Made by a program: the position numbers and the translations under genes
The notes under the pieces: generated by a model
The model's database searches: none
The model's input: the letters and a program-made list of their open reading frames with translations, nothing else
What the model was told of the DNA's origin: nothing
Part shown: positions 1 to 64,000 of the stretch, piece by piece
Position numbering within the stretch: the stretch's first letter is position 1
Layout: the number at the start of each line of letters is the position of its first letter
Source: a virus
Lineage: Duplodnaviria > Caudoviricetes
Reading direction: 5' to 3' (one strand)
IMG/VR virus record: IMGVR_UViG_3300048996_000065
Location: 1,460-65,459 of that record
DNA length: 64,000 nucleotides

Positions 1-983
1 TGAGAAGCCAGATTAGTACCATCTGCTCCATACCAGATGAAGGATCCGAGTTGATCCCCGCTTTGCACAATGGTGCTACCACCTAAACCGGCACTTCGAG
101 TTTTGCCTAGTTTGACAATGGGGCCTGCATTGGATGCAGAGTCTCTAACAAGAGAATGAGAAGCGGAAGCTGTGTCCGTACCTTCTTGTTGAAAACGAGT
201 GGTAGAAACGTTTCCAACACTTAACGCAGTACCACCCCCATATACAAAGGAAGTCCCATCAAAGATGAAGGTTGATGCACCCCCCAACGCGCCCGCGTTG
301 TTATACTGCATCTGAGTGGTAGATCCACCAGCCCCATTGACGGGGCAACCGGTGCCATCCGCACGACAGATGTTGGAACCATTAACCGTGGCGGTTGTTG
401 CAGTGATCGCAACTGAATCGATAGTAGTACCAGTTCTATCTACCAAGATGGCAGTGGTTGCCGCCGATACCGCGTCATTGACCGCTTCTAATCTCCAGGT
501 TTCGGCTGTTGGACCGATTCTCCATCGCTGATTATTGGCGGCCCCGTCCGTCTCTTGCCAACCCAAAAGTGGGGCAGTTGATGATAGAAGAACCGCTCCG
601 GCCCCCGTTGTATTACTGAAGATATGTTGACCCGACCAAGTGGGAGTAATCGATTGACTCAGCGCGGGTGCGCCATCTGATCGCATGAAGGTAGCCGCTA
701 CACCATTAATAGCAGTCAACCCCAAGCTGGCCGTGGGATTAGCCGGAGATACTGATGTCACGATTTGACAAGAACCGTCACCGCGAAGGAATGTGGTAGG
801 ATCGCAAGTACCACTCCACAGAGTGATTACATCGCTGGATGTGGCTGAAGTGGTTACGAAAGTATTTTCGTCACCCACCATAATGCCATCAGATGGCTGG
901 AATAGGGGAAAAGCCGTTTGGGCATCGGCCGTACCGAAGAACAGCGCCAGTGATAGCGCCAAGGTTTTAAGTAGAGTTTTCAT
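1..983 (-). CDS. Tail fibre-like protein with N-terminal Sec-type signal peptide (runs off window start)
   Basis: Not in the ORF track; translated by hand from ATG 983: MKTLLKTLALSLALFFGTADAQTAF...FLRGDGSC...FMRSDGAPAL...GGSTTQMQYNNAGAFGG. Fibre-type motifs, Gly/Thr/Ser-rich, ATGA overlap with the upstream gene. Confidence 0.75.
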   Translation of the reverse strand, partial: MKTLLKTLALSLALFFGTADAQTAFPLFQPSDGIMVGDENTFVTTSATSSDVITLWSGTCDPTTFLRGDGSCQIVTSVSPANPTASLGLTAINGVAATFMRSDGAPALSQSITPTWSGQHIFSNTTGAGAVLLSSTAPLLGWQETDGAANNQRWRIGPTAETWRLEAVNDAVSAATTAILVDRTGTTIDSVAITATTATVNGSNICRADGTGCPVNGAGGSTTQMQYNNAGALGGASTFIFDGTSFVYGGGTALSVGNVSTTRFQQEGTDTASASHSLVRDSASNAGPIVKLGKTRSAGLGGSTIVQSGDQLGSFIWYGADGTNLAS

Positions 984-1570
984 GAGTAAGGCACCCATTT
1001 CCCGATGGAAGTAGAATATCGAAGCGTGTAACTGGAATTTGTGATCAATCCCACATTAGCTGCCAACCTGAATTGGTTTGCCGCCGCTGAGCCGGTAAGA
1101 GCGCTCAGGGTGAGCAAGTTGGGACCCAGGTTGGTGATAGTAACGATCTGACCATCAAACTGGGCTATCATTCCAGTCAGCTGGGCGATACCGGCAGCGG
1201 TACTGCAATCCAAGAACCCAGGGAACAACGGATCGGGACCCAGGATGAAATCGTGATTAGCTCCAGCCGCCAGAACCGCCGATTGAAGAGCAGTGGAAGC
1301 TCCGACGGCGGAAATCACATTTAATGACAACTCGCCACCAGGACCACCATCAACCAATTGAACGCTTAAGCTGCTAACCAGCTGACGTGATCCAGGAATG
1401 GATCCGCCCATGCCAGAAACCGTAATCAGGGAATCCGTAGGCAATACCAAATCCCGAGTTCGAATCTGACGACTGTTACCCAATTGAACTGATTCCAGCA
1501 GTTCATCACCAGATAATGGTGTCTCGGCTACAGTCAGAGCCGTAATCTTTCGTGTAGGAGCAAGCGACAT
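980..1570 (-). CDS. Tail/fibre-associated structural protein
   Basis: 196 aa, beta-rich with small residues, between adaptor and fibre genes, translationally coupled. Confidence 0.55.
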   Translation of the reverse strand: MSLAPTRKITALTVAETPLSGDELLESVQLGNSRQIRTRDLVLPTDSLITVSGMGGSIPGSRQLVSSLSVQLVDGGPGGELSLNVISAVGASTALQSAVLAAGANHDFILGPDPLFPGFLDCSTAAGIAQLTGMIAQFDGQIVTITNLGPNLLTLSALTGSAAANQFRLAANVGLITNSSYTLRYSTSIGKWVPYS

Positions 1571-1923
1571 TACGGTAACACCTCAGTGATTCTGTAGTCA
1601 TCGTCCACTTCGCCGTCCAAATCATCACCCTGAGTCAAACGATAGAAATCGTCTTGGGTGATTCGAAGGTCACCGTCATATTCTTCCGGATCGGGAGTAA
1701 CGCCAATGTTGACGTCCGGCCGATAGTGAGGCAACGTGATATCCTCCGTTGCACGGGCGGGAAGCCGCCAGGGGTCGAATTCATCGTTGTCCGCTTCACA
1801 AACCAAAAGACCGGGGGTGTTCCGGTCCGGTTGAAGTTCGTTAATAGGAAACTTCTTACGACAACGATCGCATATCCCGATGCCGAGATTTGAGTTTCCG
1901 CGAGTGTCTAGGAAAATAGACAC
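1570..1923 (-). CDS. Conserved virion morphogenesis protein with CxxC motif
   Basis: GICDRC...GLLVC...FDPWRLPAR...RPD pattern, located in the structural operon. Confidence 0.55.
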   Translation of the reverse strand: MSIFLDTRGNSNLGIGICDRCRKKFPINELQPDRNTPGLLVCEADNDEFDPWRLPARATEDITLPHYRPDVNIGVTPDPEEYDGDLRITQDDFYRLTQGDDLDGEVDDDYRITEVLP

Positions 1924-1925
1924 GA

Positions 1926-2981
1926 TTACCTCGTGTATGGCGAGATGTTGATTCGAAGCATCACTGCAGATCCATCGCTCTGACTATCCCAAGCAATCTT
2001 GAGTTGATTGCTAGCCTCCTGCTCCAAGCTCGGCATGACCTCCGCTTTCACCTCAGGGATTGAATACCCCAACTGCCGGGCCAGCTCGCATACAATTGCA
2101 AGGAACCAGTTCTGAGGAACCTGGATTTCTTGGGTCATCGTTCCAACATCTTGGATATAGCGTTGAACGCGAGCAACGATCTGGTAGTAAGTGAACTCCG
2201 GAGCTGGCGCAGGCCAGAGCCCCATCGAAGGCTGAGTGCGTTGCTTGTCAAACCAATATTCGGTTGGGCGACTAGCAAAGGTCTTGTCCGGCTGGCTATC
2301 GTAGTCATCCCGATTGATGAGAGCCAGGGGAATCTCGTTAGGCGTATTAGCCGCAACGAATTCGGCCACGTCCAGAACCGTAGCGGAACCACCGCGAATC
2401 CGGCAGTAGTTGGTGGGATAGATACCGGAGAGATCGAACCAGAACCATTCTTGCTCGATCATCTCTTGCGCTACAGCGGTGTAGACGGTATCCCAAGTCA
2501 CCCCATCTTCGGAAACCTCGATGAAGTAATCCCATTCCTCGGTTACCTCCGGAAGAATACCGAACGTGGTCAACCGGGTTTCCGCTTCGAATTGAATCGT
2601 GATATTGCCCCCAGGGTTGGTCTGAGTGCATGCCGTCATGATGTCACTGTCGAAAGCGTTGTCTGCCGTTCCTTCCGATGATGAATAGGTACCCGTCGGG
2701 CGCATCACGCTACGGATGTTGGCATCGAGCAAATCGATGGTTCCTACCGGTAAGGGGACATCAGGAACGTAACCGTAGATAGGAAGAATCTCACTACCGA
2801 CGGCCCAAAGGGCTACACCCTTGGATGAAATCGTGGAAAGAAACAGGTAAAGAAGATCCTTAGCCGTCTCGATGTTCTCGGACGTGATCTGTTGGGGGCT
2901 CAGTTTACAACGACGAAAGGCATGGTCAATTACCTTTCTCGTGTTAAAAAGAGTCTGCGATACGGTACCCGACGTGGCCAA
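1926..2981 (-). CDS. Head-tail adaptor / tail tubular protein with inserted discoidin-like domain
   Basis: MATSGT N-terminus, RDDY...RPTEYWF...LWPAP adaptor-like C-terminus, central NAFD...EVSEDGVTW discoidin-like segment; TTG start with AGGAG RBS. Confidence 0.6.
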   Translation of the reverse strand: MATSGTVSQTLFNTRKVIDHAFRRCKLSPQQITSENIETAKDLLYLFLSTISSKGVALWAVGSEILPIYGYVPDVPLPVGTIDLLDANIRSVMRPTGTYSSSEGTADNAFDSDIMTACTQTNPGGNITIQFEAETRLTTFGILPEVTEEWDYFIEVSEDGVTWDTVYTAVAQEMIEQEWFWFDLSGIYPTNYCRIRGGSATVLDVAEFVAANTPNEIPLALINRDDYDSQPDKTFASRPTEYWFDKQRTQPSMGLWPAPAPEFTYYQIVARVQRYIQDVGTMTQEIQVPQNWFLAIVCELARQLGYSIPEVKAEVMPSLEQEASNQLKIAWDSQSDGSAVMLRINISPYTR

Positions 2982-3041
2982 AGCTTTCTCCTATCAGAAA
3001 ACAGTTAGCCCGCCGGGTGTAGCAGACTCGATGTTAATGCG

Positions 3042-3075
3042 CCGCCATTATAAGGCGGTGAACTCTAATCGGCTA
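3042..3075 (-). promoter_or_regulatory. Putative sigma70-type promoter with the -10 box inside an inverted repeat
   Basis: Minus strand TAGCCG-17 nt-TATAAT; TATAAT is flanked by CCGCC/GGCGG. Confidence 0.4.
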
Positions 3076-3306
3076 ATCTTCAAATTTTGGGACCTTGCCG
3101 CCTTTGGCAAAATCGGTCCAGCCGATTGAATGGGGGGTGTTGGATGCGAGACCTCCAATGGCTTTCTTCATGACGCGCTTTGGAGCACGACGGGAATAGC
3201 CTGACACCTGTTTCACCCCCCCAGAACTGGGACCGAAGCCAGCCTTTGAAGGAAAAGTGAAGTTTCCGTACTTTGGGCCATTGCCTGTTTTCTTGAAACC
3301 TTTCAT
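3073..3306 (-). CDS. Small basic virion protein with AxGG motifs
   Basis: Likely start MKGFKKTG at 3306, directly after the upstream stop; contains KKAIGGL and FAKGGKV. Confidence 0.65.
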   Translation of the reverse strand: MKGFKKTGNGPKYGNFTFPSKAGFGPSSGGVKQVSGYSRRAPKRVMKKAIGGLASNTPHSIGWTDFAKGGKVPKFED

Positions 3307-3307
3307 A

Positions 3308-3589
3308 TCATGACCCCGCCACGCCGCCTTGCTGCGACACAGAGAATACGTCAGTGGGCGCCATGCCCGTGGCCCTAACCGCTCGCGTACCTTGAGAGAA
3401 GATACCGAACCCAGAGGTAAGGGTGATGGTCCCGAAACGTGGAGTGATCGACAGATCAAACACATTGTCGGCGGTGAATTCAACTGCCCCAGCGCCATCA
3501 AGCCAGACGCCACCGGGGAACCCGGCATAAGTATCAACAGGGACCCATGGTGTGGTCCCCGTGACACCCGTAATTCTTACGGGACGCAT
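3308..3589 (-). CDS. Small virion structural protein
   Basis: 93 aa beta-rich ORF tightly packed in the head operon. Confidence 0.55.
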   Translation of the reverse strand: MRPVRITGVTGTTPWVPVDTYAGFPGGVWLDGAGAVEFTADNVFDLSITPRFGTITLTSGFGIFSQGTRAVRATGMAPTDVFSVSQQGGVAGS

Positions 3590-3590
3590 C

Positions 3591-4310
3591 TTAACGCTCC
3601 TGAGCGAACATCAGGTAGTCGACCGTCGCAGTCTTCGCAACAGCTTCACCGTTCTTCAGGGAGATGATCGGGGCGCACTCCGTATTGGGCAGCAATGCCG
3701 CCGATACGGTGATGTAACCCGTGACCGTGCCATTGACCGAGTAGTAGAGTCGATCGACACCGTCGAAGAAACAAGCAACTTCCATCATCGTCGCTGCCAC
3801 GACTGTAGCAATGGCCCCGGAGTTAACCGAGCCCGTTGTATTGTCCTGACGCGAGTAAAGAGCGATGGTAGCAGCCGCAGTGGCTTTCAGAAAGAAAATA
3901 CCGTCGAGCGCCGTCGCCAGTGCGGTACCGTCGGCGTTAGCCACCTGAATGCCGATAGCGAAAGCTGACAGGGTTGCATCGGAGATAGCGAACCGAGCCT
4001 TCATGAAGAATTTCTTGCCGACGACCGGCAAGTAGGATTCACCAATCTTCTGAACCTGATTGATATCAGCAGCGCCAGCCGAGTTGGTCAGCAACAGAAG
4101 ACCGTTGTTACCATCGAGCAAAGCCTGTGTGGCACCCGCCTGCGTTTCCGTCACGGTCCAGTTGGCAGCCGTGAAGTAATCGAAGTCCTCGAAGAACTCG
4201 TGGAAAGGGGTTGGATCGATGTAGGGCATCGAGCCACCCCAGATCGTCCCGTCGGGGGAGGTATTGATACCACCCTGAAAGCGTGTTACCGCCAATGAAT
4301 TGAGAGGCAT
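3591..4310 (-). CDS. Virion structural protein (possible capsid decoration/fibre)
   Basis: 239 aa, FFEDFDYF...WTVTET lectin-like beta-sandwich pattern, directly after MCP. Confidence 0.6.
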   Translation of the reverse strand: MPLNSLAVTRFQGGINTSPDGTIWGGSMPYIDPTPFHEFFEDFDYFTAANWTVTETQAGATQALLDGNNGLLLLTNSAGAADINQVQKIGESYLPVVGKKFFMKARFAISDATLSAFAIGIQVANADGTALATALDGIFFLKATAAATIALYSRQDNTTGSVNSGAIATVVAATMMEVACFFDGVDRLYYSVNGTVTGYITVSAALLPNTECAPIISLKNGEAVAKTATVDYLMFAQER

Positions 4311-4354
4311 TTGTGCAAGTCTCCTAAAACCAGTTACGTGTGGTAGATACGAGA

Positions 4355-4376
4355 GGGCCCCGTTGCATAGGGGCCC
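4355..4376 (-). terminator. GC hairpin downstream of MCP (weak terminator or mRNA stabiliser)
   Basis: GGGCCCC-8 nt-GGGGCCC; poor U tract. Confidence 0.45.
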
Positions 4377-4401
4377 CCAAGGGAATCAATTCCAAATCCG
4401 G

Positions 4402-5319
4402 TTAGAGTCCCGGAGTTCCGTAAAGGATGCGTGGATCCGTCCAGCCCGGGATATAACGCTCTGTGGCCTTGTAGCGCATGCTATCCGTATTGAAGTCGCC
4501 TTCCATGCTGCGTTCGAGCTTACGGCGCGTCAGGAGCTTCAACCCCTGCGGAGCGTCGGTCTCGATCCACCAAGCCGTTGTCGAAGTGATGCGGCTGATA
4601 TTCGCCTGACCATCCTTCAACATGTTCATCGACTTGATCGGATTGATGTCGTTGTTGCCCGTGCCAGCTCGGAGAATGCTCTTCAGCAGCACTTCCGCCT
4701 GGAAGACGTTCGATGGGCCCGTGACGATACGCATCGGCGTGAGACGGATGCGCTTACCGTTGTTGTCAACGGCATTACGAATCTGAATCAGCATCTGCTC
4801 CAGCGAAGTTTGCGACAGAGCAGCAGCAGTCGTGAGCAGGTTGCTGAAGGTACCACCGATGATCGGATGGTTCGTGGCGTTCAGAGCAACACCGTCACCA
4901 CCCACGAAAGCGCCGCCCGTGAACGAGCGGTTGATGATATTTGCCGTCAACGTTTCTTTCGTCTCGATCATCGACTGAGCGAGATGTTCAGAATACGTCG
5001 TACCGATCTTGATGTGATCACCGTCTTCGACCAGCACCTTCGTGAGAGCGAAAGCGAGACCGAATACCTTGTAGACGTAGCGCTGAATGAACAGCACGCC
5101 GCCAGACTGGTAGGTGACCGGAGCACCATCGGGCAGCTCAGGAGCCGCACCGAAGCCGTAAAGAACCGGCTCTTCGTGGTAGTTGCGAGGCGTACCACGT
5201 TGTTCGCGGAAGACTGGCTTCCACTCGTCGGCACGTTGATCGTAGATACCGTCAAACGTTTCGTTCAAAATCGGTTCGACGATTGAACGAAAGTCTGTAC
5301 TGCGCATTGGCGTAGCCAT
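4402..5319 (-). CDS. Major capsid protein (HK97 fold)
   Basis: 305 aa; GFGAAP..DG, LAQSMIETKE..ANIIN, GGDGVAL...HP, NNDINP, MEGDFNTDSMRYKATERY..GWTDPR. Confidence 0.9.
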   Translation of the reverse strand: MATPMRSTDFRSIVEPILNETFDGIYDQRADEWKPVFREQRGTPRNYHEEPVLYGFGAAPELPDGAPVTYQSGGVLFIQRYVYKVFGLAFALTKVLVEDGDHIKIGTTYSEHLAQSMIETKETLTANIINRSFTGGAFVGGDGVALNATNHPIIGGTFSNLLTTAAALSQTSLEQMLIQIRNAVDNNGKRIRLTPMRIVTGPSNVFQAEVLLKSILRAGTGNNDINPIKSMNMLKDGQANISRITSTTAWWIETDAPQGLKLLTRRKLERSMEGDFNTDSMRYKATERYIPGWTDPRILYGTPGL

Positions 5320-5332
5320 GAATTATTCTCCG

Positions 5333-5911
5333 TTAAGCGAAGGCAGGCCGCGCACCAACGAGCTGGTGACGAGCAATTTGAACCTGTACGATGGTGAACG
5401 CATCACCCCAGTCGTTATCAGGGCCCTTGGTGATACCGACGATCTGCAGCTGATCTTGCGCAGCCAGAATCGTGGCAGTATCGAGCGTAACGGTAGACAG
5501 ACCCGTTCCCGTATCACCCGACTGAGCCGTGAAGCTGCCGATGAGACCGAGAGACGTACGCGCCACCACGCCATTGGCTTGGATCTCGTACGTGATCCAT
5601 GGATCTTGCGTGTAGTACACGACCGTACCCGGGTCGTTCGCCAGCGCAACCGTGCCGGTAGGCCACCAGTTGCTGACAGTACGACGTCCCTGCGCGTTCG
5701 TGTATTCTACGCCTTGCATGACGCCGATGAGTGGATTGGCCGCGCCAGCCGTAGCCGGACGGATATCACCCGTTGCTGAGTCGATGAGAACTGGAGCATT
5801 CATGAACATGTTCACGGCTGCACCAGACGTAATTGTTCCAACCGAGGGGCGGATGTCGCCCGACGGGTGGAAGCTTGGCCGGAGGCCAAACGCTGCACTT
5901 ACTGAAGACAT
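5333..5911 (-). CDS. Capsid cement/decoration protein
   Basis: AFGLRP, GVMQGVEYT, DPWITYEIQ motifs; immediately upstream of MCP. Confidence 0.65.
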   Translation of the reverse strand: MSSVSAAFGLRPSFHPSGDIRPSVGTITSGAAVNMFMNAPVLIDSATGDIRPATAGAANPLIGVMQGVEYTNAQGRRTVSNWWPTGTVALANDPGTVVYYTQDPWITYEIQANGVVARTSLGLIGSFTAQSGDTGTGLSTVTLDTATILAAQDQLQIVGITKGPDNDWGDAFTIVQVQIARHQLVGARPAFA

Positions 5912-5947
5912 TTTGAGAAGATCTCCGCGTTAGCGAAATGTTCCCCG

Positions 5948-6514
5948 TCAGTCTTCCCCAACCAAAGAACCAAAGTTGGGGACCTTACGGGACCTCCCCA
6001 GTTCTGCGTTGCCTTCGTACTCCATGATCTTGGTCTTGCGCGATAGCCCCTGCTCTTCCAGGGACTGATTAGCCATATCAACCGCGACCCGAAGCTTCAA
6101 CTCCTCATCCCTAGGCTGAGTGTAGTGAGCTTCTTTCATATACGCCTGATAAAGCGAGAGCGGCAGCTTGAAAGCCACCATCTCATTGACACCAATACAT
6201 CCCTGGAGTTCGCCGGACGTAACTCTCAGCTGTTCATACCCGGGGACTTCGTGGGACTTGATCGGAGTATATCCAATGCGCATGCGCCCATGGATGGGAT
6301 CGCGCGAATTAGTCGTCGTCAACCAGCAGACGTGATAACCCGGAATCTTGGGAAGGTCAGGCAACGAAGCCTGGAAAAATTGCTTTCTGAACGTTTCAAG
6401 ACGCTTGGAGTCAGACAATCTCCGATTTTTCTTGATCACCCGCTTTTTCGAGTGGCGATCAGCACGGGAATCTTCTGAAGCTCTCTTCAGTCTCGAGTCT
6501 TTTAATTTAGCCAT
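5948..6514 (-). CDS. Conserved head-module protein
   Basis: LPDLPKIPGYHVCWL...R.RIGY.P...IGVNEMVAFKLP pattern; between scaffold and capsid genes. Confidence 0.6.
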   Translation of the reverse strand: MAKLKDSRLKRASEDSRADRHSKKRVIKKNRRLSDSKRLETFRKQFFQASLPDLPKIPGYHVCWLTTTNSRDPIHGRMRIGYTPIKSHEVPGYEQLRVTSGELQGCIGVNEMVAFKLPLSLYQAYMKEAHYTQPRDEELKLRVAVDMANQSLEEQGLSRKTKIMEYEGNAELGRSRKVPNFGSLVGED

Positions 6515-6541
6515 CTAACTAGCTCCTATATAGCCAGCGGT

Positions 6542-7618
6542 TCAGCGGGAACGAGAACTGGGATTCTCTTTATCCCACTTCTGATAATTTTTGAGGTAAC
6601 GGTTCCGAAGCTTGGGATCATCCCAAACACCCAAATCCTTCAGGGCTTGCTTGCGCTCGGAACTGACGTAAACCTCGTTCTTACGAAGTTGACGTTCGCG
6701 ACCTCCCGTAGAGAAGCGAGGACCGGACTGCCGTTTCTTCGGCTCGGGGCGCTCGTCCTCGTCACCGTCGTCATCATCATCGTCGGCATCGCGACGACTA
6801 TTGTAGACGTGAGGCAACTCCTTCTTGCATCTTCGCGTGAATTCATTCCAATACGCGGGAGTACGAGGGTCGTACCCCTCGCGGGTCAATCGTGCGTCGA
6901 TCGCAGTAGCCTTACGCGAATCCCGGTCTCCACCCTGAGGGTCGTACCAGTCGTTGGTGGCCATCCACTGTTGCGCATGATAAACCAAACGAGAATCGAC
7001 TTCTGGATCGCTTTCCTGCTCTTGAGCCTTTCGATTCATCTCGTTTTTGTAACTCGTGAGCTTCGTCTCCTGCTCCCGGAGTTTGTCACGAATCGCCTGG
7101 GCTTCGACGATATCCACGCCATCGCCACTATCATGCGCCTTGGCAAGAACTTGGTCAGCTACCTTCATCTGCGATCGAACGCTGTTGATTCGCTGATCGA
7201 TCGAGTTGGCTTCGTTTTGAACCGTGCGCTGCTCAACGTTGTTTAGACGTTTCTCCAGCGACTCGTTTCGTTGACGGAGGAAGTTAAGTTCCAGCTCGTT
7301 ACGACGTTTCGCTTGGCGCTGACGCTCGCGTCGGTCCTTACGGGACTCACGTTCACGGGGTTTCTTCTCGTCGGATTCCTCGTCTTCTTCCTCTTCTCCA
7401 TGACCAACCCGCTCGTCGTCCTCGTCGGAATCGCCAGGGTCCTCGTCCTTTTTCTTCGCTTTCTTGCGAGGCTTTTCCTCTTCCTCCTCTTCTTCCCCCG
7501 AATCATCGTCCTCTTTGTCTACCGGACGATCATCCTCGTCATCCTCAGGGGTTTCGGCGCCATCGCCAACCATGACGATGTCATCATCCAATTCTTCGGT
7601 CGATTTTTTCTTAGCCAC
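6542..7618 (-). CDS. Capsid scaffolding protein
   Basis: Acidic N-terminus, long coiled coil, W...N.WY and EGYDP...YW motifs, C-terminal helix; GTG start with AGGAG RBS. Confidence 0.7.
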   Translation of the reverse strand: MAKKKSTEELDDDIVMVGDGAETPEDDEDDRPVDKEDDDSGEEEEEEEKPRKKAKKKDEDPGDSDEDDERVGHGEEEEDEESDEKKPRERESRKDRRERQRQAKRRNELELNFLRQRNESLEKRLNNVEQRTVQNEANSIDQRINSVRSQMKVADQVLAKAHDSGDGVDIVEAQAIRDKLREQETKLTSYKNEMNRKAQEQESDPEVDSRLVYHAQQWMATNDWYDPQGGDRDSRKATAIDARLTREGYDPRTPAYWNEFTRRCKKELPHVYNSRRDADDDDDDGDEDERPEPKKRQSGPRFSTGGRERQLRKNEVYVSSERKQALKDLGVWDDPKLRNRYLKNYQKWDKENPSSRSR

Positions 7619-7644
7619 GTTTCAAACTCCTTACAGCTTGAAGA

Positions 7645-8106
7645 TTAGTCGAGATACGCTTTCACTTTGAGCGGATCGCCTCGGTATCTACCCAGCAGAT
7701 CCAGATCACGGAAAACGATGAAGATCGCAAACTCGCGGTCGTTAGTACCCGGAATCGGTAAACGCCACCGATCCCCGCCGTACTTCGTCACGCGCACGAA
7801 CTCTCCCGGTTCACACCAATCTCCTTCTTTCCAAGATTCCAGGGTGTCCTGGTTCTTGAAAGCGGTGTCGCCGAGAGCAAGAACTTTAGCAACCTGCGTG
7901 CTCCACTGATCCGTCTCTTGAGCATCGTCAGGAATGATGATACCGCCGTCAGACATTTTCTTTGACGTGCGGAGCTGAACAAGAACCCGGTCGCCAAACG
8001 GCTCGAACTCCGGGTCTATTGCAGGGAAGGCTGCCGCCAGGGCTGCCGCATACGCGGCACTAACCTCTTGGGCGGGGAGGCTTTTCAATCGGGTTTGGTT
8101 GCTCAT
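7645..8106 (-). CDS. groES: Co-chaperonin GroES-like protein
   Basis: PFGDRVLVQ...GGIIIPD...KVLALG...WCEPGEFV..TKYGG. Confidence 0.85.
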   Translation of the reverse strand: MSNQTRLKSLPAQEVSAAYAAALAAAFPAIDPEFEPFGDRVLVQLRTSKKMSDGGIIIPDDAQETDQWSTQVAKVLALGDTAFKNQDTLESWKEGDWCEPGEFVRVTKYGGDRWRLPIPGTNDREFAIFIVFRDLDLLGRYRGDPLKVKAYLD

Positions 8107-8278
8107 CTTCTTTAATGGACTCGCTTAGTAATTGCTCGGCCAGCGACAGGCCCTCTTGAATGCCTGCCAGCCGACCGAGTTCGTATGAATCTTTCGAGCG
8201 TGGCGCACGTAACCCTTCGACAGCTTGATTGACCTTCTCTTTTTTGAGTCGGCCCAAAAACTTCTCTACAGCGGCCAT
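8060..8278 (-). CDS. Small conserved head-module protein
   Basis: 72 aa helical, YELGRLAGIQEGL..AE pattern upstream of GroES. Confidence 0.55.
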   Translation of the reverse strand: MAAVEKFLGRLKKEKVNQAVEGLRAPRSKDSYELGRLAGIQEGLSLAEQLLSESIKEDEQPNPIEKPPRPRG

Positions 8279-8307
8279 ATACTACCACGCTCTTGTATTT
8301 GTTGCAA
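8279..8307 (-). promoter_or_regulatory. Sigma70-type promoter for the GroES-scaffold-capsid operon
   Basis: Minus strand TTGCAA-17 nt-TAGTAT with TG extension. Confidence 0.6.
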
Positions 8308-8320
8308 AACGCCTACAGGG

Positions 8321-8479
8321 TTAGCACTTACCCTTTCCGCCGCGCATTCCCTTTCCGCTTGCCACTCTTCCGCCTCCCTTGAATTTCTTCGCGCTTCCCG
8401 CGTTGCTCTGACCCGGTCCCTTGGTCTGGCTCTTGCTTCCCGTCGCCAGCTGGTATCTCTGTCGTGTCGCTTCGCTCAT
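8321..8479 (-). CDS. Small basic protein with GG motif, overlapping the acidic ORF
   Basis: MSEATRQRYQLATG...KKFKGGGRV; GAGG RBS upstream of ATG 8479. Confidence 0.55.
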   Translation of the reverse strand: MSEATRQRYQLATGSKSQTKGPGQSNAGSAKKFKGGGRVASGKGMRGGKGKC

Positions 8480-8741
8480 CGGTTTCGTCCTCGGTGGTTT
8501 CGTCGTCATCAGTTTCATCTGTGTCGACATCGGTTTCATCTTCGTCATCATCGTCATCATCCGGCAGAAGATTGGCACCGTCGGGATTCAAACCAGTTGC
8601 TGGGAATCCCGCTACCTTCAAATCCTCGAGCCAAGACTTCCCATCCCAGACCCTTCGCCACACGGGCGAATGTCCGTCGGGTGAAAGCCATTCCATCCCC
8701 TTCGCGGGGTTTGTCGGTTCGATCAAACTTTTCTGACGCAT
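8328..8741 (-). CDS. Acidic hypothetical protein
   Basis: GGGAG RBS; Asp/Glu/Thr tract. Confidence 0.55.
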   Translation of the reverse strand: MRQKSLIEPTNPAKGMEWLSPDGHSPVWRRVWDGKSWLEDLKVAGFPATGLNPDGANLLPDDDDDDEDETDVDTDETDDDETTEDETDERSDTTEIPAGDGKQEPDQGTGSEQRGKREEIQGRRKSGKRKGNARRKG

Positions 8742-8751
8742 CTTGCTCCCC

Positions 8752-8985
8752 TTATCGAGTGATATGCTTCGTGGCCCACATGACCGCTTCTTCTACCTTC
8801 GTCTTAGCGGACGAAAGCTCGCGGGATACACCGAAGCTTTCGATCAACTCGAAAAGCTCCAAGCCCTTATCCTTAACGGCTTGCATCTGAAGTTTCTCTT
8901 CGGGGGACAACACGCGGTAAGCGTGACGCATGACGTTGTTGACAACGCGCTCGTCAGAGGTTGAATTCACGGTTTCGAGAGGCAT
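8752..8985 (-). CDS. Acb2/Tad1-like cyclic-nucleotide sponge (putative anti-CBASS)
   Basis: YRVLSPEEKLQMQAVKDKG and RELSSAKTKVEEAVMWA resemble the Acb2-type helical hairpin family. Confidence 0.65.
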   Translation of the reverse strand: MPLETVNSTSDERVVNNVMRHAYRVLSPEEKLQMQAVKDKGLELFELIESFGVSRELSSAKTKVEEAVMWATKHITR

Positions 8986-8991
8986 GCTTAG

Positions 8992-11562
8992 TTACCTTTG
9001 TGGGTTGGGGTTTACGCCACCGCCGGTTTCTAGACGAGTGTTCCCGTCTTCTTCGATCTCGGCGGAGGCAATCGTCATCGCGGTCAAATTGTCCTGCTGA
9101 TTCATACGCTCGCCCGTTTCGTTATCCTCGGTATTGCGAGCATTCGCATTCTGTTCCTTGAATTGCGCACGAGCGATCTCGCCTTCCTCTTGGCGCTGAT
9201 CGCGTGCCTCGCTGGCTTGCTCCTTAATAGCCGCACGCTGCATGGAGCCTTGCTCCTTCGCCTGGGTGTCCTGCTGGCGACCCGCAATTTTCTTGTCCTC
9301 GATGCGCTCCTGGATCTGCGCAACGGCCAGAGCCGGATCAACCGGGGGCGGCGCATATGCTTTAGCGACTTCCATCGCCTTCGCAACGATTCCAGGGAGC
9401 TTGGCGAATACTTTCGATCCCCGCTGAATCAACCCGGGAGATGCAGCAGCCAGGAATTTGTCGAGGTCCGCTCGAACACCCGGATCGCGTTCCTTCATGA
9501 TTTGATCGAGTTTCATCTTCGATCCAGATTTGATAAGCAAGTCTTCCGTTACTTCAAAGGCTTCGTTCACGTACCAGAGAACGATGTGCTCCCTGAGGTG
9601 GGACAGGATCGTCGGCACGAAGTTAGGAGCGATGACGGCCAGATAACCGAAGTATTCGCTCTGCAAGAAGTCCATATGCGTTTGGATATGCGCCAGATGG
9701 TCTTGCTCAGGGAATGCAGCGATTGGCCTACCCAGGGATGCAGCAACATTCTCGTTGACCGCATTCATTTCCTCCGCTTTCGGTTCAGGGATGAGCAGCT
9801 CTTTCGCATTTGGTATCTTCGTACGCTCGAGGATCAGCTCCTCGACTTTCCGTTGATCGTATAAAGGGTTGCCGGCGGCACGCGCGGCCACCATTTGGAT
9901 CTGAGCGAAGCGTTGTACGTCGCTGAAGATCTGGGGGTCAGAGACGGGGATGACGTCGAGGGGGGCTTGGAAATCCTTTCGCAGAGCCATCACCTCGCCA
10001 GTCTCGTCCTTGATTTCCTCGGTTGTGACATACAGCTTATTGATCCGGTGAAGGATCTTAATAACCATGTCCATCGAGGCGTGCAGCCGCATGTGAATAG
10101 CAGCGAGCACCTTGAGTCCCTGTTCAACCACTGCCATCGTCGTGCCAACCGGCATGTTGGCAACATTGGCATCGCTCAGATTATCCAGTGCAGTCTTCGC
10201 AGCGTCGTCGCCTTCCTTAACCAGCAGACCGAGCAATTCAACCAGAACTGTCGAAGGGGGATTAAACGGAATCGGCATGATCAGCTTACGAATATCATCC
10301 GTAGCGATCCCGCCCTCGATCTCCGTGATCTGAGTAGCGGCTAGAGAGATCGATTGACCCGTGAAGTTCGTTCCTTTCAGCTTCAACAGGGTTGGCAGGT
10401 TGTTGATGTGCGCCGAATCGAGCAATGCGCGCAAAGCCCCGGTGGCTGCCGCACTGATCCAGCCGATCATATGCCCCAGACCGATATGGTACACGCCGCG
10501 CCACGGCACGAACCCGAACTCGGCCATCCAGAACATCATCTCCTTCTTATCGTCGTCCTGTTCCCAATTGCGTATCACGGCCAGCACCTTGTGCGAGTGA
10601 GCGCAAATGCTAATCAGGTAAGGAGCGAACCCAAGGTCATCCTCCAGCTCCGCATACGTCGACACCTCGTAGATATCGCGCAAGCCGTCGATGTTGTAAG
10701 CGCTCGAGGATTTCCCTTCGATTTTCTCGGTGGCCTTTTCCGAGTCGGTTTGTTCCGGCACCTGAGCTGTACTCGGTCCGGTCTCGATCGAGTCGATGTC
10801 GCGATATTGGCCGGAGTCGACGCGATTCTCATACTCGAATTTCGTGATGTGCTCGACATACGTCTGCCGTTCGGCGGAATAGAACGAGCTGGCCGCGAAC
10901 GGTAGATAGACGTCATCGACGGGAACGAAGATGGGGACCGGTCGTTTCTTGCGATGGTCGTAGACGAGCCGCATATACTGTGAGCCGCCTAAGGGGAGCT
11001 GGGTGAGCAACTGCTCTAACTCGGCTCGGAACTCTGGCATCTGTTGCTTGAACTGCCAGTTCATGTACGTTTTCTTGCGTCGGGCCTTTTCGACGCGAGC
11101 CTTCGTTGACTCCCCCGGGATATAATCCTTTACTGGCCCCTCCGGTGGCATCAGCTCGCCGATAGCCCGCGATTCGAATTCCACCGTCGCTTTGGTAAGC
11201 ATAGGATGGACGACGCGGCTTGCTCCCTCAAAGTCCGCGCCTCCGGGTGCGTCGTCGCCGAGGCCAGTGCGACGAATCGCCAACGCCTGCTGTGCATCAC
11301 GTTCCTTGCGAGAGTCCTTGTCGTAATCGATCTTCTGAATCAGCTCGATCGCGATTGCCTCGAGGTCCGTCTCTTCGATATCGTCGGCGATGTTGCGATA
11401 GAAATCTTCTTCGTCTACTGGATCGGGGGTTTCTTCATCGACAGCTACGATAGCCCCCCCATCATCCGTATCTTCAACATCGTCGAGTACGGTTTCTTCC
11501 AAATCGACGACTTCACCGTCTTCTTCATCGTCGTCAGAAAAATCCTTGGGATTAGCTGCCAT
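8992..11562 (-). CDS. Portal protein
   Basis: GASRVVHPML, ELMPPEGPVK, LPLGGS, MPVGTTMA..EQG, AIHMRLH, IPVSDP.IFS, QDHLAHI motifs; start 11562 (GGAG RBS) preferred over 11610. Confidence 0.9.
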   Translation of the reverse strand: MAANPKDFSDDDEEDGEVVDLEETVLDDVEDTDDGGAIVAVDEETPDPVDEEDFYRNIADDIEETDLEAIAIELIQKIDYDKDSRKERDAQQALAIRRTGLGDDAPGGADFEGASRVVHPMLTKATVEFESRAIGELMPPEGPVKDYIPGESTKARVEKARRKKTYMNWQFKQQMPEFRAELEQLLTQLPLGGSQYMRLVYDHRKKRPVPIFVPVDDVYLPFAASSFYSAERQTYVEHITKFEYENRVDSGQYRDIDSIETGPSTAQVPEQTDSEKATEKIEGKSSSAYNIDGLRDIYEVSTYAELEDDLGFAPYLISICAHSHKVLAVIRNWEQDDDKKEMMFWMAEFGFVPWRGVYHIGLGHMIGWISAAATGALRALLDSAHINNLPTLLKLKGTNFTGQSISLAATQITEIEGGIATDDIRKLIMPIPFNPPSTVLVELLGLLVKEGDDAAKTALDNLSDANVANMPVGTTMAVVEQGLKVLAAIHMRLHASMDMVIKILHRINKLYVTTEEIKDETGEVMALRKDFQAPLDVIPVSDPQIFSDVQRFAQIQMVAARAAGNPLYDQRKVEELILERTKIPNAKELLIPEPKAEEMNAVNENVAASLGRPIAAFPEQDHLAHIQTHMDFLQSEYFGYLAVIAPNFVPTILSHLREHIVLWYVNEAFEVTEDLLIKSGSKMKLDQIMKERDPGVRADLDKFLAAASPGLIQRGSKVFAKLPGIVAKAMEVAKAYAPPPVDPALAVAQIQERIEDKKIAGRQQDTQAKEQGSMQRAAIKEQASEARDQRQEEGEIARAQFKEQNANARNTEDNETGERMNQQDNLTAMTIASAEIEEDGNTRLETGGGVNPNPQR

Positions 11563-12052
11563 GACGTTTGATATCTCCGCGAATGAAAGCTTCAGCTTTG
11601 CGGTAGGCATCTTTCATTGTCTTTACGTAAGGGTTGTCCCCGTGAAGATTGAAAGACGCTTCAATACCGCCCATCATCTCAGATCTACTCTCGCCAATGG
11701 GGTCGCCAGTATTTGGCCGCACCTGTACGCATCGGTCATCCCACAGGGTGATCATCTGAGTATCCTTGCAACAAGTGATGGGTAATATAACCCCCAAGTG
11801 CTTTATGCACCATTTTTCAATGGCTACCCGACCGAGCTGTGCATCCCGATATCGATCACCCGCCGGTTCTCCGCTTTCTCCGCAATACACCCGGGCTGTC
11901 ATTATCTTTACTTTTCTTCCTTCTGACAACCACTTTTTTACGCGGTCCCGCATCGCTGGAATCGGGTCTCCGATCTCCGTCACTCCCTTCCACCCGTCGT
12001 ATTGGGCTAAGGTCTGGTCCAAGTCCACTCCGATCCAGCCGTTCTCGCTCAT
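11552..12052 (-). CDS. HAD-superfamily phosphatase
   Basis: IGVDLDQTLA (DxD), IMTAR, K, WDDR motifs. Confidence 0.75.
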   Translation of the reverse strand: MSENGWIGVDLDQTLAQYDGWKGVTEIGDPIPAMRDRVKKWLSEGRKVKIMTARVYCGESGEPAGDRYRDAQLGRVAIEKWCIKHLGVILPITCCKDTQMITLWDDRCVQVRPNTGDPIGESRSEMMGGIEASFNLHGDNPYVKTMKDAYRKAEAFIRGDIKRHGS

Positions 12053-12202
12053 AGCTATTCTCCCGAATGATTTTGGCGCCGCACACCCGGCACTTCTTAA
12101 CGTCTTGAACGGATCCTAATAAACACTTGCCGCAAGTCCAACGCCAGCCATCATCCCTACATACGTAGCGGACGTCTTTGACTTGGGCATAGATATTAGT
12201 GA

Positions 12203-12811
12203 TCACTGCAATGCTTTCAGCTGTTGACGAACGGCATCCTTCATTGCACCTGCGATCTGCCCGAGAAAATCGAACTTGCTCAACGCGCAGACCGGACACC
12301 GGTGAAAGATGACGCCTTCAGTTCCTACCGTGTGAATGGCAAGCTTGATCAGGGCTTCACAGGATTGGAATAGCGGTTCGATACGCTTGGCGCGCAATCG
12401 AGCTACCAGCTTGCTCTCGTCAGTCAGGATCAGCCCGCTGATTCCATGCAGGGTGAGCTTACGCACTAGCTCGTCATGATGCCGATCGCAAAACTCGATC
12501 TTCGCCTGCTCCCCCGGTTGAAGCATCTTCAGGATGTTGTCGGTGGTGATTACCGTCTTGCATCTTTCTTTAACGTCAAGTAGAGGCCACGTTCGCTCAG
12601 CGGGTGCTGGATCGCGCCGCCGAGCGGAAACCTTGACCCCGGCATCAGCCCCACTTGCTTCGCTTTCGTCGTCGTCACCGTGTCCTTTCGCTTCATCAGC
12701 TGGCGCTTTGGCACGGGCTTCTCTAGCAAGCCGTCGAGCCTTGCGCTTTCTTCGCGCGATTTCTTCCGGAGTGCTTTCACTTTCTTTGCGTTCACGCTTC
12801 ACCTTCTTCAT
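12203..12811 (-). CDS. Hypothetical protein (basic N-terminus, possible Zn-binding C-terminus)
   Basis: FCDRHH and CPVC; ATGA overlap with the upstream gene. Confidence 0.55.
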   Translation of the reverse strand: MKKVKRERKESESTPEEIARRKRKARRLAREARAKAPADEAKGHGDDDESEASGADAGVKVSARRRDPAPAERTWPLLDVKERCKTVITTDNILKMLQPGEQAKIEFCDRHHDELVRKLTLHGISGLILTDESKLVARLRAKRIEPLFQSCEALIKLAIHTVGTEGVIFHRCPVCALSKFDFLGQIAGAMKDAVRQQLKALQ

Positions 12812-13317
12812 GTCAGCCTCTTCACTTCGCTTAGTTTATTGAGCAATCGATCCGTTCTCTGCACGTCTTCTAGTTTTTTCGTTCCATCTTTACGTACCCA
12901 ACCGCGCCTCTCCTCGACGCGTTCGTACTCGGGCCACTCACCGAGCGCCGTTAGATCCGGGATGAGATCGAAGTCGTTGTGAGCCCCGTAGCACCAATGA
13001 CCATTCAGGGTTGAATCGTAATCCATCTGGCCGACGACTACTCCGAATCCCCAGTGTTGGAAGATGGGGAATCGCAAGCTTCCATGCTTTTCTTGGTCGA
13101 CGGTTGACAAGAAAAACTTTCCGCGTTTAACTCGTCGAACTTGGGATGGAACATCGGAGTGTGTTCCTGAAGGTGCGTTGGCTTGCTCACCTCCGCCCAA
13201 AGCCTTTGCCAGAAGGTCGGTGCGTTTGAAACCCTGACTGACTGCAACCGCCGTAGACGTCGACGGTCCCGGATCGTTTGGAACAGTTTCATCGGATTCT
13301 CCAGTGTCATTGTGCAT
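12808..13317 (-). CDS. Hypothetical protein
   Basis: 169 aa ORF coupled to the terL stop. Confidence 0.5.
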   Translation of the reverse strand: MHNDTGESDETVPNDPGPSTSTAVAVSQGFKRTDLLAKALGGGEQANAPSGTHSDVPSQVRRVKRGKFFLSTVDQEKHGSLRFPIFQHWGFGVVVGQMDYDSTLNGHWCYGAHNDFDLIPDLTALGEWPEYERVEERRGWVRKDGTKKLEDVQRTDRLLNKLSEVKRLT

Positions 13318-14827
13318 ACGGGTTCCCAGATTTCTTCAATCGAGCTATCGCACGCTGGCGCATGATGTCTTCGATATCCGGTTTGAATTCCAGAGCGCCG
13401 AAGAACTTGTCCATCGCCAGACGCAGAGCTTGGGTCGTCGTATCCAGCAAGTCGTCATGCTCGATACTCCCCTCGCCAACAAAGGAACAGACTTGGGAGA
13501 TCGTTGGATTCGCCCATGTCTTCGGTTGGCCCCTGCGTACATCCGATTCTACGCACCAAACGCGTCCGTGCGCAAATAGCGGACTCACATAGTGAAGTCG
13601 AGTGAGTTTATCTTCCCGTCCAGGATTGTATGCCTCCGTTAAAACATTCTCGATCGCCAGCGCTTGGCGCAACGAGATACCGCTGCCTTTCTCCTCGATG
13701 AGAATGCAATCCGGTTTCCGTCCTGTATGCCCCGACGTGCGCTCGCGACCGTCGATGATCGGTCGTAGCTTCGGCTCGTTATAGTCGCCGTAGGTCAGCA
13801 ACCGCTCTTTCTTTACGCGTTTCATCAACGCGGGGAATCCCAATCGATCTTCCCACGCATCAAGAAGCATGATGTTCAGCTTCTTCTCGTACTCGAACAA
13901 GCCCCACACCGTGCAAGCCGTCGGATCATTCTCCTGCTTCTTCTTGTTAAACGTATCGTCCGTGAACGCCGTGTCCAACGACATGATGATGAACTTAAAC
14001 TTAGGCAGCGGTCTGCCTGCTTTCCATAGCCGCCACTGCGATCGCTTGACGAATCCGGCTTCTTCTGGGTCTAACAGCTCGCCCCATAGCTCCTGGCGTC
14101 CGACGTTCGTGCCTTCGTACTTCGCTACGTTCTGGAAGTAAACGTCGGGAAGGTTAGCGCTATTCTCGTAGGTGCTGCCCGTTATAAGGACCGTACGCGG
14201 GTCCTCGGATAGCATGCGCACGAACGGCTTAGGCTTCGGCGTCGATGTCCAGCACACCTGGGGATTCGTTCCCAAGCGCAAGCCGAACATCAAGTTATCC
14301 CAAGCAAGCTCCGGGTATTTCCAGCTGGCAATCTCGTCGCACCATGCCGCGTGATGCTGAGGTCCGCGCAAGCGCTCCGGGCTATCGCCGGCGAAGCCGC
14401 GAATCATCGCACCGTTTATCAGGGTGATGCTGGGAAGCGAAAGCGACGAGTTAGCTTTATCAATCAGCTCCGGTGGAATCACATTCCATAGTCCGGTCTC
14501 GCCCTCGAAGCACGTGAACCGCACGTCGCCATATGTCGGAGCTACGACAGCGAAGTAACCGTTCGGAGTATTCGCGGCGAGCTGACCAATCCAATTCGCA
14601 GCGGTCAGCGTCTTGCCAAAGCCACGTCCCGATCGGATGCCCCATACGGTCCACAGCCCGGTTGGCTGAAGTTGTTTTGCCCGTGCCTTAGCTCGCCACT
14701 GAAGTCGCCACCGTAGAACGCTGAGTTCGTAAGCCGTGAAGCTTTCGAGCGTTTTTCTAAGAGCGCTTCTTGTTAATTTTGCGAGCTGAAGATTTTTCGG
14801 AGCTTTGACTAGAGCTGTCGTCGCCAT
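13307..14827 (-). CDS. terL: Terminase large subunit
   Basis: Walker A GRGFGKT, Walker B WCDE, TSTP, nuclease SLDTA...IEEKGSG...HDDLLD. Confidence 0.95.
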   Translation of the reverse strand: MATTALVKAPKNLQLAKLTRSALRKTLESFTAYELSVLRWRLQWRAKARAKQLQPTGLWTVWGIRSGRGFGKTLTAANWIGQLAANTPNGYFAVVAPTYGDVRFTCFEGETGLWNVIPPELIDKANSSLSLPSITLINGAMIRGFAGDSPERLRGPQHHAAWCDEIASWKYPELAWDNLMFGLRLGTNPQVCWTSTPKPKPFVRMLSEDPRTVLITGSTYENSANLPDVYFQNVAKYEGTNVGRQELWGELLDPEEAGFVKRSQWRLWKAGRPLPKFKFIIMSLDTAFTDDTFNKKKQENDPTACTVWGLFEYEKKLNIMLLDAWEDRLGFPALMKRVKKERLLTYGDYNEPKLRPIIDGRERTSGHTGRKPDCILIEEKGSGISLRQALAIENVLTEAYNPGREDKLTRLHYVSPLFAHGRVWCVESDVRRGQPKTWANPTISQVCSFVGEGSIEHDDLLDTTTQALRLAMDKFFGALEFKPDIEDIMRQRAIARLKKSGNPYAQ

Positions 14828-15317
14828 CAGGTTTTGGTTTAATCAGGTTGACGATATCGTCGATCAAACCGGCACGACTGGCTTCAATCTGGATAGCTTT
14901 TCCGCCAGGCCCGCTCTGTTCGACAGCTGACCGTTGTTGCCAATGTTCTCTCTTCCGATTGTTCAGCCAGTACTTGGCCGCTTCTACATCGGGAGGGTAG
15001 TGAACGTTGACATCGAGAGTTTCGTAATCGTCCTTGTACTTGATGATCTTCGTTTCCTTGATCTTGAATTTCCCTGTAGCTCGTTTCCATAGCGCAGCTA
15101 CGACTTCCGTGTCGGCGCGCATTCGCCCCTTCTCGAGCGCATCTTTAAACGAGGGATACGTCTTCTTCCATTTCTTGAAGAGATCGTATTGAATGCCGAA
15201 GCACTGTGCTATCTCGCGATCATCGAGCCCACGCATCGCCACCATTTTTACTTCCGTCAAGTAGTCGGGAAGGAAAAGACCGTTGGCAGGTTTGAGCTTG
15301 CGTCGGGGGCGGATCAT
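14757..15317 (-). CDS. terS: Terminase small subunit
   Basis: HTH (GLDDREIAQCFGI...WKK.YPSF), VVAALWKRATG, PPDVEAAKYWLNNR; directly upstream of terL. Confidence 0.85.
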   Translation of the reverse strand: MIRPRRKLKPANGLFLPDYLTEVKMVAMRGLDDREIAQCFGIQYDLFKKWKKTYPSFKDALEKGRMRADTEVVAALWKRATGKFKIKETKIIKYKDDYETLDVNVHYPPDVEAAKYWLNNRKREHWQQRSAVEQSGPGGKAIQIEASRAGLIDDIVNLIKPKPDGDDSSSQSSEKSSARKINKKRS

Positions 15318-15359
15318 CGATACTCCGAGCCTTGTACGCCCTGGATAATATCGATGACG

Positions 15360-15692
15360 CTACGTGCTGGCTAATTCCCTGAGCAACTCCGCATAGCATC
15401 GCGGCTTATAGCTCGACTCGTAAAGATAGAATTGCGGGCAAAGCCTGTACAGAATCCGTTGAAACTCGATGCCATGCCCTCCCTTGCCTCTTAAGCCATG
15501 AGCCAACTCGTGCGCAACATAGTACTCAACGAATCCCGACGGCGGATCTTTGAATATCCAATCGGGCAGGGTGATGCGATTCGTACGAAAACTATAACGA
15601 CCGCGTTTGACCGGCTTGACGATAATCTCGGGAATCTTACTGCGTATCTTCGCACGCTTGTAGATCATCCGAGCTATTTCATCGGGATTCAT
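15360..15692 (-). CDS. Zincin-type metalloprotease-like protein (SprT/YgjP-like)
   Basis: YYVAHELAH (HExxH) followed by GHG.EF; ATGA-coupled start at 15692. Confidence 0.7.
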   Translation of the reverse strand: MNPDEIARMIYKRAKIRSKIPEIIVKPVKRGRYSFRTNRITLPDWIFKDPPSGFVEYYVAHELAHGLRGKGGHGIEFQRILYRLCPQFYLYESSYKPRCYAELLRELAST

Positions 15693-16015
15693 GCAACGTC
15701 GGTAGGATCTTTCGGCTTCATGCCGTCTGTATTCACCGTCCACAAGTTGCCCGCGTTTGCGATGGCCGCTAGCTGACGGGTGGTTTGCGCCAGCAGCGAT
15801 AGACTGGCGTCTATGTTGATATCGCCCCAGCCGTAAATGTTCAATCGCCCCGTCTTCGAATCACGAATGATGCAAACGGCTTGATCGATCGTTACTCCTT
15901 TCACCGGCGGAGTCTCGACCTCGCTCGCCAGCTTACGCATCATCTCAGGGATACGACGTGCGTTCGACTTATACAGCGTCTTAACACTGGCAAGCTTCGG
16001 CTTATCGTCACTCAT
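15689..16015 (-). CDS. Hypothetical protein
   Basis: Coupled ORF starting MSDDKP. Confidence 0.55.
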   Translation of the reverse strand: MSDDKPKLASVKTLYKSNARRIPEMMRKLASEVETPPVKGVTIDQAVCIIRDSKTGRLNIYGWGDINIDASLSLLAQTTRQLAAIANAGNLWTVNTDGMKPKDPTDVA

Positions 16016-16286
16016 CGAATGCATCCTTGAATAAATCTTTGTGATCAAGGTAGATGATATCGAATTGTTCGCGTAACGGATCGTAAAGAATCTTGGCCCA
16101 TTCCGCGTGGGGGTTGTAAAGCCTAGCTGCGATCATCTCCCGCGTCTGTAGCATCGATGCGTATAGCTGGTTAGCCCACGCCTCGCTAGCAGCCACTAGC
16201 TTGGGATCGACGACATCGAGCTTGATCAGTTCGGTAGGCGCGAGCGCAGCGCTAACCGCGAGAGTTACGAAATTTCTTCTGTTCAT
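16008..16286 (-). CDS. Small protein with RRNF Tat-like N-terminus and MCP spine-helix-like segment
   Basis: MNRRNFVTLAVSAALAP; WANQLYASMLQTREMIAARLYN vs MCP YSEHLAQSMIETKETLTANIIN. Confidence 0.6.
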   Translation of the reverse strand: MNRRNFVTLAVSAALAPTELIKLDVVDPKLVAASEAWANQLYASMLQTREMIAARLYNPHAEWAKILYDPLREQFDIIYLDHKDLFKDAFDE

Positions 16287-16450
16287 CGAAGTGTTTTCCA
16301 ACGGTCGCTCTGTCGGTTCTCGATATTGCGTCGAGTCTCATTAATGCCCGCACGCAGCTTCCCGGTGTGCTCGTCCGGAGTGCGATCCTTGATCCAACGA
16401 TGCCACATCGCCACGTCGAAAGGCTTACGACGATTACTCTTGCTCTGCAT
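16283..16450 (-). CDS. Small hypothetical protein
   Basis: MQSKSNRRKPF...; overlaps both neighbours in a coupled array. Confidence 0.45.
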   Translation of the reverse strand: MQSKSNRRKPFDVAMWHRWIKDRTPDEHTGKLRAGINETRRNIENRQSDRWKTLR

Positions 16451-16646
16451 GTTTGCGTTTCTCCATGCGCCGTTCGCGCTTCGCTTGCGCCACCTGTCGC
16501 TTGTCCCGTTGTTCATACGACGAAGGCGCAGCGGTACTGCGAGGAGCGGCATGCGCAGCCTTCATTACCTTATCGATCATGAACTGATTGCCCACGTAAC
16601 GATCGGAGCTACGCGAGTCTTTCGTTGGTTTACGGTGTTTCTTCAC
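16434..16646 (-). CDS. Small basic hypothetical protein
   Basis: GTG start, Lys/Arg-rich, coupled array. Confidence 0.45.
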   Translation of the reverse strand: MKKHRKPTKDSRSSDRYVGNQFMIDKVMKAAHAAPRSTAAPSSYEQRDKRQVAQAKRERRMEKRKHAEQE

Positions 16647-16872
16647 GGCATTCCCCGTTTCGGTGATAGATGCAAATGCCATCGCCATGCGGCGTGTCGC
16701 GTTGGAAGTAGCGGCAATATGCGACGGTCATATCTGCGGGCTCGTGCGGTGTCGTGTGCATCACCCCGCGCATATCCGTCCAGCCGTACGTGTAACGTTC
16801 TTTGAATCTGTAACGGATGTTGCCCGTCTCAAAGTCGCCCGTGCTCAATTCCTTCATCAGCTTATCGGTCAT
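16630..16872 (-). CDS. Small protein containing an MCP C-terminal fragment
   Basis: GDFETGNIRYRFKERYTYGWTDMR vs MCP GDFNTDSMRYKATERYIPGWTDPR (14/24 identical); ATGA-coupled to NADAR; GGAG RBS. Confidence 0.7.
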   Translation of the reverse strand: MTDKLMKELSTGDFETGNIRYRFKERYTYGWTDMRGVMHTTPHEPADMTVAYCRYFQRDTPHGDGICIYHRNGECREETP

Positions 16873-17312
16873 TGCCGTGTCTCCCGCCAAGCGTTGTTGT
16901 CCTGTAGCTCCAAGCGCAGCTTCATCAGCAGTTTGCCCAAGTGGTTCTCGCCGACGCCTTTGCACACGCCCCAATACACGTCGTTCCATACGTTGCCCTC
17001 GACTAGCTCCGCACCCCCCGTGTTGATGAGCGCATCGCGAAAGGGATTGATCGCAAATTTCTTGCGCAGCAAATCCTCCATCACATTCAGCTTAATGCCC
17101 TCCCACTCCGGTCGCATTGGTACACGCTTGCCCAGCTGCTTGGCGTACGCCGACGTTGGAGCGCAGCGTATCTTCTCGCGCTTGCGCAAGTTAGATGTCT
17201 TCGCAGCCTGATACGCGTGCTCAACGCTCGGATACACCCAGCCATCGTACTTGATCGGCACCATCGCGAAGTTGCTAAGAAACGCGTACTTCCCCCGAAA
17301 GCTCGTGATCAC
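16869..17312 (-). CDS. NADAR family (YbiA-like) ADP-ribose/N-glycosidase hydrolase
   Basis: FLSNF, YPSVEHAYQAAK, LVEGN.WND.YWG, GENHLGKLLM. Confidence 0.9.
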   Translation of the reverse strand: MITSFRGKYAFLSNFAMVPIKYDGWVYPSVEHAYQAAKTSNLRKREKIRCAPTSAYAKQLGKRVPMRPEWEGIKLNVMEDLLRKKFAINPFRDALINTGGAELVEGNVWNDVYWGVCKGVGENHLGKLLMKLRLELQDNNAWRETRQ

Positions 17313-17527
17313 GACAGCTTTACCTCACGTGCGGGATTGGCTTTCAGCTTGACGCGCGCTTTTCGTAGCTCTTTGATTAACACTTCGATATCATCCGCGT
17401 TTAACGTAGCTACACACTGCAGCACACTATCCATGAACCAGCCGAGATTAACCCGTTGACCGAGCGTATCGAATCCTACTTCCAGCTGATCAGCGATGAA
17501 TACTTCTAGCTGGTTGGCAATGATCAC
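17309..17527 (-). CDS. Hypothetical protein
   Basis: GTGA-coupled start at 17527. Confidence 0.45.
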   Translation of the reverse strand: MIIANQLEVFIADQLEVGFDTLGQRVNLGWFMDSVLQCVATLNADDIEVLIKELRKARVKLKANPAREVKLS

Positions 17528-17739
17528 GAGAATCTCCGAATGCGTAAGCCGAGAACGCGCCAGTATTCGTGCATTGCCGTCCACTGAGCTTGCAGCAACA
17601 CTTGATCTTCCTTATCCAACGTCGCGAATACTTGCCCTTCGAGGAATGCTGTTAGCTTCGTCAGCTTCTCTTCCAGCTCAGTGTTCTCGTCGACGACGCG
17701 TTGTTGAAACGCTTTGTACGGAACTCTATCTTCGCTCAT
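17524..17739 (-). CDS. crAss001_48-like helical hairpin protein
   Basis: QQRVVDE..EL.EK..KL.AF...F..L...D..LL..Q...M..Y..VL..RI pattern. Confidence 0.7.
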   Translation of the reverse strand: MSEDRVPYKAFQQRVVDENTELEEKLTKLTAFLEGQVFATLDKEDQVLLQAQWTAMHEYWRVLGLRIRRFS

Positions 17740-18068
17740 ATAACCCCCATCGATCCAAAGAATTCACCGTTGGCAGCAACGCACCACTCACCGCGTTTCA
17801 ATCCGGGACGTGGCAACACGTTGACCCAGAACGAACACAAGTTGACGCAATGTTTCGCCACGCTGCGCGCTATCACCACGTCCTCAGGGTTGACGTACAA
17901 GTAGTAGACCGAGGCATCGCCACATTGGGACGCAGCTTCGCACACGCCGACATAGCTCAAATCGCACGTCATGCCGGGTAGCACGGGCTTGTAATGCATC
18001 GGCTGGCACTCGTGCCCATGCTTCGCGTCGTATTGGCGCTGGCAGATATCGCATTTGACCATGCTCAT
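17736..18068 (-). CDS. Zn-knuckle protein with possible MCP A-domain-like segment
   Basis: CDICQ...HEC N-terminus; DLSYVGVCEA...YLYVNPEDVVIARSV...VLPRPGL...EWCV. Confidence 0.5.
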   Translation of the reverse strand: MSMVKCDICQRQYDAKHGHECQPMHYKPVLPGMTCDLSYVGVCEAASQCGDASVYYLYVNPEDVVIARSVAKHCVNLCSFWVNVLPRPGLKRGEWCVAANGEFFGSMGVI

Positions 18069-18262
18069 GCTGGCTCCAGATTCTTGGCGAAGTACTCGGG
18101 AGCGATGTACCACTGGTCCATATGGTCCGTCGGGTTGCGTGCGATCATGCCGCCTTCCTTCGGTACGTCGGTGTTGCTGACCGAGATACCGATCATACTC
18201 TCGCCCGGTACATACGGACGTGCTTCGGTCAAACCCTTGCGCTTGTACTGAGCCCACTTCAT
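18065..18262 (-). CDS. Conserved small phage protein
   Basis: YKRK...EARPYVPGE...PKEGGMIARNP..H.DQWY.A..YF..N pattern. Confidence 0.65.
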   Translation of the reverse strand: MKWAQYKRKGLTEARPYVPGESMIGISVSNTDVPKEGGMIARNPTDHMDQWYIAPEYFAKNLEPA

Positions 18263-18441
18263 GCCGATTCTCCAGTCAGAAAGATGCTTTGGTCGGGGTG
18301 TTCAGGGTTATCCACCTGTGCAAGCGCGCTCTTGAGCATGAGATAACGCGAAATATCGCCGTTCTTCTCGCACAGCTGATCTAACCGTTCGACCTGTTCT
18401 TGCGTTAGCGTGGTGGTGACGCTGATTCGGGGTAAGGGCAT
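18259..18441 (-). CDS. Ribbon-helix-helix DNA-binding protein
   Basis: RISVTTTLTQEQVERLDQLCEK...SRY, CopG-like; AGGAG RBS. Confidence 0.6.
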   Translation of the reverse strand: MPLPRISVTTTLTQEQVERLDQLCEKNGDISRYLMLKSALAQVDNPEHPDQSIFLTGESA

Positions 18442-18450
18442 ATCGTTCTC

Positions 18451-18660
18451 CTAAGGTTCGATGATTAAAGGATTGCTCATCAGCGTTTCCCATTGCGCGA
18501 GAGCTTTGCATCGCTGGCATTGCGCTGTGATCTCCCGCTTCACGGCGCTGTCCGCGTACGGGACGTTGTATTGGCACGTACATGCGGTCGTTACCTTCAG
18601 CACGCGGTACAGCTCGTGAGCCGCTTCTGCGATGCTTACGCCTTGCGCAACGCTGGTCAT
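18451..18660 (-). CDS. Small Cys-containing hypothetical protein
   Basis: CTC...CQRC; ATGA-coupled. Confidence 0.45.
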   Translation of the reverse strand: MTSVAQGVSIAEAAHELYRVLKVTTACTCQYNVPYADSAVKREITAQCQRCKALAQWETLMSNPLIIEP

Positions 18661-19313
18661 GGCATAACCCAACGTCGTACAGGGAGAGCAACCGATCCAA
18701 GGGCCTCGACGTAGACGCGCAACGCATCTTTGACCGGTACGTACGTTGGCGAGTCCCACGTGTTGCGTTCGATCAACCCTGCCTCGCACAGCTCGCGCTG
18801 AATGTTCTCGATAGCGAACGATCCAATTGGGTTGAATCCTGGCTGCCAGTAGTAGCGCATCGCAATCTCGATGAAGAGCGGTGATCGATGCCAGAATCCT
18901 ACATCAAAACGCGATTCAGTTGAGAACACGTAACGCTTCGCCTGCTCAACCATCGAGGGATCTGGATCCATGACCGCTTGTCGAACGCCGCCATCGATCT
19001 CAACCTCTTCGAATGCGCGAGGTGTAGTCATGAACGAGTTAACCTGGACCACGGCTTCCTCGCCGGGTTTGATATCGAGGGCCGGCATGTTCGACTCTGG
19101 TCCAAGATGACCGTCGAATACGTCGTGGATATTCCGTTCAGGGATGCGTGCTTCATCTACCATCGTAACCGCACCAGCGCCGCTCAATGCGGCAGCGTAA
19201 CCGCTAGCGACGTCCACTCGATCTCGCCATAGTCGATCACGCTCCTTCTCTTTCAGCTGATCGACGGCGCGTTCTGCGCAACGAGAACATGGGTTGGTTT
19301 TATCGTCGGCCAT
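18657..19313 (-). CDS. Hypothetical protein
   Basis: Start MADDK at 19313 with GGAG RBS. Confidence 0.55.
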   Translation of the reverse strand: MADDKTNPCSRCAERAVDQLKEKERDRLWRDRVDVASGYAAALSGAGAVTMVDEARIPERNIHDVFDGHLGPESNMPALDIKPGEEAVVQVNSFMTTPRAFEEVEIDGGVRQAVMDPDPSMVEQAKRYVFSTESRFDVGFWHRSPLFIEIAMRYYWQPGFNPIGSFAIENIQRELCEAGLIERNTWDSPTYVPVKDALRVYVEALGSVALPVRRWVMP

Positions 19314-19369
19314 ACCGCATCTCCGAGTAGTAATTCTAGTTGGGAGTCTGCGAGCGATCGCGACATCCA

Positions 19370-19535
19370 CTCGTTGAGCATCGCAACGAGAAATGGTAGG
19401 ATGCGCGAGCGCCGCATTAGAAAGCGCTTGACATGCCGTTGCTATTGCAAGGGTGTTCGTAGCGGTCGATGATCGAAGCGCTTTCTGATGCAGCCGGTAG
19501 AACGCTCGCCCCTGCGATGAACGAGCGTCCTATAT
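19370..19535 (-). ncRNA. Structured intergenic element
   Basis: Hairpin 19498-19532; 11-bp inverted repeat 19419-19429/19476-19486; hairpin near 19370-19391. Confidence 0.35.
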
Positions 19536-19677
19536 CATCTATGGAAAGTCCGTCTTTGTGGTTATGCGTGCTAGAGCATTGGGATCACCTCCAAACGTTT
19601 AGGTGAGTTGCTTTAAGCCGATCGAATCGTCAGGGCGGGGCATATCGTCGCGCTACACGAACGTGCGCGCAACTTTT

Positions 19678-19899
19678 CTATTCACCGGCTCGAATAGCGT
19701 CGATCTGTTCGCGTGTCACGGTGCGCTTGCAATCCATGCAGCGCGGAACATTGCAGCGAATCAGCCGTAAGAATTCGTTATCCTCGTCGTGACCGCTCCA
19801 CGTCTCTGAGTGTAGCTCTTCGATGCGCCACTTGTACTCGACGCCATTGACGCCACCGCAATACGGGCAGACTAATTGCTTTTGTTTCTTGGCGGGCAT
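19678..19899 (-). CDS. Zn-ribbon protein
   Basis: CPYCG...CMDC. Confidence 0.55.
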   Translation of the reverse strand: MPAKKQKQLVCPYCGGVNGVEYKWRIEELHSETWSGHDEDNEFLRLIRCNVPRCMDCKRTVTREQIDAIRAGE

Positions 19900-20075
19900 T
19901 TGCGAGCGATTCTCAGGGTGGTGTGCTCGTCCAGCGGTATCTCGATGATCGATGCGCCGCCCGAATGTTCGAGCACGGCCAGGGCTGCACGCTTTAGCCC
20001 GTCCATCAAGGCTTCGTTCTTATCAGCCCACACCGGATCATCGAAGTCCGGTATTACCGTCGGCGGCATGTGCAT
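19872..20075 (-). CDS. Hypothetical protein
   Basis: GGAGG RBS; first substantial gene of the leftward unit. Confidence 0.5.
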   Translation of the reverse strand: MHMPPTVIPDFDDPVWADKNEALMDGLKRAALAVLEHSGGASIIEIPLDEHTTLRIARKCPPRNKSN

Positions 20076-20142
20076 GTCCTCCAGCCGTACGCAGGTCGAG
20101 TACAGATGCAGCGCTTGCGTGTTCGCATCGGGATTTCCTCAG

Positions 20143-20388
20143 GTTAGGAGCAAAGGCGCCAGGAGCGGGTCTGTCGTTGTACTGGCTCGCGTAAACCAGT
20201 CGTCACGATCGTATGCGTTGAGCCGCGTTGCAACTTGGCCCGCATTTTAAAGACCCGCTCCTAACTGCACGGTTGAATTTGGAAGGACGTTTGGAGGTTC
20301 GCTCAGGTTGCAACCCGATTGAATCGCGTGCGGTGTTCCAGGCGGCCGCTAGAACTGGAACCGAAATGCACTTGCACCAAACGCCCAG
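20143..20388 (-). ncRNA. Putative structured non-coding RNA / long 5' leader
   Basis: Two multi-stem domains (20285-20386, 20161-20265); wobbles favour the minus strand; extended -10 TGnTAATAT just upstream. Confidence 0.45.
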
Positions 20389-20559
20389 AGCAGCATATTA
20401 GCACGAGCTAATCTTGGTGGTTAAAATCTACTCAACAGAGAATTGGTTAAGATTTGATCAGCGCTATGAGAATAGAAGATAACGATCATGTATAGTTCCG
20501 GAAAGTATGTGAGGTTGAGTACGTGACCACACGTCCGCAAGATGATCGTAAAGAAGATG

Positions 20560-20945
20560 ACAAATAACCCCTAAAACCTCTCTTATGCATAGTTTTATAT
20601 GCACAAATTATACATAGTCCAAGCAAATGTAAGATTTAAGTTATTAATTAATATAGCATTCCATATATATAAGCATCGAATAGGATACGGATTTAGCGTT
20701 TTAAGAATCGTGCGTTATATAGCTATCTTATTCTTTCGTCTATTTTCTTTCGCGCGTGTGCGCGTCCGCGCGAGCACGTATGCACACATGAGCAAATGCC
20801 GTAAAACGTAGCACTTAAATCTATTTGTCCACACAATTGTGCATAGGTTGTACGTACCAATGTACGCATAAAGAATAAATATTTCCTCACTTAGCGCTCG
20901 TTCTTATAGCATGCATACGATTTATTGCGCATATGAGGAATAGAA
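20560..20945. promoter_or_regulatory. AT-rich divergent control region (possible origin or genome terminus)
   Basis: Visibly AT-rich non-coding stretch between the leftward and rightward units, with a CGCGCGTGTGCGCG island near 20751. Confidence 0.5.
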
Positions 20946-21335
20946 ATGGCTGAACGAAAAATACTACGCTACCTTCCGAGCGGTGAGCCCGTCTACGAAC
21001 GCAAGCCGCAGAAGAAGGATGACGCTTGGTATGCCGAGCAGGAGCGCATACGCAAAACCGAGATAACCGCAGAGCGTGCGGCTCGTGCGCGTCCGCGCTA
21101 CTCGATAAGCGTGCCCAGCTCCACGATGCAACAAGCGCGCGAGATAGGTAACGGCAATGCCAGTAGGGGAATAGAAATCGCATGCGTCTCCTATCTATCC
21201 ACTGGCGTGAAACCCAAATCGATTGCACGCGCGCGGCTATTAGAAGCGCTCGCTCGCATGGATGCGCCGCGCAGGCATGTCGCACGCAGGAATTGGAATC
21301 GCAAACACAAGGGAGGCCGTCGTGTCAAAAAATAA
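20946..21335 (+). CDS. Putative DNA-binding protein (RHH-like)
   Basis: YSISVP...AREIGNGNASRGI; GAGG RBS; first rightward gene. Confidence 0.55.
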   Translation: MAERKILRYLPSGEPVYERKPQKKDDAWYAEQERIRKTEITAERAARARPRYSISVPSSTMQQAREIGNGNASRGIEIACVSYLSTGVKPKSIARARLLEALARMDAPRRHVARRNWNRKHKGGRRVKK

Positions 21336-21576
21336 ACGACCGCTGCAGGTGAAAGGGGATAAACAACGACCGGGTGGGCTTCTGCTCGTTCAGGGAATAC
21401 GCATCGTGGCAGACGTGCGCATCGTGCCGGTACCCGCGCGCGGTCGCAAGACCAGGGACGAGTGGTCGATTCATTGCCGCGAACGATACTGCACGTATGC
21501 GGGCCAATCCTCGCCGGCTCTTGCTCACGCTCTATACGTTGCTCATTACGGGGAAGAACATGACCACCACAAATAA
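21322..21576 (+). CDS. Hypothetical early protein
   Basis: GTG start with GGAGG RBS. Confidence 0.45.
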   Translation: MSKNKRPLQVKGDKQRPGGLLLVQGIRIVADVRIVPVPARGRKTRDEWSIHCRERYCTYAGQSSPALAHALYVAHYGEEHDHHK

Positions 21577-22495
21577 GGCTGAGATTCTACGATCCGCTGC
21601 GAACATCCTACGATCGTTCCTTGACGATTTCGAGCTGATGAGTACGTTCGCGAACGAGATACGCATGGAGCGCACAATCACGCTATTGAACGAGATTGCG
21701 GATACGCTAGCAAACCCTGCACGCATGAAGCGCCGTCCACCCGTGCGTCGCTTGATCACGCCGCAGATGCTAGCGATGGGTGAATCCATGAGCCTATCGA
21801 TCGCACCCGACAAATCGTTGTGCTTACGCGTGACCGGAGACGGTGCGCTGAACGTTCAGGGTTCGCATGTTCTGACCATATACCCGTTGCACTCCAACTC
21901 GTTTGACGTGCGCTTCCCACGCAAGCATATGCAGCCGTACGCGCTCGAATCGATGCCACCGCTAGGGACCGAGAGCCCGCAGGCAATACTCGAATCTGCG
22001 ATCATCAAACCGTTGACGCAACGCGACAGTCCGGGCGTCCGCATTGCCAAATCCCTGGGCATACCCGAGATTACCCGAGAGATACGGTCCCCAAAGAGTG
22101 AAGCGGCATTTATCGAGCGCGAGCTAGAAGCGGCTGGCGTAGCACGTACATTGCAACCGGGCTGGAAACGCATGGACGGCATAGCCGAGGACGACGAATG
22201 CTCCTACGTGCATCGAGGATCCCAGCAGCAGTGTCTCTTGCCGTTGGGGCATAGCGAGCGGCATTCGACCGTACGACCGTCGGACGTTCCTATAAAGCCC
22301 GCACGCACGTGCTTATGCGAGCCCGACGGCCAGGGCATCGCTTCGAATTGCCCGGTTCATCCGATGCGTGCGCGCAAACCCAAGCCCGGTACAAAGGATT
22401 GGCAACGTCAACAAGTCTCCGAGATTCGCAAGTGGGCACGTAAGCCCGCAAAGAAAATAAGCGTGGCGCAACGCGCCGCACGGAGGAAGAAATGA
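21560..22495 (+). CDS. Hypothetical early protein with Cys/His knuckles
   Basis: Start MTTTNK; C...C.LP.GH...H and CLC...NCPVH. Confidence 0.55.
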   Translation: MTTTNKAEILRSAANILRSFLDDFELMSTFANEIRMERTITLLNEIADTLANPARMKRRPPVRRLITPQMLAMGESMSLSIAPDKSLCLRVTGDGALNVQGSHVLTIYPLHSNSFDVRFPRKHMQPYALESMPPLGTESPQAILESAIIKPLTQRDSPGVRIAKSLGIPEITREIRSPKSEAAFIERELEAAGVARTLQPGWKRMDGIAEDDECSYVHRGSQQQCLLPLGHSERHSTVRPSDVPIKPARTCLCEPDGQGIASNCPVHPMRARKPKPGTKDWQRQQVSEIRKWARKPAKKISVAQRAARRKK

Positions 22496-22692
22496 ACGCA
22501 TTCATAGACTCGGAAGGGACGCTGTATATCACGGCGAATGCCATCGGTACCAGCGAAGGCTTCGCTCTGAGCTGTTGGCACGAACGGTGGTTGGCAGGAA
22601 CGTCCAAGCTCGTGATCACGCCGACGTTCGATAAAACGATCACCCACCACTCGATTCGTCCCGACCCGCATCCAGAGGAGCGCAAGCGATGA
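22492..22692 (+). CDS. Hypothetical early protein
   Basis: ATGA-coupled, GGAGG RBS. Confidence 0.5.
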   Translation: MNAFIDSEGTLYITANAIGTSEGFALSCWHERWLAGTSKLVITPTFDKTITHHSIRPDPHPEERKR

Positions 22693-22889
22693 GAAACCGT
22701 CCGCCACCGGGTTCGTTGGTTTGGTGGAGATTTATATCCGCCGATTCGAAGGCGTACCGCTTCGGCTATTGCACCTATGAGCACGGTCACAACCTCGTGC
22801 GCATGGGCAACTACAACGGCGATACGACCGGAGGGCAGGTTGTGGATGCGGACGATATCGAATGGAAACCGTGGAGCAGCCAGGCATGA
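22689..22889 (+). CDS. Hypothetical early protein (SH3-like)
   Basis: ATGA-coupled, GAGGAG RBS. Confidence 0.5.
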   Translation: MRNRPPPGSLVWWRFISADSKAYRFGYCTYEHGHNLVRMGNYNGDTTGGQVVDADDIEWKPWSSQA

Positions 22890-23140
22890 GCAACCCGCCG
22901 ACCTTAGTTGAATTGACCGATATGTTGCGCGATGTGATTGGGCTGACCAAGAGCGCGATTGCCGAGATGAGCGAGCGCATCACGGCGTTGGAGGAAACCG
23001 CGCGCAAGTACAACGAGCTGGTGCAACGCATCGAGGGAGCTATCGCATATCACGACACCCAACAATCGTTCGCGGATGCGATGGGAATAAAGACCGCGCA
23101 CGTAACGGTTCGCAAGCAACTAGAGGAGCTGCTGAAGTGA
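22886..23140 (+). CDS. Hypothetical coiled-coil protein
   Basis: ATGA-coupled. Confidence 0.5.
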   Translation: MSNPPTLVELTDMLRDVIGLTKSAIAEMSERITALEETARKYNELVQRIEGAIAYHDTQQSFADAMGIKTAHVTVRKQLEELLK

Positions 23141-23451
23141 GCAAGGATTTCAAGTTGATTGCGAAGCCATGTCCGTGCGGTTGCTCGAAGTTTATTGTGG
23201 GTCCGCTCTTCGGCTGCCAATGCTCCTCCCTGCACAAAGAGGATGCGGACGAGTTGGTCAAGCGCTGGAACGAGCACGAGGTGATATGCGGGCGGGTCAA
23301 AACGCGCGTCGCATTTCACAAGCAGCGCATTGCAGACTGGAGCAATCCGAAGATGGCCGTGGTTCCCGCTACTCGTTCGGTTCGCAAGGGTGCAATCGAA
23401 TTCCATGAGAGTATGATACGAGAATTGGAGAGTTTATGCGATTCGTTCTAA
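23137..23451 (+). CDS. Hypothetical protein with Lar-like Cys motif
   Basis: KPCPCGC...C.C...A...WN. Confidence 0.5.
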   Translation: MSKDFKLIAKPCPCGCSKFIVGPLFGCQCSSLHKEDADELVKRWNEHEVICGRVKTRVAFHKQRIADWSNPKMAVVPATRSVRKGAIEFHESMIRELESLCDSF

Positions 23452-23624
23452 TCGTTTGGGTCTATGCTAATGGAACGCTTGTGCCGCACGTGCGCCCGGG
23501 CATATACCCAGACGAGACGACGTGCATGACCGTGGCGAAGATTGAATTCGATAAAGCTGGAAAGCGTTACCGTACACCATCGCCCACCACTTGTGAACCG
23601 TTAAGCAACGACAGGGAGAGCTGA
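23436..23624 (+). CDS. Small protein with hydrophobic N-terminus and two Cys
   Basis: MRFVLIVWVY...TC...TCEP; GGAG RBS. Confidence 0.5.
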   Translation: MRFVLIVWVYANGTLVPHVRPGIYPDETTCMTVAKIEFDKAGKRYRTPSPTTCEPLSNDRES

Positions 23625-23625
23625 G

Positions 23626-23772
23626 ATGATCAAGGTTTTAATTGCGTTACTTATTCTCGCGGTAGAAGCGCCGCTCGTCTATTGGCTAGCGAAAACTCAG
23701 AAAAGCTTATACCTGGTTCTATTGGTATCGGTGATCTGCGGCTTGCTGCTAGGAGCGCTGGCATGGGTATGA
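23626..23772 (+). CDS. Small two-helix membrane protein
   Basis: MIKVLIALLILAVEAPLVYWLAKTQKSLYLVLLVSVICGLLLGALAWV; GGGAG RBS; below the ORF-track cutoff. Confidence 0.5.
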   Translation: MIKVLIALLILAVEAPLVYWLAKTQKSLYLVLLVSVICGLLLGALAWV

Positions 23773-23969
23773 ATTCGCATCGCGTCACACTGCTGGTAAC
23801 GCTCGATGTAGAAACCGTTCGATCAGCGGGGGGTGTAGGTTACGCGTTACGAAACTCCAAACCGTTGCGCGAATCGGTGGAGAATTTCGTAGCGCTCGAA
23901 ATGACGCTCCCTAGCGCGCGAGTGTTCGGAAAGGCCAAGATGAAAAAGCTGAAGGTGACCGTATCATGA
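23763..23969 (+). CDS. Hypothetical protein
   Basis: AGGAG RBS before ATG 23763. Confidence 0.45.
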   Translation: MGMNSHRVTLLVTLDVETVRSAGGVGYALRNSKPLRESVENFVALEMTLPSARVFGKAKMKKLKVTVS

Positions 23970-24268
23970 AATTCAAGGGCTGGCGTACGAAAGGCAAGCT
24001 GCACACCTACGACGTGCGGATCAACTGCGATTGGATGGGAGATGCCGTTGCTCGCGTCTACGTCGTAGCTCCGCGTCGGTGGTTTCCAGGGTTACACTGG
24101 AAGCACGTTTATACGTCGTACGACGGTCGCGGCTGTCCACGCGACCCAGCGGGATTCAAGCGCGTTGCAGAAGCCGCTGTCTTTAACTATGAGCATTGGA
24201 AGCTGGCATGGGAAAAGCACGAGAACGAACAAACCTGGAATGAAACCGTAGAGAGAAACATTAAATGA
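23966..24268 (+). CDS. Hypothetical protein
   Basis: ATGA-coupled 100 aa ORF. Confidence 0.5.
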   Translation: MKFKGWRTKGKLHTYDVRINCDWMGDAVARVYVVAPRRWFPGLHWKHVYTSYDGRGCPRDPAGFKRVAEAAVFNYEHWKLAWEKHENEQTWNETVERNIK

Positions 24269-24672
24269 AGAACGTACACTTGACCTTAGAATACCCGCGT
24301 CTGCGCACGCTGCGACGATTGCTGGATTACGCTTTCGAAAACGCGCCACGCGAATGGTATGCGGATAACGCGGAATTCATCGAAGCCACGAAACTAACGC
24401 TTCAGGTGGACGAGCTGGCGAAGGTTGGAAACGAGCCCGCCCCAGGTGCGGAGGAGCTGACCGACGAAGAGCCCGCATCCCACCACAGTCTGAGCCCTCG
24501 CGAGTTCGGCGTGATGACGCGCATTGCTCACGGGGTCAGCCCGGCCACGATCGCCAGGGAGCTGGGGCTATCAGTCAAAACGGTTAGCACCTATCGCGCT
24601 CGTACGCTTACAAAGATGCGCATGCGCTCGAATGCGGAGCTGGCGATTTATTGCGAGCGTCACAACATATAA
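24265..24672 (+). CDS. LuxR/NarL-type HTH protein without receiver domain
   Basis: LSPREFGVM..IAHG....IARELGLSVKTVSTYRAR...KM.M.SNAELA.Y. Confidence 0.85.
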   Translation: MKNVHLTLEYPRLRTLRRLLDYAFENAPREWYADNAEFIEATKLTLQVDELAKVGNEPAPGAEELTDEEPASHHSLSPREFGVMTRIAHGVSPATIARELGLSVKTVSTYRARTLTKMRMRSNAELAIYCERHNI

Positions 24673-24684
24673 GGAGAGATTCGA

Positions 24685-24990
24685 ATGTCCCGACGAACCT
24701 TTATGAGCTGGCGCGTGTATAAGGACGAGGACGGCGATACCAGCCAGGATGCATGCTTGCAATCGGTTGCGTTGATCCGAAGTAACGTCCAAACGAAAGA
24801 GCAGCCGATATTCACACGACGCTGGGTAACCGTCGCACGCGGTGACCCGGAATCGATGCTGGAGATTGCACGTGCGCTGAACGCCGCGCGCTTTTCGATG
24901 TTCGATTTGAATCCGCCGTCGATGCCAGGGAGCAAGGATGAAACCGTTCTACCTACAAAATCGCGCAGGAAAAGCGCACGCAAAACTTAG
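24685..24990 (+). CDS. Hypothetical protein
   Basis: AAGGAG RBS. Confidence 0.5.
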   Translation: MSRRTFMSWRVYKDEDGDTSQDACLQSVALIRSNVQTKEQPIFTRRWVTVARGDPESMLEIARALNAARFSMFDLNPPSMPGSKDETVLPTKSRRKSARKT

Positions 24991-25019
24991 AGCAATAGCC
25001 CAACAGCTGGAGAAAGAGC

Positions 25020-25586
25020 ATGCCGTCATACATCGATCTGACTCGTCGAGCCCAACGGTTTCTAGCCGACAACCCGGAGATCAAGTCCATTACGATGCAG
25101 CGACCGGGGGAGAAGCCGGTCAAGTACTGTAATCCGAATCAGGAAAGCTTTCAGCGCATGCCTGAGTCGTGTCCGACCGTTCAGGAAATTCTCAATCAAC
25201 ATTTACCCGGCGATGATAAAGAGATTCTACGTAAAGAAATTTTCGCGGACCTTCACGACCGGGTCACCGATAAGTTTCGCGATGCATTGAACGAAGCGAT
25301 TCAATCGAAACATTATCTGCTACGCGTTGTAGAGAGTGTGATAGACGATTTGAAACGCGGAGAACGCGAGGCCCGATTGGCGATGGAAATGACCGAAGCG
25401 AGGAGAGACAATGAACGATCCAGAGAAGAACGAGCAAACCCCGTTCTCATCATCGAGCCCGCCCAAGCCGATGAGAGCGAAGACGGAGAAGAAGACGACA
25501 CCGTCGAGGAGATCGAGGACACCGCAGTCGAGGGGCTCGATTTCGTCCGAGCGCCCCAACGCGCGGCCTCGCGGCGCAGAAGATAA
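25020..25586 (+). CDS. Hypothetical protein with acidic C-terminus
   Basis: GGAG RBS, 188 aa. Confidence 0.55.
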   Translation: MPSYIDLTRRAQRFLADNPEIKSITMQRPGEKPVKYCNPNQESFQRMPESCPTVQEILNQHLPGDDKEILRKEIFADLHDRVTDKFRDALNEAIQSKHYLLRVVESVIDDLKRGEREARLAMEMTEARRDNERSREERANPVLIIEPAQADESEDGEEDDTVEEIEDTAVEGLDFVRAPQRAASRRRR

Positions 25587-25779
25587 ACGATTCTTGCGAG
25601 CGTTGCAGGTCGCATACGGTCAACAGGCTGAACGCTTGAAGAAGATCGGTTACATGATCGAAGCTATCGAGAATCGAGCGATGGCTGTCGACGGTCCCGT
25701 AGATCCGACGTACAAGCACGTGACCGACGACGATCTACGATACATTTACACATTGGCAACGGGGAGAAAAATTCGATGA
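25411..25779 (+). CDS. Hypothetical protein (start uncertain, overlaps upstream gene)
   Basis: AGGAG RBS before ATG 25411; IENRAMAVDGPV.PT. Confidence 0.45.
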   Translation: MNDPEKNEQTPFSSSSPPKPMRAKTEKKTTPSRRSRTPQSRGSISSERPNARPRGAEDKRFLRALQVAYGQQAERLKKIGYMIEAIENRAMAVDGPVDPTYKHVTDDDLRYIYTLATGRKIR

Positions 25780-25964
25780 ACGTTTGCGAGTGCTGTGGGG
25801 GAGAGGCAGCTGGTACGACATGTACTTCTTGCCGCTCATCCCGCTACTATTGGAAAAGCCGAACGCCGCGTCAGCGCATCAAGCGACGCGAACGTCTGGA
25901 GCTTTTCCGATCCCGATTCGATCATTTTTTCGCTGGCGATGTTAAGAAGGAGAAATCGAAATGA
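25776..25964 (+). CDS. Small Zn-finger protein
   Basis: CECCG...CTSC; ATGA-coupled. Confidence 0.5.
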   Translation: MNVCECCGGEAAGTTCTSCRSSRYYWKSRTPRQRIKRRERLELFRSRFDHFFAGDVKKEKSK

Positions 25965-26254
25965 GTCATCCGTTAAAAGGCCGCAAGCTTACTAAGAAGC
26001 AGCTTGCTCAACGAGCTGCTACGCGTGCCGCAAATAAGGCAGCACCCCCTGAACCGAAACGCAAGGCCAAGGAAGGCGCTAGAACGGTCGAGCAAGTGCT
26101 GGCCGATATGAAGGAGGCGCATTACTACGTGGACAAGGCCGTCGGATACGTGCGCCGCGAAATTCGTGCGGGTCAGCGCAAGCTGAACGAAGTAACAGAC
26201 TTCGAGGTTTGCATGTATATGGCGAAGCGGTACTTGGAAGGAGGCATGCGATGA
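25961..26254 (+). CDS. Basic hypothetical protein
   Basis: AAGGAG RBS. Confidence 0.5.
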   Translation: MSHPLKGRKLTKKQLAQRAATRAANKAAPPEPKRKAKEGARTVEQVLADMKEAHYYVDKAVGYVRREIRAGQRKLNEVTDFEVCMYMAKRYLEGGMR

Positions 26255-26568
26255 TTACGCTAGATAGATACGGCAGAACCGGAGCGCTGCTGATTACGTT
26301 CGCGCTTGCGTTCGCATTCACAACGCTATTGCAGGGATGCAAGGTATCCACGAACGAGCCGTCGACGCAACCCGAGACCGGCAATGATCCGAAGATGCTT
26401 TGGGAAGTTGGCGATACGGCGGCGTGGGAGTTCAGGGATTCGATGGCGCGCGTATGCGTATACGTGGAAGCGAACGGGATCAAGGAACGATCGGGAGCGC
26501 TCGATTGCGGCTATCCTCCGGATTGGGGCAAGCCACCAACCACGTATGAGAGTTTGAAACCAGAGTAA
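26251..26568 (+). CDS. Putative lipoprotein
   Basis: Hydrophobic stretch followed by lipobox LLQGC; GGAGG RBS. Confidence 0.6.
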   Translation: MITLDRYGRTGALLITFALAFAFTTLLQGCKVSTNEPSTQPETGNDPKMLWEVGDTAAWEFRDSMARVCVYVEANGIKERSGALDCGYPPDWGKPPTTYESLKPE

Positions 26569-26833
26569 AGCGCTATTTCACATAATATGCGGGTTTCTTA
26601 TCGGTAATGCACGGGCGGGGCGTCGGGTTCCGTCCGTCAGAATAAATCGGCTCGCAGCAGAAAAAAGCATTGGATTTTTTGCAATTATGTGAAAACGGAC
26701 CCTACAAAGACTAAAAATCTTTTAGGATAGCTCCACGGTAAGCGGTAACGCGGACCGGACGGGAAGCGGGGATAGCTCGCAGCCCGTAGCCCGAAAAACC
26801 GAAACGATCCTTTTCTACCACTGGAGTTTTACG

Positions 26834-27136
26834 ATGGAAACGAATACCGAAACGACCTCATCCACCCCTGCCAAGGTTCCGCGCAAGGTTTCTGCGAAGC
26901 CTCCGAAGAAGGTGGCGAAGAAAGGCGCGAAGCTCGTCAAGAAAGTCGCGAAGTCCGTGAAGCCCGACGCAGACGGCAAGGTCGCGCTCAAGACGATCTG
27001 CGCCAAGCTCGACATCGAGCCGCGTTTGGCACGTCGCAAGCTTCGCAACGCGGAACTCAGCTTTCACGACAAGCGCGACCGCTGGAATTTCACGACCGCG
27101 CAGGCCGCGAAGGTGCAGGAAATCCTGAGCGCCTAA
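26834..27136 (+). CDS. Lys-rich (histone H1-like) protein with C-terminal HTH-like domain
   Basis: PAKVPRKVSAKPPKKVAKK...; LKTICAKLDIEPRLARRKLRNA...RWNF. Confidence 0.7.
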   Translation: METNTETTSSTPAKVPRKVSAKPPKKVAKKGAKLVKKVAKSVKPDADGKVALKTICAKLDIEPRLARRKLRNAELSFHDKRDRWNFTTAQAAKVQEILSA

Positions 27137-27137
27137 C

Positions 27138-27202
27138 AAGCCGAAACGCGCCCCCGTTCACGGGGGTTGCGTCCGACCGTATCGCGGTCGCTGATGAGGC
27201 TT
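27138..27202 (+). ncRNA. Type II hammerhead ribozyme
   Basis: Stem II AAGCC/GGCTT; GAAA 27143-46; stem III (A)CGC-GCCCCCG-TTCA-CGGGGGT-T-GCG(T); GTC cleavage triplet 27171-73; stem I CGACCG/CGGTCG; CTGATGA 27191-97. Confidence 0.9.
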
Positions 27203-27206
27203 TAGT

Positions 27207-27491
27207 ATGCGACTCCCCGACGGAAACCCGCCCGAGACTGTGGCCGCTTATTTCGAGCGCGTGCTGGGAGCGAAGCTCGAACCGGGCAAGCCGCATTGCC
27301 CCCCGGAGCACGCTGCAAGCCCGTCGCACCCGAGTTTCACAATCGATACGGCGTGCGGTGAAGAATGTGTCGCCGCTATCGATGCCGCTGCGCCCCTTCA
27401 AGGGCATGCTCGGTTGGCTTTCGGTGAGCGTTACGACGCTCAGTTAATTGATATCACGCGTCACATCGTGCTTTGCTATATCTACGGGTGA
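27207..27491 (+). CDS. Hypothetical protein
   Basis: The GAGG RBS lies inside the ribozyme core. Confidence 0.5.
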   Translation: MRLPDGNPPETVAAYFERVLGAKLEPGKPHCPPEHAASPSHPSFTIDTACGEECVAAIDAAAPLQGHARLAFGERYDAQLIDITRHIVLCYIYG

Positions 27492-27495
27492 AGTG

Positions 27496-27756
27496 ATGAG
27501 TGTTCGTAATTCGCGAACTATTAAACCCTCGGACGTGGTGATTACCGCCGAGAAATTTTTTCAGCTGGAGAAAGAGAACGCTGCTGATCGACCGTCGGCG
27601 TTCTTGCACTACTGTTCCTTAATGCGGATCCGTTGCACGCGGGAGCTGTCTTTGCGCGAGCTGGAAGAAAGTGAGATGGATTTCTTGGAGAAATTTTTCC
27701 GGAAACTTGATTCTTCGATTCCCCCCGCACTGATTAGTAACGATTGGGATACATGA
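27496..27756 (+). CDS. Hypothetical protein
   Basis: Coupled ORF. Confidence 0.45.
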   Translation: MSVRNSRTIKPSDVVITAEKFFQLEKENAADRPSAFLHYCSLMRIRCTRELSLRELEESEMDFLEKFFRKLDSSIPPALISNDWDT

Positions 27757-28283
27757 TGAGTGACGCGCATCGAATCTCAGACCCGGCATTCGTCCGCGAG
27801 TTTATGCTGGCGGGCAACGCGGTCTTCACGCTGCGATCGAAGCGTACCGGCACGCGGTTCACGTATCGCATACGCAAGCCCGACGAGGGCAAGCCGCATT
27901 TCGTCGGGGTTCTAACCGGAGTGGATAACCACAGCTCCTACACGTTTCTGGGTTCGATCTTTCGCGAGACCGAATACCGGCTTGGGCAACGCTCCAAGAT
28001 CGCATTCGATGCACCGTCTGCACGTGCGTTCAGTTGGTTTTGGAAAGCGCTTTCGCGCAACGTGCTCCACCCCAAGCTTGAAGTGTGGCACGAAGGCACG
28101 TGTGGCCGATGCGGGCGCAAGCTAACCGTACCTGAGTCTATCGCGTCCGGGCTCGGTCCCGAGTGCGCGCGTCGTCGCAAGCATAAGCGCGAGCCGTTAC
28201 CCGCCCAGGAACGTGAGTTAGATTACGAACACGAAAAAGAACTTGATCAGTTGTACGAACTTGACGGCTGGGGAAATTCATGA
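27753..28283 (+). CDS. DUF6011-type Zn-finger protein
   Basis: AGNAVFTLRS..TGTRFTY, WHEG.CGRCGRKLTVPESI..G.GPEC. Confidence 0.75.
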   Translation: MMSDAHRISDPAFVREFMLAGNAVFTLRSKRTGTRFTYRIRKPDEGKPHFVGVLTGVDNHSSYTFLGSIFRETEYRLGQRSKIAFDAPSARAFSWFWKALSRNVLHPKLEVWHEGTCGRCGRKLTVPESIASGLGPECARRRKHKREPLPAQERELDYEHEKELDQLYELDGWGNS

Positions 28284-28432
28284 TTCACTTTCTTCTTTTC
28301 ACCATCGCCTGCATCATGCTCTTTGGAGTCGAGCCCGTGCGAACCGTCTTCTGGTTCTTCGTGAAATGCACGTTCTACCTGACGCTTGCAGGGATTGCCG
28401 GGGTTACCTGGCTGACGATGCGCGGTGGCTAA
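28280..28432 (+). CDS. Small membrane protein
   Basis: MIHFLLFTIACIMLFG...YLTLAGIAGVTWL; ATGA-coupled. Confidence 0.45.
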   Translation: MIHFLLFTIACIMLFGVEPVRTVFWFFVKCTFYLTLAGIAGVTWLTMRGG

Positions 28433-28540
28433 AGCGTTCGACTCCCGGAACGATCGAGCGTAATATAATTCCCGACGCGCGACGATAACGCGCGCCCCAG
28501 CGGCTTTCTCTCTCGATGATTTCTAATTTGAGGAGGTTGT

Positions 28541-29275
28541 TTGAAAAAAGCGAAGAAACCGGTGAAACGTAGCGCGCCCCTAAAAGCTACGAAGCCCGCG
28601 ACGGTTAAAGTCAACCGCGCGGAAATCAAAAAGCAGAACGACCGAACCCACGAAGCGATTGCGCGAGCTGCTAAAGCGACCGCACCCCCTGAACCCCCGA
28701 AGCCAGAGATCACCGTTCGTACGATCTACTACGACGATCAACACCTACCGGCCCTATGCATTCGCCCGATTGACGGGCTGTATACCCAAGCCATTATAGG
28801 AGACCGCGTTAACGGCATCCGAGTCGTTAAGGTTTCCGTCCGCAATCACGACCGCTCAGAGCTTACGATGCACGGGGCGGGAACGTTTCGCGAGCCGTAC
28901 CCGGTCGCACTATTCGCGAAGCATATGCATACGCTTGCGCATAACGGCGTTACGATCGAGCCCGAGGCGCGAGCGTTGCTCGCCCCGCTCGTTCCGTCCG
29001 CGCTCCCCGCAATCGCTCCCCCGCCCGCTAATACGCTTCTGACCGAGCCCGAACGCATGCAACGCGATACCGAAGCCGCGCGCAGCATTACGACGGCGAT
29101 GCGCAAAGCCGCAACGGGACCGAGCCGTACGGGCGGGAAGGAGCTTATACGAACGCTCGCCGAGGAATACGGGCTCCCGCCCGAAAAGGTCCGAGCGAAG
29201 CTCCGAGGAGCCGGGCTTAAAGCCCCCTACACTTCTGAGACCGAATGTCGCAAGGCAATGGGAGGAAAGAAATGA
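28541..29275 (+). CDS. Hypothetical protein with C-terminal HTH-like domain
   Basis: TTG start with GAGGAGG RBS; IRTLAEEYGLPPEKVRAKLRGAG. Confidence 0.6.
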   Translation: MKKAKKPVKRSAPLKATKPATVKVNRAEIKKQNDRTHEAIARAAKATAPPEPPKPEITVRTIYYDDQHLPALCIRPIDGLYTQAIIGDRVNGIRVVKVSVRNHDRSELTMHGAGTFREPYPVALFAKHMHTLAHNGVTIEPEARALLAPLVPSALPAIAPPPANTLLTEPERMQRDTEAARSITTAMRKAATGPSRTGGKELIRTLAEEYGLPPEKVRAKLRGAGLKAPYTSETECRKAMGGKK

Positions 29276-29396
29276 TCTGGGAGATTGTTCAATATGGTTT
29301 AGCGCAAGCCCTAACTGCCACTCAAGCTTTCACCGTGGGGGTGTGCGTGGGTTTGGTGTTCGGCTTGGTAGAATGGAAACGATTAGGAGATGACTT

Positions 29397-29582
29397 TTGA
29401 AAGCTCCACCGCCACTCGACCGAAGGCCTTGTCCAGGGACGGGCAAGCCAGCGATGAAATCGGAGGAATGGGGCGGTCCTCCGATGTGTCCGCATTGCAC
29501 TCGTTACGTTAGTGTTGAAATAGGAAAGCCTACCCCCGCTCATCAAACCGTTTACGACAATCAACATCCGAGCGTGTCATGA
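29397..29582 (+). CDS. Small Cys/His protein
   Basis: CPGTG...CPHC...H; AGGAG RBS. Confidence 0.4.
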   Translation: MKAPPPLDRRPCPGTGKPAMKSEEWGGPPMCPHCTRYVSVEIGKPTPAHQTVYDNQHPSVS

Positions 29583-30070
29583 AAACTACACCACACACCA
29601 TATTCATTTACTCTTGGGGAAATTTTCTTCGCATCGTTCGCGGAGAACACACCGTACCGGAAGCGCAGACGAAGCCGCGCGTATACCCGGACCTTGAAAG
29701 CGCGATTCAGGGTGAACGCAAACGTCCTAAGATCGTCGCACGTCTTAACTTGTTTCCATCCGACAAGCACCTGAACAAACGGTTGAAAGCTATCAAAGCT
29801 CCCGTGAAGGTGGCGCAGCATCGAACCTTGGCCGATGCGATCCGTAGCAGCCTATTCCTGTATGCCCAGGCGGGCTACGATTCCGAGCACAAGGAAATCG
29901 CTTACATCTACCATCGCAGCCCAGCTAACCATACCGGATTGGTGATGGCAAAGAGCGGACCGATCAAAGCCGCTCGACAGCTTTTGAAAAAGTATAAGAA
30001 GCCGCCGATGCGTGATTTCAATTACCGTGATCCTACCAAACGCAAATTCACCCTGGGAGAAGTAGCATGA
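29579..30070 (+). CDS. Hypothetical protein
   Basis: ATGA-coupled 163 aa ORF. Confidence 0.5.
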   Translation: MKTTPHTIFIYSWGNFLRIVRGEHTVPEAQTKPRVYPDLESAIQGERKRPKIVARLNLFPSDKHLNKRLKAIKAPVKVAQHRTLADAIRSSLFLYAQAGYDSEHKEIAYIYHRSPANHTGLVMAKSGPIKAARQLLKKYKKPPMRDFNYRDPTKRKFTLGEVA

Positions 30071-30846
30071 AGAATGTAATTCGAGAGACCAGCGAAACCG
30101 AGGCCCATTTCAAGAAGGGCGATCGTGTGAAAGTACGAAATTTAGTCCATCCTTACGAGGTCGTATTCATCACCCACAATCTGGGAAAGAAATTGGCACA
30201 TCGCTACTACCTGAAATGTACCGTGGACGGAGTGCTCCAGGATTTAGCGGAGGCGTACGCGGCCGATATGGAGCTTGCTCCGGTCGTATCCGAGCCCGCA
30301 CAGGAGCTTACGTTGGTGCTCGAACCGGATGCCCCGAACGAAGCTCCTAGCGCTCCTAGCGACGGCGTAGCTATGCACCACGCGCATGTTCCCGGACGCT
30401 TGGACCCGGACGAGCGCATGCCCGCAGGGAGCTTCGGGGGTGATACCGACGAATACTCGGCCGCTGGCCGCTCCGAACCCGACTTGATTTTCGGCGATAT
30501 GGTAGAAGTCTTAAAGCCGAAGGAACGTCGGTACTTTCCTCAACGCACGTCGATGAATCCGCAGAGCGTTGTGTATCGATCCTACTTTAAGGGAATGGAG
30601 AACGTGAAAGCTCCCGAAGACGATGAAATGGTCCCCAGGGAGGTAGTGGTAACGAAAGAAACCAATGGATACGCGGTGTGGATAGAAATCGCTGGATTCG
30701 AATGTTACGAGGTAGTTTTAGAAGAATTCTACCCGGCCGCACTCAAGTCCAGAGAAGGTGCGATCGAACATGGGGTTCTGCTAGCATTGCGAAAGATTTC
30801 CCCGCAGAATGAAGACATTGCTATTGAGTTGTCCCGATATATCTAA
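30067..30846 (+). CDS. Hypothetical protein (N-terminal SH3/KOW-like)
   Basis: FKKGDRVKV; GGAG RBS. Confidence 0.55.
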   Translation: MKNVIRETSETEAHFKKGDRVKVRNLVHPYEVVFITHNLGKKLAHRYYLKCTVDGVLQDLAEAYAADMELAPVVSEPAQELTLVLEPDAPNEAPSAPSDGVAMHHAHVPGRLDPDERMPAGSFGGDTDEYSAAGRSEPDLIFGDMVEVLKPKERRYFPQRTSMNPQSVVYRSYFKGMENVKAPEDDEMVPREVVVTKETNGYAVWIEIAGFECYEVVLEEFYPAALKSREGAIEHGVLLALRKISPQNEDIAIELSRYI

Positions 30847-30871
30847 AGCCGACTTAACCTAGGAGACCTTC

Positions 30872-31201
30872 ATGGAAAAGAAACCAGATTACACCCGTCT
30901 GCGCGATACGTTGATTGATGCAAACGGAGCGCGTGAAAAGTTCCCGTCAATCGGCGCAGCCAAACGTCGATCGCGGTTCTTACAACAACAAGGAAAGATT
31001 GTTGTCGTCGATCGCAGCGAAGACCCCGTGGCCAAACCGCTGAACTTCGGCCGCAAGCATCGCTCCGTGTCGTTCGCCGAGGAACGCCGCATTCAGCGCT
31101 ACAACGAACGAGAAGAACGCATGCGTCAGCGACAAGCGGATGATCCGTTGAACAGCCGCAAGGTTGCGATTCTGAGTCGTCGCATGAAGGTGGCCCCATG
31201 A
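30872..31201 (+). CDS. Basic hypothetical protein
   Basis: AGGAG RBS. Confidence 0.5.
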   Translation: MEKKPDYTRLRDTLIDANGAREKFPSIGAAKRRSRFLQQQGKIVVVDRSEDPVAKPLNFGRKHRSVSFAEERRIQRYNEREERMRQRQADDPLNSRKVAILSRRMKVAP

Positions 31202-31386
31202 AATATCTCATCGTGATTCTATCGTGTTTGAACATCGACCCGTCGAAGTGCACGGACGAGTATGTTCAGCACGTAGAGCAAACCCTGACCGAGTGTCAGG
31301 AGCTGATCAGCACCGTCAATTGGAATGTTACGAAGCATCCCCAGGGAACGCATGTACGGCCGATCTGCCGCAAGGTAACCCCGTGA
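31198..31386 (+). CDS. Small Cys-containing protein with hydrophobic N-terminus
   Basis: MKYLIVILSC...C...EC...C. Confidence 0.45.
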   Translation: MKYLIVILSCLNIDPSKCTDEYVQHVEQTLTECQELISTVNWNVTKHPQGTHVRPICRKVTP

Positions 31387-31484
31387 GATTCGAATATAAG
31401 TGCAAGCATTGCCATAAAATCTATCGGGTCAATTACAACCGTTGCCCATGGTGCGGTGGACCCCTAGAGGAGAATGTATCATGA
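31383..31484 (+). CDS. Tiny Zn-ribbon protein
   Basis: GTG start, FEYKCKHC...RCPWCG; coupled at both ends. Confidence 0.45.
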   Translation: MRFEYKCKHCHKIYRVNYNRCPWCGGPLEENVS

Positions 31485-32125
31485 TCGGTCGTCGATTCTA
31501 TGATCTGCTGGAAATCAGCGAGGATGCCACGCAGAAGGATATCAAGGACGCATATCGTCGGCTGTCTTCCCGGTACCACCCTGATAAGCAACACGGTAAG
31601 TCGCAGGATGAGGCGGAAGAAAATGCCAAGCGCTTCGTGGATGTGAAAACCGCTTACGAGTGTTTGAATGATCCCGAGAAGCGGGTCATCTACGACGAGA
31701 GTGGCGATGACTCGTCCGGCCCTAAAGCCGATCCCGTAGAAGACTTGTTCATGACCATGTTGAACGAGCTGATCGAAGATTCGGATAGCATCGCGGAGCT
31801 ACTAGCTAAATGCCGGCATGCTACCGAAGCCTTGATCAGCGACGTGGATGTTCGTAAAGCCGAACAGAACAAACTTATTTGGCGGCTCGAGCGGATCATG
31901 AAGAAAGTCAAATACAAAGGTAAAGGAGCTAACCTAATCGAAGGGGTGTACGCGGATAAGATAAAGAATGCAAAAGCCGGGTTGGAGGACTTGGTAGACG
32001 CTGGCAATGCCGCTAACGGCCTCTTAACCTTGCTGAAGGATTATGAGCCGTTGGATCGATACGACGGGAAGCGGGATTCCATAATCGATCCCGCCCAGCT
32101 TCTTCGTGACTTTACTAGGATTTAA
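31481..32125 (+). CDS. J-domain (DnaJ-like) protein
   Basis: FYDLLEI...IKDAYRRL...YHPDK...AYECL.DPEKR..YD; GAGGAG RBS. Confidence 0.9.
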   Translation: MIGRRFYDLLEISEDATQKDIKDAYRRLSSRYHPDKQHGKSQDEAEENAKRFVDVKTAYECLNDPEKRVIYDESGDDSSGPKADPVEDLFMTMLNELIEDSDSIAELLAKCRHATEALISDVDVRKAEQNKLIWRLERIMKKVKYKGKGANLIEGVYADKIKNAKAGLEDLVDAGNAANGLLTLLKDYEPLDRYDGKRDSIIDPAQLLRDFTRI

Positions 32126-34262
32126 CCCAGAAGACTTCGGTGTCTTTTGATTCACCGCATGCGACGATGTCAGCTACTGTGAGCTGAGCTATAACGTCCT
32201 CCAAATCCCTCGCGGTCAGATGCCGGCACAGACGAGTAAGGACACTTCGCGGCATCATCCCCGTAGTCATCAGTTCGATGGCTTTCTTATCATTCTTCGC
32301 ACGACTGACGAATTCTCGACAGTGCCGGATATAGCGCTCCACCGTTTTGGAGCGTTGCTCGACGATCGTACGCGATGAACTCTCCTCGACCCGTACGCGC
32401 CAGCGCTCTGTGCTCCAGCGGATGAATTTAAGCGACCACTCGGCGATCGATTCCGTAATGCGGGGCTGCTTAGGATTCACCCCCACCGCCACGATGCCCG
32501 CAAGGATGATAGCATTCTGGTTAGCTCGACCCCAAACACCCGCACTATCATTTTGAAATGCATTGGTGCGAGACTCGTAGTCGAAATCTCGGAACATGTT
32601 ATAGACGTCGGTCGTATCGAATCGTATACGTCGGAACGGTCCGTCCCCGTTAGTAGGGGTAGACATCCCCTTTATGACTTTATAGAAATCGTCGAACTTG
32701 GAAGGGAAAACGGTTTGGCGATTTAAGTTGGCTTGTGGTACGCGGTCGCCAGAGTCGAATAGAACGAACCGATTAACGAACCCCTGAGCGATATCCGAAT
32801 CCGTCAGGGCTTCGAGCATCTGAGCGGGTTGGGACGCCGCCATGCATAGGAAGAAGGGGTTTTCGATTGCGCTAATAGCGTTCTTGCGAGCCGGAATCCC
32901 TGGCGAGCTGCCGTTAGCCCGTCCGTATAGCGAAAGCAGCCAGGTAAGAATCGAGAAGTCCTGCCCGCCTTGCGAGCGGTTAGCGGAACGCATCTTACGA
33001 GCGGCCTCATCCCAGAGCCAACAGGCTACGTTGGGAGCTGACGATAATCGATCGAGCATCGCGTGGTAGGATTGAAACCCCTGGAAAGCGTAATCACCCA
33101 GGCCAAGCTTGCGAGCGAATTGATAAACCGATTCGAGCGCGGATTCTTTACCGCCGGCTGTTGGCGCCAATAGCATGAAGTAGGGTTGCAGTGGTGTATC
33201 CCATCCCTCTACAACATATCGATTCATGGTCATCAGGGATGCGGACATCAATCCAACGGACAAATCGAAGGTGGGTTGTGTTAGAAATGATCGTCGCGCG
33301 GACCATGCAGCAATCTCGCCTACGATGCCAGGAACTTTACACAGGGATTCGATATCTTCCTGTTCTTTTAATCGGATCTTGGGCTTGAATCCTTTCTGTA
33401 CCACCTCGTAGTTCTTACTAAGGCTTAACCAGGATTTGATGAGCCGCATATCCTCACCATGCATCCATTGCGATAACGTGCGCCAGCCGGCAATGCGATT
33501 TCCCTCGCGAAAATGCGTGATCGTATTCTCAATGGTGCGCTCGCGTTGCGGCCGATCGTTTTCCTTGTTATATACCGCGTCCAGAATCGCACGTCCGAAC
33601 GAACGCACCTTATCTTCTTCCCAACCCTCCCAGAGCAGTGCGCCCGCAATCGCATGAATGTAGTCGTGACGACCGCCCTTCTCAGGGTAATAGCGTGCGA
33701 AGAGTGCAGCGGCTGATACTTGATTTACCAGCAGTTCGAGATTTTTCTTCGTGATCGTCCGGATTTCGATATCGTGATTGATCTCGTACCGTTCCTTATC
33801 TGGGTGCATCGATGGCGGCAATACGGATTGGGCACCAGAGGCACGAACTTCCGAAATGACGGAACGTTTCGCAGAATCCCCCGCACCGCTGTCATAACGT
33901 TTATATCCTGCAGCTCCCTCCACCCGATACAAGTAGTGCGTGCTGGGGCGACTTCTTCGACCGTACACAAAGGTTTCGGGAAGGATACGGGGGGCAGCTC
34001 TGGAAGCCTCGTCCCAATCAAGATCAACGTCGATGATCCCGTTAGACGGAGAACCCCATAATCCACCAACATTATCACCTCGTTGAAAGAATCGTGGGAT
34101 TGTGTCATGGGTCACCTTTAATTTGTTCCAGCCCTTGCCATCCTTCGGCTTCTTCGATCGAGGGGCTATAGGAACAGGCATGATGCCGCGTTCGAGCCAA
34201 GACCGGGCGATTGAAACACTGTCAATTTTACGCGAAGGGATTTTTCCCTTAAGCTTAGGCAT
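32115..34262 (-). CDS. Primase-polymerase fused to P-loop helicase domain
   Basis: N-terminal Prim-Pol (DVDLD, HYLY, QSVLPPSMHP); Walker A APTAGGKE; Walker B WDE; GFVNRF. Confidence 0.85.
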   Translation of the reverse strand: MPKLKGKIPSRKIDSVSIARSWLERGIMPVPIAPRSKKPKDGKGWNKLKVTHDTIPRFFQRGDNVGGLWGSPSNGIIDVDLDWDEASRAAPRILPETFVYGRRSRPSTHYLYRVEGAAGYKRYDSGAGDSAKRSVISEVRASGAQSVLPPSMHPDKERYEINHDIEIRTITKKNLELLVNQVSAAALFARYYPEKGGRHDYIHAIAGALLWEGWEEDKVRSFGRAILDAVYNKENDRPQRERTIENTITHFREGNRIAGWRTLSQWMHGEDMRLIKSWLSLSKNYEVVQKGFKPKIRLKEQEDIESLCKVPGIVGEIAAWSARRSFLTQPTFDLSVGLMSASLMTMNRYVVEGWDTPLQPYFMLLAPTAGGKESALESVYQFARKLGLGDYAFQGFQSYHAMLDRLSSAPNVACWLWDEAARKMRSANRSQGGQDFSILTWLLSLYGRANGSSPGIPARKNAISAIENPFFLCMAASQPAQMLEALTDSDIAQGFVNRFVLFDSGDRVPQANLNRQTVFPSKFDDFYKVIKGMSTPTNGDGPFRRIRFDTTDVYNMFRDFDYESRTNAFQNDSAGVWGRANQNAIILAGIVAVGVNPKQPRITESIAEWSLKFIRWSTERWRVRVEESSSRTIVEQRSKTVERYIRHCREFVSRAKNDKKAIELMTTGMMPRSVLTRLCRHLTARDLEDVIAQLTVADIVACGESKDTEVFWVKS

Positions 34263-34316
34263 GTCCGATTTACTCCAGTGGGTTGGACTATTAGGCGGGT
34301 TAAGACTTAGGGTGTC

Positions 34317-34508
34317 TTAGCTCGCCTTTTTCTTTCGTCCACGTTTCACTGCGTTGATTTTGAGAGCGCGTTTCACACGCGAATAAGAATTAGCTTCGAT
34401 TAGGACCGCGTACCCGTGACGGGAAACGGGAATCTCTAACGCTTTCAAGTAGCGGCTCAATCGCTGAATCGAAACCCCCAGGCTACGCGAGGCCGTGCTT
34501 AGATTCAT
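34317..34508 (-). CDS. Small HTH DNA-binding protein
   Basis: MNLSTASRSLGVSIQRLSRYL...KRGRKKK. Confidence 0.55.
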   Translation of the reverse strand: MNLSTASRSLGVSIQRLSRYLKALEIPVSRHGYAVLIEANSYSRVKRALKINAVKRGRKKKAS

Positions 34509-34675
34509 AGGAAAGCGTGCGCGCGTGCGTTCGTTATATGCGGCATCCGCCGATATAGTGCTCATCGTTGAATTTACCTGTACGTTGTAAAGCCCGCTGG
34601 GCTATTATGTTGAGCGATCACGATAGCCCGAAAATCCCTAAATTAAAAATAGTCTTTTCATCTGGAGCACACTGC

Positions 34676-35191
34676 ATGAGCATAGTATGCGTGGAAGGTT
34701 GTGATGGTAGCGGCAAAACAACTCTCATCGAAAAAGCGCGCGGGTCTCAGAAGGATCGTTACTTCCTTACTGTTCGAGCGTCACGTTATCCCCCCGACGT
34801 GTCCACGGCCGTTCGTTATCTGAACTTTGTTACGAGAACACACAGTCGACTTGATGTGGTTCTCGATCGAATTCATTTCATCTCCGATCGCATCTACGGA
34901 CCCGTTCTCCGTAATGCCGACATCTTCAAAGACTTTTCGATCGTCTACGGTTTATCCGAAGTCGACATAGTCGTATATGCGCGACCCCCGCGTGAAGTGA
35001 TTCTGGAAAACGTTCGCAAGGGAATGCAGCTGGGTGGCGTAATCGAAAACGCAGAAGCCATCATCGATCGTTACGATGAACACATGGCCAAGTTGCGTAA
35101 CGAGGGAGTAACTGTGATGGTTTACGATTACACCTCGGACGATCCGGTGGTGTTCTGGAATCACGTCTGGCAAAAAGCCCAAGGGGAATAA
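34676..35191 (+). CDS. Deoxynucleoside monophosphate kinase (TMK-like)
   Basis: VEGCDGSGKTT P-loop; LDR...SDRIYG; GGAG RBS. Confidence 0.85.
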   Translation: MSIVCVEGCDGSGKTTLIEKARGSQKDRYFLTVRASRYPPDVSTAVRYLNFVTRTHSRLDVVLDRIHFISDRIYGPVLRNADIFKDFSIVYGLSEVDIVVYARPPREVILENVRKGMQLGGVIENAEAIIDRYDEHMAKLRNEGVTVMVYDYTSDDPVVFWNHVWQKAQGE

Positions 35192-35192
35192 C

Positions 35193-35783
35193 ATGAGCGA
35201 ACCTTTCAAAAGAATCATGCGCCATCAGGCAATACTAATGGCCAACTTCCGGGAGATCGAATTCGGGAACGGGTTCAACTTCCCAGGATGGCCGGTCGAC
35301 CCGGCAAGCATGCAGGGACAGCACGAGATCCGTCGACTCGCGTGGTGCATTCAGGAGGAGCTGTGCGAGGCCGATGAAGCATCGGACATCGAATCCCACC
35401 TGGAGTCCAGACATAAGCTCCTGACGCACAAAGAGATGATCGATGCGTTGCACTTCATTGCCGAGCTGATGCTAACGCTCGGTTACTGGCCCGAGGATCT
35501 GCCGCCGCAACCCGCCATCTTCATGACAGAGATATACACGCTTCCAGCTCATCTGTATATCACCATGACGGATTTGGGGAAAACGATCAATCTCTGCAAA
35601 TCAAAACCCTGGAAGCAGTCGTTGAAAACGTTCGATGAGGATCAGTTCAAACAAAAGCTTTCTCGCTTCATCTGTTCGTTCTTCCGCACGTGCTACGCCC
35701 TGGGCCTGAATGACGAGGTCATTGAAATGGTGTATATGGGCAAAGCTTACGAGAATCAAGAACGAATCGACGCAGGGGTATGA
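35193..35783 (+). CDS. All-alpha dimeric dUTPase/dCTPase-like pyrophosphatase
   Basis: EELCEA, EMIDALHF, KPWK, Y.GK..EN..R...G motifs. Confidence 0.75.
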   Translation: MSEPFKRIMRHQAILMANFREIEFGNGFNFPGWPVDPASMQGQHEIRRLAWCIQEELCEADEASDIESHLESRHKLLTHKEMIDALHFIAELMLTLGYWPEDLPPQPAIFMTEIYTLPAHLYITMTDLGKTINLCKSKPWKQSLKTFDEDQFKQKLSRFICSFFRTCYALGLNDEVIEMVYMGKAYENQERIDAGV

Positions 35784-35784
35784 C

Positions 35785-36594
35785 ATGTCCTTCTATGCCC
35801 GAGACTTTATCGTCGATCTGATCAAACGTGAAGCCTTTCTATATGCGGGAGTGCGCAAGATTGTTCAGGGTGTTTCGTGGACGGCTCCGAACCCGTTTCC
35901 AACCCTGAAATTCGATGAGCTTGGATATGGAAGTAATAAATTCAAGCAACTCCAGAGAAATTACTTCGATCAGGAAGAAGTAAACCGCGTAAAATCGCAG
36001 CTAACAAAAAGGAAGCGCGCGGCGTTCACGGCCGTAGCGATGAACATGAAAGCGGGTAAGAAAGACTCTCGGAGCATGGGACACTGCATGCAAACGTTGG
36101 TGATCAATCGTACACCGAAGGTGACTACGGTTGAGTTGCAATATCGATCCACCGAAGCGATCCTAAAGTTCGGTGGCGATATTTGTTATCTTCCGTGGGT
36201 GTTCAACCAGCTGGAAATCGAGCCGTCAACGGTGCGATTCCATTTCGCTAATGCTTTTATAAGCGGCGTGTATTTCCCTACGCTATTTACGACGTGGAAC
36301 CCGATCAGCTACCTGGAGCTGCTATGGGCTCACGATCGTAAGCTCTTCGCCGGCGGTACGCGCTTCCTGTTGCGGAGCGCGTATAAGCGGGACCAGCATT
36401 TCCCGTATAGCCCGGAAAACCTGCAACATCGATTTTTGTGGGAACGAGTCGGACCTCCGACGATCAAGCGAATCAAAGATTACTTGGAAGAAAAACATAA
36501 GCTCTTCGGTAAGCCGCTCCCGAAGTTGCATCACAAAAAGGACGGTTCTTATATTCCTCGCGGTAAACGAAAACACACTGGAGACGACGAATGA
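35785..36594 (+). CDS. Divergent thymidylate-synthase-fold protein 1
   Basis: GHCMQ Cys 20 residues before YRSTEAILKFGGD (TS RSxD...N motif, here RSxE...D). Confidence 0.6.
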   Translation: MSFYARDFIVDLIKREAFLYAGVRKIVQGVSWTAPNPFPTLKFDELGYGSNKFKQLQRNYFDQEEVNRVKSQLTKRKRAAFTAVAMNMKAGKKDSRSMGHCMQTLVINRTPKVTTVELQYRSTEAILKFGGDICYLPWVFNQLEIEPSTVRFHFANAFISGVYFPTLFTTWNPISYLELLWAHDRKLFAGGTRFLLRSAYKRDQHFPYSPENLQHRFLWERVGPPTIKRIKDYLEEKHKLFGKPLPKLHHKKDGSYIPRGKRKHTGDDE

Positions 36595-37064
36595 AAGTTG
36601 CATTGTGCGGATCTACTCGGTACATGGACCAATTCAACGCTGCTAACGTAGCGCTCACGCTTGCGGGCCATGTGGTTTATTCGGTTGCTACGTCCACGAA
36701 AGGGGACTTCATACCGACGGATGACCAGAAGCTTCTACTCGACATGGTTCACTTGCGTAAAATTCACGAAAGTGACATGATCGTGGTCGTCGGTCGTCAA
36801 GAAGACGGTTCGTTCTATATCGGCGATTCCACACGACGCGAAATGATGTACGCGGCCGTGTTTGATAAGGAAATCGTTTTCTACGAACCGAATGGCCACG
36901 CTCATGGAGCCAATTGCGAATTCGAGAAAAGAATCAAACGAGCGAAACAAACGGATGCAGAGCGTGAGTTGTTGGAAAAGGAACGCGAAGTTCGGATGTC
37001 CCAGATGATGGGCACATTCGGTTTGGAGGTTTCCCCAGACGCTGAGAATCCAATCACGAACTAA
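36591..37064 (+). CDS. Nucleoside 2-deoxyribosyltransferase-like protein
   Basis: LCGSTR, LTLAGHVV, H.RKI..SD.I.VV, YIGDST..E..YA. Confidence 0.7.
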   Translation: MKVALCGSTRYMDQFNAANVALTLAGHVVYSVATSTKGDFIPTDDQKLLLDMVHLRKIHESDMIVVVGRQEDGSFYIGDSTRREMMYAAVFDKEIVFYEPNGHAHGANCEFEKRIKRAKQTDAERELLEKEREVRMSQMMGTFGLEVSPDAENPITN

Positions 37065-37140
37065 GATTGTCTGGCCCCCCTCCAACTCGCTAGCTAGCCT
37101 CAGGGTTTGCTCGGTTGGAGGACGGGGCTGGGCTTAGGAG
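37061..37140 (+). promoter_or_regulatory. Long imperfect hairpin overlapping the thyX RBS
   Basis: CTAAG/CTTAG, GTCTGGCCCC/GGGGCTGGGC and CTCCAAC/GTTGGAG nested stems. Confidence 0.5.
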
Positions 37141-37146
37141 CTGTGT

Positions 37147-37863
37147 ATGAAAGTTGACGTATTGGACCACGGCTACGTGGAGTTCATCGAAGCCTGGGGT
37201 ACTGGAAGAGACGGGCATGGTAGCGAAGTCGATATGGAACCCCGCGACTACGAAGTTGGAATCATCGAAGCCGCACGCCAATCGACGCAGGGGTCTTTCA
37301 GAGGGTGGGAGGAGGATTGGAAGCTTCTGACATTTCTTTATAACAATACCCCACCGCACGCGGGGCCATTCGAGTTCGCCGGCATGACCATCGAAGTACA
37401 GGCGCCAATCTTCGTCTTCCGCGAATGGCATCGACACCGAACGCAGAGCTACAACGAGATGAGCGCTCGATATACCCCGCTCCCCGACTTGTATTACTAT
37501 CCTACCGTCGAGCGGATTTTGCGGGATGGTGGAAAGAATAAGCAGGCTCAGGGAATTGTCCCGTTAGAACGGGGAGACGCCGAAGGAGCAATCCATGCGA
37601 TTGCCGAAGCTTACGCAGATGCCGAGAGAATCTATCAACACCTATTGAAGAAAGGTGTTCCAAAAGAAGTTGCTCGTGTCGTGATGCCCGTTGGGCATTA
37701 TTCCCGGATGCGTGCGACGGGCAACCTACGAAATTGGCTAGCGTTTCTGACTCTGCGCTGCGATCCCAACGCTCAATGGGAGATTCAACAATACGCCAAC
37801 ATCGTCGCATCAATCATCGCGAAGAATTTTCCTCGCACGTATTCTCAGTGGGTGAAAAAATGA
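37147..37863 (+). CDS. thyX: Flavin-dependent thymidylate synthase
   Basis: H.GPFEF, APIFVFREWHRHRTQSYNEMSARY, KEVAR, NLRNW, AQWEI. Confidence 0.95.
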   Translation: MKVDVLDHGYVEFIEAWGTGRDGHGSEVDMEPRDYEVGIIEAARQSTQGSFRGWEEDWKLLTFLYNNTPPHAGPFEFAGMTIEVQAPIFVFREWHRHRTQSYNEMSARYTPLPDLYYYPTVERILRDGGKNKQAQGIVPLERGDAEGAIHAIAEAYADAERIYQHLLKKGVPKEVARVVMPVGHYSRMRATGNLRNWLAFLTLRCDPNAQWEIQQYANIVASIIAKNFPRTYSQWVKK

Positions 37864-38690
37864 CTATATATCCATCTTTCGAAGCGGCAGTCAATGCTGC
37901 ACGTCAACGGCTAATCACCGTTGGCCAGTGGGTGAAGGGCGATCAGTGGCAAAGCATGGATGTGTCTGACAAGCCCGAAATGGTAACGAGAGAGGTTTTA
38001 AATTTCTCGTTCCAAGTCCCCGTTCAGGGTGAATCGCTTAAAGCACTGCGAGCTGACATTAAACCGAATCTGCCGTGGGCCGATGACCATTTCTCGGAAC
38101 GTGTTAGCGGCCAACCCGCAAACCCCGGTGAGCAGTGGGCGAAGTGGCCATGGGGAAATAGCGCCGATAAGTTCAGGGTTGAGCAAGGCGGGCAATTTTC
38201 GCATACGTATATGGAGCGCTTCTGGCCGAAGTTTGCGAATGTAGCTGGCGACGGTCCGAACGGCGAGCCGCTGGAGCACCAGATAAAGCGGGGCATTCGC
38301 TATCGGTACGGGGATCTTCGAGACGTCGTCAAGCATCTTCGTAATCACCCGCTGTCCCGTCAGGCTTATCTTCCGATCTGGTTCCCTGAGGATACCGGAA
38401 CCGTGCACAAGGAAAGAGTCCCATGCACCCTGGGTTATCACTTCATTCAGCGGAGCGGGTTTCTTCACACCAATTACTACATTCGATCCTGCGACGTTGT
38501 CCGGCATTTCCAGGACGATATCTATCTGGCCGTTCGATTGAAGCTTTGGCTGCTGGACGAGCTGCGCAAGATCGATCCAATGTGGAAAAAAGTTAGTCCA
38601 GGGTTCTTCACAATGCATATCACGTCGTTGCATTGCTTTAAGAATGATATCACCAAATACGTGAAGGACGGCAAATGGTGTGTTGAATAA
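37860..38690 (+). CDS. ThyA-fold pyrimidine C5-modifying enzyme (dCMP hydroxymethylase-like)
   Basis: SRQA..PIW, RVPCTLGYHF, IRSCDVVRHFQDD (Asp at the E. coli TS Asn177 position), HITSLH. Confidence 0.85.
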   Translation: MTIYPSFEAAVNAARQRLITVGQWVKGDQWQSMDVSDKPEMVTREVLNFSFQVPVQGESLKALRADIKPNLPWADDHFSERVSGQPANPGEQWAKWPWGNSADKFRVEQGGQFSHTYMERFWPKFANVAGDGPNGEPLEHQIKRGIRYRYGDLRDVVKHLRNHPLSRQAYLPIWFPEDTGTVHKERVPCTLGYHFIQRSGFLHTNYYIRSCDVVRHFQDDIYLAVRLKLWLLDELRKIDPMWKKVSPGFFTMHITSLHCFKNDITKYVKDGKWCVE

Positions 38691-39360
38691 ATTCAATCAA
38701 GACGTGCATCTCTGGGAACACGAAAGTATCGCCGATTTTTGGAGAACCCATGTCCCTACCTACAAATCCAAAAGCATTAGACCCTTCTTTGCTCGATTCC
38801 CTTTCGAAGGATTGGAAGGATATGCCAAAGCGATTCGAGCCGTCTCTGCGAAGAGATCAGATAACCGCATCCGAAACTATGTTGACTCATCGGAGATGTT
38901 ACGGGTGCGGCAACGTCTTCATGGTGGATCCTCGCAGTTCTCAAAAGGAGTGCGGTCCGGGATGTCAGTACGAGACGGTGAGATTAAATCAAAAAAGAGA
39001 AATGGAGCTAAAGACGTTTCAATCCGTTTCGGAGTCAGTAAGACAGGACATGGTTATTCGGGTGAACGAGGCGATTTCTGCCTCGTTTCGGCAGTTTACA
39101 GCGGAAACACCCTCGCCTTCTTTTACCGTTCCATCGAGCTTATCGGCGGATTCGCTTTTGACACGGTTCTCGTCGACCACGTCTGCAAGGAACTCGGGAT
39201 CAAACCGAAATTCATCGAGATCTGGGCCACCAAAGCTTTTGTGTTCGCCCTCAAAGGCAACAGCAACGAAAAACTTTACCCCAAACTCAAAAGGATCTTT
39301 CGAACAAAGGAAGGACCAAAAGCAAAACCCCTAACTTTTGATGGCAACTACGATGGCTAA
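38680..39360 (+). CDS. Divergent thymidylate-synthase-fold protein 2
   Basis: GDFCLV Cys followed by FYRSIELIGGFAFD; RNY segment shared with paralogue 1. Confidence 0.55.
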   Translation: MLNKFNQDVHLWEHESIADFWRTHVPTYKSKSIRPFFARFPFEGLEGYAKAIRAVSAKRSDNRIRNYVDSSEMLRVRQRLHGGSSQFSKGVRSGMSVRDGEIKSKKRNGAKDVSIRFGVSKTGHGYSGERGDFCLVSAVYSGNTLAFFYRSIELIGGFAFDTVLVDHVCKELGIKPKFIEIWATKAFVFALKGNSNEKLYPKLKRIFRTKEGPKAKPLTFDGNYDG

Positions 39361-39823
39361 GGTTGTAAGTTCGCTGAAATTTAACCTGATCTTCGAAGCC
39401 GCCAACTACGACGGTTCGATAGTCAGGGAATGGCAGTGCGTGAAGTACCCGTCACTGTATTGCCGAACTTTGGCAAAATCCAAATTGCCTTTGATCCGAG
39501 CCTATTACGTGAAGAAGCCCGATAATCACATAAAAGACTTCGGAACGCTGGAAGGCGCTTTACCGATGGCTAGAAAAACTACTGGAGAATTGCATGAAAC
39601 GGTTAATGTTCGACATCGAAACTCTGTCAACGTTCCCAAACGCGGCTCTGCTGGCCGTAGCGATCGTAGTGATGGACGACAAAAAACCAAAACAGCAGGA
39701 CTGGATGGCGCGCGGGTGGTTCATCGATCCCAACCTGACGATCGGCCACGTAAATCCCGAGACGATGGATTTTTGGAACGATCAACCAAACCAAGTAAAA
39801 AGCCTGGTCTTCGCCGGAAATGA
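39353..39823 (+). CDS. Hypothetical protein (3' part overlaps exonuclease gene)
   Basis: MAKVVSSL start fills the gap between neighbours. Confidence 0.4.
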   Translation: MAKVVSSLKFNLIFEAANYDGSIVREWQCVKYPSLYCRTLAKSKLPLIRAYYVKKPDNHIKDFGTLEGALPMARKTTGELHETVNVRHRNSVNVPKRGSAGRSDRSDGRQKTKTAGLDGARVVHRSQPDDRPRKSRDDGFLERSTKPSKKPGLRRK

Positions 39824-40160
39824 TACGCCGCGTGAAGTGCTGCAATCGATCAACGGATTTCTAGGGTCCGCTATCGACGATGTGGAGAACGGCGATTATC
39901 TCTGCTACGCTGATCCTGCCGCCTTCGACTTCCCCATCCTAATCTATCAGTATCAGCAGTGCGGAATGATTCCAGGCTGGCATTGGCGTAAGCAACGCTG
40001 CATGGGCGCAATGCGTAAAGCGCTGGAAGAAGAGGCGGAGTGGGAGATCGATCGAGTTGAAGCTGAGCTCAAGCATCACCCGGTTCACGACGCGCTGGCC
40101 CAGATGCACGAGCTGAAGAACGTGCTGAAGGCTTACCATTCAATCAAGGTGCTGAAATGA
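39594..40160 (+). CDS. DnaQ-like 3'-5' exonuclease
   Basis: MFDIETL, FDFPIL, HHPVHDA (DEDDh). Confidence 0.85.
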   Translation: MKRLMFDIETLSTFPNAALLAVAIVVMDDKKPKQQDWMARGWFIDPNLTIGHVNPETMDFWNDQPNQVKSLVFAGNDTPREVLQSINGFLGSAIDDVENGDYLCYADPAAFDFPILIYQYQQCGMIPGWHWRKQRCMGAMRKALEEEAEWEIDRVEAELKHHPVHDALAQMHELKNVLKAYHSIKVLK

Positions 40161-40600
40161 AAACCAAACGCATTAGCCGTGAGCAAGCGCTAATGGAGAT
40201 GGCGATTTCCGCTTCAAGACGCTCAACCTGTCAACGACGCGATGTAGGGGCGTTGATTGCAATCGACGGGCGTCCCGTGGTGACCGGGTATTCGGGAGCA
40301 CCCTCTAAGATGATCGATTGTTTAAAAGGCGGATGCATCCTCGGACCCGACGGTGGTTGTATCAGAACCGTGCATGCCGAAGCAAACGCTATCGTGTTCG
40401 CAGCTCGCAAGGGAATTGCGTGCGAGGGAGGAACGCTATACACCACCCTTAGTCCTTGCCCCGATTGCGCTAACATGATCATCAATGCGGGCATCACTCG
40501 AGTGTGGTATCTGGAACCCTACCGTATAGTAGATGGTATAACCATCCTCCGTGAGATGGGGATTGGTTGCGATCACCTGTTGTTCGATTTCGATCTATGA
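40157..40600 (+). CDS. dcd: dCMP deaminase
   Basis: RSTC.RR.VGA, TGY.G, HAEANAI, PCPDC. Confidence 0.9.
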   Translation: MKTKRISREQALMEMAISASRRSTCQRRDVGALIAIDGRPVVTGYSGAPSKMIDCLKGGCILGPDGGCIRTVHAEANAIVFAARKGIACEGGTLYTTLSPCPDCANMIINAGITRVWYLEPYRIVDGITILREMGIGCDHLLFDFDL

Positions 40601-43137
40601 ATCGCAATCCTAAGTGCACGGATTGCAAATTTCACGAAACGGCTAAAACCGTGTGTCTTCCGGGGGAAGGACCGAAGAACGCACGAGTGATGATTATCGG
40701 AGAGTCCCCCGGCTTCGATGATGACCATACTGGAAGACCCTTTCAGGGTAAAGGCGGACGCTTGCTCAAGGAGGAGCTGGTCCGAGCTGGAATTGCACCG
40801 GAAGAGTGCTATATAACGCACACCGTTAAATGCGCTCCGCCCGGTGACTCGGAACCGAAGGCGCCAGAACTCAAAGCATGCCGCAAATACCTGGAATCCG
40901 AGCTGGCCGAGGTGAAACCCGAATACGTGATAGCGCTCGGCCGCATTGCATCGAAAGCGGTTCTAAAGGAAACGAAGATAACCGAGGTACACGGACAGAT
41001 CAAGGAATTTAAAGATCTCCTGGGATCTTTCAAGGGCATGGCAGCATTCAGCCCCAACTTTTGTTTACGTGATCCGTCGAAGCTCCCGATTCTCCGTAAA
41101 GATCTGGGGCGAGTCATCGGAGAAGTGCTCGGTAAGAAAAAAGAAGTACGTGCGCCGTTTAAATGGCGTGAGGTCAACGACGAAAATATCCATGAATTCT
41201 ATCGAGCGTTGATCAATTGCGAGTGGTTCTCATTCGACTTAGAAACGTCTGGGCTCGACTGGTTCAATCCCAAGGGTTGGATTACATGCTTGAACATGTC
41301 GTTCGATCGGGACGGTGGAACCTGGGTTCTGCCGATGACTATGCCATTCTCGCCATATGCATTTTTCGATAGACAGAAATTCATCATTCGCAAAATTGCG
41401 AGACTGCTTAAGGACGGTAAGAAGAAAGGATGCGCACATAACGGCAAGTTCGATAATCACTGGCTCTGGCGTATCTTCGGGGTCCTATTTCCGCTTCACT
41501 TCGATACCATGCTGGCGTCGCATTGCATCGATGAGAATCGAGCTCACGCCCTGGACTCGCTTGCTACGTCCTACCTCGATGCCCCGTACTACGATATCCC
41601 GCTGCATTGGAAGCAGGGGCAATGGAAACCCGGCGAAGGAACGCGCGCAAACGTGCGTACGGTTTACCGTTACGGCGCTAAAGACGCCTATTACACGCTT
41701 ACGATGCGTCCGATCATGGAGAAGGAGCTTCGTACCGATCCGCAGGTGTTCAGACTTTTCCGACGTTTGGTGATGCGCGCCGCCCGTGCTTTCCATCGTA
41801 TCGAAGACAACGGATTGTATGTGATCCGCAAACGCTTCGTGGATACCCGGAAGCAGGTGGTGATCGATCGAGATGCGGCATTGGTTGATTTAAATTGCAT
41901 GGCCGGCAAGGTTGATGTCCGATCCGGGGTGAAGCGCAAGATCAATTGGAATTCACCGCAACAGGTAGCAAAGCTTTTATTTGAGAAGCTAAAGCTGCCC
42001 GTGATCGAACGTACGGAAACCGGAGCACCCTCCACCGGCGAGAACACGCTGATTGCATTGAAGAATAAGCACCCGGTTGCGAATGCGTTGGTAAAATATC
42101 GGGAGTTAGATAAATTTCTGGGAACCTACCTGGATGGTTGGAAATCGCTGATGCATAAGGATCGAGTGTACTTCAGTTATAAGTTGCACGGAACCGTAAC
42201 AGGGAGATATTCGTCTAGGTTGCATCAGACACCACGAGATAAGCGCATCCGTACAACGGTGTCCGCTCCGGACGGGTGGACATTCGTTCAGGGTGACTTC
42301 TCGCAAGCTGAGTTGCGCATCGCTGCAATTCTATCCGGCGACCTAGAAATGTTACGATGCTTCGCCGAAGGTATCGACATCCATTGGAAAACCCTGATGT
42401 ATGTCATTCAATCCGGGGGCGTAGGGGAGTATGTCAAGCATGTCAAAAAGACCGCTCGTGTACTTGCGGGCAAGAAAGTCGGGTTTAACGATGCTATTGA
42501 GCTTGTGCTCCAAGCCGGACATAAGCGTTGCATTGAGATCTGGGACGGATGGAAGGAAGCTCGTAAAAAAGCGAAAGGCATCAACTTCGGCTTCGTGTAC
42601 GGCATGCGAGAAAATAAGTTCATCGAGTACGCAAAGGCTAATTACGACTTCGAGCCCACTCAGGAAGAAGCTCGATTGATTCGACGTGCCTACTTCCAGC
42701 TGTATCGCGGATTGGAGCCGTGGCATGAGAAAATGCGCAAGCTTGTACGGCTCGACGGCTCGGTTAGGAGCTTAAGCGGGCGACTGCGACGATTGCCCGG
42801 GGTTAGCTCCTCGGACCGTTCGCTACGCTCCGAATGCGAACGGCAAGCGATAAATAGCCCCGTACAGGGGTATATCGGCGACCATAAAGCGATGGCGCTA
42901 GTAGAGTTGGCCGATAAGCTGGATTGGAATCGTTCGCGTCTGGTCGGTGAGGTACACGATTCCCTGCTGTTCTGGGTACGTACCGAGCTGCTAGCCGAGG
43001 AGCTGCCGAAGATCGCCGCAATCATGCGAGACCCCGAATTGCTCAAAGAATTCAAAATCGATCTCCCCGTGAAAATCGAGCCGGAACTGGAAGTAGGTGA
43101 CTGGGGTGCGGGTAAGGAGTGGAAAATGGCAGCGTGA
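40597..43137 (+). CDS. polA: Family A DNA polymerase with N-terminal family-4 UDG-like domain
   Basis: UDG: CTDC, GESPG, GRPF.G.GG, VKC.PP, KAC; exonuclease: FDLETSG, HNGKFD, YGAKDA; polymerase: DFSQAELR, KAKGINFG..YG, VHDS. Confidence 0.95.
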   Translation: MNRNPKCTDCKFHETAKTVCLPGEGPKNARVMIIGESPGFDDDHTGRPFQGKGGRLLKEELVRAGIAPEECYITHTVKCAPPGDSEPKAPELKACRKYLESELAEVKPEYVIALGRIASKAVLKETKITEVHGQIKEFKDLLGSFKGMAAFSPNFCLRDPSKLPILRKDLGRVIGEVLGKKKEVRAPFKWREVNDENIHEFYRALINCEWFSFDLETSGLDWFNPKGWITCLNMSFDRDGGTWVLPMTMPFSPYAFFDRQKFIIRKIARLLKDGKKKGCAHNGKFDNHWLWRIFGVLFPLHFDTMLASHCIDENRAHALDSLATSYLDAPYYDIPLHWKQGQWKPGEGTRANVRTVYRYGAKDAYYTLTMRPIMEKELRTDPQVFRLFRRLVMRAARAFHRIEDNGLYVIRKRFVDTRKQVVIDRDAALVDLNCMAGKVDVRSGVKRKINWNSPQQVAKLLFEKLKLPVIERTETGAPSTGENTLIALKNKHPVANALVKYRELDKFLGTYLDGWKSLMHKDRVYFSYKLHGTVTGRYSSRLHQTPRDKRIRTTVSAPDGWTFVQGDFSQAELRIAAILSGDLEMLRCFAEGIDIHWKTLMYVIQSGGVGEYVKHVKKTARVLAGKKVGFNDAIELVLQAGHKRCIEIWDGWKEARKKAKGINFGFVYGMRENKFIEYAKANYDFEPTQEEARLIRRAYFQLYRGLEPWHEKMRKLVRLDGSVRSLSGRLRRLPGVSSSDRSLRSECERQAINSPVQGYIGDHKAMALVELADKLDWNRSRLVGEVHDSLLFWVRTELLAEELPKIAAIMRDPELLKEFKIDLPVKIEPELEVGDWGAGKEWKMAA

Positions 43138-43146
43138 AAATAGATG

Positions 43147-43174
43147 TTGCTAGTTGAATCGATTGCTTTAGAAT
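43147..43174 (+). promoter_or_regulatory. Sigma70-type promoter
   Basis: TTGCTA-16 nt-TAGAAT, upstream of AGGAG RBS. Confidence 0.45.
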
Positions 43175-43198
43175 AATCAGCCCAATTAGGAGTTTGCC

Positions 43199-44173
43199 AT
43201 GCCTTCGGTAAGCTTTAGCAGAATCAAGACCTGGCGGCGCTGTCACTATCAGCACCATCTGAAATACAACGAACGTCTCGCACGTAAACGGCGAGCCATC
43301 CCCTTGCTACGGGGACAAATTCTTGGTGAGATGCTCGATGCGCGAGCCATGCCCATTCTGAAACAGGACCCTTACAAGATTCTCAAAAAATATGAAAAGG
43401 AGTATTCGCGTCTGTTCGAGGAGGAGCGCGAGAAGTGGGGGGACGTTCCCGGAGATACGCGTAAGCTTTTCGAAGGCTATATGCGCAAGTATGCGAACGA
43501 GGGATTACAATACCTGACCCACGAGGAATTCATCGCTCTGGACTTAGTGAAGGACATCCGCTTTATCGGGTATATCGACAAGCGCGTTACGAACGAGCGC
43601 AACCTGATGTTCTTGATGGATCACAAATCCAACCGTATGATCCCGAACGAGGATCAACGATTCTCGGATCTGCAAAAGGTTTTCTACGTCTGGGCTTTCA
43701 ACAGTCAGAACGCTACGAAGCAGGTAGCGGGGTTTATCTGGGACTACATTCGAACAAAAGCGCCGACGATCCCTCAGCTACTAAAAAGCGGCGAGCTGTC
43801 CCAGGCGAAGAACATCGATACGGACTATTGGACGTATTTGCTTGAAATCAAAAAGCATCGTCTGAACGTCAAGGACTACACGGAAACGTTGGCGCGCTTG
43901 AAAAAGCAGGAAGACCGCACGTATATCAGGATCACGAATGCGGCCCCGTCGAAAGCGATGATCAACAATCTCGTGCAGGATTTGAAGGATACGGCGAAGG
44001 AAATCCACACGTCGAAGGCCCGCGATCGTAACATGACACGCATGTGCCCTAGCGATTGCGATTTCTACAACCTATGCCGTGCGGAAGTTTGCGGACTCGA
44101 TTCCGCATTCGTACGTAAGGCCGAATATGAGGAGCGCGAACCAAGTGAGCGTGAAGAAGCTGAAGAAGATTAA
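43199..44173 (+). CDS. PD-(D/E)XK Cas4/RecB-like exonuclease
   Basis: SFSRI..W.RC, GYID...DHKS, C..DCDFY.LC. Confidence 0.85.
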   Translation: MPSVSFSRIKTWRRCHYQHHLKYNERLARKRRAIPLLRGQILGEMLDARAMPILKQDPYKILKKYEKEYSRLFEEEREKWGDVPGDTRKLFEGYMRKYANEGLQYLTHEEFIALDLVKDIRFIGYIDKRVTNERNLMFLMDHKSNRMIPNEDQRFSDLQKVFYVWAFNSQNATKQVAGFIWDYIRTKAPTIPQLLKSGELSQAKNIDTDYWTYLLEIKKHRLNVKDYTETLARLKKQEDRTYIRITNAAPSKAMINNLVQDLKDTAKEIHTSKARDRNMTRMCPSDCDFYNLCRAEVCGLDSAFVRKAEYEEREPSEREEAEED

Positions 44174-44987
44174 ATCGGTGGGGAAGAAGCATGCAGATAT
44201 TAGCGATGAGATCATGCCTCTTTCTGAGATGCCAGACTATTCGTCCATACTGCTCTACGGAGAAGCGGGAACGGGTAAGACGGCACTCTCCGGTACATTC
44301 CCGAAGTCAATGCTTGTGCTGGACATCAAGGAGAAAGGCACCAAAACGATTCGCAAGACTCCTGGCATTCAGGGAATCTTGATCAAGGAATGGGAGAAGC
44401 TTGAGGACGTGTATTGGTACCTTAAGGAAGGCAAGGGCAACGGTCGATTCAAAACGGTCAGCTTGGACCAAATCACGGCTCTTCAGGATTTGGCGATCGA
44501 CAAGGTACGTCGCGACCGGAATATGAAGGAGCATGAACCGATGTCGCAACGACTCTGGGGTCAGGCATCAGGGTTGCTAAAGACCTGGCTGGGTAATTTC
44601 CGGGATCTGCAAGACGATAACATGTATATGTTGTTCATTGCTCACCAGCGCACCTTTGGCGGAGGGGACGAAGAAGACGACAATCGGATCGACCCCACGA
44701 TTGGCGCACGGCTGATGCCTTCCGTTACGTCCTACCTGAACGGTGCGGTTTCCACGATCGGGCACACGTTCATCCGGGAACGTTTCGTCGGTAAGGGGAA
44801 AGATAGAATCAGGAAAGTCGAATATTGCTTGAGAGTCGGGCCTCATGCGATGTATCATTCGAAAATTCGGAGACCGGTGGAAGCCGGGTTATTGCCGGAT
44901 GTCATTGTGAACCCGACCTTCGAGAAAATCGAAAGGGTTTCTCGGGGAGAGGAATTGTCAACTAAACCCAAGATGAGGAAGAAGTAA
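44145..44987 (+). CDS. AAA-family ATPase (Sak4-like recombination protein)
   Basis: LLYGEAGTGKT, LDIKEKG, SLDQIT, IAHQ; GTG start after GAGGAG. Confidence 0.8.
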   Translation: MSVKKLKKIKSVGKKHADISDEIMPLSEMPDYSSILLYGEAGTGKTALSGTFPKSMLVLDIKEKGTKTIRKTPGIQGILIKEWEKLEDVYWYLKEGKGNGRFKTVSLDQITALQDLAIDKVRRDRNMKEHEPMSQRLWGQASGLLKTWLGNFRDLQDDNMYMLFIAHQRTFGGGDEEDDNRIDPTIGARLMPSVTSYLNGAVSTIGHTFIRERFVGKGKDRIRKVEYCLRVGPHAMYHSKIRRPVEAGLLPDVIVNPTFEKIERVSRGEELSTKPKMRKK

Positions 44988-45829
44988 TGGCACGTTCAAC
45001 CCGTAGCAAGAAAAAGAAGACGGTATCGGTGGATTTAACTGGCGTGGAAGCCGGCGGTAGAAGTTGCCCGGATGGTACGTATCGGTTCTCGGTTACGGAG
45101 GCTGAGAAGACCGAATCCAACGAAGGCAACGATATGTTCAAAGTCAAGCTGAAGGGCTTGACCGGCAAAGCGAAGGGTGTCACCATTTACGACAACCTGT
45201 CGTTGCTGCCCCAGGCGCTCTGGAAGCTGAAGGGATTCCTGCTCTCGCTTGGAGCTGATGCTGAGGGCGAGGTCGACATCGATTGCTCGGACTGGATCGA
45301 TGAGGAACTTACCGCCGTCATCGTGAACGAAACGTATGAAGGCAAGCCTCGGCCGAAGGTGGTCGAGTATTCCCTGTCGGATGCGAGTGACGATAGCGGT
45401 GAGGAAGAGGAAGAAGAAGAAGAAGAAGAAGAAGAGGAAGAGACTCCAAAGAAACGCGGTAAGCGTTCCGCGAAGAAGGACGAGGAGGAAGAAGAGGAAG
45501 AAGAAGACGAGGACGAAGAGGAAGAGGAAGAAGAGGAAGAAGAAGAGGAAGAGGAAGAGGAAGAAGACGAGGAATCCGACGACGACTCCGAAGAAGAGGA
45601 GGAAGAAGAGGAGGAAGAAGAGGAAGAGGAAGAAGAAGAGGCCCCAAAGAAACGCGGTAAGCGTGGCAAGAAGCCGAAGTTCGATATCGGTGCGAAAGTG
45701 AAGTTCAAGGACGAGAAGGGAAAGAACGTTGCCGGAGTCGTCATGGCCGTCGACGGTGATTCACTGACCATCGAAGACAAGAAAGGTCAGGAATGGGAAG
45801 TCGAAGCGGACGAGGTTGCGGCAGCGTAA
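44987..45829 (+). CDS. DUF669-type ssDNA-binding protein with poly-Glu linker and C-terminal SH3-like domain
   Basis: PDGTY...E.TES..GN.M, ALWKLKGFL, ETYEGK; acidic tracts; FDIGAKVKF...W.V. Confidence 0.75.
   Translation: MARSTRSKKKKTVSVDLTGVEAGGRSCPDGTYRFSVTEAEKTESNEGNDMFKVKLKGLTGKAKGVTIYDNLSLLPQALWKLKGFLLSLGADAEGEVDIDCSDWIDEELTAVIVNETYEGKPRPKVVEYSLSDASDDSGEEEEEEEEEEEEEETPKKRGKRSAKKDEEEEEEEEDEDEEEEEEEEEEEEEEEEEDEESDDDSEEEEEEEEEEEEEEEEEAPKKRGKRGKKPKFDIGAKVKFKDEKGKNVAGVVMAVDGDSLTIEDKKGQEWEVEADEVAAA
45401..45664 (+). repeat. GAA/GAG low-complexity tracts plus duplicated CCAAAGAAACGCGGTAAGCGT
   Basis: Poly-Glu coding runs; PKKRGKR encoded twice (about 45446 and 45644). Confidence 0.85.
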
Positions 45830-45842
45830 CTAAGCGATTCTT

Positions 45843-47303
45843 ATGCTGATAAAGAAACTACGAGTCTCGCAGGAAGAAGCCGTCAGCCGTGCTATGGAGC
45901 ACGATGGCTTCTTTCTTTTCATGGAACAACGTACCGGCAAGACACTAACGGCTTTGGCCATAGCGGAGAAACGTAAGCCGGCGGTGATTTTCATTATCAC
46001 CATTCTGAAGGGAATTCGAGTCTGGAAGGAAGAAATAAAGCAATCCTTGAAAATCGATTGGCCGTGCCAAGTCGTGATAACTCACTATCAGGGGTTGTAC
46101 AAGCATCGGAAGACTTGGCGTGCTAAATTTCGCGAGTGGAAAAAAGCGAGTAAGGATGCAATCATTATTTGCGACGAATCCCACTTCATCAAGAAACGCG
46201 GATCCAAAATCGGTCGCGTCGTTCGCTCCATCGGTAAGCTCGCACGGTATCGGCTAGCGCTTACAGGAACGCCGCTATCCCCCCGCTCATCCGTAAAGCG
46301 TCGCAAGCGGACGGCTCCTAAGCTCACCGTATTGAGCGGCATGCAGGATGCTTGGGCCCAGTTCGATTTCATTAACCCCGCCGTATTCGGGAAGTACGAG
46401 AAATTCCAAAAGAAATATTTGTTGTTAGGCGGATTCCGAGGTTTCCAGGTTATTGGATATCGGAACCAGAAACACTTCAACAAAATTCTTCATCAATACT
46501 CTTATCGAAAGCTGTTGAAGGAAATACAAGAAAAGCAAACGAAGATCCGACGAATCAAGGTATCGTTCAAGTTGGATAAGCGAACCCGGAAAGCGTATGA
46601 CCTGATGGATCGCAAGATGTACACGATCGTTAACGGTCGTCGCATTGCAATCCCGCTACTGGTATCCCGTACGATCAAGCTCCAGCAAATCGCGGGAGGC
46701 TTCATTAAAGACACCGAGGAGAACGAGATCCTGGACATCGGCCTATCGAAGCTCGAACGGCTCGAACGGCTCCTTGAGAGAATAGTTTCAAAAGACCATG
46801 GAGAAAAGGTTGTGATCTGTGCTAAGTTCATCCACGAGCTAGATCTGATCGAAAGATTGTGCTCATCGATGGGTTTAACCCACCAAACGATCAAAGGCGG
46901 AGTCGAGTTCGATGGCGAGTTCAATGTTCAGGTTATGCTGATTCAGATTCAGTCGGGGGTTGCCATTGACCTGGCTAAAGCGAATAGCTTCATCTTCTAT
47001 TCCCTGAGCCATAAGCATATCGACTATGAACAAGCCAAATTCAGGATTCTGTCTTATTCGAAGCAGCGGGCGACTTACTACTACCTGCTGGCTAAAGACA
47101 CCATAGACGAGTTGGTGTACGAGGCATGCACAAAGAAGAAGGATCTCATAACGTTAATACTTGACCACTATCGGAGAAATCAGAATGAACAGTTTGCTCG
47201 CACTCGCGGCAGCCGCCGCATACAGCCTCTCTCTCAGCGCGGCGACCGACGACGAAGACGAAGAGGACCAGGACAACGACGATGGCAGCGAGTCGGCCAG
47301 TGA
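45843..47303 (+). CDS. SNF2-like superfamily 2 helicase
   Basis: MEQRTGKT, DESH, LTGTP, KLQQIAGGF, YEQA..RI. Confidence 0.85.
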   Translation: MLIKKLRVSQEEAVSRAMEHDGFFLFMEQRTGKTLTALAIAEKRKPAVIFIITILKGIRVWKEEIKQSLKIDWPCQVVITHYQGLYKHRKTWRAKFREWKKASKDAIIICDESHFIKKRGSKIGRVVRSIGKLARYRLALTGTPLSPRSSVKRRKRTAPKLTVLSGMQDAWAQFDFINPAVFGKYEKFQKKYLLLGGFRGFQVIGYRNQKHFNKILHQYSYRKLLKEIQEKQTKIRRIKVSFKLDKRTRKAYDLMDRKMYTIVNGRRIAIPLLVSRTIKLQQIAGGFIKDTEENEILDIGLSKLERLERLLERIVSKDHGEKVVICAKFIHELDLIERLCSSMGLTHQTIKGGVEFDGEFNVQVMLIQIQSGVAIDLAKANSFIFYSLSHKHIDYEQAKFRILSYSKQRATYYYLLAKDTIDELVYEACTKKKDLITLILDHYRRNQNEQFARTRGSRRIQPLSQRGDRRRRRRGPGQRRWQRVGQ

Positions 47304-47586
47304 GACCGCTGAGAAGCCCGCGAAGTCCAAGAAAAGCAAGAAAGTGAAGAAAGTAAAGAAAGGCGGAAAGAAGACGGTAGCTGCGAAGCCCGCCAAGAAA
47401 GAGGCGAAAGCCGACAAGAACGTGGTCCGTTTGAAGGACTTGGCCAAGCAGGCGAAGATCGGCGAAGCGTCCGCCCGTAAGAAGCTCCGCGACGCCAATG
47501 TCGAACGTGGCGAAGGCCGCTGGAGCTGGGATCTCGGCTCGAAGGGTCTGAAGCAGGCCCGCAAAGCTCTCGGCCTCGCTGGCTAA
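47185..47586 (+). CDS. Acidic/Lys-rich protein with C-terminal HTH-like domain
   Basis: GGAG RBS; LKDLAKQAKIGEASARKKLRDA...RWSW. Confidence 0.7.
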   Translation: MNSLLALAAAAAYSLSLSAATDDEDEEDQDNDDGSESASETAEKPAKSKKSKKVKKVKKGGKKTVAAKPAKKEAKADKNVVRLKDLAKQAKIGEASARKKLRDANVERGEGRWSWDLGSKGLKQARKALGLAG

Positions 47587-47587
47587 A

Positions 47588-48157
47588 GTGTCCCGAGAAT
47601 CGAGCTTTTGGAAGTGGCTCCGAGGTGTCATGCCTCGGGGCCATTTTTCTAGGATAGAGTCCGAAACCTCGCCAGGGATACCCGATGTCTATTACGCGCT
47701 CGATGCTGTCGACCGTCGTACTGATGGCTGGATCGAGCTGAAATCCTTAGCCGCTCCAAAGCGAGCTAACACCCGACCATTGAAACGTCGCGGTCTTCGC
47801 GATGAACAAATTTTTTGGATCAACTCCCACTACCTATGCGATGTGAAGGTTTGGATTTTCGTTAAGCTGGGTTCTCAGGTTTATTGTTTTACCGGGGCCC
47901 ACGCACTTGTGCTGAATTCATATACCTTCCGGGATATCCAAGACAAGGCAGAACATACGATCCCCCTGAGGAGGAATAAAGCATGGACCCGATTACAATT
48001 CCTGAACGTGTTGACCCGTTACCAGTTGGAAAATCCGTATTCATCCCGTTCGACAGCATTAATCTTCGAACGATTAAAGGAGAATGCCACTTCGACAAAA
48101 AACTTGCAACGGACCTGCCGCCCGCTGAAACGATTGAAGCGGCTAAGCTCTACATGA
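47588..48157 (+). CDS. VRR-NUC / Holliday-junction-resolvase-like nuclease
   Basis: ESSFW, RIE...PGIPDV, WIELK, LR.EQ..W. Confidence 0.8.
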   Translation: MSRESSFWKWLRGVMPRGHFSRIESETSPGIPDVYYALDAVDRRTDGWIELKSLAAPKRANTRPLKRRGLRDEQIFWINSHYLCDVKVWIFVKLGSQVYCFTGAHALVLNSYTFRDIQDKAEHTIPLRRNKAWTRLQFLNVLTRYQLENPYSSRSTALIFERLKENATSTKNLQRTCRPLKRLKRLSST

Positions 48158-48282
48158 TGAATCATCGCGAGCTGGGGAGCCGCCCACTAACCTGGGAGGA
48201 GTATTCGTATTTCGAGGTTTCTCAAAACAAGGTTATCCTAGAATACCTGAGGAGACACAATGAACGAGTTCAAGGCGTCTGA
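47983..48282 (+). CDS. Hypothetical protein
   Basis: GAGGAGG RBS; overlaps the nuclease 3' end. Confidence 0.5.
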   Translation: MDPITIPERVDPLPVGKSVFIPFDSINLRTIKGECHFDKKLATDLPPAETIEAAKLYMMNHRELGSRPLTWEEYSYFEVSQNKVILEYLRRHNERVQGV

Positions 48283-48688
48283 AATCATCGAATGGCATCA
48301 GAGTCAAGGCGGAGCGGGAATCAATCCCGCCGGCCACGCCTGCCGGTTACTCAGGGAGGTAGTCGAGCTATGCGTGGCTTCTGGAGCTTCGACGCAGCAG
48401 ATTCAAACGGCGGTGGAAGCCGAGATCATGAAAGCGATCATGCGTGAGGAACTAGGGAAGAAGAACGAGGATGATATGCACGAGGAGTTTGTCGACGTGT
48501 ATATACTGATGTCTGTATTCCAATCCTACTTCCTGAATTGGTACAAGACCATCGATTGGCTGGATTCGAAGATCCAAGCATGTAAAGCCCGGTTATGGGA
48601 GGCCGACGCGGACGGTGTGCTATGGCGCCCAGGCACGTCAGGAGCACCGACAGCGGGGGTAACGACGGGTGATGGCGAAAGCTCCTAA
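48260..48688 (+). CDS. MazG-like NTP pyrophosphohydrolase
   Basis: LLREVVEL...EEFVDV (ExxE...ExxD), K......R.W. Confidence 0.65.
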   Translation: MNEFKASEIIEWHQSQGGAGINPAGHACRLLREVVELCVASGASTQQIQTAVEAEIMKAIMREELGKKNEDDMHEEFVDVYILMSVFQSYFLNWYKTIDWLDSKIQACKARLWEADADGVLWRPGTSGAPTAGVTTGDGESS

Positions 48689-48713
48689 AACCGTGCGAGC
48701 TTTCTTAGAATGA

Positions 48714-48748
48714 GCGCTCCCGATACCGTCCGTGGCGTCGGGTAGCGC
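48714..48748. terminator. Hairpin between convergent transcription units
   Basis: GCGCT-CCCGA...TCGGG-T-AGCGC imperfect stem. Confidence 0.5.
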
Positions 48749-48756
48749 CAAGCTCG

Positions 48757-49362
48757 TTATTCGACGGTTAGGTTGGTAACCGCGTTCGGACGCGGGTTCA
48801 CCGTGATTCCCACCGTTCTTGAAGTATTCGATGCGGCCTTCGTAGTTTTCTGAACCGTCGGACTCGCCGCCGACTCCACGTCGAACGAATTCACCGCCCA
48901 CACCTGGAAGAAATAGGTGGTGTTTGGGTTCAATGCATTCACGACGTAGCTCGTGGGGGTAGGCAACGGCGGGGGCAGCACATCAGTCGTTTGAGTGAGC
49001 TGAGCAGCCGATAGACCGTAACGAATCCGAATGGCTTTGGCATTCGAGTAATCGGATCCATCCGTGTTCTTGGTTGGGTTACTCCAGCTTAGAGTTGCTT
49101 TCAAATCACTGGCCCAGCTGCAAACCATCACGAAAGTCTTGGTGGCAGAGATAGCCGGAAGCGTTTCGCTACCGCTAGCCGTCTTCGTACCTGTCCACCC
49201 GTCGGATGCAACGCAAGCCGTGGCCACGGGATTCGTGCTCCACGTAAGCTTAGGTACAACCGATTCCACCCCGGTTACGGTCTCGGCCGTAAACGTCAAT
49301 GTCTGAGCTGACAGCAGCGGAGCCGCCAGCAGCAACAATACAGCAATCGCAATTCTTTTCAT
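48757..49362 (-). CDS. Exported Ig-like/fibronectin type III protein
   Basis: Signal peptide MKRIAIAVLLLLAAPLLSA; LSWSNPTKNTDGS...L.PNTTYFFQVWAVN...ES. Confidence 0.8.
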   Translation of the reverse strand: MKRIAIAVLLLLAAPLLSAQTLTFTAETVTGVESVVPKLTWSTNPVATACVASDGWTGTKTASGSETLPAISATKTFVMVCSWASDLKATLSWSNPTKNTDGSDYSNAKAIRIRYGLSAAQLTQTTDVLPPPLPTPTSYVVNALNPNTTYFFQVWAVNSFDVESAASPTVQKTTKAASNTSRTVGITVNPRPNAVTNLTVE

Positions 49363-49373
49363 CTTAGTCACCT

Positions 49374-50030
49374 CTAGGATCCTTCGTCATCGTTGATAAC
49401 ATCATCAGGGTCAACACCTTTGGATTTAATTTGTTCTCTAATCTTTTCTTGTCGATCGATTAAAGCATCGATCTCCGCGTTGGTCATTTTCTCATTTTTA
49501 TGTCCGGGAGTACCCGCATGATCTAACTCATTTTGCAACTTTTTCATTTTTCGAACCAGCGCGATAACTCCCGTTACTTTACCCCCTTTGGCGAAGGTAG
49601 CAACTTTCTCTTCGGCGACTTCCAGCTCAGCCGCATTATCATCCGTCTGTGAGCTGCCACGTTTCATCAATTCCATTTGACGCTTCAAACGTTTCGCCAA
49701 GGCGTTGTCACCGGAAGCTAACGCTTCTTCCACTTTCTTGGCAAGAGCTTTCAAAGCCATCATGCCGGTTTCGACCTTTCCGCCTTCCTTGTACCCCTTA
49801 CGGATCTTACCGCCCTTAGACGCTAGGCGCGTACGACTTCCGATACGGCCAATGGTACGACGCAACCCGTCACCGGTATTCGCCAAGGTTTGATCGGCTT
49901 CACCCAGGGGGTTTACGATCGGCCGCTTCATGGGACCAGCTGGACGCACCGAACGGGCTTTGGCGATCGGCGCTGGAGCAGCGCGACGAACCGCATTGGC
50001 AATAGCGCCAGATACTCGGGATTTAAACAT
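49374..50030 (-). CDS. Putative internal virion protein with three xxGGK(I/V) motifs
   Basis: ASKGGKI, YKEGGKV, FAKGGKV separate short helical segments. Confidence 0.6.
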   Translation of the reverse strand: MFKSRVSGAIANAVRRAAPAPIAKARSVRPAGPMKRPIVNPLGEADQTLANTGDGLRRTIGRIGSRTRLASKGGKIRKGYKEGGKVETGMMALKALAKKVEEALASGDNALAKRLKRQMELMKRGSSQTDDNAAELEVAEEKVATFAKGGKVTGVIALVRKMKKLQNELDHAGTPGHKNEKMTNAEIDALIDRQEKIREQIKSKGVDPDDVINDDEGS

Positions 50031-50031
50031 C

Positions 50032-52212
50032 TTACTTTCCTCTTGCCTTGTCGGTGATAGCTTTCTGAATCTTAGCCGGGTCGTCGCTTTCGTCTAGTCC
50101 CATGTCGTTCAGCAAGTCTTGAACTTCTATCTCGCCTTCGATCATGTCCTCGTAAGCTTCTTTAGCTTCCTCGAGGTTTAAGGTACCGTCGTCATTCCAA
50201 AGATCGGACCAATCTTTGTGAGTGATATCGATATCATGAGATTTGAAAAGCTCGACTAACCTTTGCGTAATCCCAGATACCTTACCGCCCTTCGCTTTCT
50301 TCGTGCCCTTCATAAGCATTTCCTGAAACTCTTCGTTGGACATCAACCCGTGTCCGTTGACCGGGGCGCGATAGTTCCTAGTGTTCGTTTCCTGGAAAAC
50401 GTTCTGGTTCACTACGCCCTGGTCCACGACCGGGGTTATTTTACGCGCATCCTCGGGAGTAGGAAATAACTTCTGATGCAATCGAAGAAGAGCATCGGCA
50501 ATTAAACTCTCGTCGTCGCTCAAAACCTGTTGACGAATATTATTGGCTTCCTCGGGTGCCAGAACGCCAGCTCGCTGAGCCTCGTTCGTCGAGTATAGCA
50601 CTTCCTCCAGTTCTTCGCCGATTTGGTGATTCTTCTGTTTCAGGGTGGAATCGGGGTTGATAGAGATCATCTTGAGCAATCCCTTCAACCCGGATACCTT
50701 ACCGCCCTCGGCATAGTCCCCGTAACCGGGCTTCATGTCAGTATCCGGACCCACCGCGTAAACATCCGATCGATAAGAATACCGCATATCAGGATCTAAC
50801 TCTCGAGATGCGCGAGGACCAGCATCATAAGCATTACGAGCTACCAACAATTGTCCGCGCTTTAACTGATGAGCTTTCTTATCAAACTCAAATTTATCAA
50901 AGGTTCCGTCTTCCTTTACAGGAAATTCGATCACTTCGGATGGATAAACGTGAAATGGGGCGATAGCTCCCACTTGATTGGATTCTAGATCGGGGTTTCC
51001 GTAACTAGCGGCAACATCCGGAGAATTCGACATGAAGGTAGAATACCCATCGCGAGATTTTCCCATCAAGGATTCTTCCGAGATCCCGGATTTAGAATCT
51101 CCAATCAAACCTCGAAACAGCCTTAAAGCCCCTTTGACTTTTCCTCCTTCGGCTAAATCATCACCATAAAGCCAGTCATCATAATCCGAAGGGTGAATTG
51201 GAGTGTCCGACATCTCTTTCCATAAATTCTCACGTTTCATACCGAGTTTCTTAAGAACCCAGTCATGAACTCCTTCTCGCGCATCCCAGACATAGCTATT
51301 TCCTTGCTTATCTACCATCATCCTTAAACTTGGAATCTCATCCCCCGCGAACCGAAGAACCTCGGATTGATCTGGATTTTTCAACACGGTAATGGGAACT
51401 GGTTTTCCATCCTTGCGGACATTCATGTTGAAATCTAAAATCTCAGATCCTTTGTCGATTTGCGAAGCTACTAGATTTTTCATCTCCTCAGGATCAATTT
51501 TTAATGCTGACCGGATAGCCTTGACTTTCCCGCCCTCACCCCAACCTCCATACTCGGGCTCGTCGCTGAGCATGCCCAGAGCGCCACCGGCGAGTGTCCC
51601 CATCCCGTAGTTGGAGAACGATGGCTCAACCGTTGGTAAGAAAAATTCAGCCGGGCTTGCTACTGCCTTCTTCATGTAATGCTTGGCAAGATTCAATGCA
51701 CCTTTGCCCGCGTCGACTTTGGCTTTCCCAGGGATTGGAAGCTGTGCCAGCATTTGCCCGCCGGCATTCGCGGCGTTCTGACGAAAGCCCCGGGGTGGGG
51801 CGAGATCCATTGCCTCATTTACCCCCTCATGCGTAGCGTCGGCCACGATCTGCATTTTCTCTGACCAAGCCGGACCGTTCCCCATGATATTAGGAAGCGA
51901 CAACGTGTCGGTGACCAACCCAGGATACACGGTATTAGGGTTCGGCTTACCCTGACGACGGTTTTCTTCGAGATTCCAGGCTCGAGTTAGATTGGCAAGA
52001 ATGGGATTGACCACTTCTCCGTCATCGTCGATACCCATGTATTGGGAAGCAAAGCCACTACCCAGCCGAGACAGCGTATCGTCGATAGTGTCATAATTCT
52101 CTTCATCGAGCCCCGGCACTGCATGCGACAGGGATTTAACTGCTGCGCGCAACAACTGCAGCGACTTATTCTTCCGTCGCTTCTTCCGAGGCTTTTCGTC
52201 AGAGTCGGCCAT
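50032..52212 (-). CDS. Modular (polyvalent-type) internal virion protein with ART-like cassette
   Basis: WGEGGKV, LAEGGKV, YAEGGKV, KAKGGKV separate four domains; LFRG...FMSNSPDVAASY in the second. Confidence 0.65.
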   Translation of the reverse strand: MADSDEKPRKKRRKNKSLQLLRAAVKSLSHAVPGLDEENYDTIDDTLSRLGSGFASQYMGIDDDGEVVNPILANLTRAWNLEENRRQGKPNPNTVYPGLVTDTLSLPNIMGNGPAWSEKMQIVADATHEGVNEAMDLAPPRGFRQNAANAGGQMLAQLPIPGKAKVDAGKGALNLAKHYMKKAVASPAEFFLPTVEPSFSNYGMGTLAGGALGMLSDEPEYGGWGEGGKVKAIRSALKIDPEEMKNLVASQIDKGSEILDFNMNVRKDGKPVPITVLKNPDQSEVLRFAGDEIPSLRMMVDKQGNSYVWDAREGVHDWVLKKLGMKRENLWKEMSDTPIHPSDYDDWLYGDDLAEGGKVKGALRLFRGLIGDSKSGISEESLMGKSRDGYSTFMSNSPDVAASYGNPDLESNQVGAIAPFHVYPSEVIEFPVKEDGTFDKFEFDKKAHQLKRGQLLVARNAYDAGPRASRELDPDMRYSYRSDVYAVGPDTDMKPGYGDYAEGGKVSGLKGLLKMISINPDSTLKQKNHQIGEELEEVLYSTNEAQRAGVLAPEEANNIRQQVLSDDESLIADALLRLHQKLFPTPEDARKITPVVDQGVVNQNVFQETNTRNYRAPVNGHGLMSNEEFQEMLMKGTKKAKGGKVSGITQRLVELFKSHDIDITHKDWSDLWNDDGTLNLEEAKEAYEDMIEGEIEVQDLLNDMGLDESDDPAKIQKAITDKARGK

Positions 52213-52215
52213 ATC

Positions 52216-55200
52216 TCACCCTAACCGTGCTTGGAGGGATGATAGAGCGTCGTCGCTACCGAAGAGAGTGCTATCGATCACGCTCTCCGCGATACGACGC
52301 CAACCGGGGGTACGCACCAATCCGCCGCGTGCCTTCTTCACCGGCTCCTCGTCGTCTTTCATATAGTCCTTGATGAACGGGAATGCCGCCCCAGCCACCC
52401 CGCCTAGGATTGCCGCTTTACCCGCCCGCTTCTTGCGAGCCGCGACACGACCGAATTTGGAAGTCAAATTTGCTTCGATCTTTTTGATTTCCTTCGGATC
52501 GGACGTTTTCAGGATACGCAGAATTTCAGCGGCTTCCTTCGGCTTGATCGGTTCTTGACGACGCAGCCAGCTGACTGCCCAAGACGTTGGGCTCCAGATG
52601 TTGAATGGAACCCGCTTGGCCGTTCGGCGCATCACGTTGTCCTGAGCGTCCCGTGTGCTCATCAGCTTTGTACGCCCTCGGGAGATCGTAGACTTCGAGT
52701 CCTCGTAGATGCGTTGCTCCAAATCGAGCGCAGCTTTGAAGATTTCGAACTCCTTAGGTTTATCGAATAGAAGCTGAAGACGTTTCACGTTGTCGGGAGT
52801 ATCGACGATCTTAGCCGCCGAGTTCTGCCGACTACCCGTCTTGCCGATTTGCTCGAATAGGTTTTGAGCAACACCCGTACGCAGCGCATCCTTCTCGCTG
52901 AAATTCATATCCTTGATATGCTCCGAGATCTCCTTCGGATCGAGTTTCATGAAATCCTCGCGACCGAAGCGCAAAGCGTCACGTAGCTCCAGACCGCCCG
53001 AATGTGTATCCCGTGCAGTCTTGTAAGCCGAGACCCCCGACTTATCCGTGGTCAATGCATCCATCTCGTCACGGAGAGCGTTTCGAATCGAACGCATGCG
53101 TCGACCCTTACCGGTAGGCTTATAAGCGCCACCCTGGGTTTCCTCGGCATTGATCAAATCATCCAAGTCTTGCTTAACCTGATCGAGAAATTCCAGGGAT
53201 GGGCGCGTAACCATGCCCGTGGCATCCGCCTTGCCGATCGTAGAACCCGGCTTATCTCGAATGGACTTAGTAGCAGATTTAACTGCTTTAGCCCCGCTGG
53301 GAGTATTCATCAGCTGCATGAGCTGTTCAGATCTCAGGTTGGGAAATTGCTTGTACAGCTCCCTGTAAGCATCCCCAGAACCCTCACGCATTTGCTCGAG
53401 TAATTTCTTCTCGGTGTCGAAGTAATCATCAGGCTTGAGTCCCTTATTGACCTGGTCGACTACTCGATCACGCGAACCTCGCTGACGTTCGACGGTTTCA
53501 CGATACAGCTGGCGGGTCTCGGGGTTCTCAGGGTTCATTGCCTGCTCGCCTAATGCGCGCATCTCGATTCCACCCATATCCAACCCATTGACGGGAACAC
53601 CCATGCGTTGAGCTTGAGTAACGAGCTTTGCCCATTCCGTAGGGTTCAGACCCTCGTTTTCGAGCGCTCGCAATACCCGGCTTTCCGCTTTCGTCGATTT
53701 ATGACCAGGTACGCGGTCCGCTAGGAAGTGCGATAGCTTCGCCCCGTAACGACCGCCACCGGCTCCTGCGGCCCCGTATCCGAGCGCTGCAAGCATCCCC
53801 GGGTCACTTCCGGCGACATCGACAACGTCGGCAGCCGGCATGTTAATGGCCGGTTCTTCCTGCGGAGAAGGCTCTTGCGGAATTTCCTGTGGAGCTTCCT
53901 GTGGAGCTTGCAAAGGTGATCCAGCCTTTTCCATCGCCATCGAATAGCGACTTAGCACCTTCTCGTAAGGAACACCGGGCTTGGCGTATACCACCTGACC
54001 GTCGGGCATCGTGAACGGCGTGCGTCCAGAAGAATCGATTTCTTCGTCAGCCCCAACCATACCGCCTTCGGCAAATCCCTCTTCCTCTTCGCCAGCAGGA
54101 ACCAAATCCTCGTAATACAGGGGTGGCTTGCTAGGATCCGGCTTGTACTGTTGCGGATCCTGCTTCGGCGCAGCAGACTTAGCAAGAAGCGGATCACCCT
54201 TCAATCCAGTTCCGTACTTATCGTCGTCACGAGTCCAGATGTCGTCTACGTTGAATCGGATTTGGCCATCGAAGCCTTCCAGGGTTCCATGTTCGCGGAA
54301 GTAATCAGCCGCTCCAACCTTAGCCTCGTAAGCACGGGTCATCTGTTCGATCAAATGTCGCAGACGATTCGCATTGGTCCTTTCGTCCAACGCGGGATTG
54401 TACACGCGGCTGATCAAACGTTCGCCTTCGTCTTTCGTAAACTGGGAACCGAGGATGGGGCGTAACGACCGTTGAACCGTATACTCCACCATTTCTTGGG
54501 TATCGGCTGATTCGGGCATAGTCACGTCTTGGACGGTTTTACCGATCCAAGGAATACGACTGATAATGCCCACCAGCGGTCCGGTCAGATTATCAGGTCT
54601 TGGTGCCTTAGGATCAGCCGGATCCAAGCGTTCTACCGCCGTGTGCAAATCCTGGAGCCCCTTCGCAGCATCCGATGCACCCGTCTGGATGAACTCTACA
54701 TAATCCTTCGAGTATTCTCGATCGACCGCTTGGGTGGCAGCATCGCGCTTCTTCTGTTGCGGTGAAGGCTGTCCAACCCGACGACCCAAGGTCTTCATAG
54801 CCTCGACGGAGAGTTTCGTGTCCTGCTCCTGACGCATTTTCATCAGCTGTAGCTGAGCGGCCAAGTACTCATCGTCGACGTTACTCAGAGCCAAATCAAG
54901 GTCCAGAACCCCTTTATCTCGGCCCTCGTTCCATTCCCGTTGACGACGACGAGGCTCGATAAGGGCTCCGGGAACCCGGCCCAGAGCTTCTCCAAAGTGA
55001 CCCGTGCGTGTAGGAGCCCCGAGTGCCGCTGATGCCGCCAGCCACTGCTCGGAGTTACCGTACTTAGCTGCCGCGAGATGCTTGCGAGCATTGCGCAACG
55101 CCATACGCGCTGAGTCAGCATTGGATTTGACTTTGTTCAGGTATGCATCGGTTCCGGCACTCGACGGATTGTCGACCGTGCGCCCCAGGATTTTCCTGGC

Positions 55201-55302
55201 GTATGCCAAAGCCTCCGGAGTCGTGTATTGTTCTTGCATCCCAACTAAAGCGAGCGGAGAACGTCCGCCGCTGTAGTCGTCATCATCGTATTCATCGGCC
55301 AT
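52216..55302 (-). CDS. Large internal virion / DNA ejection protein
   Basis: 1028 aa, helical, ILGSQFTKDEGERL segment; FAEGGMV and KARGGLV motifs. Confidence 0.65.
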   Translation of the reverse strand: MADEYDDDDYSGGRSPLALVGMQEQYTTPEALAYARKILGRTVDNPSSAGTDAYLNKVKSNADSARMALRNARKHLAAAKYGNSEQWLAASAALGAPTRTGHFGEALGRVPGALIEPRRRQREWNEGRDKGVLDLDLALSNVDDEYLAAQLQLMKMRQEQDTKLSVEAMKTLGRRVGQPSPQQKKRDAATQAVDREYSKDYVEFIQTGASDAAKGLQDLHTAVERLDPADPKAPRPDNLTGPLVGIISRIPWIGKTVQDVTMPESADTQEMVEYTVQRSLRPILGSQFTKDEGERLISRVYNPALDERTNANRLRHLIEQMTRAYEAKVGAADYFREHGTLEGFDGQIRFNVDDIWTRDDDKYGTGLKGDPLLAKSAAPKQDPQQYKPDPSKPPLYYEDLVPAGEEEEGFAEGGMVGADEEIDSSGRTPFTMPDGQVVYAKPGVPYEKVLSRYSMAMEKAGSPLQAPQEAPQEIPQEPSPQEEPAINMPAADVVDVAGSDPGMLAALGYGAAGAGGGRYGAKLSHFLADRVPGHKSTKAESRVLRALENEGLNPTEWAKLVTQAQRMGVPVNGLDMGGIEMRALGEQAMNPENPETRQLYRETVERQRGSRDRVVDQVNKGLKPDDYFDTEKKLLEQMREGSGDAYRELYKQFPNLRSEQLMQLMNTPSGAKAVKSATKSIRDKPGSTIGKADATGMVTRPSLEFLDQVKQDLDDLINAEETQGGAYKPTGKGRRMRSIRNALRDEMDALTTDKSGVSAYKTARDTHSGGLELRDALRFGREDFMKLDPKEISEHIKDMNFSEKDALRTGVAQNLFEQIGKTGSRQNSAAKIVDTPDNVKRLQLLFDKPKEFEIFKAALDLEQRIYEDSKSTISRGRTKLMSTRDAQDNVMRRTAKRVPFNIWSPTSWAVSWLRRQEPIKPKEAAEILRILKTSDPKEIKKIEANLTSKFGRVAARKKRAGKAAILGGVAGAAFPFIKDYMKDDEEPVKKARGGLVRTPGWRRIAESVIDSTLFGSDDALSSLQARLG

Positions 55303-56365
55303 TTCTTGTACTCCGATAGATTTCCAACGCGCCTCTTCGAGGTGCGGGCAATCGCTTTATACTTCCGCCTCGAGCTTTTCCTTGACCCTGGATTCCTTGC
55401 CACAGGGAGAAGATAGATCCGAGTTGCTCCAATCCGCTAGGACCGTAAACCTCCGCTGGCCCCGTATCCGTGGTCTGAGTAGACGACGAGTAAGGGATGC
55501 CACGAATAATCGAGGATAGCCAGTCGGTGGTGTTTCGATCGAAATTCGTTTGATTCTGGAAGTCACCATAGGCAAGATCCAGATTTCGTTGATTCTGGTT
55601 CTGTTGATCCTTGCCCGCCGTTGCTAGTTGCGTGATATCGCCCGCGTTCATTCGTTGCTGAGCCTCGGCGAGCGCGCCAAGCCCCTGACCGGCTTGCAAA
55701 CGATTGCCGGCATCACTCGCGGCCAGGTTACCGACAGTCTGCCCCGCTTGGAGCTGACGACTCATATCCTGGTTGTAAATGTTGGCACCGGATTCGTATG
55801 CACCAGCCAGAGCCGCATTGGCTTGGCTCTGAACGCCTTCCGTGATATCCCTCAGCCCTCGACCTACCGCGCGCTGTTGACCGGCAGACCCGTATGTACC
55901 CGCTTTGATGAAATTGCTGTTGATCGCCGGCATCAGCTTTTCTTGCAAAGCTCGTTGAGCCAAATCCGTCGATCGATCAATCACGTTTTTCGTATACGGG
56001 TTCATGTACTGTTCGACTGAATCCGTATATGACCCACCCGCTTTATTCAGGAATGGTTGAGCTTGCTGAAGCGCTCCCGGACCCGAGGCGACACTATTGA
56101 ACGCACCCTGAGCGGCATTCATCCCGGGTTTCCATGCTCCCGCAGTACTGCCCGCCTGATTCTGCGCCGCTTGTTGCAGGGGTGTGAATCCCGCAATACG
56201 TGGACCCCCATACTGCTGGTAGGGTTCGGCAGCCACGGTATTAGCGCGAGCAACCAACCCCTGCGTGTAGTCGTTCAGCCAGGACGGGACGTTGGTTGTG
56301 CTAGAGCCATACGTCGTGACGCTGGCTGGCGGACGTCCTTCAAATAAGAAATCTGTGATACTCAC
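55292..56365 (-). CDS. Internal virion / DNA pilot protein
   Basis: PYQQYGGPRIAGFTPLQQ, YMNPYT..V, Gln/Ala-rich; KARGGSI. Confidence 0.7.
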   Translation of the reverse strand: MSITDFLFEGRPPASVTTYGSSTTNVPSWLNDYTQGLVARANTVAAEPYQQYGGPRIAGFTPLQQAAQNQAGSTAGAWKPGMNAAQGAFNSVASGPGALQQAQPFLNKAGGSYTDSVEQYMNPYTKNVIDRSTDLAQRALQEKLMPAINSNFIKAGTYGSAGQQRAVGRGLRDITEGVQSQANAALAGAYESGANIYNQDMSRQLQAGQTVGNLAASDAGNRLQAGQGLGALAEAQQRMNAGDITQLATAGKDQQNQNQRNLDLAYGDFQNQTNFDRNTTDWLSSIIRGIPYSSSTQTTDTGPAEVYGPSGLEQLGSIFSLWQGIQGQGKARGGSIKRLPAPRRGALEIYRSTRNGR

Positions 56366-57852
56366 AGGTATTCCTCCGGATTCTTTGCACTAGAACTGAA
56401 CTTTCCCTTGGATAAAGCTTTTCCCTTATGCATACGTAATTTCTTACGTAACGCATCTAAGCGACGAGCCCCCTCATCGGTACTTCCGTCGCCTAGCAAT
56501 GCCACGGTCTCGGCATCGAAGACATATTCACCGTCAGAAAGGCGGGCAGGAATATCATCACTCCTGCCCGTGCCTGGACCCCGGACGAGACGACTAAGCG
56601 CGCCTCCTCCTTGACCATAGCCAAGATCGATGCCTCCGCCTCTCGCAGCGCCGACAGGACGGGGCTCTCGGTCATAGAACTGAAACTCAGGACCCGCTCC
56701 ATACGAGTAGTAATCAGAAATGTCTCCGGTTCTGGATCGACCCAAATAATCGACCGGAGCCATCGAATTGGTTCCTTGGTTGAAACCATCGGGAGGAGCG
56801 GGAGGACCACCGCCACCAGCACCACCTCCACCCATAAGAGTTCCGATAGCACCTACGCCACCCGCAATATCTTTCCAATTGCCCATATCGGAACCGTAGG
56901 CAAGAGTTCGATCCCACAGACTCGGCTCCGGCGGCAAGGACGGCTCAGGGATTCCCAGCTCCTCCGCCGTGGGAGCGTTCGGATCTTTATACGTATCTCG
57001 GTACTCCTTCACCTCGTTCGGGTTCTGGTAGCTGTCTACCCCATGAGCAACTTGACCCAAGGCTCCTAAACCAGCGGCAGCATCGGCGGCTGATAGACCG
57101 CTTCCAAGACCAGAAGCGGTAACGGTGACTCCCTCAATTCCTGCGGGTATTGCCGAACCCGCTCCACCCGCGACGTTAGCAACGGTGTTAAGAGCCCCAC
57201 CAGCCTCTCCGGCGGTTCCTAAAGCTCCGCCGGCATCTGCCGCATTACCAGCAGCCCCAGCAGCCCCTAAACCGGCCGTGGCAATGGCCATCAACGGGAT
57301 CTTGTTCTCTTTCACCGCATCCTGGATGTAATGGTGATTGTCTTTGTAAGTATTCTTTAAGTGTTCTTTCGAGAACAGCTTTTCACCGTTCCTCAGACGA
57401 TCCACTCGATCTTTGATATGGTAAGTGGGCGATAACGCTTTGTGAGCGGAATAGCCAGCCGAGAGACCATGTAAGGGTGTGCCGACTCCAGCAATACCCT
57501 CCCCATGCTTGATATCCTCGATGTCCTGTTTATTGATCGTCCAGGGTGTTGCACTTTTCACGATGGACTTACCAATGCTTTTCACGGCCTTCTTCAGCTT
57601 CGACATGAAGCCGTACTCGGGAAGACCCGTATGAGGGTTGTACGAAGGCTCTCCCCAGATTTTCTGGAGTTGCTGGAATTCTTCCGGGTTGATATGAATC
57701 AACACGTCGTCTCCCATCCGGCCACGACCGCGTACGGCTTCGGCCGCACGAGCGAGCCCGCCTTCCGCGAATCGAGCCACCGGACGGGGCTCATACACGC
57801 GAACGGTGATTACCTCACCATCTCCAAGATTCGCGCTGCGAATGCTCTTCAT
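56362..57852 (-). CDS. Internal virion protein with two conserved domains following AxGG motifs
   Basis: FAEGGL...GRMGDDVLIHINPEE...NPHTGLPEY and GPGTGRSDDIPARLSDGEYVF. Confidence 0.7.
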   Translation of the reverse strand: MKSIRSANLGDGEVITVRVYEPRPVARFAEGGLARAAEAVRGRGRMGDDVLIHINPEEFQQLQKIWGEPSYNPHTGLPEYGFMSKLKKAVKSIGKSIVKSATPWTINKQDIEDIKHGEGIAGVGTPLHGLSAGYSAHKALSPTYHIKDRVDRLRNGEKLFSKEHLKNTYKDNHHYIQDAVKENKIPLMAIATAGLGAAGAAGNAADAGGALGTAGEAGGALNTVANVAGGAGSAIPAGIEGVTVTASGLGSGLSAADAAAGLGALGQVAHGVDSYQNPNEVKEYRDTYKDPNAPTAEELGIPEPSLPPEPSLWDRTLAYGSDMGNWKDIAGGVGAIGTLMGGGGAGGGGPPAPPDGFNQGTNSMAPVDYLGRSRTGDISDYYSYGAGPEFQFYDREPRPVGAARGGGIDLGYGQGGGALSRLVRGPGTGRSDDIPARLSDGEYVFDAETVALLGDGSTDEGARRLDALRKKLRMHKGKALSKGKFSSSAKNPEEYL

Positions 57853-57854
57853 CG

Positions 57855-58109
57855 TTAATCTCCCGCAAAGACCGCATCATTAAAATCTATTGCCCAATCC
57901 TCGAATTCTTCCTCTTCATACTGATCCGGGTTGGGGGGATCAAAGATCGAAAGTTCAGAAAGCTGAATCACGCCGCGAGCCCAGTCTTTCCAAGACATCC
58001 CCGGTACTAGGATAGGGATAGTGCCGAAGGAGTCCAGTTCGAGCACCATTCTATCACACCAGTCCTCCGGTGTCGTGCGACGTGGATCAATGAGCTGGAT
58101 AGTGCTCAT
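57855..58109 (-). CDS. Small conserved tail-module protein
   Basis: DPR.....W...W..WA......P.P.Y..F.DWA..F. Confidence 0.55.
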   Translation of the reverse strand: MSTIQLIDPRRTTPEDWCDRMVLELDSFGTIPILVPGMSWKDWARGVIQLSELSIFDPPNPDQYEEEEFEDWAIDFNDAVFAGD

Positions 58110-59641
58110 TGGGTAAGACGTCCATCGTTTTCACCCAGATGAGCCATGACTTTACCCATCTCGTAATTACCGCCCGTAGTATTCGACTCGAACCTAAATC
58201 GTAGAATACGTCGGACTGCATCCTTTAGATCAACCAGCTGAAACTCAGCTGTAGCCGGGCCGGGCGCAAACGTCTTAGTGGCCGCATCAATCGTGGCGGA
58301 TCGAGTATTCGCTTCTCCTACTACCGTCAAGTTCAAATTCCCAACCTGAACGAAGTCCGGTTCTACCCGAGACACTCTCAGGGAATTTGAAGACGGTTTA
58401 TCCGAATCCATCAGGGAGATATCCCCAGTTTCGAAGTAGGACCGAATCGGTTGAACCGAGCTGGCTACGATCTCGTCCGTACCAATTTCATGCTGCCACA
58501 AGCGGTAGGCGGGAGCGGCTGTTGGGGTAAGCCCGGTCATGAACGGACGATTATAAGTCTTCGCATAGATGCCGTCGGTGCGACCAGAATTGGGTAACGG
58601 AGTGTCATACCAATAGTTTTCTCGGTAGTTATAGATCACCGCATGATTGCACTCGGTAGCATTACCCGATGGAAAGCACCACCATATCTCAGCAAACCGA
58701 GGAACCTTGTAAGCGAAGACTTTCTGACGCTGATTGAAATTCAGGTTGTCTAGGAAGAAATTCACGTTCATGGTATTTGGGATTTCTCGAACCACGCCGT
58801 TGAACATGTAAAAGGTATCTACTCCCGCCCAGTAGTAGATACCCGCATGGGAGATGATCGAACGTGACGACATCACCGAGATAGAGTCATCGATGGTATC
58901 GAAGGCAAAAATACCGTCAGCGGGGTCCGCGCTATTGAACGTGGCCCGAATCAGGGAATCCAACGACCAGAGCAATCCAGCTGGACCACCGCCGCCACCG
59001 CGTAGCGATAGCCCGCGAATAAGTTTAGAGCCCGTGACAAAAGCACTATCCACCGGAGGCACCGATAGATCTTCCAGATCCGAGATATCAACGCGTCCCG
59101 CATTACTGAAAGCCAACAGGTAGGGGTATAGAACGAGGATACCACCACTGACAGGATCCATCGCCGTAGCGGTCAGGACTCCCGTTGCCGTCATATCGCC
59201 AACGAAAATGTCGGTTTCAACCGCATTGTCGATGTCGGAGAGATTTTGACCCGGATGTGCAATCAATCGAGCGTTACCGCCAGTGGGGTCTGCCAGAGTA
59301 TCGAATTGCCAGAGATTGGTGGCATTCGGCGCAAAGGTACCCGCAGGAGTGCGATCTGATAACCCTAGAAAGTTACCGGTGAAATTCGATCTAACCTGAT
59401 TCAACTCGGTAGCTGATCCTAGATGTTGAAAGATAGTGCCGCTTTGCGAAAACGACGTCATGCCATAAACCAGCTCAGGGAGGGTTTCGGTCAACGCTTG
59501 ATAGCCCGCCATCTTGCGAGGTAGTCCGCGTTGAAATCGGCACCACAACCCATCGGAATAGGCATCACTTGCAAACCGGGTTCCATCCCGTTGGATACCC
59601 GGAGCTGATCGAATTGGTGTAGGAGCTGTTTTGCTAGTCAT
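58106..59641 (-). CDS. Tail nozzle / head-stabilisation protein (P22 gp10-like role)
   Basis: PGIQRDGT, W.RFQRGLPRKM.GY, YWAGVD.FY.FNG.V, EIWWCFP...ECNHAVIYN. Confidence 0.75.
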   Translation of the reverse strand: MTSKTAPTPIRSAPGIQRDGTRFASDAYSDGLWCRFQRGLPRKMAGYQALTETLPELVYGMTSFSQSGTIFQHLGSATELNQVRSNFTGNFLGLSDRTPAGTFAPNATNLWQFDTLADPTGGNARLIAHPGQNLSDIDNAVETDIFVGDMTATGVLTATAMDPVSGGILVLYPYLLAFSNAGRVDISDLEDLSVPPVDSAFVTGSKLIRGLSLRGGGGGPAGLLWSLDSLIRATFNSADPADGIFAFDTIDDSISVMSSRSIISHAGIYYWAGVDTFYMFNGVVREIPNTMNVNFFLDNLNFNQRQKVFAYKVPRFAEIWWCFPSGNATECNHAVIYNYRENYWYDTPLPNSGRTDGIYAKTYNRPFMTGLTPTAAPAYRLWQHEIGTDEIVASSVQPIRSYFETGDISLMDSDKPSSNSLRVSRVEPDFVQVGNLNLTVVGEANTRSATIDAATKTFAPGPATAEFQLVDLKDAVRRILRFRFESNTTGGNYEMGKVMAHLGENDGRLTQ

Positions 59642-59643
59642 GT

Positions 59644-60042
59644 TTAATAGAACTCAACTCGACGATCCAAACCGATCGCAGTGTTCCAAACGGGGTTAGA
59701 TCCGGTTCCGAATGACCAAGAGCTGGTGCCAGCACCAGAGTACGTTGCATCTTTGCTGAAATATCGACGCATAGTATTCGAGTCATCCCAGATTCTCAAC
59801 TCAGTCCAAAATCCCTGGGTTCGGTCCGAGTTGGTAAACCAAATCTGCAAGTCGATCGAGCCGGGAAGACAGAGAATACGCCTAATCGGTGCCCCCCAAG
59901 CGGGGTTTCCGATCAACTGTGTATAAGAACCGGTAGGGCCAATTGGAAAGGCGGCAGCAAATCCACGCGCCCCGGAGCTTGAACCAATGTTTATGGTAGC
60001 TGCGTTTTTCAACCCACCCATTGATGCGGCCATGATTAGCAT
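59644..60042 (-). CDS. Tail fibre accessory protein
   Basis: Coupled to the upstream fibre gene. Confidence 0.45.
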   Translation of the reverse strand: MLIMAASMGGLKNAATINIGSSSGARGFAAAFPIGPTGSYTQLIGNPAWGAPIRRILCLPGSIDLQIWFTNSDRTQGFWTELRIWDDSNTMRRYFSKDATYSGAGTSSWSFGTGSNPVWNTAIGLDRRVEFY

Positions 60043-61655
60043 TATGCGACTCCTGGTCCGCCAATCACCCAGGTTGTTGATGCTCCCTTTACAAGAGTAG
60101 CGATACCGTTTTGACTCAACGTTCTAGTACCCGTCAGTGTCGAACCCGCGAGATACATCGTATCTGTTGTGATCCCGATGCTAAGAGACGCCGCATCGAG
60201 ATTAACGATAAGAATGATAGTACCGATGGGGAACGCTACCGACGCGTTTGAGGGGATCGTATACGTATCACCAAAGCCCGCGCCATTCGCATGCAAAATC
60301 ATCAAACCTCGGTCGGTGATGATGATTCCATAGTTTCCAGCCTGAATATTCGGCGGAGCATCAAGATATCCGACTTGACTGCCGTCCGTACCCGTCCTAT
60401 CAACGGTCAGGGTTCTGTCGGCAGAAAGATCTCCACCTCCAAGTAATCCGGTAGACGTGGATACCAGTCGAGCTGTACTTACCGCCGCGATAGCTGCACG
60501 AGCTGCCGCCGCATCCACGGCCGTAAACAGAGCCGCACCCGTGACCGTAGCCCCCAGGTTCGTTCGGGCTGACGCCGCATTAATAGCACCAGTACCGCCT
60601 TGATTCACTGCCACAGGAAATGAAATCGTAGCGGTTTCTGCCGCCACGGCGTTGGTGCCATCGCAATAAAGGATGTTGCGGGCGGTTTGTTGAACCTCGA
60701 CTCCCGGAACCTGAGCGATGGTTTTGACGAACAGACTGAAGGCTCCACTTGTCTGATTGTCAACCCAGTACTCATCGGTGGTATTAGGAACAATGATGTT
60801 TCTAGTTCCTACCAGCGCTCCCGTAAAGCGGTACCCGATTTGTCCCAGTTCTGCACCCGTCAGAGTATAGTCGCCGCTGCCGGCCACGTTGATGGTGATG
60901 AAACCAAATCCGGTTCCGCCCCCCCCGCTGCTATTACCGAAACCGATCGTGAAGTAGTCGATACCATCGCAGACAACGAATCCCGAGTCACCCGGAGCAA
61001 ATGTGACAGAAGCCGCTCCATTGATAGTACCAGATGGTGGCGCTACTGTTAGATCACCACTACCGGAATTTCGGATGATCGTGTACCAATCAGCACCGAC
61101 ACCCGCCGCAGAGGGTAGATCGAAAGCGCCGACACCGCTAGTCCAGACTAGAGCTAGGGCTCGATCCGCGTCTACGATCGAGTAATTGACTGACTTGGGT
61201 GAGACAGCAATTCTGGCATTCAGGGTTGTCGTAATGGCCTTTAAACCTGCCCCAGCCAGGGCGGCAGCATTCGATACGGATACTGATGCGCCAAACTGGA
61301 AGGTTCGCCAAAGTCCTGCCGCTGTCGAATTATCTCTCAGGTAAATCATCCAGGTTGATCCGGATACCAGAGAAATGATGGTGGCTCCGGTCGAATCTCG
61401 GATAGTCACAGTGTCGGAGCCAACGTTATTGAACAGTACATTGGTACCCGGGGATACCAAAGTGGCATCCGGCATATCAACATTCAAGCCGGGATTGCCG
61501 GCATTCAAGTCAATGATGTCCGCTACCACATTGGCCCCACCGAAGGACTGCTCTAATGGCCAGGTTAGAACCGCATCGGCGGAAATCGTCAGCGCCAAGT
61601 ATGATAGCTGCGACGGCGAAACCGGTTGACCACCAAATACTTCATCGAAAGGCAT
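60042..61655 (-). CDS. Tail fibre / tail appendage protein
   Basis: Conserved N-terminus FGG..V.PS..SY, VNQGGTGA...SARTNLG, GLLGGGDLSADRTL, TIPSNASVAFPIGT. Confidence 0.75.
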   Translation of the reverse strand: MPFDEVFGGQPVSPSQLSYLALTISADAVLTWPLEQSFGGANVVADIIDLNAGNPGLNVDMPDATLVSPGTNVLFNNVGSDTVTIRDSTGATIISLVSGSTWMIYLRDNSTAAGLWRTFQFGASVSVSNAAALAGAGLKAITTTLNARIAVSPKSVNYSIVDADRALALVWTSGVGAFDLPSAAGVGADWYTIIRNSGSGDLTVAPPSGTINGAASVTFAPGDSGFVVCDGIDYFTIGFGNSSGGGGTGFGFITINVAGSGDYTLTGAELGQIGYRFTGALVGTRNIIVPNTTDEYWVDNQTSGAFSLFVKTIAQVPGVEVQQTARNILYCDGTNAVAAETATISFPVAVNQGGTGAINAASARTNLGATVTGAALFTAVDAAAARAAIAAVSTARLVSTSTGLLGGGDLSADRTLTVDRTGTDGSQVGYLDAPPNIQAGNYGIIITDRGLMILHANGAGFGDTYTIPSNASVAFPIGTIILIVNLDAASLSIGITTDTMYLAGSTLTGTRTLSQNGIATLVKGASTTWVIGGPGVA

Positions 61656-61658
61656 AAG

Positions 61659-62321
61659 TTAATCCTTCGTCCGTACGACTGAACGATCGATAATTCTTTG
61701 GATATCCTCTCCATCAAGAAGAGACATCGCCGTGGTGAACAGATTACCCCAAGTGGTCATGCGCTCGTCGTTCTTTAGGAACGGTTCGCATTCCAACAGG
61801 GTTCGATAGAGTAACGCGTCGGGCGCAAGCTCAGTGAGCCAGTTAGTCTGATTTGATAGGTCCAAGAAAGCTGGCTGCTGATAATACAGGATTTCCCAGG
61901 GATAGGTCAGCACCGGAGTGGGTACAACCAGCCAATGGTAGTAATCGTAGTCGCAGTAAAACTCAGGAACATCTCGCTCATCCGAGTCCGGCCAATAAGC
62001 TCGGCAGTATTCATATGAGCGAGGGAAAAGAAATTTTCGACTGTTTTGGGTCAATCCCGTTCCGAAGTTCATGCTGACCGTATTGCGCCATCGATCGGGC
62101 TTCTGATAAACGGATGTACCCGCAACCAACCCACCCGTCGGGGGAACGCTTTGAACCACATTCTGAGTTCCTAGAACTTTCAATCCACGAGCAATGTTAC
62201 GCTCAGCCAGATTGATCAGGGAAGGGAGCTGAGCGTATACTTCCGTATCCGTCACTCCCCCCCGTTCGAGGTATCTCTTAAGGTCAACCAAAAGAGAATT
62301 GAAAGTCATTGCCGTAGCCAT
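61659..62321 (-). CDS. Head-tail adaptor / tail tubular protein
   Basis: MTFNSL...YLER, INLAE..I, PTP..Y..EILYY, NWLT..APD.LLY..L.E..PFLKNDER. Confidence 0.75.
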   Translation of the reverse strand: MATAMTFNSLLVDLKRYLERGGVTDTEVYAQLPSLINLAERNIARGLKVLGTQNVVQSVPPTGGLVAGTSVYQKPDRWRNTVSMNFGTGLTQNSRKFLFPRSYEYCRAYWPDSDERDVPEFYCDYDYYHWLVVPTPVLTYPWEILYYQQPAFLDLSNQTNWLTELAPDALLYRTLLECEPFLKNDERMTTWGNLFTTAMSLLDGEDIQRIIDRSVVRTKD

Positions 62322-62339
62322 CAGAGATACCTCAGCCGA

Positions 62340-62654
62340 TTACTCAGAGTCCGTTGGAACTTCCGGAGCCGGCGGATTGAACAACATCTCGGCCGCATCC
62401 GCTCGCGCTTTGAAATCGTGCCAGACTTCTCGCGGGGGGTCTTCACCAACTGCCAGGGATTGGATGAGATCGTGAAGCTCCTTGAACTCGTTCCGAGCTT
62501 CGACCCCACGCTCCACGGCCGTGGCTGCAAAATTCAAACTGGCGTTGATGGCCGCTCCCCGATAGCCCAGGGATGGGTCTTTCGCAATCACTGCGAGTGC
62601 CCGAATGAAAGCAGGCAACAGGGATACGACGGGGTTGGGTGTTGGAGTATCCAT
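62340..62654 (-). CDS. Lysis-module hypothetical protein
   Basis: Coupled to the upstream membrane/lipoprotein gene. Confidence 0.5.
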   Translation of the reverse strand: MDTPTPNPVVSLLPAFIRALAVIAKDPSLGYRGAAINASLNFAATAVERGVEARNEFKELHDLIQSLAVGEDPPREVWHDFKARADAAEMLFNPPAPEVPTDSE

Positions 62655-63301
62655 TATTTCACCTTATCGATTTCGGTTTGAAGATCGTCGAGTAACGGTT
62701 TGGCCGTCAGATACCAGTTGAGAAGATTCGCCGTAGCGATCTGAAGTTTCTCTTCGGTGGTCTTCCCGGCATCGAGTAAGTCTTTGACATCCAGGTATGC
62801 CATGTAAGCGTCGTACAGGGAATTCATCGGCTTCGTGGTAGCGTCGTTGGCTTTCTTCAATGCCGCCTTCACTTCCTCGGGAGTCGCCGAATCAACGTAG
62901 ATTTTGGCCGCTTGGTCCTTGACGATCGCATACGACCCGAAAGCCGCTAGGGCCGCTTGGGGCGGGCTCTGAGCTGCTTCGAAGGGGTTCGTTGCGGCAC
63001 AGCCCGGTAATACGATCGCAGCCGGGATAGCGAGCGCTAATAGGAGCGCAAGCATGGCCGGACGAGCGAACCCACCCTGGGGACTACCTGAGCTACCTGG
63101 ACCGTTCGTAAAACCCCGCTTCACAATCAAGGCACCTAAGAAGGCATTGGCGAATAGCCAATACTTCATATCATCCGCTGGAATCAGCCCCTCGATACTC
63201 AAGGCCGTTGCAACGAACAGAGAAATCGTTCCCGTGATCGAACCCAGAATTTTAGTTCCGTGTCCAACCCAGAAAGCGTATAGCTCTTTTAACACGTTCA
63301 T
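62654..63301 (-). CDS. Holin-like membrane protein fused to a lipoprotein segment
   Basis: Two N-terminal hydrophobic helices, then QGGFARPAMLALLLALAIPAAIVLPGC lipobox; adjacent to endolysin. Confidence 0.55.
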   Translation of the reverse strand: MNVLKELYAFWVGHGTKILGSITGTISLFVATALSIEGLIPADDMKYWLFANAFLGALIVKRGFTNGPGSSGSPQGGFARPAMLALLLALAIPAAIVLPGCAATNPFEAAQSPPQAALAAFGSYAIVKDQAAKIYVDSATPEEVKAALKKANDATTKPMNSLYDAYMAYLDVKDLLDAGKTTEEKLQIATANLLNWYLTAKPLLDDLQTEIDKVK

Positions 63302-63720
63302 TATTTCACTCCTTCATGCTCGATAGAGATATGATTGCCGTCATTCCACCTTCCACCCCAGCGGCAAAGAGGGTGCAAGCTTTCCCAGTATTCTCCCAGC
63401 TCATTCCAATCCTCGCTTTTGGTCAGATAGATTCCATTCTTGAAAGCGTTCATATCGATCGCTAGTTGATTACCGTGAGCGGTGTTACGGATGCCGTTCG
63501 CCGGTCCGTTATTTCGAATCTTGGCGGCGAGCCCGGGAAATATCTTTTCAACCATTCTTGCAACGTTTTCTCTGCCACCTTGACCGATGGCATTGATCTC
63601 AGCTTGTTCATCGGATCGCTTGGCTTCACCGAAAGAGAATTCATAGCCTCTCTCAAGAGCCCATTGCAACCAATGACTGAAGAGTCGAACGAATAGCTTT
63701 TGTTTTTGACCGAGAGTCAT
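63301..63720 (-). CDS. Endolysin, peptidase M15 family
   Basis: GEAKRS.EQ, TAH...LAID, RWGGRW.DGNH.S. Confidence 0.85.
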   Translation of the reverse strand: MTLGQKQKLFVRLFSHWLQWALERGYEFSFGEAKRSDEQAEINAIGQGGRENVARMVEKIFPGLAAKIRNNGPANGIRNTAHGNQLAIDMNAFKNGIYLTKSEDWNELGEYWESLHPLCRWGGRWNDGNHISIEHEGVK

Positions 63721-64000
63721 ACGTCAATCCCCAGTTCTTGGCAAGTCGGAACTTGAAGCAAAACACCTTTCATAGCTATCGCGTATTCTCGATGCATTTT
63801 GTTCACTTGGTTGATGTAGAATTGCAAGGCAACATAATTTTGACTCTTTTGAGACTCGCAGCGAAGCTTCTGGGCTTCGTAGATACGTTGTTCCAAAAGA
63901 TCCACCTTGATGTCTTTCACTTCCTGAGATAGAGACTTGAAATCGGCCGCTGTAGCAAATCCTTCACCAAAACCGAATCTGGCTAACCACCCGCAAGCAT
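63717..64000 (-). CDS. Partial membrane-anchored protein upstream of endolysin (5' truncated)
   Basis: Frame is open to the window edge: ...ACGWLARFGFGEGFATAADFKSLSQEVKDIKVDLL... Confidence 0.5.
   Translation of the reverse strand, partial: ACGWLARFGFGEGFATAADFKSLSQEVKDIKVDLLEQRIYEAQKLRCESQKSQNYVALQFYINQVNKMHREYAIAMKGVLLQVPTCQELGIDV

Follow-up and report, generated by a model that had tools for sequence, protein, structure and literature searches.

In 2017, Iyer, Burroughs, Anand, de Souza, and Aravind described the polyvalent proteins that phages and conjugative elements encode (PMC5512222). These proteins carry unrelated domains in one polypeptide, their architectures vary among relatives, and their genes lie in a late or virion gene setting or within a conjugation locus. 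An ART family is typical of them, and the catalytic residues of the ART-PolyVal clade are H-Y-D. For phages, it was proposed that polyvalent proteins are split into separate effectors. Built-in zincin-like MPTase domains, which are common but not universal, were proposed as the processing agent. The words "linker" and "glycine" are missing from the main text of that article; thus, the A-x-G-G junction peptide and the domain A reported below are not described in it. The same article treats Alt of T4, an ADP-ribosyltransferase that T4 particles carry and inject together with the DNA. This single-domain protein belongs to the R-S-E clade and stands outside any modular array.

Cleavage of ejected proteins is known from two other phages. 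T5 pb2, the ruler protein of a long tail, is matured to pb2* and pb2C, and the cleavage was mapped after R1127 (Linares et al. 2023, PMC10038345). The cut parts the enzymatic payload from the remainder of the ejected protein. In the translation of the T5 genome (AY543070), it falls between NSFVPR and AEGGMMYPGV. Lambda gpH, also an ejected protein, is matured to gpH* and gpHC by a cut in its glycine-rich C-terminal region. According to PMC12617516, neither the site of this cut nor its catalyst is known, and how the tape measures of T5 and lambda undergo cleavage is likewise not known. The glycine-rich region of gpH contains FHFATGGF (about residue 734) and GYATGGYV (residue 779), and these matches to the peptide treated here are predictions only.

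The 726-aa protein of an uncultured phage reported here is a polyvalent-type protein. It comprises five segments with separate homologue sets, which appear in permuted orders in relatives, and it shares the late or virion gene setting. Module C, by weak matches, may represent the typical ART family, and processing into separate units can be proposed for the 726-aa protein likewise. Unlike many polyvalent proteins, it contains no peptidase domain: no peptidase family was matched by the protein or its parts at E values up to 10. Large polyvalent proteins bearing module C also differ from it in that they lack the junction motif.

The ejection gene block and the 726-aa protein

The window, the whole stretch of DNA that was analyzed (64,000 nt), is nearly the whole genome of a complete 65.5-kb short-tailed phage. 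The virus record has 65,459 bases with direct terminal repeats and is rated complete. The ejection-protein block consists of five genes in a row, which lie downstream of those for the adaptor and tail. All genes of this block, and all modules and motif copies located below, are on the minus strand. The 496-aa protein (56362..57852) has a C-terminal segment common to tape measure PHROGs, by a PHROG match. The 357-aa protein (55292..56365) is a PHROG "DNA ejection protein" (phrog_4287, E = 6.1e-14), and the 1028-aa ejection-module protein (52216..55302) corresponds to phrog_5880. The 726-aa protein (50032..52212) and the 218-aa protein (49374..50030) follow. In Pfam and PHROG searches, the neighbors match SU10_adaptor, tail proteins and the PHROG "DNA ejection protein". 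These adaptor, tail and ejection genes flank the 726-aa gene on one side, and the late block ends on the other. From gene order we infer that the 726-aa protein is located in the virion, and the gene position suggests that it may be delivered with the phage DNA. The cultured Caulobacter phage RLK was rejected as a model system: it has parts of the 496-aa and 1028-aa proteins in common, with the motif essentially missing.

As the original prediction held, the 726-aa ORF is an N-terminal region plus four unrelated domains, each after GGKV. The N-terminal region is domain A (residues 1–225, 51538..52212), a conserved helical domain that defines the family and is supported by HMM and an AF2 model. 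It is followed by module B (residues 231–352, 51157..51522; HMM and GC), module C (residues 360–499, 50716..51135; PF18760 in relatives and the model), the helical module D (residues 507–638, 50299..50694; BLAST and HMM), and module E, a small acidic helical domain (residues 646–726, 50035..50277; BLAST, HMM and GC). The GC content is low in modules B, C and E. The module lengths between the motifs are 122, 140, 132 and 81 aa. Every module is directly preceded by x-[EK]-G-G-K-V: the ORF contains WGEGGKVKA, LAEGGKVKG, YAEGGKVSG and KAKGGKVSG, with GGKV at residues 227, 356, 503 and 642.

The 218-aa ORF was predicted to have the same design, and three motif copies are present in it: SKGGKI (49803–49820), KEGGKV (49773–49790) and FAKGGKV, whose AKGGKV lies at 49575–49592. 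Its tail module (49374–49568) has a low GC content of 0.40.

Relatives of the 726-aa protein numbered 31 in one search and 277 in another. Neither the whole 726-aa protein nor the 218-aa protein belongs to any family of Pfam, PHROGs or NCBIfam. The single modules gave no family in these three collections, save a sub-threshold GatB_Yqey match on module E. In tblastn searches with the 726-aa protein and domain A, nothing matched among 50,697 phage records. Domain A was detected by HMM in 87 of 168 related proteins. Its AF2 model has a mean pLDDT of 83.5, and hydropathy indicates a Gly-rich, moderately hydrophobic helix at residues 199–217. The fold searches gave a best E of 1.1 in Foldseek and a best Z of 5.4, to generic helical bundles, in VIA wide, which does not prove a new fold. 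A lead from the ESM Atlas to a "P22 gp16 domain" scored 0.84, under the usable level, and was discarded. Nothing was found for module D in the ESM Atlas.

Module C is the only module with a family and is ART-PolyVal-like, with a predicted ADP-ribosyltransferase fold. PF18760 is matched by 9 of 18 aligned relatives of this module, which are 36–54% identical (best E = 2.6e-8). The module C of the window alone has no Pfam match, and its profile gave no match to PDB sequences at E values up to 10. The model has pLDDT 92–97 at residues 360–495. In the Foldseek PDB search, the best 14 rows are the ART domains of cholix, diphtheria toxin and exotoxin A, at weak E values of 0.078–0.23; in BFVD, PolyVal ARTs are matched at E = 2.5e-3 and weaker. 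The alignment conserves (F/Y)-R-G, S/T-x-S/N-P, E-F-P and an invariant D in Y-D-x-G-P, corresponding to residues 366, 395, 429 and 462 of the window protein. By description, module C can be likened to T4 Alt. The proposal that the protein carries several small effectors is retained for module C only; modules B, D and E are without assignable function, and module B is poorly modelled.

The domains are arranged differently among relatives. The orders A-D, A-D-E, A-D-E-B, A-E-D-B, A-C-D, A-B-D and ART-C-A are seen. Module D is the most frequent partner of domain A. Module B forms the C-terminal end in six relatives (P0003/4/5/7/8/13) and is present as seven tandem copies in P0088. The boundaries given by BLAST and HMM coincide with the motif, and in relatives the modules occur in other orders and sets; at junction 3, the HSPs of 13 relatives begin at query residue 500 or 501. 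In the syntenic relative L014, the orthologue has 404 aa and is A-D only, with B, C and E missing. Compared with it, the 726-aa protein has B and C inserted between two motif copies and E added after motif 4. The 218-aa protein and its 275-aa counterpart in L014 are homologous until about 12 aa past the third motif, and their tails differ.

Base composition follows the same division. Against a window mean GC of 0.531, positions 50760–51520 have a GC of 0.436 and positions 49380–49570 a GC of 0.398, both at the 0.5th percentile of same-size windows. Module B has a GC of 0.423 (0.6th percentile), module C 0.464 (2.6th) and module E 0.457 (3.5th); these are the same modules that are missing from L014. 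The two regions predicted to be AT-rich by eye are therefore AT-rich by measurement. Since relatives swap, drop or replace modules at the motif and L014 lacks the low-GC B, C and E, the idea of exchangeable cassettes bounded by the motif is supported. Over evolution, whole modules are gained, lost and reordered at the linkers, and B, C and E appear to be recent lower-GC arrivals in this phage.

Conservation of the junction peptide

The frequency of the motif is far above chance. In the 168 related proteins, A.GG.[VI] has 244 matches, compared with a shuffle mean of 10.15. A six-frame scan of the window for A.GG.[VIA] gave 19 matches; 9 are in frame in the five adjacent genes, which correspond to 2.2% of the six-frame residues. 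Among 18 complete copies of module D, 11 have the motif within 20 aa before their start (1.1 expected), and so do 8 of 10 complete copies of module E (0.7 expected). It is also found within 20 aa after the end of module C in 25 of 81 cases (2.7 expected) and of domain A in 13 of 34 (2.3 expected).

The consensus of the linker peptide is [K/Y/F/R]-A-[E/K]-G-G-K-[V/I]. In the logo of 229 sites, position -1 is K/Y/F/R/M in 85%, position +4 is K in 54%, and position +5 is V/I; the Ala is 100% by the definition of the search. Counted from the Ala, positions +8, +11/12 and +15 are recurrently occupied by leucine. We found no published description of the A-x-G-G-K-V junction peptide.

All five genes of the block contain the motif. 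Besides the copies in the 726-aa and 218-aa proteins, FAEGGMV (54055–54072) and KARGGLV (52315–52332) are in the 1028-aa protein, KARGGSI (55358–55375) is near the C-terminus of the 357-aa protein, and RFAEGGLA (57751–57768) is near the N-terminus of the 496-aa protein, at about residue 29. In ten other loci, the motif is confined to the genes around the domain-A gene. The 1028-aa protein keeps its motif at about residue 390–460 in the window and in 7 of 10 scanned loci.

The four junctions of the 726-aa protein all lie in or beside segments with pLDDT below 50, and the flanking domains have pLDDT 75–97. Motif 1 (GEGGKV, residues 225–230, 51523..51540) has residues 220–226 just before it below 50. 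Motif 2 (AEGGKV, residues 354–359, 51136..51153) overlaps such a segment at residues 334–356, motif 3 (AEGGKV, residues 501–506, 50695..50712) at residues 499–507, and motif 4 (AKGGKV, residues 640–645, 50278..50295) at residues 636–645.

This low model confidence, together with the flexibility that Gly-Gly permits, is what would be expected if the peptide were merely a passive spacer. It would allow independent folding, or unfolding through the tail, and it would mark the junctions because linkers are the only places where in-frame fusions are tolerated. The motif is also dispensable at some junctions; for example, it is missing before module B in P0003/5/8. However, six positions, and not the glycines only, are conserved across proteins that are only about 30% identical. 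The place of the motif is fixed in the orthologues of the 1028-aa protein, which show no swapping of modules. Moreover, the motif goes with domain A rather than with a multidomain build as such: of the 87 proteins with domain A, 80 contain it (2.84 per 1000 aa), compared with 26 of 81 proteins without domain A (0.73 per 1000 aa), and the giant polyvalent proteins with module C only, over 2100 aa, are all without it. A passive hinge is thus improbable.

The motif had also been predicted to be a recombination joint in the DNA. The motif-coding sequence would then serve as microhomology for cassette exchange and be conserved for that reason. The shared words at the junctions are exact: GATACCTTACCGCCCT is present at 50276 and 50693, with a 16-nt identity between the two sites, and CTTACCGCCCTT at 49806 is found also at 50281, a 12-nt identity. 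The insertions relative to L014 fall between motif copies, which is consistent with such a joint. However, the six GGKV copies in the window have five different codon sets. A hand calculation from codon usage gave a probability of about 0.009 that all four codons are identical at two GGKV sites, and about 0.14 identical pairs are expected among the 15 pairs of six sites. Because one such pair is observed, close to this expectation, the shared DNA is no more than the shared peptide explains, and the identity stops at the codons of the common peptide. The motif is conserved in the 1028-aa protein as well, where exchange is absent. The recombination joint is therefore a part of the prediction that is not supported, and we consider it very unlikely. 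Since the codons differ between copies, the motif is conserved as protein and not as DNA. The codon differences, the presence in all five genes and the fixed place in the 1028-aa protein indicate that selection acts on its protein sequence.

Proposed cleavage at the junction peptide

That A-x-G-G-K-V is a proteolytic processing site is plausible, and the chances of it appear to us about even. This reading is based on the presence of the motif in all five genes, on the cut of T5 pb2 between R and AEGG, and on twin-arginine signals found after the motif. The residues at the T5 cut correspond to the [basic/aromatic]-A-[E/K]-G-G core. Conversely, a peptide of the pb2 type, [basic or aromatic]-Ala-x-Gly-Gly, is found in the predicted ejection proteins when the logo of 229 sites is set against the T5 sequence, R followed by AEGGMM. 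The two cases differ in two respects. First, pb2 has one site, whereas five proteins of the short-tailed phage studied here contain 13 copies of the peptide in total. Second, the last motif position is M in T5 and V/I in this phage. As for a hydrophobic stretch ahead of the site and its payload domain, one lies about 70 aa upstream in T5 (KD19 of 1.82) and about 30 aa upstream in lambda (1.53); the 726-aa protein reaches only 0.62, at residue 207.

A twin-arginine signal works at a free N-terminus. In six relatives with domain A, known as protein sequences only, the pattern RRx[FILVM]L[KQ] occurs 12 times, and 10 of these sites are 5–15 aa past GGx[VI]. About 0.7 would be expected, as 5.6% of residues lie 5–15 aa after a motif. 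All 10 sites are then followed by a Gly/Ala-rich hydrophobic run, and four of the six relatives match the Pfam TAT_signal at 24–34 bits (cut-off 22.7). Because such signals act at a free N-terminus, an internal one is sensible only where cleavage at the motif uncovers it. No twin-arginine site is found beside the motif in the window and 15 other loci.

Domain A would hold the 726-aa protein in the particle or the ejection apparatus, and the slots after it form an array of small independent modules, of which C is ART-PolyVal-like. If the motif is cut, the cut would probably be just before the Ala, as in T5 pb2, and it could free the modules during assembly or after ejection. Family searches revealed no head-maturation protease in the head module, between the portal and capsid genes. 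An ORF at 15360–15743, a weak candidate for an SprT/YgjP-like peptidase, was considered as a conserved partner and rejected; its Pfam match (E = 2e-4) is below the cut-off, and it is present in 0 of 4 other virus records with the motif.

Some observations weaken the processing reading. The T5 precedent is a single mapped site with M, not V/I, at the last position, and some junctions are without the motif. A cut at the C-terminal motif copies would free only a short peptide, which suits a docking role better.

Such a role would be that of a docking or packaging handle. The peptide would remain uncut and, with the amphipathic helix that frequently follows it, bind one partner shared by all its bearers, in the capsid interior, the portal or the tail channel of the particle, so that its bearers are loaded and later ejected. 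The distribution of the motif fits this: all five ejection-module proteins have it, and so does a small ORF beside the capsid genes, as FAKGGKV 6 codons ahead of the stop (3091..3108). Copies near the termini, at residue 29 or so of the 496-aa protein and at the C-terminal end of the 357-aa protein, are also consistent with docking. The same applies to the 17 copies, out of 246, that end up no more than 25 aa from a C-terminus; in some of them a basic tail is conserved, for example ARGGRI(I)SRR. So are the recurrent leucines and the helices predicted to begin just past three of the four junctions. On the other hand, the only experimental datum on the peptide is that it is cut in T5 pb2, and without cleavage there is no easy explanation for internal twin-arginine signals directly past the motif. 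In the model, the motif regions are of low confidence and not a structured element. We regard docking as doubtful.

The processing reading might be extended to other phages. Tentatively, with the balance somewhat against it, A-x-G-G-(K)-(V/I) could be a coded cut site found generally in phage proteins that exit the particle along with the DNA, in the tape measures of long-tailed phages as well as the ejection proteins of short-tailed phages. A host enzyme could make the cut, or the protein could cut itself, and modular ejection proteins would thereby become true polyproteins. In some phages, the cut would expose a twin-arginine signal, and the module would be exported to the periplasm by the host Tat system.

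Implications for modular phage proteins

Exact cut sites have so far been lacking for polyvalent proteins, and the boundary peptide supplies precise sites that can be tested. The motif also offers a simple rule for recognizing the cargo that uncultured phages inject, and it is a natural plug-in format by which modules can be exchanged. If A-x-G-G is truly a cut site, modular ejection proteins are true polyproteins. The twin-arginine signals behind the motif, if functional, would represent a new route, in which a module enters with the phage DNA, is cut free and is then exported to the periplasm.

The ejection gene block and its shared peptide

The virus record comprises 65,459 bases with direct terminal repeats and is rated complete; the window covers its bases 1460–65459. 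Judging from gene content, the window derives from a short-tailed phage. On the minus strand, the region 1–15 kb holds the genes for head and packaging, among them the small and large terminases, a candidate portal, a candidate scaffold and the capsid protein. The candidate portal protein (872 aa) is named from its size and place and matched no family; the candidate scaffold protein is highly charged. A GroES-like (Cpn10) gene (7645–8106, minus strand) lies between these two genes. Downstream of the portal gene, the region 8321–8741 (minus strand) contains two overlapping frames, a very acidic 137-aa ORF and an 85-aa ORF whose basic C-terminal tail contains KKFKGGGRVASG; this arrangement may represent a frameshift product. 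The replication genes on the plus strand encode a PrimPol-helicase and a family A DNA polymerase (40567–43137), to which a uracil-DNA-glycosylase-superfamily domain is fused N-terminally (PF03167, E 8.6e-28).

The second late block (48.7–63.7 kb, minus strand) encodes tail proteins and an adaptor of the SU10 type (PF24175, E 1e-22), and its end is formed by five tightly packed genes, here called the ejection block. They encode a 496-aa protein (56362–57852), a 357-aa protein (55292–56365; phrog_4287 "DNA ejection protein", E 6e-14), a 1028-aa protein (52216–55302; phrog_5880 match) and the two ORFs studied, of 726 aa (50032–52212) and 218 aa (49374–50030). For the C-terminal segment of the 496-aa protein (56362–56500), ...VRGPGTGRSDDIPARLSDGEYVFDAETV..., several tape measure PHROGs give matches. 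The segment resembles ...GGKYEPAGIVHRGEFVFTKEAT... of lambda gpH, located after the gpH FATGG motif, and is common to Caulobacter phages RW, GB2A, RLK and KcrB. The late block is closed by a 204-aa protein (48757–49371) whose N-terminus resembles a signal peptide. It has a weak match to fibronectin type III and is conserved at the corresponding position of the syntenic metagenomic locus L014.

As originally noticed, GGKV is found at residues 227, 356, 503 and 642 of the 726-aa protein, and the 218-aa protein has a like design with SKGGKI, KEGGKV and FAKGGKV. The junction peptide A-x-G-G-K-[V/I] (the motif), in the looser form A.GG.[VIA], extends beyond these two ORFs to all five ejection-block proteins: RFAEGGLA at about residue 29 of the 496-aa protein, KARGGSI near the C-terminal end of the 357-aa protein, and FAEGGMV and KARGGLV in the 1028-aa protein. 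Translated in all six frames, the window has 19 matches to A.GG.[VIA], and nine of them are in frame inside the five genes, which account for 2.2% of six-frame residues. Across ten further loci, drawn from viral and metagenome collections, the motif is restricted to the gene neighbourhood of domain A. Next to the capsid genes, a small basic ORF (3073–3567, minus strand) ends with ...FAKGGKVPKFED and also contains KAIGGLA, with the motif at 3091–3108. Translation probably starts at a later Met, for a product of about 78 aa, and this may be an additional motif-bearing particle protein.

Module exchange at the motif

The 726-aa protein was divided into a conserved helical domain A (residues 1–225) and modules B (231–352), C (360–499), D (507–638) and E (646–726). 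A word-indexed search found 31 proteins including the query's own record; the other 30 (422–1259 aa) cover only 19–51% of the query. BLAST segments against this set begin or end at the motif, and in 13 relatives a segment begins at residue 500 or 501. A further search, run exhaustively over 1.84 billion representatives, yielded 277 proteins with E values of 0.001 or lower.

One HMM per part was mapped onto 168 proteins. The architectures include A-D, A-D-E, A-D-E-B, A-E-D-B, A-C-D and A-B-D, as well as A-X-C-D-E (with a long unassigned segment as X), ART-C-A and C...A...E, and one contains seven tandem repeats of module B. Many relatives, among them P0024, P0027, P0031, P0102, P0108, P0110, P0128, P0160 and P0163, share a conserved N-terminal stretch of about 45 aa (MPSKSKKQA...), with the motif behind it at residues 46–55. 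This stretch is another recurrent small module.

In these 168 proteins (144,419 residues), A.GG.[VI] occurs 244 times, against 10.15 in shuffles. It lies within 20 aa before 11 of 18 complete copies of D (1.1 expected) and 8 of 10 of E (0.7 expected), and it follows the end of C at the same distance in 25 of 81 cases (2.7 expected) and that of A in 13 of 34 (2.3 expected). The motif is present in 80 of 87 proteins with domain A (2.84 per 1000 aa) and in 26 of 81 without it (0.73 per 1000 aa); none of the module-C-only proteins over 2100 aa in this set contains it. A logo of 229 distinct sites, numbered from Ala, reads K/Y/F/R/M at −1 (85% together), A, E/K (62%), G-G, K (54%) and V (81%) or I (19%), and leucines recur at +8, +11/12 and +15.

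L014 comes from a 66-kb metagenomic contig, of which it covers 21 kb. Its gene order is that of the window (829, 370, 1054, 404 and 275 aa, then the FN3 protein with a signal peptide). The 404-aa orthologue aligns to query residues 11–238 and 500–645 and ends six residues past its last motif. The 726-aa protein therefore corresponds to this orthologue plus B and C between two motif copies and E after the fourth. The 218-aa protein and its 275-aa counterpart are homologous only to about 12 residues beyond the third motif, and their tails are unrelated thereafter. The orthologues thus lack the collinear, invariant domain content that would have spoken against exchange. Together with the permuted architectures and the BLAST borders, this module gain bears out the proposal of cassettes exchangeable at the motif, and the modular architecture with module exchange is well supported.

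The low GC content noticed earlier is also real: 0.423 in B, 0.464 in C and 0.457 in E (0.6th, 2.6th and 3.5th percentiles among same-size windows), and 0.40 in the tail of the 218-aa protein (0.5th percentile). Domain A (0.553), module D (0.508) and the three upstream genes (about 0.552) are higher. The low-GC modules are exactly those extra or replaced in the window relative to L014.

Role of the motif

The motif had also been proposed as a recombination joint in DNA. The DNA words quoted at the junctions are exact. Among the six GGKV copies there are five different codon sets, and one pair among 15 is fully identical, close to the 0.14 expected from codon usage, indicating that the shared junction DNA only mirrors the shared peptide. 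In the 1028-aa protein, which shows no module swapping, the motif is kept at about residue 390–460, both in the window and for seven of the ten further loci. The varying codons, this fixed position and the presence in every ejection-block protein argue against a DNA-level role, and also against a passive hinge.

Predicted cleavage at the motif is the best reading, with about an even chance of being correct. The T5 tape measure pb2 is reported to be cut after R1127 (Linares et al. 2023, PMC10038345). The T5 GenBank record, when translated, reads ...NSFVPR|AEGGMMYPGV at the cut, which therefore directly precedes an A-E-G-G. From lambda gpH, about 14 kDa is cut off from the glycine-rich C-terminal region, with site and catalyst stated as unknown in PMC12617516; the gpH sequence contains FHFATGGF near residue 734 and also GYATGGYV, at 779.

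Twin-arginine signals act at a free N-terminus. A scan of all the collected proteins for RRx[FILVM]L[KQ] found 12 sites. In ten cases, spread over six proteins, the site comes 5–15 residues after GGx[VI] and a Gly/Ala-rich hydrophobic run follows it. Chance would place about 0.7 of the sites at this distance, as about 5.6% of residues are that close behind a motif. Such internal signals are best explained by an exposing cut at the motif. The six relatives (P0068, P0091, P0102, P0110, P0118 and P0119; 571–2072 aa, known as proteins only) carry [ST]RRxxLKG and the Gly/Ala-rich run deep inside. Among 30 large A-domain proteins, four have internal matches to Pfam TAT_signal, at 24–34 bits (cut-off 22.7), and four of the six relatives exceed this cut-off.

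A docking handle, which would be bound and not cut, is a serious rival to cleavage. Family searches of the head genes and a co-occurrence check of one candidate found no protease for the motif, 17 of the 246 copies of the motif are no more than 25 aa away from a C-terminus, some module junctions have no motif, T5 is a single case, and no twin-arginine site lies next to the motif in the window or the other loci scanned. The candidate, a 127-aa ORF adjoining the small terminase (15360–15743, minus strand), has weak YgjP-like/SprT-like peptidase matches below cut-offs (E 2e-4 to 5e-4) and is absent from all four other motif-bearing virus records. Phage literature searched for AEGG and GGKV peptides gave no description of the motif among the matches listed, and the words "linker" and "glycine" are absent from the main text of the polyvalent protein paper (PMC5512222).

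Module functions and polyvalent proteins

The AlphaFold2 model of the 726-aa protein (51-row alignment) has a mean pLDDT of 72.8. Residues 10–160 of domain A are all helical (85–96), C reaches 92–97, D and E about 75–90, and B is poor. Values below 50 are found at 220–226, 334–356, 499–507 and 636–645, which are the junctions. Domain A modelled alone (pLDDT 83.5) had no convincing match in structure searches, and family and structure searches with B, D and E gave no assignable function. For module C, 9 of 18 aligned homologues match PF18760. Foldseek against PDB ranks the ART domains of cholix, diphtheria toxin and exotoxin A first, at only E 0.078–0.23, and PolyVal ARTs are among the matches listed in BFVD. 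Module C is thus a putative ART-PolyVal-like domain on homologue matches and its model. The phage also encodes a 147-aa NADAR-domain protein (16869–17312, minus strand; PF08719, E 6e-22). The NADAR family removes ADP-ribose, an activity of interest in a phage that also carries an ADP-ribosyltransferase-like module.

In polyvalent proteins as described in PMC5512222, a peptidase domain is proposed for processing, whereas the 726-aa protein is without such a domain. The 726-aa protein fits the polyvalent protein concept set out there.
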